Source: Polyangiales bacterium (GTDB lineage: Bacteria > Myxococcota_A > Polyangia > Polyangiales > Houyiibacteriaceae). From it: 38,222 nucleotides of DNA. A program made the translations under genes and the position numbers. The stretch spans positions 1 through 38,222 of the forward strand of contig JBFICQ010000003.1 in assembly GCA_041581895.1 (NCBI GenBank). The letters run 5' to 3'. The notes under the pieces were generated by a model that was not told the DNA's origin, ran no database searches, and worked only from the letters and a program-made list of their open reading frames with translations. Positions within the stretch are counted from its first letter, which is position 1; each line of letters begins with the position of its first letter. Shown here piece after piece: positions 1 to 38,222 of this stretch.

Positions 1-17
1 CGTGTTATAGACGGCGC

Positions 18-2843
18 ATGCATTCTCGCTTTCTCTTGGTTGCGGCTCTAGCGGTCGCGGGTCTTGGTTGCGACGACGGCGGAGACCTCGGTGGTACAGG
101 TGGCGTCGGTGGGACGGGCGGTATCGATGACGCACTCGACTTGAACATCGGACCGGGCGAGGTGCGGGCTGGCCGGCTGACTGCCAGTCAACTACCCGCG
201 GATGAAAATGGCCTCGCGGTGTACGAAGAAGGCGACTTCGCGCTAGTGAATGAGCACATTGCGCTCATCATCGAAGATGAAGGCGTCTCGGAGCTCTACG
301 CTCCGTTCGGCGGGCTGATCGTCGGCATCGCGCGTTTTCGAGACGGCGCGCTCGTCGACCGTGCGGACTACAACGAATTTGCGATCGGGCTGCGCCGCTT
401 CCTAGTCGCAGCGGATGGCGTGTCGATCGTCAACGACGGAACGGACGGCAACCCTGCGGTCGTTCGAGCAGAGGGGCCCTTGATTGCCTTCCCGTTCTTG
501 GAAGACCTCTTAGGCGGCACGACAGCCGGAACCATTCTCCTTGGGCCTCCTCCTCCCGAAGATGAGGAATTCCAGGCAACCCGGGCTCAAGTCGACTACG
601 AGTTGGCACCGAGCGCCGAGCACCTCGACATCTACTACACCTTGGACGGGGGCCTGACCGTCGCGCCGGTCTACCTGTTTTTCCAGAGCCAACGGATGAC
701 GCCCTACGTGCCGGGGCAGGGCTTCGGCGTTGGTAAGATCGACCTTCCCTATCCGTACATGGGCTGGGCCGACGACGATGCGGTCAGTTATGCCGCGGAA
801 GCTCCTTCGGGACCGATGAGCGCGCTCTTTGCGACCGCCGCAGCATTTGGTTTCACCAACCCAGAGGTGTCGGGCGTGCTTCCCCTCGCGGGTGAAGAGG
901 TCGCCTTTGCCGCGGGCGAGCGTGAACACTTGATGCGCATACATGTTGGAGGCAACGGGATCGAGGGGCTTCGACGAGCGATCGCACGAACCGATGGCAT
1001 CTCGACACGAACAATCGCGGGAACGGTGCGCAACGCCGACGGCTCTCCCGCACAAGGAGCTCGCGTCCATGCGCAGACGACCGGAGCGGAACCCTCGTAT
1101 CTGACCCGCGTGACGAGCGCCACCGATGGAAGCTATGCCCTCGACGTGCCGGCCGGCCAAGACGTGCAGCTTCGTGCATACCGCCGTGGAGACGGAATCA
1201 CTGAGCCTCTGGTGGTCGATGCAACGACTGAAACAGCCGAGCTCCAGCTGCCGGCCAAGGGCACGATTCGCGTCCTCGCTCGCGATGCCGACTCTCAGGT
1301 GCCGCTCCCGGTGCGCGTTCAGGTGCTTCCCGAAGCGGCGGGCTTCCAACCGCCGGACAACTTCGGCGAACCCCGCGTCCCGTTCGACGACCGTCTCCAT
1401 GTGGTCTTCCCAAGCGACGGCGACGTGACCCTCGCTGCGCCCCTTGGGAACAACCGTGTCGTCGTCTCTCGGGGCTACGAGTACGATCTCGTCGACGGCG
1501 TCGTGGCGGTGGCCATGGGCCCGCCAGCCGAAGTCAACGCGAACCTCAGGCGGGTCGTCGACTCGACTGGGGTGATGTGCGGCGACTTCCACATACATAC
1601 CCACCGCTCACCTGATGCTCCGGATTCGCCGGAATTCAAACTGCGAAGCGCCGCGGGCGATGGCGTCGAGCTTCCGGTCCGCACCGATCACGAATTCGTG
1701 GCCGCCTTTGAACCGGTGGTCCAGACAACAGGCCTCGGCAACTGGCTGTATGGGCTTTCCTCACTCGAGCTCACGACCTTCTCATGGGGCCACTTTGGGG
1801 TCTTCCCTATCGAGCCCGACCCAAACCTTCCGAACGATGGCGCCATCCTGTGGAACGGCGTGGACGAATCGGGCGCAGTCGAGATCCTAGAGCCGGTTCC
1901 GGTGTTCGAGATGGCGCGCGCTCGACCCGGCGATCCCGAAGTCATCATCTTCCACCCCCGCGAACGACCAGGAAGCGGAGGGGGGTTCGACTCGATCTCG
2001 GGCGGGGCCTACTTCATGGGCATCGGAAGGCTGGGGGCTCTTCAGGTCGCCAACACGGGTGGCGTCGACTACGACCCAGCCACCGACACGATCCGACGCA
2101 CCGATATCGACCGCGCGACGTGGTGGGACACCGAGTTCAAGGCCGTCGAAGTCTTCAACGACAGCTCGTTCGAAGAGAACAGACGCAATGCGGGGCGCAT
2201 TCACGCGGGCGGCGATTTCAGCGACGTCATCGGAACGGTCGACGATTGGTTTGGTTTGCTGAACAGCAGCGAGCGCGATGGCGTTTTCGCGGTCGGCTCC
2301 TCGGATAGCCACAGTATCATGTCGGGGAGCCCGGTCGGATACCCGCGGACGTGCTTGTTCGTCGACACGGACGACCCGCAAGACCTTCGTGCCGACTCCA
2401 GCACTCCGCAAACGATCAAGAGTCTGGTGCGCACCGGTCGAGTCGTCATCAATGGCGGGATGTATGTCACCGCCTCGGCGTCGTCGGGAGAGGGGCCCGG
2501 CCAGACGATTGCCGGCACCGGCCCCTACACGATCAATGTCACCGTGCAGGCGCCCTTGTGGGTTGGAAACGTCGAGCTCATCGAGATGTGGGTCAGCACG
2601 GCGGGCATCGTGACGAACACCGCGATCGCGAGCAATCCCAACCCCAGTCTCGACAACGGCGCGGTGCTTCGCTTCTCCCAGCCAGTAGAGGTGCCGAGCG
2701 ACGCCGACTGGGTCATTTTTCACGCCCGCGGCGACTACGATCCCACGATTGAGAGCCGCGCAGATCAACCGCAAACCCTCGCCCCGGTTCATCCCGAGCG
2801 TTTGCCCTTCGGCGTGACCAACCCGATCTTCTTCCAACGGTGA
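18..2843 (+). CDS. CehA/McbA-like (PHP-fold) metallohydrolase domain lipoprotein with central carboxypeptidase-regulatory-like beta domains
   Basis: 941 aa. Signal with lipobox (VAGLG-C) followed by a Gly-rich linker GGTGGVGGTGG. Middle segment IAGTVRNADGSPAQGARVHA...DGSYALDVP resembles a CarboxypepD_reg-like domain. PHP-type metal motifs GDFHIHTHRSPD, TDHE, GHFGVFP, IFHPR and GSSDSH. Confidence 0.75.
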   Translation: MHSRFLLVAALAVAGLGCDDGGDLGGTGGVGGTGGIDDALDLNIGPGEVRAGRLTASQLPADENGLAVYEEGDFALVNEHIALIIEDEGVSELYAPFGGLIVGIARFRDGALVDRADYNEFAIGLRRFLVAADGVSIVNDGTDGNPAVVRAEGPLIAFPFLEDLLGGTTAGTILLGPPPPEDEEFQATRAQVDYELAPSAEHLDIYYTLDGGLTVAPVYLFFQSQRMTPYVPGQGFGVGKIDLPYPYMGWADDDAVSYAAEAPSGPMSALFATAAAFGFTNPEVSGVLPLAGEEVAFAAGEREHLMRIHVGGNGIEGLRRAIARTDGISTRTIAGTVRNADGSPAQGARVHAQTTGAEPSYLTRVTSATDGSYALDVPAGQDVQLRAYRRGDGITEPLVVDATTETAELQLPAKGTIRVLARDADSQVPLPVRVQVLPEAAGFQPPDNFGEPRVPFDDRLHVVFPSDGDVTLAAPLGNNRVVVSRGYEYDLVDGVVAVAMGPPAEVNANLRRVVDSTGVMCGDFHIHTHRSPDAPDSPEFKLRSAAGDGVELPVRTDHEFVAAFEPVVQTTGLGNWLYGLSSLELTTFSWGHFGVFPIEPDPNLPNDGAILWNGVDESGAVEILEPVPVFEMARARPGDPEVIIFHPRERPGSGGGFDSISGGAYFMGIGRLGALQVANTGGVDYDPATDTIRRTDIDRATWWDTEFKAVEVFNDSSFEENRRNAGRIHAGGDFSDVIGTVDDWFGLLNSSERDGVFAVGSSDSHSIMSGSPVGYPRTCLFVDTDDPQDLRADSSTPQTIKSLVRTGRVVINGGMYVTASASSGEGPGQTIAGTGPYTINVTVQAPLWVGNVELIEMWVSTAGIVTNTAIASNPNPSLDNGAVLRFSQPVEVPSDADWVIFHARGDYDPTIESRADQPQTLAPVHPERLPFGVTNPIFFQR

Positions 2844-2848
2844 GGCCG

Positions 2849-3541
2849 CTACGTGTGATCCCACAGACGAATCGCACCGCGCATCGCTTCCTCAAGCGAG
2901 AAAAAGCGCACCTTGGCCGAGACGTCCCGTTGAAGGTGACGCGCGTTTCCTCCGCCCAGATGAAGCTCGTCGTAGTTGAACAGGCGCTCGAGCTCGTCGA
3001 GAGCATCGAGCACCCGCTCCGTCCACTCGGAAGGTCCGATGCGTTTGAGCTCCGTGTCGCGAACCAGGTCTTCGTAGGTCTTCCCATCGCGGAAGGGGTG
3101 ATGTCCTAGCTCGAGGTTCGGAACGAGCCGGCCTTCGGTGAACAACGCCGAGCCGAGTCCGGTTCCAAGCGTCAGTACGAGCTCCACGCCGTGCCCTTCG
3201 ACCACGCCCAGTCCCTGCACGTCCGCGTCGTTAGCCACCCGGACCGGACTGCCTAGTAGTTGCTCCAACCTTGCCGCCAACGGCACGGCTCGCCAGAGCT
3301 CGTTTCCGAGGTTTGGGGCGTTGTACGTCACCCCGGATTTCACCACCCCCGGAAACCCCACGGAGACGCGATGGTAGGCCTCCACCGTGTCGGCGACTTC
3401 GCTGATCGTCGCGATGAGCGCGTCAGGCGTGGCTGGCTCCGGGGTCGGACGATGTTGAGAGACCCCGGTGACGGCACCGTCGTCGTTGAGCGTGAGGAAC
3501 TTGATGCTTCCGCCGCCGATGTCGATCGCCAGTGTGCTCAT
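2849..3541 (-). CDS. ROK family sugar kinase, polyphosphate glucokinase (PpgK)-like
   Basis: Motifs [44 protein letters not shown] and LHLGGGN. Lacks the Cys-rich Zn motif of classical ROK glucokinases. Start overlaps the pgi stop (ATGA). Confidence 0.8.
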
Positions 3542-5184
3542 GATGGGGGCTCGCGGTGTCTGCGATAATATTCGATCAGTTGGTGCGTCGAGCTGTCGTG
3601 CTCGCCTCGCTTACCGCTGAGCTCCGGTAGGACGACCTTTGCGAGCTGCTTCCCGAGCTCCACACCCCATTGATCGAAGCTATAGATGTTCCAGATCACG
3701 CCTTGCACGAATATCTTGTGCTCATAGAGCGCGATCAATCTACCCAGCGCTCGCGGAGTCAGCTTTTCGAGCATGAAGATGTTGCTCGGTCGATTCCCAG
3801 GAAACGCCTTGTGGGGCGCGAGCAGCGCGACTTCTTCTTTCGGAGCGCCACCTTTGCGGAGCTCTTCACGTGACTCTTCCAAGGTCTTTCCCCGCATCAA
3901 CGCCTCGGCCTGTGCGATGCAGTTGGCTACCAAGATATCGTGATGCTGGCCTAGAGGGTTCTGGCTCTGCGCGGGCACGATGAAGTCGCACGGCACCCAA
4001 TCCGTCCCCTGGTGGAGGAGCTGGAAGAAGGCGTGTTGCCCGTTGGTCCCCGGCTCGCCCCAAACGACGGGCGCGGTGCCATGGCTCACTACCGCGCCAT
4101 CGCGCGAGGTGCGCTTGCCATTGCTTTCCATGTCTGCCTGCTGCAGGTACGCCGGAAAACGGTGCAAGTACTGATCGTAAGGCAAGACGGCATGCGAGGT
4201 CGCACCGAAGAAGTCGCGGTACCACACCCCGAGCAGCGCCATCAAGACCGGGATGTTCTCGCGGAGGGGCGCGGTTCGAAAGTGTTCGTCCACCTCGTAC
4301 GCACCCGCGAGCAGCTCCTCGAAATGCTCCATCCCAATCACGCACGCAATCGACAGGCCGATCGCCGACCAGAGCGAGTATCGGCCACCCACCCAATCCC
4401 AGAACTCGAACATGCTCTCTGGGTCGATCCCAAAGGCCGTCACGGCCTTGCGGTTGGTCGATAGCGCGACGAAATGCTTGGCCACCGCCTCTTCACTTCC
4501 GAGGTTTTTGACCAACCACTGACGGGCGGAGCGCGCGTTGGTCAGCGTTTCCAGCGTCGTGAACGTCTTCGAAGCGATGATGAAGAGGGTCGTTTCGGGG
4601 CGCACATCCCGGAGCACCTCACTGAGATGGGTCCCGTCGACATTCGACACGAAATGCGCACGCAGCCCGTCTTTCCAATACGGGCGGAGCGCTTCACTGA
4701 CCATCAGAGGCCCGAGATCCGAGCCACCGATCCCGATGTTGACTATGTCGGTGATGGGCCGACCCGTGTGACCGGCCCACACACCGTTGCGAACGGCATC
4801 TGCGAAGCTCCGCATCTGCTCGAGAACACGCCGCACGTCGGCCATCACGTCGACGCCCTGCACCATCACCGCGCGATCTCCGCGATTACGAAGAGCCGTG
4901 TGTAAGACCGCGCGCCCTTCAGTCACGTTGATCGGATCGCCGGCAAACATGCGGCTGATCCAATCGCGAACGCCGCATTCTTCCGCCAACTCTACGAGCA
5001 GGGTCATGCTCTGATCGGTGATTCGATTTTTCGAGTAGTCGAAGAGAAGGCCACCGAGCATGGACGAGAAACGCCCGGCGCGTTCGGGGTCTTCGTCGAA
5101 GAGCTCCCTCATCTGGAGGTCGCACACCTCGTCGTAGTGAGCCCGAAGGGCCCGCCATGCCGCGGTATCGGTAGGGTCGACCAT
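3538..5184 (-). CDS. pgi: Glucose-6-phosphate isomerase
   Basis: 548 aa with [67 protein letters not shown] and [10 protein letters not shown]. Confidence 0.97.
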
Positions 5185-5210
5185 CGGACCCGAACTTAGC
5201 CTTTGCTGGC

Positions 5211-7295
5211 CTAGTTTACTAGGAGCGGCGCGAGGACGAGCGCGACGATGCTCATCAGCTTCACGAGGATGTTCAACGAGGGGCCGGCTGTATCCTTGAA
5301 GGGATCGCCGACCGTGTCGCCAACGACTGCCGCGTTGTGGGCCTCACTGCCCTTCTCGTGAAGCGAGCCGTCGGTCATCCTGTAGCCGCCGCCCTCGAAG
5401 GACTTCTTGGCGTTGTCCCAGGCGCCTCCGGCGTTCGCCATGAAGAGAGCCATGGCGACGCCCGACACGGTGACCCCTGCGAGCAGGCCACCAAGCGGTT
5501 CGGGGCCCATCACAAATCCGACCACGACGGGCGTGAGAATCGCGAGCGCGCCCGGCGCTAGCATGCGCTTGAGCGAGGCCTCGGTCGAGATCTTCACGCA
5601 GCGCGCGGTATCGGGCTTGGCCTTGCCCTCGAGGAGGCCTGGAATCTCGTGGAACTGTCGGCGAACCTCTTCGATCATGTCCATCGCCGCCACGCCCACG
5701 GCCTTCATCGCCATCGAGGAGAAAAGGAAGGGAAGCATGGCGCCTAGGAACAGGCCGGCCATCACGAGCGGCTTCGAAATGTCGATACCGGTGATCTTCG
5801 CGGTCTGTGCAAAAGCTGCAAAGAGCGCGAGAGCCGTCATAGCGGCGGAACCGATCGCGAAGCCCTTGCCGATCGCCGCGGTGGTGTTGCCGACAGCATC
5901 GAGCTTGTCGGTGCGTTGACGAACCTTTGGATCCTGACCGCTCATCTCGGCAATGCCGCCAGCGTTGTCGGCGATTGGGCCGTAGGCATCCACGGCGAGC
6001 TGAATGCCGGTCGTCGAAAGCATGCCAAGCGCGGCGATGGCTACGCCGTAAAGACCGGCTACCTTGGCCGCCACCACCACGCCAAATGCGATGACGAGGA
6101 TGGGAAGCGCCGTCGATTGCATGCCCACGCCGAGGCCGGCAATGATGTTCGTTGCGGTGCCGGTCTTGCTCTGCTCGGCAATGCTGTCGACGGGTGGCTT
6201 TTGCATCGAGGTGTAGTAGGAGGTGATGAGGCCCACGGCGACGCCGGCGAAGAGACCCGCGACCGTCGCCCAGCCGACGTCCGTCCATGTTACGACCTGC
6301 CCCTTGAGATTGGTCGCGCCCTCGGCGGGCCACATGTACTTCGCGATCCCGAAGGTGGCGAGAGCCATCACGCCCGCGGCGCCGAAAGCGCCGGTGTCGA
6401 GCGCATGCTGAGGATTGCCACCCTCTTTGGTGCGAACGAAGAAAGTGCCCACGATCGAGCAAAGGATGCCCGCCCCCGCGATGACGAGTGGCATCAGCAC
6501 CGGGCCGATCGACGTGCGTTCGGAAACCACGTTGAAGCCGAGCGCCAACACCATCGCCCCGATGATGGCGCCGACGAACGACTCGAAGAGGTCTGCCCCC
6601 ATGCCAGCCACGTCGCCGACGTTGTCCCCCACATTGTCCGCGATGACGGCTGGGTTACGAGGATCGTCCTCCGGAAGACCCGACTCGACCTTGCCGACCA
6701 GGTCTGCGCCAACATCGGCCGCCTTGGTGTAGATGCCTCCGCCGACGCGTGCGAAGAGCGCGATCGACGAAGCACCCATCGAGAAGCCGGTGATCACGTT
6801 GACCGTTCGGACCAGCTCCCAGCCGAGCACATTAGTGAAAAGGATGTAGAGCCCGCCGAGGCCAAGCGTTGCTAGGCCGACGACGGTCATGCCCATCACC
6901 GTGCCCCCCGAGAAGGCAACCGCGAGCGCAGGGGGTAAGCCTTCACGCGCCGCCGCGGTGGTGCGGACGTTGGCGTTCGTGGCGACCTTCATCCCGGCCC
7001 AACCGGCAGCCGCCGAGGCCAAGGCCCCCGCGACGAAGGCGCCCGCAATCTGCCAGCCCCGCGATGGGTCTCCAAAGTACGCGAACCCGAGAATCGAGCC
7101 GACAACGAGCACGAAGATCGCCAAAACTCGGTATTCGGCGCGGAGGAAAGCCAGGGCGCCCTCCTGAATCCGGCCGGCGATCTCGACCATGTTCGCATCG
7201 CCCGGGTCCTGTTTCGAAACCCATAGTGCTTTCGACCAGGCAAAAAGGAGAGCAAGCACGCCCGCTGCGGGGGCTGCGTAGATCAGTGTGTCCAT
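5211..7295 (-). CDS. hppA: Membrane-bound ion-translocating pyrophosphatase, K+-dependent, probably Na+-pumping
   Basis: 694 aa polytopic membrane protein with [65 protein letters not shown] and [21 protein letters not shown] has Ala at the K+-dependence position. Confidence 0.95.
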
Positions 7296-7351
7296 ATCCG
7301 CGGAACCTCGATTCGCGCCCGGTTTCGGTGAAGTGCTTGGCGGGCGGCGCG

Positions 7352-7379
7352 TTTCTACAAGATTTGAAAATCAGGTCAA
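7352..7379 (-). promoter_or_regulatory. Putative sigma70-type promoter for hppA
   Basis: Minus strand TTGACC (7379-7374), 16-nt spacer, TAGAAA (7357-7352) in an AT-richer intergenic patch. Overlapped by an inverted repeat TTTGA-N8-TCAAA (7363-7380). Confidence 0.35.
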
Positions 7380-7424
7380 ACCCAGGCGTCGCAGAGTCAT
7401 CAGGTCCCGGAAAACACAACGGAA

Positions 7425-8354
7425 TCAGCTCGGCCGGGCTTCGGCGATCGCCGTGCGGGCCGCAGCGAAGTCCGCGGGGCCTTGGACGCTGAGACGCCCG
7501 ACGTTCTTGTCGATTCGGGCCAAAAGGCCGCTCAGAACGCGGCCGGGCCCCACCTCCACGAAGAGCTCGACCCCATCAGCGATCATCCTTCGCACGCAAT
7601 CTTCCCATCGAACCGGCCGACTGACTTGACGCACCAAGGCCTCTTTGGCCGAGTCCGCATCGGTAACCGGCTTTGCGTCGACATTGACATACACCGGCAC
7701 ACTCGGAGCCGAGAAAGCGATTCCTTGGATGTCCTCCGCAAGTCGGCGTTCGGCAGGCTCCATCAACGTCGAATGAAACGGGGCGCTTACGGGAAGAGAG
7801 CTCGCGCGGGCGCCGGCCTCTTTGAGCTTGGCCCCCGCCTCTTGGACTGCGCTCGTTTCTCCGGCGATCACGATCTGGTTCGGCGAATTGTAATTGACCG
7901 CTTCGACGAGCCCCGGAACTTCCGCACAGATCCGTTCGATCAATGTTCGGTCTGCCTTGAGGACGGCAGCCATCGCGCCCTCGCCGTATGGCACGGCGTC
8001 TTGCATGTAGAGCCCCCGTTTTCGAACCAAACGCACCGCGTCCGCGAGATCGAGTGTCCTGGCCGCAACGTGCGCCGAGTATTCGCCTAGGCTGTGCCCG
8101 GCGACCACGTCGAAAGGCACGTCGAGCGCGCGAAGCAGGGCGATCGAAGTCGTTAGAACCGCGGGCTGCGTATTCGCCGTGAGCTTGAGCTCTTCTTCGG
8201 GTCCCTCGAAGCAAAGCTTCGATAGCTTTTCGCCGAGCGCAGCATCGGCGATTTCGAAAACCTCGCGCGCCGCCTCGAACTGGTCATGGACCTCGCGGCC
8301 CATCCCGACCTTCTGGCTGCCCTGACCCGGAAAAACGAGCGCTACCTTGCTCAT
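7425..8354 (-). CDS. fabD: Malonyl-CoA:ACP transacylase
   Basis: Start moved to the ATG at 8354 (MSKVALVFPGQGSQ). Motifs TANTQPA, GHSLGEYSA (catalytic Ser), VSAPFHS and EVGPGRVLSGL. Confidence 0.95.
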   Translation of the reverse strand: MSKVALVFPGQGSQKVGMGREVHDQFEAAREVFEIADAALGEKLSKLCFEGPEEELKLTANTQPAVLTTSIALLRALDVPFDVVAGHSLGEYSAHVAARTLDLADAVRLVRKRGLYMQDAVPYGEGAMAAVLKADRTLIERICAEVPGLVEAVNYNSPNQIVIAGETSAVQEAGAKLKEAGARASSLPVSAPFHSTLMEPAERRLAEDIQGIAFSAPSVPVYVNVDAKPVTDADSAKEALVRQVSRPVRWEDCVRRMIADGVELFVEVGPGRVLSGLLARIDKNVGRLSVQGPADFAAARTAIAEARPS

Positions 8355-8391
8355 CGCGGAGCTGCATAGCACGATTTGATGGGGGCTACGC

Positions 8392-8856
8392 TTGCAAGAA
8401 CCGAACAATGCCGAAGACGCCGAGCACTTGAGCGCTCTGTCTATCGGTCACTACATCATGGCGGGTCTTCACGCGGTCGGCGCCATCCCTTTGGTCGCCT
8501 ACGCGTTCGCAGGCGCCAAGCTCGCCGAACGGCTCAGCAACGAGATGGCACTGACGATGGGGGACATCTCGGGGCAAGCAGGAGCCGACCCTTTTGCTGG
8601 GGCCCCCAAAGAAATGATGGACGACCTCGGCACGCTAATCGTGACGATGACGGTGCTCGGCTTGGTGTTCGTCGTCGCGGCGTCCGTCGGCTTTTTTCTG
8701 GTCGGGCTAAAGCTGCGCCAGCGCCAGTGGTGGACATTCTGCTATCTCAGCGGCTGGGGCGAATGTTTGATGTTCCCGTTCGGCACGATCCTCGGGGTGT
8801 TCACGATCATCGTGTTGTCGCGCCCGACGGTGAAGCGCGCGTTCGGCATGCACTGA
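8392..8856 (+). CDS. Conserved-looking hypothetical membrane protein (about 3-4 TM)
   Basis: TTG start. Hydrophobic segments; N-terminal DAEHLSALSIGHY and C-terminal CLMFPFGTILGVFTIIVLSRPTVKRAF look like conserved blocks. Fills the gap between fabD and bolA. Confidence 0.65.
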   Translation: MQEPNNAEDAEHLSALSIGHYIMAGLHAVGAIPLVAYAFAGAKLAERLSNEMALTMGDISGQAGADPFAGAPKEMMDDLGTLIVTMTVLGLVFVVAASVGFFLVGLKLRQRQWWTFCYLSGWGECLMFPFGTILGVFTIIVLSRPTVKRAFGMH

Positions 8857-8885
8857 TTGACAAAGGCCCCAACCCGCCGTACCGA
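8857..8885 (+). promoter_or_regulatory. Putative sigma70-type promoter for bolA-grxD
   Basis: TTGACA (8857-8862), 17 nt, TACCGA (8880-8885); SD GGAGG at 8898-8902 before the ATG at 8910. Confidence 0.4.
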
Positions 8886-8909
8886 TCAACGTTATCTGGA
8901 GGCGACCCC

Positions 8910-9164
8910 ATGGTTGAAGCGGAAGAGCTCGAGGAAAGGATTCGCAAAGGCCTGCCCAACGTGTCTCACCTCGTGCTCACGGATCTCACCGGCACTAGGG
9001 ACCACTGGGAAGCCCTCGTCGTATCCGAAGCTTTTGATGGCAAAAACCGCATCGAACAGCACCAAATGGTCTACGCGGCGCTAGGCGAGCTCATGGCGGG
9101 CCCCGTTCATGCACTTGCGCTCAAGACCTACTCGCCCGAGAGTTGGGCTAAGCAAGAGGAGTGA
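8910..9164 (+). CDS. bolA: BolA/IbaG family protein
   Basis: C-terminal 84 aa of ORF 8376..9164, starting MVEAEELEERIR after a GGAGG SD. Motifs DHWEALVVSEAFDGKNRIEQHQMVYAAL and VHALALKT. Confidence 0.9.
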   Translation: MVEAEELEERIRKGLPNVSHLVLTDLTGTRDHWEALVVSEAFDGKNRIEQHQMVYAALGELMAGPVHALALKTYSPESWAKQEE

Positions 9165-9165
9165 C

Positions 9166-9486
9166 ATGGAAGACTCCGTCCGAGAAAAGATTCAGGGCAT
9201 CATCGACTCGAACGACGTCGTTCTTTTCATGAAAGGGACAAAGCACTTCCCGCAATGTGGCTTTTCCGCCACGGTGGTCGAGGTGCTCCGCCGGTCGGGT
9301 TCGGACTTCCAAGACGTGAACGTTCTGGAAAATCCGGAGATTCGACAAGGAATCAAAGAGTTCGCCAACTGGCCAACGATCCCGCAGCTTTACGTTCGCG
9401 GGGAGTTCATCGGTGGCTGCGATATCGTGCGCGAAATGTACGAGAAGGGTGAACTCGATGCCGTGCTTTCTGCTAAACAAAGCTGA
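9166..9486 (+). CDS. grxD: Monothiol glutaredoxin, Grx4 family
   Basis: 106 aa from the ATG at 9166. VLFMKGT, PQCGFS active site, WPTIPQLYV and GEFIGGCDI; adjacent to bolA. Confidence 0.95.
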   Translation: MEDSVREKIQGIIDSNDVVLFMKGTKHFPQCGFSATVVEVLRRSGSDFQDVNVLENPEIRQGIKEFANWPTIPQLYVRGEFIGGCDIVREMYEKGELDAVLSAKQS

Positions 9487-9500
9487 GGCGTTAATCCGTC

Positions 9501-10538
9501 ATGGCGGAGCTTCTTGGCGGTAAATATGAAGTGCTCGAGCTCGCTGGCGAGGGCGGCATGGCGAAGGTGTATCGTGGGCAGACCCATGGCGCCGCAGGGT
9601 TCGTTCGCCCGATCGCCATCAAGCGCGTGTTGGCGCCGTTGAGTCAAAACCCGGAATTCCTGAAGATGTTCGTCGAAGAGGCACGCGTCGTCTCGGAGCT
9701 CGAGCATCCGAACATAGCCCAGATTCACGACTTCGATCGCGACCGGGCTGGCGAGTACTACTTGGTTTTGGAGTGGGTCGACGGGCTCACGCTTGCGGAG
9801 TGGCGGAAGGCCTACCGCAAGAACGGTCAGCAGACGCCGTGGCATCTCGTCGCCGCGATCGGGATCGAAGTATTGAAAGCGCTCCACGCGGCCCACGTGC
9901 GTATCGATCGGGACGGAAACCCCGCCCCGATCTTTCATCGTGATGTGACGCCGCAGAACGTCATGATCAGCACGTGCGGTGTGGTGAAGTTGACCGATTT
10001 CGGGCTTGCGCGCGCGATGGACCGCAGCAGCATCACGAGGCCCGGCTTCGTGAAAGGAAAACTCGCCTACCTGGCACCCGAGCTCACCTACGAGGGCGAC
10101 CCGAGCGCACAGACCGATCTCTTCAGCGTTGGCGTCGTCCTTTGGGAGGTGCTCGCCGGCGAAAAGCTCTTCAAGGGCAAAGACCCGCTCAAAGTCGTTG
10201 GGACCATTCGGGACATGGAAATCCCGAGCCTGGCGGAGATGCGACGAGACATCCCTGCCGCCCTCCGAGGGATCATTCAACGAGCGCTTCAGCGCGACGC
10301 GAACGACCGATACCCCACGGCACATGCGATGGGGCGCGACCTCGCGGCCCTTCTGCGCAAGACGGAAGAGCCAACCGATTCGGACGTCATCGCCAAGAGC
10401 ATCGCCTGGGCGCGACAACAGCTGGCGGACGAAGCCCCGACCAAGCCGTTTCCCAACGCGCAGGCACTTTCGCTCGCAGGCGCCGCCGACGAGACGATCC
10501 CCGACACCAGTATCCCCCTCACCCGTCGTCGTCGCTAG
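9501..10538 (+). CDS. Hanks-type serine/threonine protein kinase, soluble
   Basis: GEGGMAKVY, AIKR, HPNIAQI, HRDVTPQN, KLTDFGLA, GKLAYLAPE and DLFSVGVVLWE. Short C-tail with no TM segment. Confidence 0.93.
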   Translation: MAELLGGKYEVLELAGEGGMAKVYRGQTHGAAGFVRPIAIKRVLAPLSQNPEFLKMFVEEARVVSELEHPNIAQIHDFDRDRAGEYYLVLEWVDGLTLAEWRKAYRKNGQQTPWHLVAAIGIEVLKALHAAHVRIDRDGNPAPIFHRDVTPQNVMISTCGVVKLTDFGLARAMDRSSITRPGFVKGKLAYLAPELTYEGDPSAQTDLFSVGVVLWEVLAGEKLFKGKDPLKVVGTIRDMEIPSLAEMRRDIPAALRGIIQRALQRDANDRYPTAHAMGRDLAALLRKTEEPTDSDVIAKSIAWARQQLADEAPTKPFPNAQALSLAGAADETIPDTSIPLTRRRR

Positions 10539-11143
10539 AGCAGGTCGGCGCCGAGGCCGAATAGCACGGAAATGACGATGAAGGGCGGCGTCATGCCGAT
10601 CATCGCCGCGATCATGTAATCACGGAACGATACGCCAGACATCGCGAGGGTGTAGTTCACCGGCGGCACCGCCCACAAGAACAGCCGGATCACGATCATC
10701 GAGCGCAAGGGTTGTTCTTCGAGACGATCCAACCACTTCTTGAGAAAGGGCGCCTGGATCTTCTTGAGCGGCTGCCCTCCGATCGTTCGAACGATGATGA
10801 AAGAGATCCCGACGGAAATCGTGGCGGCAATCACCGAGGCTACCGCTCCCCAGAGGGGACCGTAGGCAAGCCCAGCGACGGCCACGAATAAAAAGCCGGG
10901 AACATACAACAGCTGGCCGATCGTAAACGTCGCGGCAAACACGAAGAAGCCCCAAACGCCAGCAGCTCGCATCGACGCGCGGATGCCCTCGACCGTGAGC
11001 TGTTCGTGGAAACCCGTAGTACGTCCGATCGCATAGACCCCACCGAGAAAAAGTGCCAACAACGCGAGGCGCACCAAGGTTCGATTCACGAGGCGCAGTA
11101 GTGCACAGTCATCACGCGAAGACCAGCGCGTTTTGACCATCAC
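10535..11143 (-). CDS. TVP38/TMEM64 (VTT / SNARE-associated, DedA superfamily) membrane protein
   Basis: Hydrophobic; VPGFLFVAVAGLAYGPLWG, IRLFLWAVPPVNYTLAMSGVSFRDY and GMTPP. Start overlaps the upstream TPR-gene stop (GTGATG). Confidence 0.85.
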   Translation of the reverse strand: MMVKTRWSSRDDCALLRLVNRTLVRLALLALFLGGVYAIGRTTGFHEQLTVEGIRASMRAAGVWGFFVFAATFTIGQLLYVPGFLFVAVAGLAYGPLWGAVASVIAATISVGISFIIVRTIGGQPLKKIQAPFLKKWLDRLEEQPLRSMIVIRLFLWAVPPVNYTLAMSGVSFRDYMIAAMIGMTPPFIVISVLFGLGADLL

Positions 11144-13089
11144 GGCTCGAGCAGCGTATCTAGGGGATTGCGCGTCACGCGGTTGGACCCGTCGAGCGAG
11201 TTGATGTCGATGCGGCTGAGGTCCACCCGCGGCGAGAAAATCGCTTGGTGGAAAGAGTCCACGACCCTTTGCCGATAGGTCGCGCCGGTTTCGTTCTCCT
11301 CGAGCTCCACTTCGCTACAGCCCCACGAAGTGCCTGTCCGCCCGAACAAGCAGGCCTGCCCCCCTTGGACCTGAATTCTCAACCCGTCGTCGGAGCGGTC
11401 GAATCGCGGCGAACGACGCAGCGCCCTCGCGACTGCGCGGTCGATATCGGAGCCGGACGATTCAACCTTCACGGGAATCGCCCAGCCGAGGCGCCTGAAC
11501 AGGCCTGGGTCCGCGCCGAGCACTTCTTCGTACAGGGTCGCGGTCTGCCGCGGATCCGAAAGGGAGCCGGCCAGCAACGCTCTGACGCGTTCTCGAAGGA
11601 GAGCGTCGCCCGGCTGTAGCCCCTCGAGGGCGCTTTCTGCGTGCTCGAGGGCACTGTCGTAGCGCCGTTGTACGAGAGCGACCTCGGCGAGCACGGCATC
11701 GTAATAAGCAGAGGCCCCTTCCCTCGGGTCTTCGATGCGCACCCGATCGATCGCTGCCCGCACTACGCCCGGGCCGAGCACGGGGATCAACTCCCCGATC
11801 AGCCAAGGCGGCATGACCGCGCTCCGGGCAGTCCCGATGGCAAAAGTCCCCACTAGCCGCGAGTGATCGTCGAGAAATCTCGCCGTCTGACGCGCGCTCA
11901 TCCAAGCCTGGAAACGCAACCAAGTGGCCTTTGCGTGTGCCCACAAACGCTGGTGAACACCTTTCGCCGCAGCGCGCTCGATCGTCATCTCGGCAAGCAT
12001 CAGCCGGGCTTGGCGGTCGAGGAGCGCGACGATGCTGCGATCCTGCTCCGGGTCGCGACTGTTGTGGGCACGACGATCGGGAAGCACGACCGCCTTGTCG
12101 GTGATGCGAAGGGCCTCGTCAGGCCTTCCCATCAACAAGAGGAAAGCAGCGAGTGACCGACGAGCCTCGTTGCGATCGGAGTCCCTCACGTGGGGCGGTC
12201 GGGCGGCCCGGTGACGAGGCACTTCTCTCAGCGCGGAGAGTGCCTCCGAAAAGCGGCCCGCGCGCATGTAGAGATCGGCGAGCTCGAGCCACGGGTTTCC
12301 ATACCACGAAATACCGCTCTTGGTCGCTTCCATGAGAAGGCGCTCCGCCTCGTCAAAGCGAAACATCGACCTGGCCGCCTCGGCATAGTTCCCGAGGTCG
12401 ACGGCCGTCGCGCTTCCGAACTGCGTCCGCGCGTATTCGACCGCGCCCCGGCAGGCCTCGTAGCTTTCGGCGTCGTCACCGGCCTCGAACTCGATCGCAC
12501 ACAGCGCGTTCTTGGCGCGCTCGATTTGATAAGGATCGCCGGTCGCGAGGCCTTCCTCGGCGGCAAGGCGCGCTTCAACGAACTTCCGCTTCTTCATCAG
12601 GGGCCAGGCGAGCTCGGCCTTCAACTGCGGCGTGTAGAGCTCGTTGTATCGCCGCATGAAATCGAGCTGCTCGTCGTAGTGCTCCAAGTTGCCGTGCGTG
12701 ATCGTGAGCGCGATCAAGATGCGGGCGTGCCAGCGCCAGGGCTGGCTCGGGACCGGGGAGACGCCATGTTCGGCCTCGAAAAGCTCCAACGCCCGTGTTT
12801 CGTGAAAAAGCGCTTTCGGGAAGTTCGCCTCCCCGTAGTGTAGGGCCTGCGCAAAGACCAAGTGGCCTACGTACGAGCTCGGATGCTCAGCGAGGAACTT
12901 TTCGGCTGCGTCCCGCGCTTTGACATACCGTTGCCGCTCAATGAGGTCCCAAAGGAGCACTTCCTCCGGCGAAGCCTCTTCGCCTTCGAGTAGCAAAGGA
13001 TCGGCCATTTCATCCGCAGAGGCGCGAAATGCCCAGAGCCCAACGAGAGTCAGCGCCAGAACAAGATGAAGTGCCACCGAAGCACGCAT
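11140..13089 (-). CDS. Secreted tetratricopeptide-repeat protein
   Basis: Start at ATG 13089 gives a signal peptide MRASVALHLVLALTLVGLWAFRASA. Helical TPR-like repeats such as LADLYMRAGRFSEALSALREV, LAAFLLLMGRPDEALRITDKA and LAEVALVQRRYDSALEHAESA. Confidence 0.75.
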   Translation of the reverse strand: MRASVALHLVLALTLVGLWAFRASADEMADPLLLEGEEASPEEVLLWDLIERQRYVKARDAAEKFLAEHPSSYVGHLVFAQALHYGEANFPKALFHETRALELFEAEHGVSPVPSQPWRWHARILIALTITHGNLEHYDEQLDFMRRYNELYTPQLKAELAWPLMKKRKFVEARLAAEEGLATGDPYQIERAKNALCAIEFEAGDDAESYEACRGAVEYARTQFGSATAVDLGNYAEAARSMFRFDEAERLLMEATKSGISWYGNPWLELADLYMRAGRFSEALSALREVPRHRAARPPHVRDSDRNEARRSLAAFLLLMGRPDEALRITDKAVVLPDRRAHNSRDPEQDRSIVALLDRQARLMLAEMTIERAAAKGVHQRLWAHAKATWLRFQAWMSARQTARFLDDHSRLVGTFAIGTARSAVMPPWLIGELIPVLGPGVVRAAIDRVRIEDPREGASAYYDAVLAEVALVQRRYDSALEHAESALEGLQPGDALLRERVRALLAGSLSDPRQTATLYEEVLGADPGLFRRLGWAIPVKVESSGSDIDRAVARALRRSPRFDRSDDGLRIQVQGGQACLFGRTGTSWGCSEVELEENETGATYRQRVVDSFHQAIFSPRVDLSRIDINSLDGSNRVTRNPLDTLLEP

Positions 13090-13096
13090 GGTGGCG

Positions 13097-14110
13097 TCAT
13101 CCTCGACGCAAGCTCGCCTTTGCGAGCTTTTCAATCTCGACCGCTGTGGCCTCGGCGATGAGGGCCTCGATGTCTTCGACACCTGGAGCGCACTCCAATC
13201 GATGCTTGAACACGTAAGGCGCCAGCGCCTCGATGTCCTCTGGAGCCACGAAGTCACGACCCTGGATCACCGCGCGTGCCTGAAGCGCGGGAAGCATCAA
13301 GACCAGCGCTCGGGTCGAGGCTCCCTGTAACACGCGGGAATCGGCGCGAAGCAACCGGGCCAAGTCGACGAGGGCCTCCTTGACGACGGGCGCGACGTAA
13401 ACTGCCGACCGAGTCTGGCGCCGAGCGGCGAGGACCTCCTCGCGCGTGACGCCGGGAAAGTCTCGTGCGACTTCCAGGCTGGCCCGAGGATACTGGTCGA
13501 GAACCTCGAGCTCCGCGGCACGATCGATGTGCTTCATCTCGACCTTGAAGAGGAAGCGATCGAGCTGCGGGGTCGGCAGCGGATACGTCCCAGCGAGGTC
13601 GAGGGGGTTCTGCGTGGCGATGACGAAGAACAAATCGTCGAGCGGATACGAGGTGTCGTCGACGGTTACCTGCTTTTCGGCCATCGCTTCGAGCATCGCT
13701 GCCTGCACTTTGGGCGAGGTGCGATTGATTTCGTCGGCTAATACGATGTGTGCGAACACCGGGCCTCGTCGAAACGAAAAGCGGCTAGTCTCGACGTCGA
13801 ACACGTTGGTCCCGGTGATGTCGCTCGGGAGGAGGTCTGGCGTGAATTGAATCCGCCGAAACGCGGAAATCCCCGCGGTGGCTTCCGGACCCTGGAGCGC
13901 ATTGCCGAGCGCGCGGGCCAGCGTTGTCTTGCCCGAGCCCGGGTAGTCCTCGAGCAACACGTGCCCATCGGCGAGGAGCGCGATGAGAACGAGCTCGACG
14001 ACTTCGTCGCGGCCGCGTACCGCCGCCCGCAGCCTGGAGCCGAGGCGTTCGGCGACCTCGCGCGCCCCGGATAGGGAGTCGTCTAGGGCTGGTTGAATGG
14101 CTGGTTGCAT
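13097..14110 (-). CDS. MoxR family AAA+ ATPase
   Basis: GHVLLEDYPGSGKT (Walker A), RIQFTPDLLPSDITG, VLADEINR (Walker B), ATQNP and LDRF. Start at 14110 follows GGAG; alternative starts at 14140/14143. Confidence 0.93.
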   Translation of the reverse strand: MQPAIQPALDDSLSGAREVAERLGSRLRAAVRGRDEVVELVLIALLADGHVLLEDYPGSGKTTLARALGNALQGPEATAGISAFRRIQFTPDLLPSDITGTNVFDVETSRFSFRRGPVFAHIVLADEINRTSPKVQAAMLEAMAEKQVTVDDTSYPLDDLFFVIATQNPLDLAGTYPLPTPQLDRFLFKVEMKHIDRAAELEVLDQYPRASLEVARDFPGVTREEVLAARRQTRSAVYVAPVVKEALVDLARLLRADSRVLQGASTRALVLMLPALQARAVIQGRDFVAPEDIEALAPYVFKHRLECAPGVEDIEALIAEATAVEIEKLAKASLRRG

Positions 14111-14139
14111 GTCGGCTCCGGGCTCTCCAAAGGATGGCA

Positions 14140-16317
14140 TCATTTTGCGCGTAACCAAGACCAAGGGGTGATGAGCCCCAAAAATCGCTTCCATGCCGGA
14201 AAACGCCGGCGAATCTCGCGTCGAACCGCCTGGGCGTCTCGGCGTAACGAGCTCGAATCCGGTTGATGGCGCCCGAAGGCCGAAGCGATGTGCACGCGGG
14301 TCAAGCGTTCGAATGACGGCAACTGATCGCAAATGCGCTTGGCAAACGATTCACGCGATTCTCCAGGCGCACGCAAGACTGAGACCTCCGCGATCCGGTC
14401 GAGCTCCGCCCGATATACGACCCGCGAAAGCGCCGCGGCGGAGCTCCACTGCGGGGCGAATCGGCGCCATCCTTTCACACCAAAGAGGAAGATGAGCACC
14501 GCTCCGAGCAAGATCACGGTCCACGTGCCAATGGTGATCGACATGCGACGCGCGAGCTCTTTTATTCTTGGGAGGTCGGTCGCGGACAAAGGAAGTGGAG
14601 AGGCGCCCCGCGCTAGCTCTCCGAGCAGCCTTTGAAGGTCGGCATCCATGGGCTGCTCGGGCGGGTCGAGCGCGCGCTCAGGATAGACATCGAGCACCAC
14701 CCATCCAAATCCATCGAGATAGATCTCAGGCCAGGCATGGGATGCAGCGCCCGACAGGAGAAGGGACGACCCTCCTTGCCGCGCCGATTCGCTGACCGCG
14801 TAGCCTGTCGCCACACGCGACGGCACACCGAGGCTCCTCAAGAGGTATGTCGCGGCGTGCGCGAAGTGAACGCAATACCCCGTGAGGTCCCCGAACAGAA
14901 AACTGGCGGTCGGGTCTTCGGCGCCGCTGTGCTCGTTCTTGAGGCTGTAGATCCCCTCCCGGCCCAGCCACGCTGCCACCGAAAACGCCTTCGCAACGCG
15001 GCTATCAGACAAATCTTCGGGTACCTCGGAGACGATCTCGAGCGCCAGCTCTCCGTAGCGCGGATCGGGTGGGCCCCCGGTGTAGTGCGCCCATTGATCT
15101 TCCGACCACTTCGGAGAACCGAGGTCCGCATCGATCATCGCCGTATAGTCCGAGGTCAGAACGCCCGAGACGGCGCGGTAAACGCGCCGGAATCGATTGG
15201 GATAGGGGTTCTGCATCGGTTCGACCTCGACCGGTGCCTCGAGGGCAAATGGCTGGGTATGATCCGCCATTAGCGCGATCGTGGTTTCGAGTGGGCCTCG
15301 GTTTTCGTTGGTGGGGGGCGCATCGGTGATCTCGAGCGGCCGCGTCGGGAAGTTTGGGATCAAATCGCGATCGACATCACGCCGACCGGAAGTGACGAGC
15401 TTGCGCCCGTTGTACTGACTGAACGCGCCTTGGCGGAAGTAGTAGACGCCGCTCGGGGGCGAATAATCGTCGTGGAACAGGACCACGGCCACCGGCACGC
15501 GGGCGCCGCCCGCGTTGTACTTGTCGCGAAACTCGAGCTCGCTGTTCGAAGGGCCTCGTCGTTGGCCCTGCTGACCTTTGTCTTCCTTCTTTCCTTGTGC
15601 CTCATCGGGTCGAAGACCGAGCCCTCCACCTCCGGGAGGCGGCGGAGGCATCCCGACCATCGGGGTCGCAATGACGATTAGCGCCAACAAGAGCCCAACT
15701 ACGCCGAGGTTCAACAATGCGCGGCCGAAGCGTTGCGCCTGCAACAAGAGCACCAAGCCAAGCACGGTGGCCGTGCCTCCCATGAACAGGAAGAGCCAGG
15801 TGGGATCCCATCCGAGGGCGATGATCCAATCCGCCAGGTAGAACGGTCGATTGATCGCGCCATGCCGATGCGGCATGAAAAGCTGCGTGAATGCGACGGC
15901 GACCAGTAACAGCTCGAGCACGGCGAAAATGGCCCGTCGCGAAGACGAGGTTCGCAAGGCCGCACTCACGATGGCCGGGCACAGGAGCGCCGTGAGGATT
16001 GCGGCGGCTCGCATCGCGCCAACCGGGCCAATCACGGCCGCCAGGGTCGAGCCGCCCGTGAGCGCCCAACGCAACCCCACGACCACTGCGATCGCCACCA
16101 CGGCTCCGAGCGCGACCACCGAAGTACGAAGGCGGGTTCGGGCGATCGAAGCCCCCAGCAGACTTCCGATGAAGCCGCCAGCAAATGCAGCCGACGCGGC
16201 ACCCGGCGGCGCCATCGCGGCGACGAGGACCGCCCAAGCCAGACCATGAATCGCGGCGCGCCCCCCTTCCGTGAGAGCGCCGACCACGAATGACACCGGC
16301 GTTGCTGGAGTCGTCAT
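14140..16317 (-). CDS. Membrane-anchored transglutaminase-like (TgpA-type) protein
   Basis: Multi-TM N-terminus. Catalytic Cys-His-Asp motifs GYCVHFAHA..LRSLGVPSRVATGY and HAWPEIYLDGFGWVVLDVYP; C-terminal TM. ATG at 16317 overlaps the DUF58 stop. Confidence 0.88.
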   Translation of the reverse strand: MTTPATPVSFVVGALTEGGRAAIHGLAWAVLVAAMAPPGAASAAFAGGFIGSLLGASIARTRLRTSVVALGAVVAIAVVVGLRWALTGGSTLAAVIGPVGAMRAAAILTALLCPAIVSAALRTSSSRRAIFAVLELLLVAVAFTQLFMPHRHGAINRPFYLADWIIALGWDPTWLFLFMGGTATVLGLVLLLQAQRFGRALLNLGVVGLLLALIVIATPMVGMPPPPPGGGGLGLRPDEAQGKKEDKGQQGQRRGPSNSELEFRDKYNAGGARVPVAVVLFHDDYSPPSGVYYFRQGAFSQYNGRKLVTSGRRDVDRDLIPNFPTRPLEITDAPPTNENRGPLETTIALMADHTQPFALEAPVEVEPMQNPYPNRFRRVYRAVSGVLTSDYTAMIDADLGSPKWSEDQWAHYTGGPPDPRYGELALEIVSEVPEDLSDSRVAKAFSVAAWLGREGIYSLKNEHSGAEDPTASFLFGDLTGYCVHFAHAATYLLRSLGVPSRVATGYAVSESARQGGSSLLLSGAASHAWPEIYLDGFGWVVLDVYPERALDPPEQPMDADLQRLLGELARGASPLPLSATDLPRIKELARRMSITIGTWTVILLGAVLIFLFGVKGWRRFAPQWSSAAALSRVVYRAELDRIAEVSVLRAPGESRESFAKRICDQLPSFERLTRVHIASAFGRHQPDSSSLRRDAQAVRREIRRRFPAWKRFLGLITPWSWLRAK

Positions 16318-17636
16318 GCCGCCCTCCGCGTCCACGTCGTGACACGAACCGCGTCGCCGAGAATCCTTCCTGTGACCCGGTCGATAACCACCACCTCGCA
16401 CTGCAATTGACCGAGCGCTCGGCCGAGCTGTTCGAGCTCCGCTCGCGTCACGCCGGGCTCGCCAGTCGGAGTGAGAAGCCAGCGCTGCCACCGCGGTCGC
16501 GATCTCCCCTCGTTGACCGCATCGATTGCAATCACTACGCGCAGACGCCCGACCCGACGTCGAGAAAGCGCAGCGATCTGGCTGACCCAGGTTCCTGGGG
16601 TGGGTGGCGCGAAGACCACGAGCGCGGCCGGGCCTTGTCGATCGACCTCGGCGAGGAACGGGCGCATCCCGCTTCCGCTATCACCCTCGAATTGACCGGA
16701 TTTCATCACCTTGTGCAGTGCCTCGGCTCGATCCGAAGTCGGCTCCGGTGCGCCATCCGCGGCGAACTGCCACTCGCTTCCGAGTGCTTCTTCCTCGATA
16801 GCCGCACGCGCCGCGGCTGCTGCTGCCTCGTCGTGCTTGCCGGCGACTAGGTACGCCACAGTCCTTCGCGCCCGGCTCAAAGAGCGTTCGGGCATCCGCA
16901 CCATGAGCTTGCGAGTTCGACTGAACGCCTTCCAATGGATGAATCGGGCCGGATCGCCCGTGACGTAACGGCGTAGCTCGACGCGATCTCCGTCTTCGAG
17001 CCCCATGGGATGAGGATAGTCCTCGCCCCCGGTCAGCGACGCGAGCACGGGCAAGCGCCGAATGCCTCCGAAATGTGGCAGGACCTCGATCAGAGCCGCC
17101 TGCCGATCGCGAAAGGCAACCCGAGCCAACCCAAACGCATCTTCGACCACGATTCGACGAGTCACGACCTCGAAGATCCCCCTCTCGCTAAGGATGACTT
17201 GCTCACGGAGTCGGCCGCCGTCATGAAGCTGCTCCACCGCAGCCGCAGGAGGCGGCAGCCATTCCCAGCGCACACGCACCAATGGGAGCCACCGAAACGA
17301 CGGCAGCGCGAAGCCCGTCGGCAAGAGGCGCTTCGTTTCGAAGACCGAAGCCGACCATGCCTGCGGCGCGCGGTGAAGGCGAAACTTGAGGACGATGGCC
17401 GTCACAGCCACGGCAACTGACGAGATCGCCAACAGACCAGCACCGCCGTAGCCGAGGACCAGCAGGACCAGATCGAGTTTCCCATACCCAAAGCTGAACA
17501 AGGCGACGAAAGCCACCACGGCCAACGCCATCCCGAGCGCCGTCAACGGCCAAAAGTCCGCTGCCCGACGCAAGACGGGACGCGCGCGCGCCAAGACCGG
17601 CGCAATGGCGCCCCGAAGCTCGAGATCGGGTCTCAT
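16314..17636 (-). CDS. DUF58 domain-containing membrane protein
   Basis: Two N-terminal TMs; RGIFE...EDAFGLAR and the DUF58 signature ELRRYVTGDPARFIHWKAFSRTRKLMVR. In an operon with MoxR and the transglutaminase. Confidence 0.88.
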   Translation of the reverse strand: MRPDLELRGAIAPVLARARPVLRRAADFWPLTALGMALAVVAFVALFSFGYGKLDLVLLVLGYGGAGLLAISSVAVAVTAIVLKFRLHRAPQAWSASVFETKRLLPTGFALPSFRWLPLVRVRWEWLPPPAAAVEQLHDGGRLREQVILSERGIFEVVTRRIVVEDAFGLARVAFRDRQAALIEVLPHFGGIRRLPVLASLTGGEDYPHPMGLEDGDRVELRRYVTGDPARFIHWKAFSRTRKLMVRMPERSLSRARRTVAYLVAGKHDEAAAAAARAAIEEEALGSEWQFAADGAPEPTSDRAEALHKVMKSGQFEGDSGSGMRPFLAEVDRQGPAALVVFAPPTPGTWVSQIAALSRRRVGRLRVVIAIDAVNEGRSRPRWQRWLLTPTGEPGVTRAELEQLGRALGQLQCEVVVIDRVTGRILGDAVRVTTWTRRAA

Positions 17637-17736
17637 ACCAGGAATCGTGCCATGTGTGTCTGCATGCTCAAACACGTGGGAGAAACGCGTCATTCCGATA
17701 CCCCGGAATTACCCCTGTTGGGGTCCCGGAGCTGTC

Positions 17737-17764
17737 TTGACATGCCTAAAGCCGGGGCTACCAT
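17737..17764 (+). promoter_or_regulatory. Putative sigma70-type promoter for the ABC operon
   Basis: TTGACA (17737-17742), 16 nt, TACCAT (17759-17764); SD-like GAGGGAG before the ATG at 17810. Confidence 0.5.
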
Positions 17765-17809
17765 CGGCCAGCCCGAGGCAAGATCCCAAGATCACACGCG
17801 AGGGAGACT

Positions 17810-18778
17810 ATGAGCGATGTGATGATTGAGGCGCAGGGACTGACCAAGCGTTACGGTTCGGTCGTCGCAGTCGAAGACGCAACATTTGAAGTCAAACGCG
17901 GAGAAGTCGTCGGCTTTCTGGGCCCCAACGGCGCGGGGAAAACGACGACCATGAAGATCTTGACCTGTTTCATCGCGCCGTCGGACGGGTCGGCACGGGT
18001 GAGCGGGGCGGACATTTTCGAGGACCCGATCGCGGTTCGACAAGCCATCGGCTACCTACCGGAAAACACTCCCCTCTACACCGAGATGCTCGTCCTCGAA
18101 TATCTCGAGTACATCGCGCGGATGCGTGGGCTCCGCGGCGCGCAGTCGGACTCACGCATTCGTGCGGTGGTCGAGGAAACCGCGCTCGGCGACGTCATAG
18201 GAAAGAGCATCGGCGAGCTTTCGAAGGGGTTTCGTCAACGCGTTGGTTTGGCCCAGGCGCTCGTTCACGAGCCACCTGTTCTCATCCTCGACGAGCCGAT
18301 GAGCGGCCTAGACCCGAACCAAGCCGTCGAAATCCGCGAGCTCATCCGCGAGATCGGCCGTGAGAGAACCGTCATCCTGTCGACGCACAACCTTGCGGAG
18401 GTGCAAGTGACCTGCGGCCGCGTGTTGATCATTTCCCAAGGCCGCCTCGTCGCTGACGACACTCCCGACGAGTTGGCCGCGCGCGGTGGCAAACCACGCT
18501 TCATCGCCACGGTTCAAAAGAACGACCACAGCGCTTCACAACTGACCGATGTTTTCTCGTCCATCGAGAGCGTCCAAACCGTCGATGGACGCCCTGGGGC
18601 GGCAGCGAATGAGTTGGTCGTCGAGATCGTTCCCAAGGCCGACCAAGACCTGCGTGCTGACATCTTTCGGGCGGCGGTTGCGGCTAACCTGGTCTTGCTG
18701 GGGCTCGAGCAACGCGGAGAAAACCTCGAAGACGTTTTTCGGCAACTCACCACCGGCAACCGAGAGGCCTCGTCGTGA
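17810..18778 (+). CDS. ABC transporter ATP-binding protein (GldA-like)
   Basis: GFLGPNGAGKTT, signature LSKGFRQRVGLAQAL, Walker B LILDEP and H-loop LSTHNL. Confidence 0.93.
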   Translation: MSDVMIEAQGLTKRYGSVVAVEDATFEVKRGEVVGFLGPNGAGKTTTMKILTCFIAPSDGSARVSGADIFEDPIAVRQAIGYLPENTPLYTEMLVLEYLEYIARMRGLRGAQSDSRIRAVVEETALGDVIGKSIGELSKGFRQRVGLAQALVHEPPVLILDEPMSGLDPNQAVEIRELIREIGRERTVILSTHNLAEVQVTCGRVLIISQGRLVADDTPDELAARGGKPRFIATVQKNDHSASQLTDVFSSIESVQTVDGRPGAAANELVVEIVPKADQDLRADIFRAAVAANLVLLGLEQRGENLEDVFRQLTTGNREASS

Positions 18779-19485
18779 AACACACTTTGACCATCGGCGC
18801 GCGCCAGTTTCGTAGCTACTTCAACGGCCCAGTCGCCTACATCGTCATCTGCATCGTCATGCTGACGTTGGGTTTTTTCTTCTGGAAGACCTTCTTTCTC
18901 TTCGGTCGCGCAAGCGCTCGCGAGATGTTTCGTTGGCTCGGGTTGATTCTAGTGTTTGCGTTGCCGGCCCTCACGATGGGGCTTTTGGCGGAAGAAAAAC
19001 GCACTGGCACGATCGAGCTCCTGATCACCATGCCGGTAACCGAGGCACAGGTGATCGTGGGCAAGTTCCTGGGCGTGTTGGGGTTGTACGTCGTGCTGCT
19101 CGCCTTGACGATCTTCTATCCCATTAGCGTTTCGACGCTTGGAAATCTCGATTGGGGTCCCGTTCTGAGCGGGTACGTCGGGTTGCTGCTGCAAGGCTCG
19201 GCGATCCTCGCAATCGGTTTGATGGCATCGAGTTGGACGGACAATCAGTTGATTGCGCTGTTCGTCGCGCTCACCTTGAGTGTGTTCTTCTGGGTGTTGG
19301 ACAAGTTCCTGCCGCTACTCCCGACGAACGCTGCATCGGTGCTCGAATGGCTCTCGTTCGACTCCCACTTTCAGAGCATGGCGCGCGGAGTAATCGATCT
19401 GCGAGACGTTCTTTTCTTCGTCTCGGTCACCGTCTTCGCCTTGGCGTTGGCCTTTCGCGCTCTCGAATCCCGTCGCTGGAGTTGA
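18775..19485 (+). CDS. ABC-2 transporter permease (GldF-like)
   Basis: 6-TM pattern; SYFNGPVAY, TMGLLAEEKRTGTIELLITMPV, IVGKFLG and RGVIDLRD. Confidence 0.9.
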   Translation: MKHTLTIGARQFRSYFNGPVAYIVICIVMLTLGFFFWKTFFLFGRASAREMFRWLGLILVFALPALTMGLLAEEKRTGTIELLITMPVTEAQVIVGKFLGVLGLYVVLLALTIFYPISVSTLGNLDWGPVLSGYVGLLLQGSAILAIGLMASSWTDNQLIALFVALTLSVFFWVLDKFLPLLPTNAASVLEWLSFDSHFQSMARGVIDLRDVLFFVSVTVFALALAFRALESRRWS

Positions 19486-19488
19486 TCG

Positions 19489-21186
19489 ATGTCGTCAAAG
19501 GTACAACAACGTGCTGCCAGCGAATCGCTCGTTTTCCTTTTGATCGTGGGTGGCATTCTGATTTTGCTGAATGTGCTCGCGGCCTTTTTCCCTTCGCCAC
19601 GCATCGACCTCACCGGAAACCGTTTGTTTTCGCTGGCCGAGGGTTCGAAGCGGCTTGCGTCGAGTCTGGACGACCGTCTCGAGATCACGGCTTACTTCAC
19701 CGAAAACCTACCCCCGCCCTTCAACGCGACGGAGCGTCACGTTCGCGATCTGCTGGCAGAATACGCGGCGGCTTCGAACGGCGACATCGTCGTCAATTTC
19801 GTGAATCCCGACAGTGACGAAAAGCAGCAAGGTGCACGTTCAGACGGGATCCAGCCGGTCGCACACCAAAAAATCGAAGAGGACCAGGTTGCGGTCGTCG
19901 AGGGATACCGCGGTATCGTGCTCAAGTACCTCGACCGCAAAAGGACCGTCCCGGTCGTGCAAGATACAACCGGGCTCGAGTACATCCTCACTTCCGCGAT
20001 AAAGGAGTTGGTCGGGGAGCGAAAACCCGTCGGCGTCGTATCGGGACACGGAAGTCCCTCGCTCGAGCAGGGCCTCTCGAGCTTGGTTTCGGTGCTTCGG
20101 CTCTACGACCTCCAAGCAGTCGACACGTCTCAAGAAATCGATTCGGGCCTCGCCGCATTGCTCATCATCGGCCCCAAAGAGTCATTCACCACGGACGAGC
20201 TGCGACGCATCGATCAATACGTCATGCGAGGCGGCTCGCTCGGTATCTTTGGTGGATCGCTTTCGGTCGACCTCGCCGGCTCCGCCCCAACCGCTCAACC
20301 GGTCACTTCGGAGGTCGGGCGACTCGTCACGGCATGGGGCGTGGAGTTGCAATCGCAGATCGTGCTTGACGCTCGATGCAGTCGCGCTCCGATGCGAGGG
20401 CCCCTCGGGCTGCAGGTGCTCGTACCCTACCCGCCCATTCCGGTGCTTCAACTGACCGACGAACAACGCGAGCACCCCGTGATGTTTCGTCTCGCTGCCC
20501 CAATGCTCCCGTTTGTGGCGCCTCTCGAGATCGGGGAAGCCCCCGAGGGCGCAACGCTCACCGTCCTGGCGAGCTCCTCGGACGACTCTTGGACTATGGA
20601 AGGGCCATCGATCGCGCTCGAGCCGCGAGATCCGCGGGACTGGCAGATGACTACGAACTTGGGTCCGTTTGCGTTGATGGCTGCAATCGAGGGGAAGCTG
20701 CCCTCCGCGTACACGACGCCAGAAGAAGGCGCAGCGCAGATTCAAGCGCCACCCCTCTCAGAAACGGACGTGCGGGTTTTGGTCACCGGCACAAGCACGT
20801 TCCTCGAAGACACCTTCATGCCACCACCTCAGGGTGGCGAGGTGCAGATGAACGCGGCTCTCGCGTTGGCGCTCAATGCAATCGACTGGTTGGCGGCCGA
20901 CTCCGACCTGATCGCGATTCGAGCGAAGACCGTAGAAGAACCCGCCCTCGACATCCCAGATTCGGTGCTAGCGGCAGAAGATACCGTTCTGGCAGCTGCC
21001 GAAGAGGGTGACAAAGCCAGGGTCGAGGACGCTCTCGAAGAACGAAAAGCGGCCATCGAGTCGTGGGAGGGCAAGAAGCTCGCCTACCGGTGGCTCAACA
21101 CCCTCGGGATTCCGTTTCTCGTAGCGCTGTTTGGTTTGCTCCGCTGGCGTCAGCGCACAAACAAGAAGAAGACCCTGAAACTCTAA
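19489..21186 (+). CDS. GldG family ABC-transporter auxiliary protein
   Basis: N-terminal TM; RIDLTGNRLFSLAEGS, LEYILTSAI, GHG, LLIIGPKE, IDQYVMRGG and NAIDWLAADSDLIAIRAK; C-terminal TM. Confidence 0.85.
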   Translation: MSSKVQQRAASESLVFLLIVGGILILLNVLAAFFPSPRIDLTGNRLFSLAEGSKRLASSLDDRLEITAYFTENLPPPFNATERHVRDLLAEYAAASNGDIVVNFVNPDSDEKQQGARSDGIQPVAHQKIEEDQVAVVEGYRGIVLKYLDRKRTVPVVQDTTGLEYILTSAIKELVGERKPVGVVSGHGSPSLEQGLSSLVSVLRLYDLQAVDTSQEIDSGLAALLIIGPKESFTTDELRRIDQYVMRGGSLGIFGGSLSVDLAGSAPTAQPVTSEVGRLVTAWGVELQSQIVLDARCSRAPMRGPLGLQVLVPYPPIPVLQLTDEQREHPVMFRLAAPMLPFVAPLEIGEAPEGATLTVLASSSDDSWTMEGPSIALEPRDPRDWQMTTNLGPFALMAAIEGKLPSAYTTPEEGAAQIQAPPLSETDVRVLVTGTSTFLEDTFMPPPQGGEVQMNAALALALNAIDWLAADSDLIAIRAKTVEEPALDIPDSVLAAEDTVLAAAEEGDKARVEDALEERKAAIESWEGKKLAYRWLNTLGIPFLVALFGLLRWRQRTNKKKTLKL

Positions 21187-21204
21187 CCAAGAGACGAGCT
21201 CGAG

Positions 21205-22350
21205 ATGCAAGTGCGAAAGAACCGTGTGGCGATCGGAGCTGTGGTCTTCGTGGCGCTGCTCGGCGTGACGATCTGGGCGGCGCGTACGAGGGATGAGCCG
21301 CGGACGGATACGACGGGTGAGTTGCCATCGCTCGAGATCGACCAAGACGCCGTCACCTCACTCGAGATTACGCGTCCCAAGGGAGACGGAACCGAGGTGG
21401 TGGTTCTTTCGAAAATGGATGGTGCATGGCGCGTGACGGTGCCTCTCGAGGCAGAGGCAGATCTAAACAACGTTCGTTCCGCTCTCAATCGATTGGTGGA
21501 AATGAAACCGAAAGGCGTGGTGGCCACCCGTCCGGAGAACTACGCACGCCTCGAGGTCGACGATGCTCAGGCGGTCAAAGTGGTGGTGCGCTCGGGTGAA
21601 GCGGCACCCATCCAACTTCGGCTAGGCAAGTACAGCAACGGCGTCACGATGGTCCGAATTGGCGACCGGACGGAAGTGTTCTCGGTGAAGGGGTCGGTCC
21701 GATTCCCTTTCGACCGAGACCTCAAGACCTGGCGCAATCGCCGGGTCACGGATGTTCAGGCCCAAACGGTGCAGGAGATCGCGTTCGAAAGCGACAACGG
21801 CTCGTTTCGATTCAGCCGTCAGGAGGGCTCCTGGATTCCTGCTGAGAAGCAGAAGCCAATCAAGGACTTCGACCCCAGGAAAGTCGAAGGTCTCGTTTCG
21901 ACCGCGGCGCGTCTCACCGCCTCGGGTTTTGCATCGAGCGAGGTGTCGTCCGCGCGTGCCGGCCTAAACGAACCCGAAGCGACCATTACTCTCTACGTCG
22001 AACCACGCGACGAAGAGACGGCCGGCGACGCAGGGACCGAACCTGCTCCGTCCGAGCGTCAGGTCATCGTGCTCGAGATCGGCGATCAGACCGACAAAGA
22101 CACCGAGCTATACCTGCGCCGCAAGGACAACCCAACGATCTACGTGGTATCTAAGTATCTCGCGGACCGGCTCCGACCGGATGCGAAGGCGTTCGCAACG
22201 TCCGAAGAGACGCCGCCGACGACGCCTCCGACTCCTTCGGCACAAGGGCAGAGCCAAGGGCAGCAGCCGCAACTTCCGCCGGAGGTGATGAAGCAGCTGC
22301 AGGAGCAGCTCGAGAAGCAGCAGCGAGAACAAAGGGGGCAGGCCCGTTGA
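21205..22350 (+). CDS. DUF4340 domain-containing protein
   Basis: N-terminal TM anchor and two repeated beta-rich units (GAWRVTVPLEAEAD.../LKTWRNRRV; LEIGDQT...YVVSKYL). Typical fourth gene after GldA/F/G-like ABC genes; Gln/Pro-rich tail. Confidence 0.75.
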   Translation: MQVRKNRVAIGAVVFVALLGVTIWAARTRDEPRTDTTGELPSLEIDQDAVTSLEITRPKGDGTEVVVLSKMDGAWRVTVPLEAEADLNNVRSALNRLVEMKPKGVVATRPENYARLEVDDAQAVKVVVRSGEAAPIQLRLGKYSNGVTMVRIGDRTEVFSVKGSVRFPFDRDLKTWRNRRVTDVQAQTVQEIAFESDNGSFRFSRQEGSWIPAEKQKPIKDFDPRKVEGLVSTAARLTASGFASSEVSSARAGLNEPEATITLYVEPRDEETAGDAGTEPAPSERQVIVLEIGDQTDKDTELYLRRKDNPTIYVVSKYLADRLRPDAKAFATSEETPPTTPPTPSAQGQSQGQQPQLPPEVMKQLQEQLEKQQREQRGQAR

Positions 22351-22352
22351 CC

Positions 22353-22751
22353 TCAGCCGTCGCTCAGCCCGAGGCGAAGCCCCGCCACGAGAACGGCAGC
22401 CCACCCCACGAGCAGCAAACCCCCCCCAAACGGTGTGATGGCGCCGAGCTTGGTCTGCCCGGTGAGCGTCATCGCGTAGAGGCTCCCACTAAAGAGCGCG
22501 ATACCGGCGGTGAACGACCAGCCGGCGATCGTTCCTGGAAGGCCTCCGCCCCGGTGAACGAGCCAGGCTGCAAGGCCGATCGCGAGTGCGTGGGTCAGAT
22601 TGTAGTGAGCCGCGGTATTCCACCATTCAAGCCGCTTCGCGCCGTCTGGAAGCGAGTCGAGATGAGACCGGAGCCCATGGGCCCCGAACGCCCCCAAGCC
22701 CACGGCCACAAACCCGAGCAAACCCGAGAGAACGATGAAGATCCGCGTCAT
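22353..22751 (-). CDS. DUF423 (YgdD/TMEM256) family membrane protein
   Basis: From ATG 22751: AVGLGAFGAHGL, TAAHYNLTHALA, GIALFSGSLY and GAITPFGG. Confidence 0.9.
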   Translation of the reverse strand: MTRIFIVLSGLLGFVAVGLGAFGAHGLRSHLDSLPDGAKRLEWWNTAAHYNLTHALAIGLAAWLVHRGGGLPGTIAGWSFTAGIALFSGSLYAMTLTGQTKLGAITPFGGGLLLVGWAAVLVAGLRLGLSDG

Positions 22752-22865
22752 CACCCTCGATGATGCGCCAACTCGCCCGGAGCGACCAGCCCCGTTGCTA
22801 GCACCACGCAAACGAACCGGCTACGATGAATGTTCGACCAGGGTGATTGAGGCGACGGCTCGGAG

Positions 22866-25808
22866 ATGACCGCAGATTTCGGCGTAAACCAAGGACTGGT
22901 CGAAGAGCAGTTTCTCAAGTGGGTGGACAATCCCCTTGCGGTAGACGAGGCATGGCGCCGCTACTTCGAAGGCTTGTCTCCCGCAGATTGGCCGCAAATC
23001 TCGAGTGCAGGAACCATCATTGCGCCGATCACGGCTTCAGGCGCGTTGACGCCCGCCGCGCTGCCCACCGACGGAAATGGAGCGCCCTTGCGCCCCCACG
23101 AGCCGCAACCACCCGCAGTTCGGAACTCCTTGTTTCTTCCCGAAACAGCCGAAGCGTCGTTCGCGCCGCACATTCCAGAAGAACCCAAGAGCGAGAGCCG
23201 AGCATCTTTTCCGCCCTCCTCCGAGGTGCTAGCCGCCACAGAGCTCCAGGCCCGATTGTCCGCGCTCATCAATGCATTTCGTGTGCGGGGTCATCTCTTT
23301 GCGCAACTCGATCCGCTTGGGCTGTCGAAGGCACCTAGCGACGAGTTTGTCCTCGAACGCTATGGGTTGGCGCACGTCGACCCCGGCACGATCTTCTCGA
23401 CGGGCGACCTCGCTGGACCGGCGACCGAAACGCTCGAGTCGATCGTATCGCGGCTCAAGGACACGTACTCCCGCACAATTGGAGTCGAGCATACGTTCCT
23501 CGAGAATCGCGAAGCCCGGGATTGGTTGCAGGAGCGCATGGAGAGCACCGGCAACCACATCGACCTCAGCCGCGAGCAGCAGATCCGAATCCTCACCAAG
23601 CTCACCGACGCCGAGATTTTCGAGCAGTTCCTGCACACCAAGTACACCGGCGCAAAGCGTTTCTCGCTGGAGGGCGGGGAAAGCGTAGTCCCAATGCTCG
23701 ATATCCTCACCGAACGCGCCGCTGAGCTGGGGGTGGAGGAGATCGTCATCGGGATGGCCCACCGAGGCCGGCTCAACGTGATGGTGAACATCATGGAGAT
23801 GAACGTCCGGCAGATATTCGCGGGCTTCGAGGATGATGACCCCGAAGCCTACGTCGGCCGAGGCGACGTGAAATACCACCTCGGCTACTCGCTAGATCGG
23901 AAGACCGTCAGTGGCAAGAAGGTCCACATGACTTTGGCCTTCAACCCGAGCCACCTCGAGTTCGTGAATCCGGTGGTGGAAGGCCGCGTGCGTGCCAAGC
24001 AAGACCGCAAAGGAGACCACGATCGAATTACTGTCCTGCCGCTCTTGATCCACGGCGATGCGGCGTTCGTGGGCCAGGGGGTCGTTGCAGAGACACTGAA
24101 TCTGAGCCGACTCAAGGCGTACGAGACTGGCGGAACGATCCATGTCGTGATCAACAACCAGATCGGTTTTACCACAATCCCGGAAGACGCACGCTCGACC
24201 TCGTACTGCACTGACATCACGCGGATGTTGCGTTGTCCGGTGTTCCATGTGAACGGCGAGGACCCAGAGGCCGTCGCACAAGCGGTTACGCTCGCAACCG
24301 AATACCGACAACGGTTCCACGGAGACGTCGTTCTCGACCTTTTTTGTTACCGCAAGTACGGCCACAACGAGGGAGACGAGCCCCGTTTTACACAACCCTT
24401 GATGTACTCAGCCATCGACCAGAAGCGCACGGTGCGGGAGGTCTACGTCGAGCATCTGAAAAAGACCGGCAAGATCACGGACCAACAAGCCGAGGAAATT
24501 AAGAAGCGTCGTCAACAAGACCTCGAGAATGCCCTCGAGGACACGAGAAGCAACGGAAACTACAACTTGATTCCGGCATCGATGCTCGGTCACTGGGCCG
24601 ACTACAAGGGTGGCGCCGACGCCAGCGTACCCGACGCCGACACCCGGTTTGCAAGGGACGGATTGGTGGAGCTTCTCGATCGGCTCACCAGTTATCCGGA
24701 TTGGTTCACACCTCATCCACGCATCAAACGGTTCGTCCTCGACAAGCAACGACAAGTCCTGCAGACCGGCGAGGGAGTCGACTGGGGCACCGGAGAGAAT
24801 CTCGCGTTAGCGAGCCTCCTCGTGGAAGGGCATCGATGTCGCCTCACTGGCCAGGACGTGCGCCGAGGCACCTTCAGCCATCGGCATGCGGTGATCTACG
24901 ATGCCAAGACGGGACGCCGATACACGCGCCTGGGGCATTTGAGCCCAGAGCAAGCCCACTTGGAAGTCTACGATAGCCCGCTGTCGGAGGTTGGTGTGCT
25001 CGGTTTCGAGTGGGGCTATTCCCTCGATTCCCCGGATGCGCTCGTTGCTTGGGAAGCCCAGTTCGGCGATTTCGTCAATGTCGCTCAGGTGATTGTCGAC
25101 CAGTTCATCTCGTCATCCGAAGACAAGTGGCACCGACTGAGCGGACTCGTGATGCTCCTTCCGCACGGCTTCGAAGGGCAAGGCCCAGAGCATTCGAGCG
25201 CCCGGCTCGAGCGCTTCTTGCTGCTGTGCGCCGAAGACAACATGCAGGTCGTCAACATGACGACTCCGGCACAGCTCTTTCATTGTCTGCGTCGTCAAGT
25301 GCTTCGACCGTGGCGAAAGCCGCTCATCGTCATGAGTCCGAAGAGCCTGCTCCGCAATCGCCGCGCGGTGAGCACTCTCGATGAGCTCGCAAACGGGGAG
25401 TTTCAACGCATCATTCCGGACGACCCAGCGATCGACCCTTCCAGAGTCCGGCGCTTGCTCCTCTGCACGGGCAAGATCTACTACGATCTCCTCGAGCGTC
25501 GTGAGCGCGACGAAGCAACCGACATCGGCATCATGCGAATGGAGCAGCTCTACCCACTTCGCGCTGCAGAGCTTCAAGAACGTCTCGCCCCCTATCCTGA
25601 CAAGGTCGACTTGGTCTGGGTTCAAGAAGAGCCTTGGAACATGGGCGCGTGGTATTTCATGCGTGCGCGGCTACCGGAAATCCTGGGCGCGGACGTGCGA
25701 TTGCGATGCGTTGCGCGTCCCGAGAGCGCCAGCCCGGCGACGGGCTCCGGTGCATCCCACAAGCTCGAGCAACAGCTGCTGCTCGACGAAGTCTTCAGCC
25801 AGATATAG
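22866..25808 (+). CDS. sucA: 2-oxoglutarate dehydrogenase E1 component
   Basis: 980 aa; RGHLFAQLDPL, GAKRFSLEGGE, GMAHRGRLN, GDVKYHLG, NPSHLE, HGDAAF (ThDP motif), GHNEGDEP, RGTFSHRH and WEAQFGDF. Confidence 0.96.
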   Translation: MTADFGVNQGLVEEQFLKWVDNPLAVDEAWRRYFEGLSPADWPQISSAGTIIAPITASGALTPAALPTDGNGAPLRPHEPQPPAVRNSLFLPETAEASFAPHIPEEPKSESRASFPPSSEVLAATELQARLSALINAFRVRGHLFAQLDPLGLSKAPSDEFVLERYGLAHVDPGTIFSTGDLAGPATETLESIVSRLKDTYSRTIGVEHTFLENREARDWLQERMESTGNHIDLSREQQIRILTKLTDAEIFEQFLHTKYTGAKRFSLEGGESVVPMLDILTERAAELGVEEIVIGMAHRGRLNVMVNIMEMNVRQIFAGFEDDDPEAYVGRGDVKYHLGYSLDRKTVSGKKVHMTLAFNPSHLEFVNPVVEGRVRAKQDRKGDHDRITVLPLLIHGDAAFVGQGVVAETLNLSRLKAYETGGTIHVVINNQIGFTTIPEDARSTSYCTDITRMLRCPVFHVNGEDPEAVAQAVTLATEYRQRFHGDVVLDLFCYRKYGHNEGDEPRFTQPLMYSAIDQKRTVREVYVEHLKKTGKITDQQAEEIKKRRQQDLENALEDTRSNGNYNLIPASMLGHWADYKGGADASVPDADTRFARDGLVELLDRLTSYPDWFTPHPRIKRFVLDKQRQVLQTGEGVDWGTGENLALASLLVEGHRCRLTGQDVRRGTFSHRHAVIYDAKTGRRYTRLGHLSPEQAHLEVYDSPLSEVGVLGFEWGYSLDSPDALVAWEAQFGDFVNVAQVIVDQFISSSEDKWHRLSGLVMLLPHGFEGQGPEHSSARLERFLLLCAEDNMQVVNMTTPAQLFHCLRRQVLRPWRKPLIVMSPKSLLRNRRAVSTLDELANGEFQRIIPDDPAIDPSRVRRLLLCTGKIYYDLLERRERDEATDIGIMRMEQLYPLRAAELQERLAPYPDKVDLVWVQEEPWNMGAWYFMRARLPEILGADVRLRCVARPESASPATGSGASHKLEQQLLLDEVFSQI

Positions 25809-25844
25809 CGACGAGATGACTTCGCCGAGCGGGGCCGTGAACCG

Positions 25845-26252
25845 TTACGACTTAACCTTGATTGTCCGCGGGCTCGGTGCCTCTTTTTTGGGCAGCCTCA
25901 GGGCGAGCACGCCGTTTCTCAAATCGGCGCTGATTTTCTCTGCGTCAACCGTTTCGGGAAGGCTGAACGACCGTGAAAAACTCCCGTACCGGCGCTCCAC
26001 ACGCCTGTAGCGACCTTCACCCTCTTCCCTCTCGACCTTCCGTTCGCCGCGGATCGTCAGAACGTTCTTTTCAATATCGACATTGACGTCCTCTCCCGAA
26101 AGCCCTGGCACCTCCGCTTCGACGAAAAACGCGTCATCTTCTTCGCGGATGTCGACCGCGATCTGGAACGGCTGCGTGTTGAGCCCCCTGCCACCAAAGA
26201 AGTGGTCATGGAGGCGATTCATCTCTTCGAATGGATCCCATCGAACTAGCAT
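25845..26252 (-). CDS. Small heat shock protein, Hsp20/alpha-crystallin family
   Basis: Start MLVRWDPFEE at 26252 after SD GGAGGAG. VDIREE, AEVPG, LTIRGER, ERRYGSFSRSFSLP, NGVLALRLPK and C-terminal I-x-V motif (IKV). Confidence 0.95.
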   Translation of the reverse strand: MLVRWDPFEEMNRLHDHFFGGRGLNTQPFQIAVDIREEDDAFFVEAEVPGLSGEDVNVDIEKNVLTIRGERKVEREEGEGRYRRVERRYGSFSRSFSLPETVDAEKISADLRNGVLALRLPKKEAPSPRTIKVKS

Positions 26253-26349
26253 GATGCACTCCTCCGTGAACCTGCACACGCAGGCCCAACAAACGTCGAA
26301 GCTAGGCCGGCGCCACCGTTGGGCCAGGGCCGCCCTCCGACGTTTTGCC

Positions 26350-26413
26350 AAGCTAAGCACGGAAACGAGGGTGTCAACTTCCGAATTGACTGCTTTTTGT
26401 GCCGCGTTAGGCT
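26350..26413. promoter_or_regulatory. Back-to-back divergent sigma70-type promoters (hsp20 and lipoprotein)
   Basis: Minus strand: TTGACA (26377-26372), N16, TAGCTT (26355-26350). Plus strand: TTGACT (26386-26391), N16, TAGGCT (26408-26413), 7 nt before the ATG at 26421. Confidence 0.5.
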
Positions 26414-26420
26414 GCCTGCA

Positions 26421-26957
26421 ATGAGGGTTTCGAGGCTCGTGCTCGTGATGGCGCTGGCGGGGAGCGCGCTCGAGGCAGCCTGCGTCGCAGATGAGCGGTT
26501 CAACCCGTCGGGCTGCGATGTGCAGGTGCGGGGCCAGTGGTTCGTTGACGGTCAGAACCCCAACATGACGACTTGCGAGAACATCGCCCTGGTCGAGCTC
26601 GCGATCATCAATGACCCGGAGACCGAGTTCTGGTCTGCGCCGGAGTTCACCCTCAAATGTGACGCAGCGACGGATTCCAACGCTACGGTGATCGACGGGG
26701 GGGCTTTTCTCGACACCCTGAGCGTCACCCGCGGCCGGTGCAATAGGACCGGCGCGATTCTCGAAAACCGGGTGGGCCCCTACAAGTACCGCTGGCGTGC
26801 CACCACGAGTCAGAACTTCGTCGTCGACTGCACTCCGATCCTCTCTCGAGACATCACACCAATCGATGGTGGAACTCAGCTCTTGCTCGATCTTCCGCCA
26901 GTCGATTTTGAAACCATGGATGGCGGCCTCGAGTGTCCGCTTCCTACCATACCGTAG
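26421..26957 (+). CDS. Hypothetical lipoprotein with 6 additional Cys
   Basis: From ATG 26421: MRVSRLVLVMALAGSALEAA-C signal with lipobox-like end; 178 aa, beta-rich mature region. Confidence 0.65.
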   Translation: MRVSRLVLVMALAGSALEAACVADERFNPSGCDVQVRGQWFVDGQNPNMTTCENIALVELAIINDPETEFWSAPEFTLKCDAATDSNATVIDGGAFLDTLSVTRGRCNRTGAILENRVGPYKYRWRATTSQNFVVDCTPILSRDITPIDGGTQLLLDLPPVDFETMDGGLECPLPTIP

Positions 26958-26973
26958 TCAGCTGGAGCCACAG

Positions 26974-27672
26974 GTGTTTCGTTTTCCGCCACTCACCCCT
27001 TTCGTCAAGAAGCTGTTGATCGCTCTGTTCGGCACGTGGATCGCGCAGATCCTTTTGCAGAACTGGTTGGGCATTCCGGTTCTCGAAGTCCTCGCTCTCA
27101 ATACTGCCGCACTCGGGCTGCACACGCTCTGGCAGCTCGCCACGCACGTCTTCGCAGCACCGACTGGGCCACAGTACGTGTTGTCGATGCTGATCACACT
27201 GCTCTTCTTGTGGTGGATGCTCGCGCCTTTCGAGCAGCGCTTCGGCCAAAAGCGCACCATTCAATTGTGCATCGTTGCAACCCTGGCGTCGGCCATCCTA
27301 GGGATCGGTGTCGGCCTGTTCCTGCCGACCTCGCACCCCTTGTTCGGCGCCCAAGCGCTTCTGCTTGCTTCCATTGCTGCATTTGCATGGTCCTACCGCG
27401 GCCAAGGGCGGATGAGCCTCTTTGGCATCGTCGACATGAAACCCATCCACATCATTTACCTGGTGTTGGCATATAGTCTGCTGATGTTCATCACCTCGGG
27501 CGATGCGGTCTCCTTCGCAGCCGATCTCGGTGCGGTCGGGGGTGGGATGGGGTTTATCGAATGGCTACGAAGGCCGCCTTCGAGGCGCCGGCGCCGCAAG
27601 CCCAAGAAGAAGAAGGGCTCGTTCGACGTGATTGCAGGGGGTCGCACCGACGAGCCGCGTTGGCTAAACTAG
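26974..27672 (+). CDS. Rhomboid-fold intramembrane protein, apparently catalytically inactive
   Basis: GTG start after GGAG. PPLTPFVKKLLI, LWQLATHVF, FEQRFGQKR and about 6 TMs. Expected GxSG reads GAQA and the TM6 His position reads AADLGA. Confidence 0.7.
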   Translation: MFRFPPLTPFVKKLLIALFGTWIAQILLQNWLGIPVLEVLALNTAALGLHTLWQLATHVFAAPTGPQYVLSMLITLLFLWWMLAPFEQRFGQKRTIQLCIVATLASAILGIGVGLFLPTSHPLFGAQALLLASIAAFAWSYRGQGRMSLFGIVDMKPIHIIYLVLAYSLLMFITSGDAVSFAADLGAVGGGMGFIEWLRRPPSRRRRRKPKKKKGSFDVIAGGRTDEPRWLN

Positions 27673-27675
27673 GCC

Positions 27676-28134
27676 ATGTTTGTTCGGTTGCTTTTGCTGA
27701 CTGTTGCGTCCCTCGGGCTTTGCCTCGTGCATGGTTGCTCGAGCCGCGATGTCTTCTCGCCGATCTACGACACCTGCTTCGACGTCGAGAACTGCGTCCC
27801 GACCGCCGACCTCTGCGAGGAGCTCACCGTCGACTTTGCGGGCATTTCATACACAAACGGGATTTGCACCGTGGCCTGTGCCCTCGAAGGCCCCACGGCC
27901 CCGGGTTGCCCGAGGGCCATCATCGGTCGGAACGGTAGTTGCTATCCGTCCAGCATTGGGGGAGGTGTCGACGACACCCTGATCTGTTTCGAACCGTGCG
28001 ACGTCGACGGGGATTGTTTGTGCGGTTTCCGGTGCCTCGGCGCGGGTGACTTGTGTCCGGGCCCCAGCTTTCCGTGCCCGATCGCGGACGGCGATGCGAT
28101 ATGTGTCCCGGGACCGAACGGCTGCTTCTTTTGA
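27676..28134 (+). CDS. Cysteine-rich secreted lipoprotein
   Basis: 152 aa with a signal ending at LVHG-C (Cys21) and 16 further Cys, including CFEPCDVDGDCLCGFRC. Confidence 0.75.
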   Translation: MFVRLLLLTVASLGLCLVHGCSSRDVFSPIYDTCFDVENCVPTADLCEELTVDFAGISYTNGICTVACALEGPTAPGCPRAIIGRNGSCYPSSIGGGVDDTLICFEPCDVDGDCLCGFRCLGAGDLCPGPSFPCPIADGDAICVPGPNGCFF

Positions 28135-28168
28135 GGCTCTTCGCACAGCCGCATGCTAACCCTCGGTC

Positions 28169-29905
28169 ATGAACGTGCGTCGAACGACGCGGGTTTTCAC
28201 CGCATTGCTCGTGTCCCTGCTGCTGAGTTGCACCGGCCGCAAACAGGTGCCGTTCGGCTTGGAAGACGCGAGCACGAGCCCCACCGAAACGACAGAGGAA
28301 ATCGAGGAGGGGGCTCCAGAGTGGCCGGTCGGAGAGGTATTCGCGGCAGACCAGGTTGAGGTCCCGATCAACGAGTCAACCATGGTTCTCGATTCGGGTT
28401 ACGCGCTGGCCGCGCTCCGCTTGGATTTGGATGACGACGAAGTCAGCGATGCCTTGGTCGTGTCGGCAGATCCGGAAGAAACCAGGCTGCAGGCTGGTTA
28501 TCCACGCGGAATGACCGTGAGCTCTCGCACGATCGACTCCTTCATGGTGCCCGGGCATTGCTCGGAACCGACCGCGGAGATACGTCAGCTCTCGGAGTCG
28601 CTCGTTGGCGTGAAAGTCGAGCATCGGTGCGAAGCAGGACCACGCCAAAATTTCTGGATTCTCTCGGTAGAAGCCCAACCCCGGGTGCGTGAGCGGATCA
28701 CGGTATTGCCACCCAACAGGGATTCCACCGCTCCAATCGATTTGTCGCTACGCATCCAGGATTACGATGCCGACGGATACGAAGATGTGACCGCAGACAT
28801 CCGGATCGGCAAGATGGAAGTGCCGCTGACCTGGCTGAACAGGCCCGGTGGATTCGCCAGAGACCCTTCACAACCCGAAGCCACGTTTCAACAGCTCGCG
28901 GATCAAGCGGCAGCCATCCTCGGCTCTGATCCGTCGGCGGCAGAGGATCTCGCGATGCGGGTCCTCGATTCGTTTCGCGCGTTTTGTCGCGAAAGCGGGG
29001 CAGCTCGAATTGGTCTCTCGGGTGCGCAGGGCCTTCAGTGTCAAACATCACCAGGCGCTGCGCGTGCGTCGACGGTCGCTGCGGCCGCCGCCATCAAGAA
29101 AGGCGATTTCGTGCGCGCACTCGAGCTCCAGCGGTTGTGGGACCAGGCGGCGGCGAAGCCGACCGCCGAAGACCGAAGGCGGGTTGATGCAGCCTGGCAA
29201 CGCACTACGGCGAGGAGTAGCGCTACCTGGCAGCGACTCGATAACGAAGCGAGCTCCGTGCGGCTTCACTTCTTAGATGCGGACACCCTAGTCATCGGAG
29301 GGCGCCAACCACGCAAGATCCAGATCAGCACCGGAACGCGATCGAGCCTTTCTGAGTCGGAGCTCCCTCCCGCAATACGCGATCCAGAAGATCGCTTCCG
29401 CGTACATGAGGTGCGCGTAACCTGTGCAGGCTTCGAAGCAAAAGTGGGGCCGATTCGTGGAAAACGGACCCACCGCGTTCCAATCGACAGGGCTTCCGTG
29501 GGCACGCCTTGCAGGACGCCCATCGATCGACCGGCATCCGCCCTCGATTGGGCTGTGCTTGGGTGGGCGCCCCAAGGTCTTCTGGCGGCAACGGGCGATC
29601 GACTACGGATCGTCCCGCTCGATGCGTTCGCCAAGCCCGCCGGCCGTCCGATCGACCTGGCCGCCGGGAGCCCACTGCCCGCGCCGATTCGAGGCGCGCG
29701 GATCACACCTGACGGCTCACGCTACGTAATTCCCCATTCCCAGGGTGTCGTCGTCCGAGACTGGAAAACCGGGGCCACTGGGCTATGGCTGAGGCCGTCG
29801 GATTGGGACACCGTTCCCGGCGAGGTCCGCAGCATCGCGATAAGCCCCGATGGTCGGCGCGTAGCGCTGCAGAAAGGCACGGAGATTCGGCTCATCACCT
29901 GGTAG
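28169..29905 (+). CDS. Hypothetical lipoprotein with FG-GAP-like acidic loops and C-terminal beta-propeller-like repeats
   Basis: Lipobox LLLS-C; DLDDDEVSD and DYDADGYED loops; ITPDGSRYV and ISPDGRRVAL TolB/WD40-like blade motifs. Confidence 0.65.
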   Translation: MNVRRTTRVFTALLVSLLLSCTGRKQVPFGLEDASTSPTETTEEIEEGAPEWPVGEVFAADQVEVPINESTMVLDSGYALAALRLDLDDDEVSDALVVSADPEETRLQAGYPRGMTVSSRTIDSFMVPGHCSEPTAEIRQLSESLVGVKVEHRCEAGPRQNFWILSVEAQPRVRERITVLPPNRDSTAPIDLSLRIQDYDADGYEDVTADIRIGKMEVPLTWLNRPGGFARDPSQPEATFQQLADQAAAILGSDPSAAEDLAMRVLDSFRAFCRESGAARIGLSGAQGLQCQTSPGAARASTVAAAAAIKKGDFVRALELQRLWDQAAAKPTAEDRRRVDAAWQRTTARSSATWQRLDNEASSVRLHFLDADTLVIGGRQPRKIQISTGTRSSLSESELPPAIRDPEDRFRVHEVRVTCAGFEAKVGPIRGKRTHRVPIDRASVGTPCRTPIDRPASALDWAVLGWAPQGLLAATGDRLRIVPLDAFAKPAGRPIDLAAGSPLPAPIRGARITPDGSRYVIPHSQGVVVRDWKTGATGLWLRPSDWDTVPGEVRSIAISPDGRRVALQKGTEIRLITW

Positions 29906-29923
29906 GCCGGGCAAAGCTTCAGC

Positions 29924-31201
29924 ATGGATTGGCGATGGAACAACTCGGGGCCTCTGGGCCCTCGCTCCCGTTTTCTTACGGCTCTGTTCCTGCTTCTGCT
30001 GGGCGGCGGCTGTAGCGGCGTGCGCTCGCGCCCTTCGACTCCCTGTATGTCGGACGCGGAGTGCCGCGCAGATCGAATTTGTCACGAAGGCCGCTGTCGC
30101 TTCGTCGGGGAAGTGCTGACCGAGTTGGCAATACCGCCCGACGAAGCGGCAGGCGCGGTTGTGGACAGCGGAGCTTTGCCGAGAAGTGCCAACGGATTCA
30201 TGGGAGATGCGGCCCATACCGGCCGAAGCGAGAATCGCGGCCCGGCCGTGTCGCCGTCCCCGATGTGGACCTACAAGACCGGCGCAAGGGTATTCGCCTC
30301 ACCGATCACGGGACACGACGGAACGATCTATGTAGGTTCGCTAGATGGACAATTCGTGGCGCTCAATCCGGACGGAACGCTTAAGTGGCGGTATGCGGCG
30401 GGCCACAAGATCTATTCGACCGCACTCGTGGTCGGGAGCTCGGTGATCTTCGGAACGCACCAACGCGAGCTGGTTTCGCTCTCGCTGCAAGGACGGCCGA
30501 GGTGGAAGCTTCCGTTGCAAGACGTGGTCGATGCGTCTGCAACGCTCGGCCCCGACGGACGGATCTACGTGGTTGCTAATGGGGCACTTGCCGTAGACCT
30601 GTTGGGCCGGCTTTACTGGCACAAGCCGACGGCCAACCACGTCCGAAGCGACCCTGCTATCCACCCGGCCCAATTGATCGTGATCGGGACTAGCGAAGGC
30701 ACGCTGATCGGCATTCGACCCGACGGATCTGTAGCTTGGGAGACCCAGCTCGGCGGAGCGATCGAGGGGGCGGCATCTGTCGACGATGAGGGCAGAATTT
30801 ACGTCGGGACGGGACGCGGCGAGGTCGTGCAAGTCGATGAGTCCGGAAATGTTCTCTGGCGATTCAACACAGGCGGTGAAGTGCGCGCCACGCCTGCAAT
30901 CGCACGGGATGGCACTATCGTGGCAGGGTCTTATGATGGCAACGTCTACGCGATCGCGCCCACGGGCGCGCTTCGTTGGAGGGTAGCCACTGGCGGTAGA
31001 GTGCGGGCATCGGCCCGAATCGACGCCGACGGCCGCATCTACGTAGGCTCACAAGACAACTTGCTCTATTGCATCGATCCGAACGGATCGGTTCTTTGGC
31101 GCTACAACATCGGCCAAGACGTCGACTCGTCTGTGGAAATTGCACGGGACGGAACACTCTACGTTGGATCGGATGATGGAGGGGTTCACGCCCTGCGGTA
31201 A
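29924..31201 (+). CDS. PQQ-like (BamB-type) 8-bladed beta-propeller lipoprotein with N-terminal Cys-rich module
   Basis: Lipobox LGGG-C; CMSDAECRADRICHEGRC; eight repeats of the type DGTIYVGSLDGQFVALNPDGTLKWRY. Confidence 0.82.
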   Translation: MDWRWNNSGPLGPRSRFLTALFLLLLGGGCSGVRSRPSTPCMSDAECRADRICHEGRCRFVGEVLTELAIPPDEAAGAVVDSGALPRSANGFMGDAAHTGRSENRGPAVSPSPMWTYKTGARVFASPITGHDGTIYVGSLDGQFVALNPDGTLKWRYAAGHKIYSTALVVGSSVIFGTHQRELVSLSLQGRPRWKLPLQDVVDASATLGPDGRIYVVANGALAVDLLGRLYWHKPTANHVRSDPAIHPAQLIVIGTSEGTLIGIRPDGSVAWETQLGGAIEGAASVDDEGRIYVGTGRGEVVQVDESGNVLWRFNTGGEVRATPAIARDGTIVAGSYDGNVYAIAPTGALRWRVATGGRVRASARIDADGRIYVGSQDNLLYCIDPNGSVLWRYNIGQDVDSSVEIARDGTLYVGSDDGGVHALR

Positions 31202-31202
31202 A

Positions 31203-33512
31203 ATGAAAGAACAAATTCCTGAGAAAGAAGAAATCCTGGAAGTCCTCCAGGCACATGCCCCGCGCGCGATGCACGTCGGAGAGCTCTGTGGGCGACTTGA
31301 TGTCTCCCGGGCGGCAAAGGACGAAGTCGTTCGTCAGCTATTGCTGCTTGCGGACGACAATGTCGTCGGTGAGATGCCGGGCTTGCGATTTCGAGCCCTC
31401 AAAGGTGCCAAGAACAAGAAACGCGGGCGCCAAAAACAAAAAACAACGCGCGGACGCGGTCGACGTGCGCAAGAACGGCTAGTCGAAGCTGTTGCGATGA
31501 CACCCTTGCTGGAAGGCCGGCTCACGATCACGCGGCAAGGCTACGGTTTCGTGAACGTGTACGACGGGAACCCCGATGTGTTCATACCTGCGAATGCGCT
31601 GGGCCCTGCACTTCACGGAGACCAAGTGCAATTGCGCACCAAGCCTTCTGCGAAGGGTCGTGAAGGGCACATCGTGGGAGTCGTCGAGCGGCGTCCGGCA
31701 CGAGTGACTGGAACTCTTCATGCGCGCGGGCGTGGTGTCGTTTTCGAGCCGGACGACGAGCGCCTTCGCAGTCCGATGCGCGTGGTCGGAAGGGCACCGA
31801 AACGCGGCGCGAAGGGCAAGGTAGCATTGGCGGAGATCGTGCGGTTCCCTCAGAAGCGCGAAGACCGGCCCGAAGTTCGTATCGTCGAGATGCTGGGAGC
31901 CGAGGGCATCGCACGAATTGAGGTCGAGAAGATCAAAATCCGAGAAGGGATCCGAGAGGAATTCCCCGAAGACGTGCTGCTCGAAGCAGCCGCGCTTCCC
32001 GCGCGCGTCGAGAGGAGCGAATCGAAGCGTCGCACCGATCTTCGAGACATCGATTTGGTCACCATCGATCCGGAGACTGCGCGCGATCACGACGACGCGA
32101 TCTGGGTCAAGCGCGAGCGCGATGGATTTCGACTGATCGTGGCGATCGCGGACGTGTCGCACTACGTGACCGAGGGAACCGCGATGGACCGCGAGGCCAG
32201 CGCCCGGTCTACCAGCATTTACCTGCCCGATCGCGCGATTCCGATGCTGCCGCCCAAGCTGTCTACCGACCTGGCCTCGCTTCTTCCCAACCGAGATCGC
32301 TTGTGCATGGCAGTGGAGATGCGGCTGGATTCCAAGGCACATGTAACCTCACACCGAATTTTCGAAGGCGTGATGCGGTCGCACGGCAAGCTGACCTACG
32401 AAGGGGTCGCGCGCGCCCTCGAGCTGACGAGGCAAGGCCCTCGCGAGCCGGCTGCGCAAAGGCGGGTTGACACACTCAAAGTTCTTCTCGACCTTTCGCA
32501 ACGCCTTCGCCAACATCGGCGGAAGCGCGGCGCCCTCGATTTCGACTTACCGGAAGCCAAAGTCGTGCTCGATGACCATGGCGAGCCTCAGGCGATCTCC
32601 CAATCGCGCAGGGACCCCGGTATTCGCCAAGCTTATCGGATCGTGGAAGACATGATGTTGATTACGAATGAGGTCGTGGCGGCACATTTGAAGCGTCACG
32701 CAGCCCCCGGGGTGTTCCGAGTTCACGGCAAGCCGGATCCCGAGCGTATTTCCACATTCTGTCAGGTGGCGAAGTCGTTCGGTTACGAGCTCGACGAAGA
32801 GGCCGCCGCGACACCAAAACAGCTCGGTAAATTCTTGCGTCGGATCGAGGGAGCGAGTGAGGCACCATTGCTGCGTTACCTCTTGCTGAGGGCGATGCAG
32901 CAAGCAATGTACGATACAGACCCGACTGCTGGGCACTTTGCGTTGGCCGCGAAGGACTACCTGCATTTCACTTCGCCGATTCGTCGATATCCGGATCTGC
33001 TGGTGCACAGAATTGTGCGGGACATGATTCGGGACCGAAGCCTTGATGGCGCCTCGCTTCGACCGCGCTTGCAGCGATTCGCCGCGAAAGCAAGCGAGCT
33101 CGAGCGCAGAGCGATAACTGTCGAACGAGACGTCGTAGACGTGTACCGCGCGATCTACATGCAAGAACACGTGGGTGACACTTTCGAAGGACGCATCGGG
33201 GGCTTTTCACCCAATGGGATTTACGTCCAAATCGAAGAGCCTTTTGCGAGCGTCTTGCTTCCTTTCGAACAGCTCGACGACAGTTTCGAGCCTGACGATC
33301 TGGGCATTCGGTTGATCGGCGCCCGAACATCGAAGGTCTTCACGATGAACGATCCTGTCACGGTGAAAATCGAAGAGGCGAACGTGCAGGGACGCGAAGT
33401 CATTGGCTCGCTCGTTCGACACGACGTCGCGGAGGCACCGAGTCAGGCGCGTAGGAAGCGGCGGCCTCGGACAAGCAAGAAGAAGGCGCGGCGACCTCGG
33501 CGCAAATCGTGA
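31203..33512 (+). CDS. rnr: Ribonuclease R
   Basis: ATG at 31203. N-terminal HTH-like region, cold-shock domains (GYGFV, DVFIP), RNB catalytic TIDPETARDHDDAI, HFTSPIRRYPDL, S1 domain and Arg/Lys-rich tail. Confidence 0.92.
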   Translation: MKEQIPEKEEILEVLQAHAPRAMHVGELCGRLDVSRAAKDEVVRQLLLLADDNVVGEMPGLRFRALKGAKNKKRGRQKQKTTRGRGRRAQERLVEAVAMTPLLEGRLTITRQGYGFVNVYDGNPDVFIPANALGPALHGDQVQLRTKPSAKGREGHIVGVVERRPARVTGTLHARGRGVVFEPDDERLRSPMRVVGRAPKRGAKGKVALAEIVRFPQKREDRPEVRIVEMLGAEGIARIEVEKIKIREGIREEFPEDVLLEAAALPARVERSESKRRTDLRDIDLVTIDPETARDHDDAIWVKRERDGFRLIVAIADVSHYVTEGTAMDREASARSTSIYLPDRAIPMLPPKLSTDLASLLPNRDRLCMAVEMRLDSKAHVTSHRIFEGVMRSHGKLTYEGVARALELTRQGPREPAAQRRVDTLKVLLDLSQRLRQHRRKRGALDFDLPEAKVVLDDHGEPQAISQSRRDPGIRQAYRIVEDMMLITNEVVAAHLKRHAAPGVFRVHGKPDPERISTFCQVAKSFGYELDEEAAATPKQLGKFLRRIEGASEAPLLRYLLLRAMQQAMYDTDPTAGHFALAAKDYLHFTSPIRRYPDLLVHRIVRDMIRDRSLDGASLRPRLQRFAAKASELERRAITVERDVVDVYRAIYMQEHVGDTFEGRIGGFSPNGIYVQIEEPFASVLLPFEQLDDSFEPDDLGIRLIGARTSKVFTMNDPVTVKIEEANVQGREVIGSLVRHDVAEAPSQARRKRRPRTSKKKARRPRRKS

Positions 33513-34840
33513 TGCCCGCTCGAGGGACATCGTTATCGGTGCCGGAGCTCATCGTCCGAAAGCGAGATGGGGGCAATCTCGCCAAAGCGGAAATCGCAGC
33601 GCTGGTCTCCGGCTTCATGGACGGCTCGGTGACCGACTACCAAATGAGCGCGTTTGCCATGGCTGTCTACTTCGAGGGTATGAGCTTCGAAGAAACCGTC
33701 GCCCTCACGCTCGCCATGCGCGACAGCGGCAAAGTGCTCAATCTGGCCAGCATCACTGCTCCCAAGGTCGACAAGCACTCGACAGGAGGGGTTGGTGACA
33801 AGGTCAGCATCTGCCTAGCGCCCATCATGGCGGCGTGCGGCGTGGCGGTTCCGATGATGAGCGGACGGGGGCTCGGGCACACCGGCGGCACGCTCGACAA
33901 GCTCGAAGCGATTCCCGGCTTCCGCGTCGACCTGTCGGTTGAGGAGCTTCGAGCGCAAGTGCGTACGGTTGGTTGCGCCCTCATCGGGCAAACCGCCGAC
34001 CTCGCTCCAGCGGATCGTCGTCTCTACGCCCTTCGCGACGTGACGGGTACCGTGGAGTCGATCCCACTGATCACGGCAAGCATCCTCTCGAAGAAACTGG
34101 CCGAGGGCATTGATGGGTTGGTGCTCGACGTCAAGGTAGGGCGGGGCGCGTTCATGAAGAGCCTGGCCTCGGCCAAGGAGCTCGCCCGTAGTTTGGTGCG
34201 CGTCGGTCGGCTGGCTGGCAAGCAGGTTTCCGCGTTGCTGACCGACATGAGCAGCCCGATCGGCTACACGATCGGCAACTCGGTGGAGACGATCGAAGCG
34301 CTCGAGGTCTTGCACGATCGCGGTCCCGAGGACCTGCGTGAGATCACATTCGCCCTCGGGGCAGAGATGCTTCGAATCGCTGGCTTCGCGAAGTCGAAAG
34401 CCGAGGCGTTGCGCCGTCAACAAGCGGTCGTGAGAGATGGTACGGCGCTTCGCAAGATGCAGGCGATTGTCGGAGCTCAGGGCGGGGATATCCGCGTTGT
34501 CGACGAGCCCGATCGCCTCCCCGTGGCGCGCCATCAGTCGACCGTGACTGCGCGGAAGGCCGGCTACATTCGAGAGATCGATGCACTCGAGCTCGGCTAT
34601 TCATCGATGGGATTGGGCGCGGGCCGTAGCCGGGCCGAGGACCGGGTGGACCCCGGGGCTGGCGTTCGGCTTCACCTGCGTCGTGGCGACCGGGTCGAGG
34701 TTGGCCAAGTGGTTGCAACGCTTTATTCGTCCGACAGGTCGTGTCTCGATGACGGAACCATCCGCGTCGGGAACTGCTTCGAGATCGGCAAGAAGAAGCC
34801 GGAGCCACGCGACCGAATCATTGGAGCGATTCGACGCTGA
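33509..34840 (+). CDS. deoA: Thymidine/pyrimidine-nucleoside phosphorylase
   Basis: RKRDG, DYQMSAFAMA, VDKHSTGGVGDK, SGRGLGHTGGTLDKLEAIPG, LYALRDVTGTV, SILSKKLAEG and LDVKVGRGAFMK. Start overlaps the rnr stop. Confidence 0.93.
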   Translation: MMPARGTSLSVPELIVRKRDGGNLAKAEIAALVSGFMDGSVTDYQMSAFAMAVYFEGMSFEETVALTLAMRDSGKVLNLASITAPKVDKHSTGGVGDKVSICLAPIMAACGVAVPMMSGRGLGHTGGTLDKLEAIPGFRVDLSVEELRAQVRTVGCALIGQTADLAPADRRLYALRDVTGTVESIPLITASILSKKLAEGIDGLVLDVKVGRGAFMKSLASAKELARSLVRVGRLAGKQVSALLTDMSSPIGYTIGNSVETIEALEVLHDRGPEDLREITFALGAEMLRIAGFAKSKAEALRRQQAVVRDGTALRKMQAIVGAQGGDIRVVDEPDRLPVARHQSTVTARKAGYIREIDALELGYSSMGLGAGRSRAEDRVDPGAGVRLHLRRGDRVEVGQVVATLYSSDRSCLDDGTIRVGNCFEIGKKKPEPRDRIIGAIRR

Positions 34841-36200
34841 GGACACATCGGCTCGGATCGGGCTCCATGATGTTCCTACGAATGGATCTGCTTGCTCGGT
34901 CGTCGAGAAGCTCCGTCGTGGGGAAGCGTGCACTCGATGCGTAGCGCGCGCCGAGCTCGACGAAGAAGTTCGAGCCACTCACCTCGTCGAGAACGGCGAG
35001 GACATCCTCGGCGTCGACGAGCGTCGGGAGACTGGACAATCGGGGTTGCGCGAGGTCGAGGGCGCGCAGAAGCGTCATCTGGCCAGCACTTTCGCGTCGG
35101 AGCCGAAGATCCGCTTCCAACGCGAAGGCTGTACCAGCCCAGTAGACTCGGTAGTACGCCCCGGTTCGGTGCATATCGCGGCTCTCACTGGTCAAAACTC
35201 GGCCCGTGCCCGACCGGCGACCGCGTTCGAGGCCCTTGCGAATGAGATCCCACGAGACCGCCGCGCTTTGAAGGCCGCATCGCGCGCGCAAGATCTCCTG
35301 GAGATATGTGGCGATGCCCTCCGTGAGCCACCGGTCCGTACGGCGAAGTCGTGGCAGCCAGAGATGAGAGAGCTCGTGAATTACGACCCAGTCGGCTTCG
35401 AGATCTCGAACCTGCGCGGCGCTCGAGGCGATCAGCAAAACCGATGGGCCCCCGGCGCGACGAACCATCCCGAACGCAACCGGTCGATTCATCCCATCCA
35501 CGGGTACGACGACGAAGTGCAACCGTTCTACCGGAAAGCTGCTGCCAACCGACGCCACCGCACCGATGCCGCCGACCAGCCACTGGCGGGTGACTTCGCC
35601 CGCAGGCTTTGGGCCAAGACGTGCGACTGAAACAGGGATATCGGCGACTGAGAAACGCTCCTCGAAAAAAAAGCCGAAAACGTTGTAGCCATGTTGGTGA
35701 AATGCGTCCCTGTCGGGATAGTAGACGCTGCCTTGACGAGCCCAGGGAAGGGAAGCACGCGCGCCCGAGGGCAACGCGATCGAGACGGAAGCCTCGAGGT
35801 TCGATGGAAACGGCTCAGGGCGCCATAGCCATTCTGCTTGGGATACGACGACCGCGCGCGAATCGCGAGAGCGAAACACTTCGTCTACGAAACGGGTCTC
35901 ATACCAAACGCAAGCCGCGCCCATCGCAGCGGACAACTCGATCCGGCTTGCAAGGGAGTCGAGCGCACCGTGCTCGGACCACACCCGACTCAAACCGCGA
36001 GCCGCCTCGGTGTCGATGGGAGAGAGATGGCTCGGCGCGAATCCTTCGAAGCACACGTGGACTCTCGCGCCGTCGAAGTTGTCAAAGATTGTAACAAAGT
36101 ACCCGACGCGAGGAGCGCTCTCGAGGGCGGGAGAGACCGAAGCAGCATGGGCGCATCCGACCGCTGCGGCGAGCACCAGGAATTTCCAGAGCTTGGGCAT
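34818..36200 (-). CDS. Putative gluzincin (M1/M61/MA-like) zinc metallopeptidase lipoprotein
   Basis: Lipobox AAVG-C; HEXXH motif VIHELSHLW followed by the third ligand in WLTEGIATY; downstream YYRVYWAG Tyr motif. Confidence 0.75.
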   Translation of the reverse strand: MPKLWKFLVLAAAVGCAHAASVSPALESAPRVGYFVTIFDNFDGARVHVCFEGFAPSHLSPIDTEAARGLSRVWSEHGALDSLASRIELSAAMGAACVWYETRFVDEVFRSRDSRAVVVSQAEWLWRPEPFPSNLEASVSIALPSGARASLPWARQGSVYYPDRDAFHQHGYNVFGFFFEERFSVADIPVSVARLGPKPAGEVTRQWLVGGIGAVASVGSSFPVERLHFVVVPVDGMNRPVAFGMVRRAGGPSVLLIASSAAQVRDLEADWVVIHELSHLWLPRLRRTDRWLTEGIATYLQEILRARCGLQSAAVSWDLIRKGLERGRRSGTGRVLTSESRDMHRTGAYYRVYWAGTAFALEADLRLRRESAGQMTLLRALDLAQPRLSSLPTLVDAEDVLAVLDEVSGSNFFVELGARYASSARFPTTELLDDRASRSIRRNIMEPDPSRCVLSVESLQ

Positions 36201-36460
36201 GACGTAACTGTCTGGAATCTATGGGGTATTATTTGAGGATGGCCAGGGGTAATCGTGGGGCCCCGAAGGCAACCGTCGACTGAGACCACCGCACCCGTGA
36301 AGATCGTCAATCACGCTTTTGGTTTGCGACGCGCCGGTCGTTTGGCTAGCGTTGCGCTATTGAGAAGCGGGGGTGCGGGATTGGTCCCTATCGCCGCATT
36401 GCATCGCGGGCGACAGACAGTCCCGAGTGATGCGCTTTAGATGAAAGAGGGTAGAGAACT

Positions 36461-36691
36461 ATGAATTCAGCACTCAAGCACACGATCATCGCAATGGCGA
36501 CGGCGGCGCTGAGCATGACCGCAGCATGCAAGTCGGACGACGGTCCGGACGCAGCTGAGGCTACAGCCGGTGCCGAGGCGGCAGCGGCCGAGGCAGAGGG
36601 CGCTGCAGAAGGCGCTGAAGAAGCGGCGGGCGAAGCCGTAGAAGCGGCATCTGAGGCCTCGTGCGGCGAAGGCAGCTGCGGCGCCAAGTAA
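36461..36691 (+). CDS. Putative MNIO RiPP precursor peptide (HvfA/EGKCG-like) with lipoprotein-type signal
   Basis: 76 aa after a purine-rich SD region (GAAAGAGG). Signal MNSALKHTIIAMATAALSMTAA-C23, acidic Ala/Glu linker, C-terminal EASCG-EGSCG-AK. Directly upstream of a DUF692 gene. Confidence 0.82.
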   Translation: MNSALKHTIIAMATAALSMTAACKSDDGPDAAEATAGAEAAAAEAEGAAEGAEEAAGEAVEAASEASCGEGSCGAK

Positions 36692-36702
36692 CGAAAGCTC
36701 AC

Positions 36703-36765
36703 GCCGCTCTTCGAGCGGCATAATATGGAAAGCCGCGGCGGCGATTGTCGTCGCGGCTTTGTTTT
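36703..36765 (+). terminator. Tandem stem-loops / intrinsic terminator between precursor and MNIO gene
   Basis: GCCGCTC-TTC-GAGCGGC (36703-36719), then a 14-bp stem AAAGCCGCGGCGGC-GATT-GTCGTCGCGGCTTT (36729-36760, two G.U pairs) followed by GTTTT. Confidence 0.7.
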
Positions 36766-36769
36766 CGAA

Positions 36770-37612
36770 GTGACCGGAAAAGTACACGGAATCGGGCTCG
36801 GGCTTCGCTACGACTTGGCGACGGAGCTTCTCGACCGACGTCCCCAAAGCGTTTCGTGGGTCGAGGTTCATCCCGAAAATTACGTCAACCGGGGTGGACG
36901 CTACGGGGAAATTCTCGATGTCGCGAGAAGAGATTGGCCGGTGGTCACCCACGGCCTTAGCACCTGCCTTGGCGCCCTCGAGCCGGTGGACGAGGCTTAC
37001 CTCGCCGACCTGCGCCTTTTCTTGAAGAACCTCGAGGTGCCGTGGCATAGCGAGCACCTCTGCATCGGGTCAGCGAACGCCCGCTTCTTTCACGATCTCT
37101 TGCCGCTGCCTTTCACCGATGAGGCCGTGGCTATGTCGGCGCAGCGCCTCTGCGAAATGCGAGACGCCCTCGATTTGCCGATCGCCCTCGAGAACGTCAG
37201 CTACTATGCACCCCAGGCTGACGATGGCTTGGATGAAGCCGACTTCGTGGTCGAGGTCCTCGAGCGAGCCGATGCGAAGCTCTTGCTGGACGTGAACAAC
37301 ATCTACGTGAATGCACGGAACTTCGGCTTCGATGCAGAGGCCTACATCGACCGAATGCCACGCGAGCGCGTGGTCCAGATCCACGTGGCTGGCCACTTGG
37401 TGAGGGACGATGGGCTTCGCATCGACACCCACGGCGAGGCGGTGCCAAACGATGTGTACCACTTGCTCGAGTACGCGCTACGAAAAGTAGGACCGGTGCC
37501 AGTGCTGCTCGAGCGCGACAACAACATCCCGGCTCTAGAGGAGCTCTTGGCTGAAATCGACGATCTTTGGGCGATCTACGAGCGCGCAACGGGTGAGCCG
37601 CGTGCTGGGTGA
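36770..37612 (+). CDS. DUF692 family multinuclear non-heme iron-dependent oxidative enzyme (MNIO; MbnB/TglH/ChrH/HvfB family)
   Basis: GIGLGLR, VEVHPENY, THGLS, SEHL, DLLPLPF, LENVSYY, LLLDVNNIYVN, QIHVAGH, IDTHG and LLERD. Start is GTG 36770 or ATG 36725. Confidence 0.93.
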   Translation: MTGKVHGIGLGLRYDLATELLDRRPQSVSWVEVHPENYVNRGGRYGEILDVARRDWPVVTHGLSTCLGALEPVDEAYLADLRLFLKNLEVPWHSEHLCIGSANARFFHDLLPLPFTDEAVAMSAQRLCEMRDALDLPIALENVSYYAPQADDGLDEADFVVEVLERADAKLLLDVNNIYVNARNFGFDAEAYIDRMPRERVVQIHVAGHLVRDDGLRIDTHGEAVPNDVYHLLEYALRKVGPVPVLLERDNNIPALEELLAEIDDLWAIYERATGEPRAG

Positions 37613-38222
37613 TCGAGCCAGCGCCATGCAGCGTGTCTGCTTCGACCTCGAGCCAAGTGAAGCCGATCTAGTTGCCTTGGGTTCGAGGGAACGCTGGCTT
37701 GTCTACAGAGATCTCGTGCGCAGCAAGCTGATCAACGTGGTCGGCGTTGCGTTGAGCCGCACAAAGCGGGTGGCGAGTGACGAAGCTTTCCAAGGCATAG
37801 TCGACCAATGGATGGCCACAGGGGGCCCCAAGACGCGGTACTTGCGTCACGTGCCACGCGAGCTGTTTGAATTTGCGATCCCGCGCTGGCAGGACCAGAA
37901 GCCTGCATGGCTCGCGGACTTGGCCCGTTACGAGATCACGGGATGGGACGTTCGGTACGCACCGCCGAATCGCGTCCCAACGTGTGACTTCGCGTTCGAT
38001 CGCGTCCCGGTGCTCAACCCGGCCTTACGCGTGTTGCGACTGTCATATCCCGTGCATCACACCCCTACCCCCGCCTCCGGATACGAAGAAGAGCCCAGTA
38101 TCCTCTGCATCTATCGCAACGAGCACCACAAGCCGGCTTCGTGGAAGCTAAACCCCCTTGCCGCCAGTCTGATCGAAGCATGGGCAAGGGCAGACAAGCC
38201 CGTCACCGAGACCGTTCACGAG
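37602..38222 (+). CDS. MNIO partner protein, HvfC/BufC/DUF2063-like (3'-truncated by window end)
   Basis: Absent from the ORF track because it has no stop in the window. Hand translation from GTG 37602 (or ATG 37626) is open to the end: ...RERWLVYRDLVRSKLINVV...FQGIVDQWM...WLADLARYE...PVLNPALRVLRLSYPVH...LCIYRN...WKLNPLAASLIE. Overlaps the DUF692 stop. Confidence 0.82.
   Translation, partial: MLGDRASAMQRVCFDLEPSEADLVALGSRERWLVYRDLVRSKLINVVGVALSRTKRVASDEAFQGIVDQWMATGGPKTRYLRHVPRELFEFAIPRWQDQKPAWLADLARYEITGWDVRYAPPNRVPTCDFAFDRVPVLNPALRVLRLSYPVHHTPTPASGYEEEPSILCIYRNEHHKPASWKLNPLAASLIEAWARADKPVTETVHE

Follow-up and report, generated by a model that had tools for sequence, protein, structure and literature searches.

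The closest described relatives of the locus presented here are RiPP systems in which an MNIO (DUF692) enzyme and its partner modify the cysteines of a small precursor peptide. In the case of HvfBC, each Cys of the motif C-G-E-G-K-C-G was reported to lose 4 Da, and about one Cu(I) to be bound per pair (PMC11252979). The modification of these oxazolins, originally assigned to an oxazolone/thioamide, has been reassigned to a 5-thiooxazole in a recent preprint (bioRxiv 10.64898/2026.06.05.730506). Lipid-anchored, enzyme-modified peptides that bind metals were recognised only in 2025-26, with one example from Neisseria and one from Bacteroidota. In this line, NedA of Neisseria dentiae was isolated as a triacylated, MNIO-modified oxazolin, or 'DAG-RiPP' (2026 PNAS, PMC13056109), which in E. 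coli showed a loss of 4 Da per motif as well as triacylation. According to the same work, SPII signals occur in some members of the bufferins, of the oxazolins and of a CxxxxC cluster that is uncharacterised, and lipoprotein signals were predicted for about 16% of the Buf2 bufferins (PMC12452194).

Here we describe a locus of an uncultured marine Myxococcota (Polyangia-like) bacterium, which we interpret, with a probability of roughly 0.6, as a three-gene hvfABC-type RiPP operon for a membrane-tethered, Cu(I)-chelating thiooxazole lipopeptide. An earlier note on this DNA had regarded a lipid-anchored MNIO peptide as new, a claim that has to be given up in view of NedA and the Buf2 predictions, as described in those two papers (PMC13056109, PMC12452194). 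Its other statement, that no myxobacterial example had been characterised, still stands in the literature searched.

Gene order and encoded enzymes

The window, i.e., the whole stretch of 38,222 nt that was analysed, is a complete contig (G000:C3) and contains three co-oriented genes encoding a 76-aa precursor, an MNIO and a DUF2063-type partner (Table 1). All three lie where the earlier note had placed them, including the overlap it had seen between the last two, in which the partner start precedes the MNIO stop by 20 nt. The remainder of the partner gene was found on a second contig of the same genome (C65:13737-14179, minus strand), which overlaps the window by 326 nt at 99% identity. Beyond the partner gene, C65 carries an acyl-CoA dehydrogenase gene in convergent orientation and rpoC, a gene order also present in two genus relatives. 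Extending the contig had been suggested as a way to find DoxX or regulator genes; the join could be made, and the operon lacks both. No DoxX gene occurs in it, the flanks in the window, on C65 and in the two relatives being unrelated genes, and neither a sigma nor an anti-sigma gene was found in the operon in any of these places. Five DoxX genes are located at other sites in the genome; in oxazolin and bufferin clusters such a gene is common but does not occur in all. A copper gene was likewise absent from the operon and its immediate surroundings, and NrsF from the host's own genome.

Table 1. Sequence features of the locus, with positions in the window
Feature	Position	Strand	Remarks
Promoter-like motif	36269..36293	+	degenerate copy GCAAC-N16-CGCA; relatives read GAAAC-N16-CGTA
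Conserved 5' leader, ~170 nt	36293..36460	+	hairpins GGGAUUGGUCCC and GCAUC...GAUGC; Shine-Dalgarno AGAGGG
Precursor peptide gene	36461..36691	+	76 aa
Predicted signal peptide	residues 1-22 of precursor	+	lipobox rule
Lipobox Cys23 codon	36527-36529	+	invariant alignment column
Core S-C68-G-E-G-S-C73-G (C-terminus ...G-A-K)	Cys codons 36662-36664 and 36677-36679	+	invariant Cys columns
First intercistronic hairpin	36703..36719	+	GCCGCUC-UUC-GAGCGGC; fold and alignment
Intrinsic-terminator-like hairpin between precursor and MNIO	36729..36766	+	13-14 bp GC-rich stem, 4-6 nt loop, tail UUUGUUUUC
MNIO (DUF692) gene	36770..37612	+	280 aa from GTG 36770; longest ORF from ATG 36725 = 295 aa
HvfC-like partner gene (DUF2063 + RRE-type NGO1945_C domain)	37593..38222	+	210 aa, open at contig end

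The second gene encodes a DUF692 enzyme with the His/Asp/Glu motifs recognised in the earlier note. It matches PF05114 with 308.7 bits (E 3.9e-92, residues 22-283, gathering score 25) and the PDB DUF692 structure 3bww with an E-value of 2.9e-51, its motifs HPEN, THGLS, HSEHL, ALEN, DVNNIYVNA, IHVAGH, DTHGE and LLERD aligning with those of 3bww. A subset of these conserved His/Asp/Glu residues we take to be the iron ligands. The first 15 codons of the longest MNIO frame coincide with a conserved terminator hairpin (see below), and the GTG start is therefore the more likely one. The partner matches both PF09836 (DUF2063, 32.5 bits) and PF22106 (NGO1945_C, 30.6 bits) over the Pfam cut-offs. Thus far the profile searches put forward in the note gave what it expected from Pfam (PF05114 and PF09836), but the NCBIfam Hvf and Buf models stayed below their curated thresholds. 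The best NCBIfam matches of the three window proteins are indeed HvfB, HvfC and the HvfA domain model, all under cut-off. For the MNIO, the HvfB equivalog NF003818 ranked first with 297.8 bits (cut-off 360), followed by the BufB equivalog NF050167 with 273.6 bits (cut-off 310), ApyH (100), ChrH (72) and MbnB (36). Against NF050145 (HvfC, cut-off 142 bits), the 210-aa fragment at the contig end reached 85.2 bits and the overlapping C-terminal piece from C65 reached 55.7; full-length partners in relatives measure 232-243 aa. A quick tree placed the Myxococcota MNIOs outside a clade of 60 Pseudomonadota and Bacteroidota EGKCG rows (SH-aLRT 98), and so a different chemistry is possible for them.

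The precursor peptide and its lipoprotein signal

The precursor shows a Lys at position 6, a hydrophobic core, the lipobox M-T-A-A-C and an Ala/Glu-rich acidic stretch. The mature part is strongly acidic (pI about 4.05). It carries a single E-A-S-C-G-E-G-S-C-G and falls outside the definition of an Oxazolin (Buf_EGKCG). Its genus relatives have from one to three C-G/S-x-G-x-C pairs, in which S or N, and rarely K, precedes the Cys; Ser or Asn thus occupies the positions where HvfA and the characterised substrates have Lys. One thiooxazole pair would be the minimum for a metal site. With the HvfA domain model NF050137 (KCGExKCG_twice), the window precursor scored 15.2 bits, under the cut-off of 19.5, whereas 19 of the 31 aligned relatives' precursors matched this model and 15 of the 31 matched NF050188 (E<=0.01). 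Judged by these profiles, the link to the HvfA family holds for the clade and not for the single-motif window precursor by itself, and precursors of this kind, scoring under the NCBIfam cut-off, are likely to stay annotated as hypothetical proteins. A Pfam search gave no DUF2282 match in the window proteins, and the segment NPFxxxELxxGYM found in most proteobacterial precursors is absent from those of the window type. Moreover, the genome contains an orphan second precursor on contig C102, with five core Cys and an NF050137 score of 21.9 bits, over the cut-off, which is probably matured by the enzymes of the operon described here. The rest of contig C102 carries no ECF sigma or anti-sigma gene.

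The association of peptide and enzyme is a constant one. Of 36 genus genomes, 34 encode the MNIO, and precursor homologues occur in 39 of 41. All 30 genus loci read have a precursor frame upstream of this enzyme gene; the frame is split by a frameshift in L012 and runs off the contig in L015. In an alignment of 31 sequences, Cys23, Cys68 and Cys73 are invariant columns, whereas the middle part varies freely. This adjacency, together with three Cys kept despite a variable middle, indicates an association beyond chance. Fifteen other families of the same order, to which Myxococcota/Polyangia MAG labels are attached, were also compared: a peptide with lipobox and SCGxGSCG adjoins the orthologous MNIO in 14 of them when judged by eye, and in 11 of 15 by a strict regular expression. 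With 14 of the 15 families sampled, the anchored form is apparently the rule in this whole Myxococcota order.

Several observations point to lipidation. All 31 precursors pass a lipobox rule (a PROSITE-like pattern) with the Cys at position 23-24, as asked of a DAG-RiPP, and the +1 Cys is kept across families with different signal peptides (MVGC, SAC, YGC, GAGC). Among the 62 remaining motif-bearing loci, mainly from Pseudomonadota and Bacteroidota, none has such a Cys by this rule. In the host genome, the models for LspA (89.5 bits) and Lnt (227.2 bits) are matched above threshold. Three Lgt-like genes, one of them beside lspA, reach 85-106 bits, under the cut-off of 118.9; by these matches the bacterium encodes the lipoprotein pathway expected of a DAG-RiPP host. 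The lipobox Cys is followed by Lys at +2 in 28 of 29 genus rows and by Gly in the other families of the order. In Myxococcus xanthus, Lys is found at +2 in 8 of 12 lipoproteins of the inner membrane (PMC3222651), and the conserved Lys of the genus suggests, by analogy with a rule from a distant myxobacterium, retention in the inner membrane.

Promoter-like motif, leader RNA and terminator-like hairpin

Of the 35 genus loci, 33 carry a motif GAAAC-N16-CGTA, which we take to be an ECF-type promoter, at a distance of 193-203 nt ahead of the precursor ATG; among distinct sequences the count is 31 of 33. The exceptions are locus L037 and the window itself, where two positions are changed. Searching the host genome with this motif gave 17 matches against about 16 expected, and in five relatives there were 2-4 matches per genome, where the reversed control had 1-6; no common theme was seen among the genes downstream, apart from the precursor loci. 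With match counts at chance level and no theme downstream, no genome-wide regulon can be defined. Close to the orphan precursor, the same promoter-like motif also stands ahead of a gene for a cytochrome c + DM13 lipoprotein, in the host (contig C102) and in L169; the motif is present in L172 as well, there without a resolved ORF. A sigma-70 promoter scan of positions 36150-36900 found none, and TTGCGA-N17-TAGCGT was dropped as a promoter because the stretch pairs within the leader. The paper on CorE2 offered no promoter consensus usable for comparison.

The leader between this motif and the precursor gene is probably structured, to judge from its alignment. The consensus fold has an energy of -52.6 kcal/mol (RNAalifold), with 79.3% of the cells paired versus 35-49% in slid controls and a covariation score of 0.164 versus 0.05-0.10. 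An Rfam scan of positions 36150-36760 at E<=10 returned chance-level matches only. The leader motifs are found nowhere else in the host's own genome, so the leader is not a riboswitch reused there. As for the hairpin that precedes the MNIO gene, the 84-nt terminator region folds with -44.3 kcal/mol (z -5.65, none of 200 shuffles being equally good), and a terminator scan also finds it. A script asking for a stem plus a T-tract was passed by 31 of 35 genus loci, with compensatory changes in the stem, and visual inspection showed similar hairpins at 12 of the 15 loci from other families. Both the leader RNA and the terminator are concrete regulatory elements, and the literature searched contains no description of either for this RiPP class.

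Proposed mechanism, alternatives and known systems

The sequence shows the genes and how well they are conserved, the families they match and the RNA features around them; from this we infer the following course for chemistry, lipidation, localisation, metal and regulation. The MNIO and its DUF2063/RRE partner would bind the 76-aa precursor in the cytoplasm, where Cys68 and Cys73 would each lose four electrons to become a 5-thiooxazole (-4 Da each). After export of the modified precursor by Sec, Lgt would add diacylglycerol to Cys23, LspA would remove the 22-residue signal peptide and Lnt would N-acylate the new N-terminus. The predicted product is a very acidic lipopeptide of 54 residues, holding its thiooxazole pair on a disordered periplasmic linker of ~45 residues and chelating one Cu(I). 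Expression would be set by the ECF-type promoter, by the long leader with its structure and, behind the precursor gene, by a leaky terminator that should keep the mRNA of the peptide in large excess over that of the enzymes.

The chemistry in this scheme follows the oxazolins by analogy, as the earlier note had done; the Cys oxidation it invoked is kept as the model, with the published oxazolone/thioamide assignment now replaced by the 5-thiooxazole. It is rather unlikely, in our opinion, that the MNIO of this clade does something else on S-C-G-x-G-S-C-G (an oxazolone/thioamide, a ChrH-type macrocycle or hydantoin, or a Cys-Cys cross-link), making no thiooxazole metallophore. Such an outcome would fit with the chemical diversity described for MNIOs (PMC12452194), with the position of the clade apart from the EGKCG one in the quick tree and with scores under the HvfB and BufB equivalog cut-offs. 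However, these two models are by far the best (298 and 274 bits) ahead of ApyH, ChrH and MbnB, both characterised enzymes are now reported as 5-thiooxazole makers, the Gly-rich C-x4-C spacing is shared, and the partner has the genuine DUF2063/RRE make-up. The metal leaves somewhat more room for doubt, since a modified lipopeptide outside copper handling, either for a soft metal other than copper (Zn, Cd, Hg, Ag) or with a membrane redox or electron-transfer role, is unlikely but deserves attention. The lack of a copper gene in the operon and its flanks, the promoter-like motif shared with the cytochrome c + DM13 lipoprotein gene (own genome and L169, with the L172 motif lacking a resolved ORF) and the bufferin-MerC fusions reported to point to other metals (PMC12452194) all speak in its favour, against the fact that every characterised thiooxazole peptide of this MNIO group binds copper or protects against it.

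Doubts about the anchor are of another kind. Signal peptidase I favours small residues at -3 and -1, and the T-A-A before Cys23 would suit it. HvfA itself is described as a substrate of this peptidase (PMC11252979). The same chemistry could consequently end in a soluble periplasmic peptide like the oxazolin of H. influenzae, cleaved in this way or with its signal uncleaved, in which Cys23 would serve as a metal ligand or disulphide partner. We consider this quite improbable, given a +1 Cys that is invariant in 31/31 sequences, that persists across differing signal peptides, some with a poor -3 residue for signal peptidase I, and that is lacking in all 62 motif-bearing loci outside the group. 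As to whether the small ORF is simply an ordinary acidic lipoprotein and no substrate of the neighbouring enzymes, its score under the HvfA domain cut-off and its low-complexity middle part would agree, but the constant adjacency to the MNIO, in the genus and in 14/15 other families, and a terminal motif that stays invariant while the remainder drifts make this extremely improbable. The tethered thiooxazole lipopeptide remains our preferred reading, and the HvfA-like system with a lipid-anchored peptide of the earlier note survives at the level of sequence, through the Hvf-type matches and the lipoprotein signal, though not in the curated cut-offs or the motif Lys.

A much bolder version, which we consider doubtful, would see here a family that spans the order and evolved on its own, consisting of acidic thiooxazole lipopeptides that lack Lys and are tethered to the membrane, and having a separate control circuit: an ECF-type (G/T)AAC-N16-CGTA promoter common to the orphan precursor and the cytochrome c/DM13 gene, a leader absent from Rfam acting as a new metal- or stress-responsive cis-regulatory RNA, and a leaky terminator setting the peptide:enzyme ratio. 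On the preferred reading, the locus would be a stripped-down version of these systems, reduced to a single metal site on an acidic tether and to three genes without DoxX in the operon, and hence a simple one for asking what difference a tether makes to copper buffering, whether the enzyme is sensitive to the residue in front of the Cys (Ser/Asn or Lys), and how precursor and enzyme levels are balanced.

Compared with known systems, the locus shares with NedA/NedBC an SPII signal on a Cys-Gly-rich precursor and the adjacent MNIO and DUF2063-type partner. NedA, by its published description, has three EGKCG motifs, whereas here S or N replaces K, there is one C-x4-C pair and the mature part is acidic; the MNIO belongs to a Myxococcota clade separate from the EGKCG group, whereas the NedBC host is one of the Pseudomonadota. 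With HvfABC(X) of nontypeable Haemophilus influenzae it has in common the precursor-MNIO-partner order, the C-G-E-G-x-C-G spacing and a Sec N-terminal signal instead of a leader; HvfA differs in its SPI signal, three Lys-rich AEGKCGEGKCG repeats and a DoxX gene in the operon, in contrast to the SPII lipobox, Lys-free motif and DoxX-free operon found here. The bufferins BufABC (Buf1/DUF2282 and Buf2) possess a closely related MNIO, as seen with the BufB model, and are described as thiooxazole copper chelators with Sec signals, some of their BGCs encoding an ECF sigma factor and NrsF (PMC12452194), the latter missing in this host; their precursors fold into domains that contain 4 or 6 conserved Cys, unlike the DUF2282-free peptide of the window. 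Both the 'CxxxxC' family of signal-peptide precursors (PMC12452194) and the lipoprotein 'Cluster X' (PMC13056109) are described as uncharacterised C-x4-C peptides beside an MNIO and a DUF2063 protein, and it is by this verbal description that the window peptide fits them; a Lactamase_B_2 gene, reported for 54% of the CxxxxC BGCs (PMC12452194), is absent here. Relative to the literature searched, with the nearest families compared by description, what is new is a very acidic Myxococcota clade without the motif Lys and without DoxX in the operon, and also its orphan second precursor, the conserved terminator between precursor and MNIO, the ECF-like promoter and the ~170-nt structured leader.

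The three-gene operon and its precursor

The own genome (G000, 3.5 Mb in 369 contigs) includes the window as a complete contig, C3, whose 3' end carries three co-oriented genes (Table). The operon of a 76-aa precursor, a DUF692 enzyme (MNIO) and a DUF2063-like partner described by the earlier note is confirmed, all three genes lying where it had placed them, and the profile searches it had proposed recovered PF05114 in the MNIO and DUF2063 with NGO1945_C in the partner. The ends of contigs C3 and C65 overlap by 326 nt at 99% identity (window 37897-38222 versus 13854-14179 of C65, locus L007); the partner proteins differ there by three amino acids, which suggests strain heterogeneity and may explain the assembly break. 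C65 completes the partner gene and continues with a convergent acyl-CoA dehydrogenase, rpoC and rpoB. In two genus relatives with longer contigs the order thymidine phosphorylase, 460-aa HExxH lipoprotein (opposite strand), precursor, MNIO, partner (240-243 aa), acyl-CoA dehydrogenase and rpoC is kept, and the operon therefore comprises three genes; no DoxX, sigma or transporter gene was found in it at the window end, on C65 or in these two relatives. The divergent 460-aa protein (window 34818-36200, minus strand), with a lipoprotein-like N-terminus (AVGC) and a HELSH motif, keeps its position in genus relatives and matched no Pfam or NCBIfam family.

Features of the operon, its flanking signals and the orphan precursor
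Feature	Coordinates	Strand	Remarks
Degenerate promoter-like motif	window 36269-36293	+	GCAAC-N16-CGCA, two positions changed from GAAAC-N16-CGTA
Probably structured 5' leader	window 36293-36460	+	~170 nt, conserved between promoter-like motif and ATG
Precursor	window 36461-36691	+	76-aa peptide
7-bp hairpin	window 36703-36719	+	between precursor stop and MNIO
MNIO, longest ORF	window 36725-37612	+	PF05114, 308.7 bits
13-14-bp GC-rich hairpin, U-rich tail	window 36729-36766	+	between precursor stop and MNIO
Partner, first 210 residues	window 37593-38222	+	DUF2063 and NGO1945_C (RRE-type)
Orphan precursor	L008:333-578 (G000:C102)	-	81 aa with five Cys in the core; above the NF050137 cut-off

The MNIO was found in 34/36 genus genomes and, counting the own genome, in 55/61 relatives overall. 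Homologous MNIO loci lacking a comparable Cys peptide had been named as evidence against the proposal; the peptide frame lies upstream of the MNIO in 30/30 genus loci read, although frameshifted in L012 and cut by a contig end in L015, and precursor homologues occur in 39/41 genus genomes. The peptide has the layout MNSALKHTIIAMATAALSMTAAC-KSDDGP...(Ala/Glu-rich)...EASCGEGSCGAK, and an alignment of 31 precursors, two of them Sandaracinaceae-like, keeps Cys23, Cys68, Gly69, Gly71 and Cys73 invariant around a linker variable in both length and sequence. Judged by its sequence conservation, the small ORF is a genuine gene. Among individual loci, the L012 frame (G009:C1) is split in a genome that is 10% contaminated and carries the MNIO twice; in L128 (G015:C6) the promoter-like motif precedes the MNIO by 36 nt, an interval that holds no precursor, and the G015 precursor match is on another contig; and L157 (G055:C37) carries a tandem pair of precursor genes upstream of the MNIO, the second starting a few bases past the stop of the first.

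The nearest public loci come from MAGs labelled Myxococcales, Myxococcota or 'delta proteobacterium' (MNIO identity 72-83%), followed by Sandaracinaceae and Polyangia MAGs (53-58%), and at the level of these nearest labels the attribution to myxobacteria is correct. Besides one soil metagenome, the DNA sets in which the stretch occurs are marine metagenomes, from two studies.

Regulatory layout and the orphan precursor

The regulatory signals go beyond what the earlier note described. In 33/35 genus loci GAAAC-N16-CGTA precedes the precursor ATG by 193-203 nt, and four Sandaracinaceae-like loci have GTAAC-N16-CGTA about 120 nt upstream. ECF-sigma promoters typically read 'AAC ... CGT', and we regard this motif as ECF-type promoter-like; searches of contig C102 for a sigma factor and of the own genome for NrsF found no match, and genome-wide counts equal chance. 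An intact motif also lies 76 nt upstream of the orphan precursor, in the own genome and four relatives, and directly upstream of a cytochrome c and DM13 lipoprotein gene 2-3 kb away, in the own genome (the two copies at about 620-650 and 2431-2455 of L008) and in L169; L172 has the motif without a resolved ORF. The orphan shares the signal peptide of the window precursor, has His/Lys spacers between its core Cys and adjoins no MNIO. At least four relatives (G014, G035, G022, G018) share the orphan locus, and every one of them has a separate short leader there.

The leader has a consensus fold of -52.6 kcal/mol (RNAalifold). Across its six named helices 79.3% of cells pair, against 35-49% with partners slid, and covariation scores 0.164 against 0.05-0.10, a contrast inflated by deriving the structure from the same sequences used for scoring. 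The helices show some compensatory and G-U changes, with 15 pairs changing on both sides, and the observed values were reached by 0-1/500 shuffles. No Rfam family matched the leader and the own genome holds no second copy; it could act as sensor, stabiliser or protein-binding site.

Downstream of the precursor, the 84-nt intercistronic stretch has a predicted folding energy of -44.3 kcal/mol (z -5.65). A stem-plus-T-tract script was passed by 31/35 genus loci, with compensatory stem changes, and similar hairpins were seen by eye in 12/15 other-family loci. A leaky terminator 3' of the precursor gene is the usual RiPP-operon route to more peptide than enzyme. The longer, terminator-like hairpin takes up codons 1-15 of the 295-aa MNIO ORF and similarity to relatives often starts at residue 15-19, which points to GTG 36770 as the probable MNIO start.

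Lipoprotein signal and possible localisation

A PROSITE-like lipobox rule was passed by 31/31 aligned precursors, with the Cys at position 23-24. A motif-bearing frame adjoins the MNIO in 72 of the best 80 public loci; ten of the 72 pass the rule, all in the Myxococcota group (L050 is an apparent eleventh by eye), and the remaining 62 fail, having an ordinary signal peptide and mostly a conserved NPFxxxELxxGYM segment absent from the Myxococcota peptides. Among the orthologous loci of 15 further genomes, which represent other families within the order, an adjoining peptide with a differing signal sequence, Cys at +1 (MVGC, SAC, YGC, GAGC etc.) and terminal SCGxGSCG was seen by eye in 14 (11 by a strict regular expression); L158 has none within 4 kb. 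Some larger genomes of this order also carry MNIO paralogues of lower identity (39-44%; L162, L163, L164 and L166 in G057, G037, G048 and G052), which adjoin other lipobox peptides with DAGCAGCP-, MDAGCAA- or CKGCCKECC-type Cys repeats, and lipoprotein-type substrates thus seem general in this order.

The own genome encodes LspA and Lnt above cut-offs and three Lgt-like proteins, one adjoining lspA. The predicted mature peptide has 54 residues, a pI of about 4.05, 14 Asp+Glu and 2 Lys. Its +2 residue is Lys in 28/29 genus rows and Gly in other families of the order; with +2 Lys reported in 8/12 inner-membrane lipoproteins of M. xanthus (PMC3222651), retention in the inner membrane would be a reasonable but weak reading.

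Relation to known MNIO systems

The best NCBIfam models all stay under curated thresholds: HvfB (297.8 bits, cut-off 360) and BufB (273.6, 310) for the MNIO, HvfC for the truncated partner (85.2, 142) and the HvfA domain NF050137 for the precursor (15.2, 19.5). At E<=0.01, NF050137 matched 19/31 and NF050188 15/31 aligned precursors, and the orphan reaches 21.9 bits. The HvfA-like assignment is therefore kept, on sequence, for the clade as a whole, but not by the window's own proteins at curated cut-offs. Aligned with 3bww, a DUF692 protein of known structure (E 2.9e-51), the MNIO keeps the family's His/Asp/Glu motifs, among which are presumably the iron ligands. In a quick IQ-TREE search of 76 MNIOs, the window MNIO groups with L039 (SH-aLRT 98) and the genus forms a 7-row clade (100); with Sandaracinaceae and Polyangia this makes ten rows, all lipobox type (93), outside a 60-row Pseudomonadota and Bacteroidota clade (98) with classical EGKCGEGKCG precursors.

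Altogether, the lipo-RiPP interpretation appears right in kind for this putative product, but a membrane-anchored metal-binding lipo-RiPP is no longer novel as a concept. PMC12452194 describes precursors of the oxazolin and 'CxxxxC' types that carry Sec signals, and predicts lipoprotein signals in about 16% of Buf2 bufferins; PMC13056109 names RiPP-lipoprotein hybrids 'DAG-RiPPs', finds SPII signals in subsets of bufferins and oxazolins and in the uncharacterised CxxxxC 'Cluster X', and isolates triacylated, -12 Da NedA of Neisseria dentiae after expression with NedBC. The concept is therefore already published and demonstrated. As the earlier note had said, no characterised myxobacterial oxazolin-type example was found in the main texts of the papers searched. 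The remaining interest lies in a Myxococcota variant, so far uncharacterised, that spans the order and is Lys-free, acidic and minimal, with no DoxX. To this are added the orphan as a second precursor and a well-conserved regulatory layout that includes the leader RNA.

HvfBC removes 4 Da at each Cys of AEGKCGEGKCG, and modified HvfA binds about one Cu(I) per modified Cys pair (PMC11252979); the modification has been reassigned as 5-thiooxazole (bioRxiv 10.64898/2026.06.05.730506; 10.64898/2026.07.17.739211; cf. PMC13097082). The window peptide has a single C-x4-C pair, so one Cu(I) site is predicted. By analogy, chemistry and function would probably be those of HvfABC-type systems. The window peptide has Ser before each Cys where HvfA has Lys.
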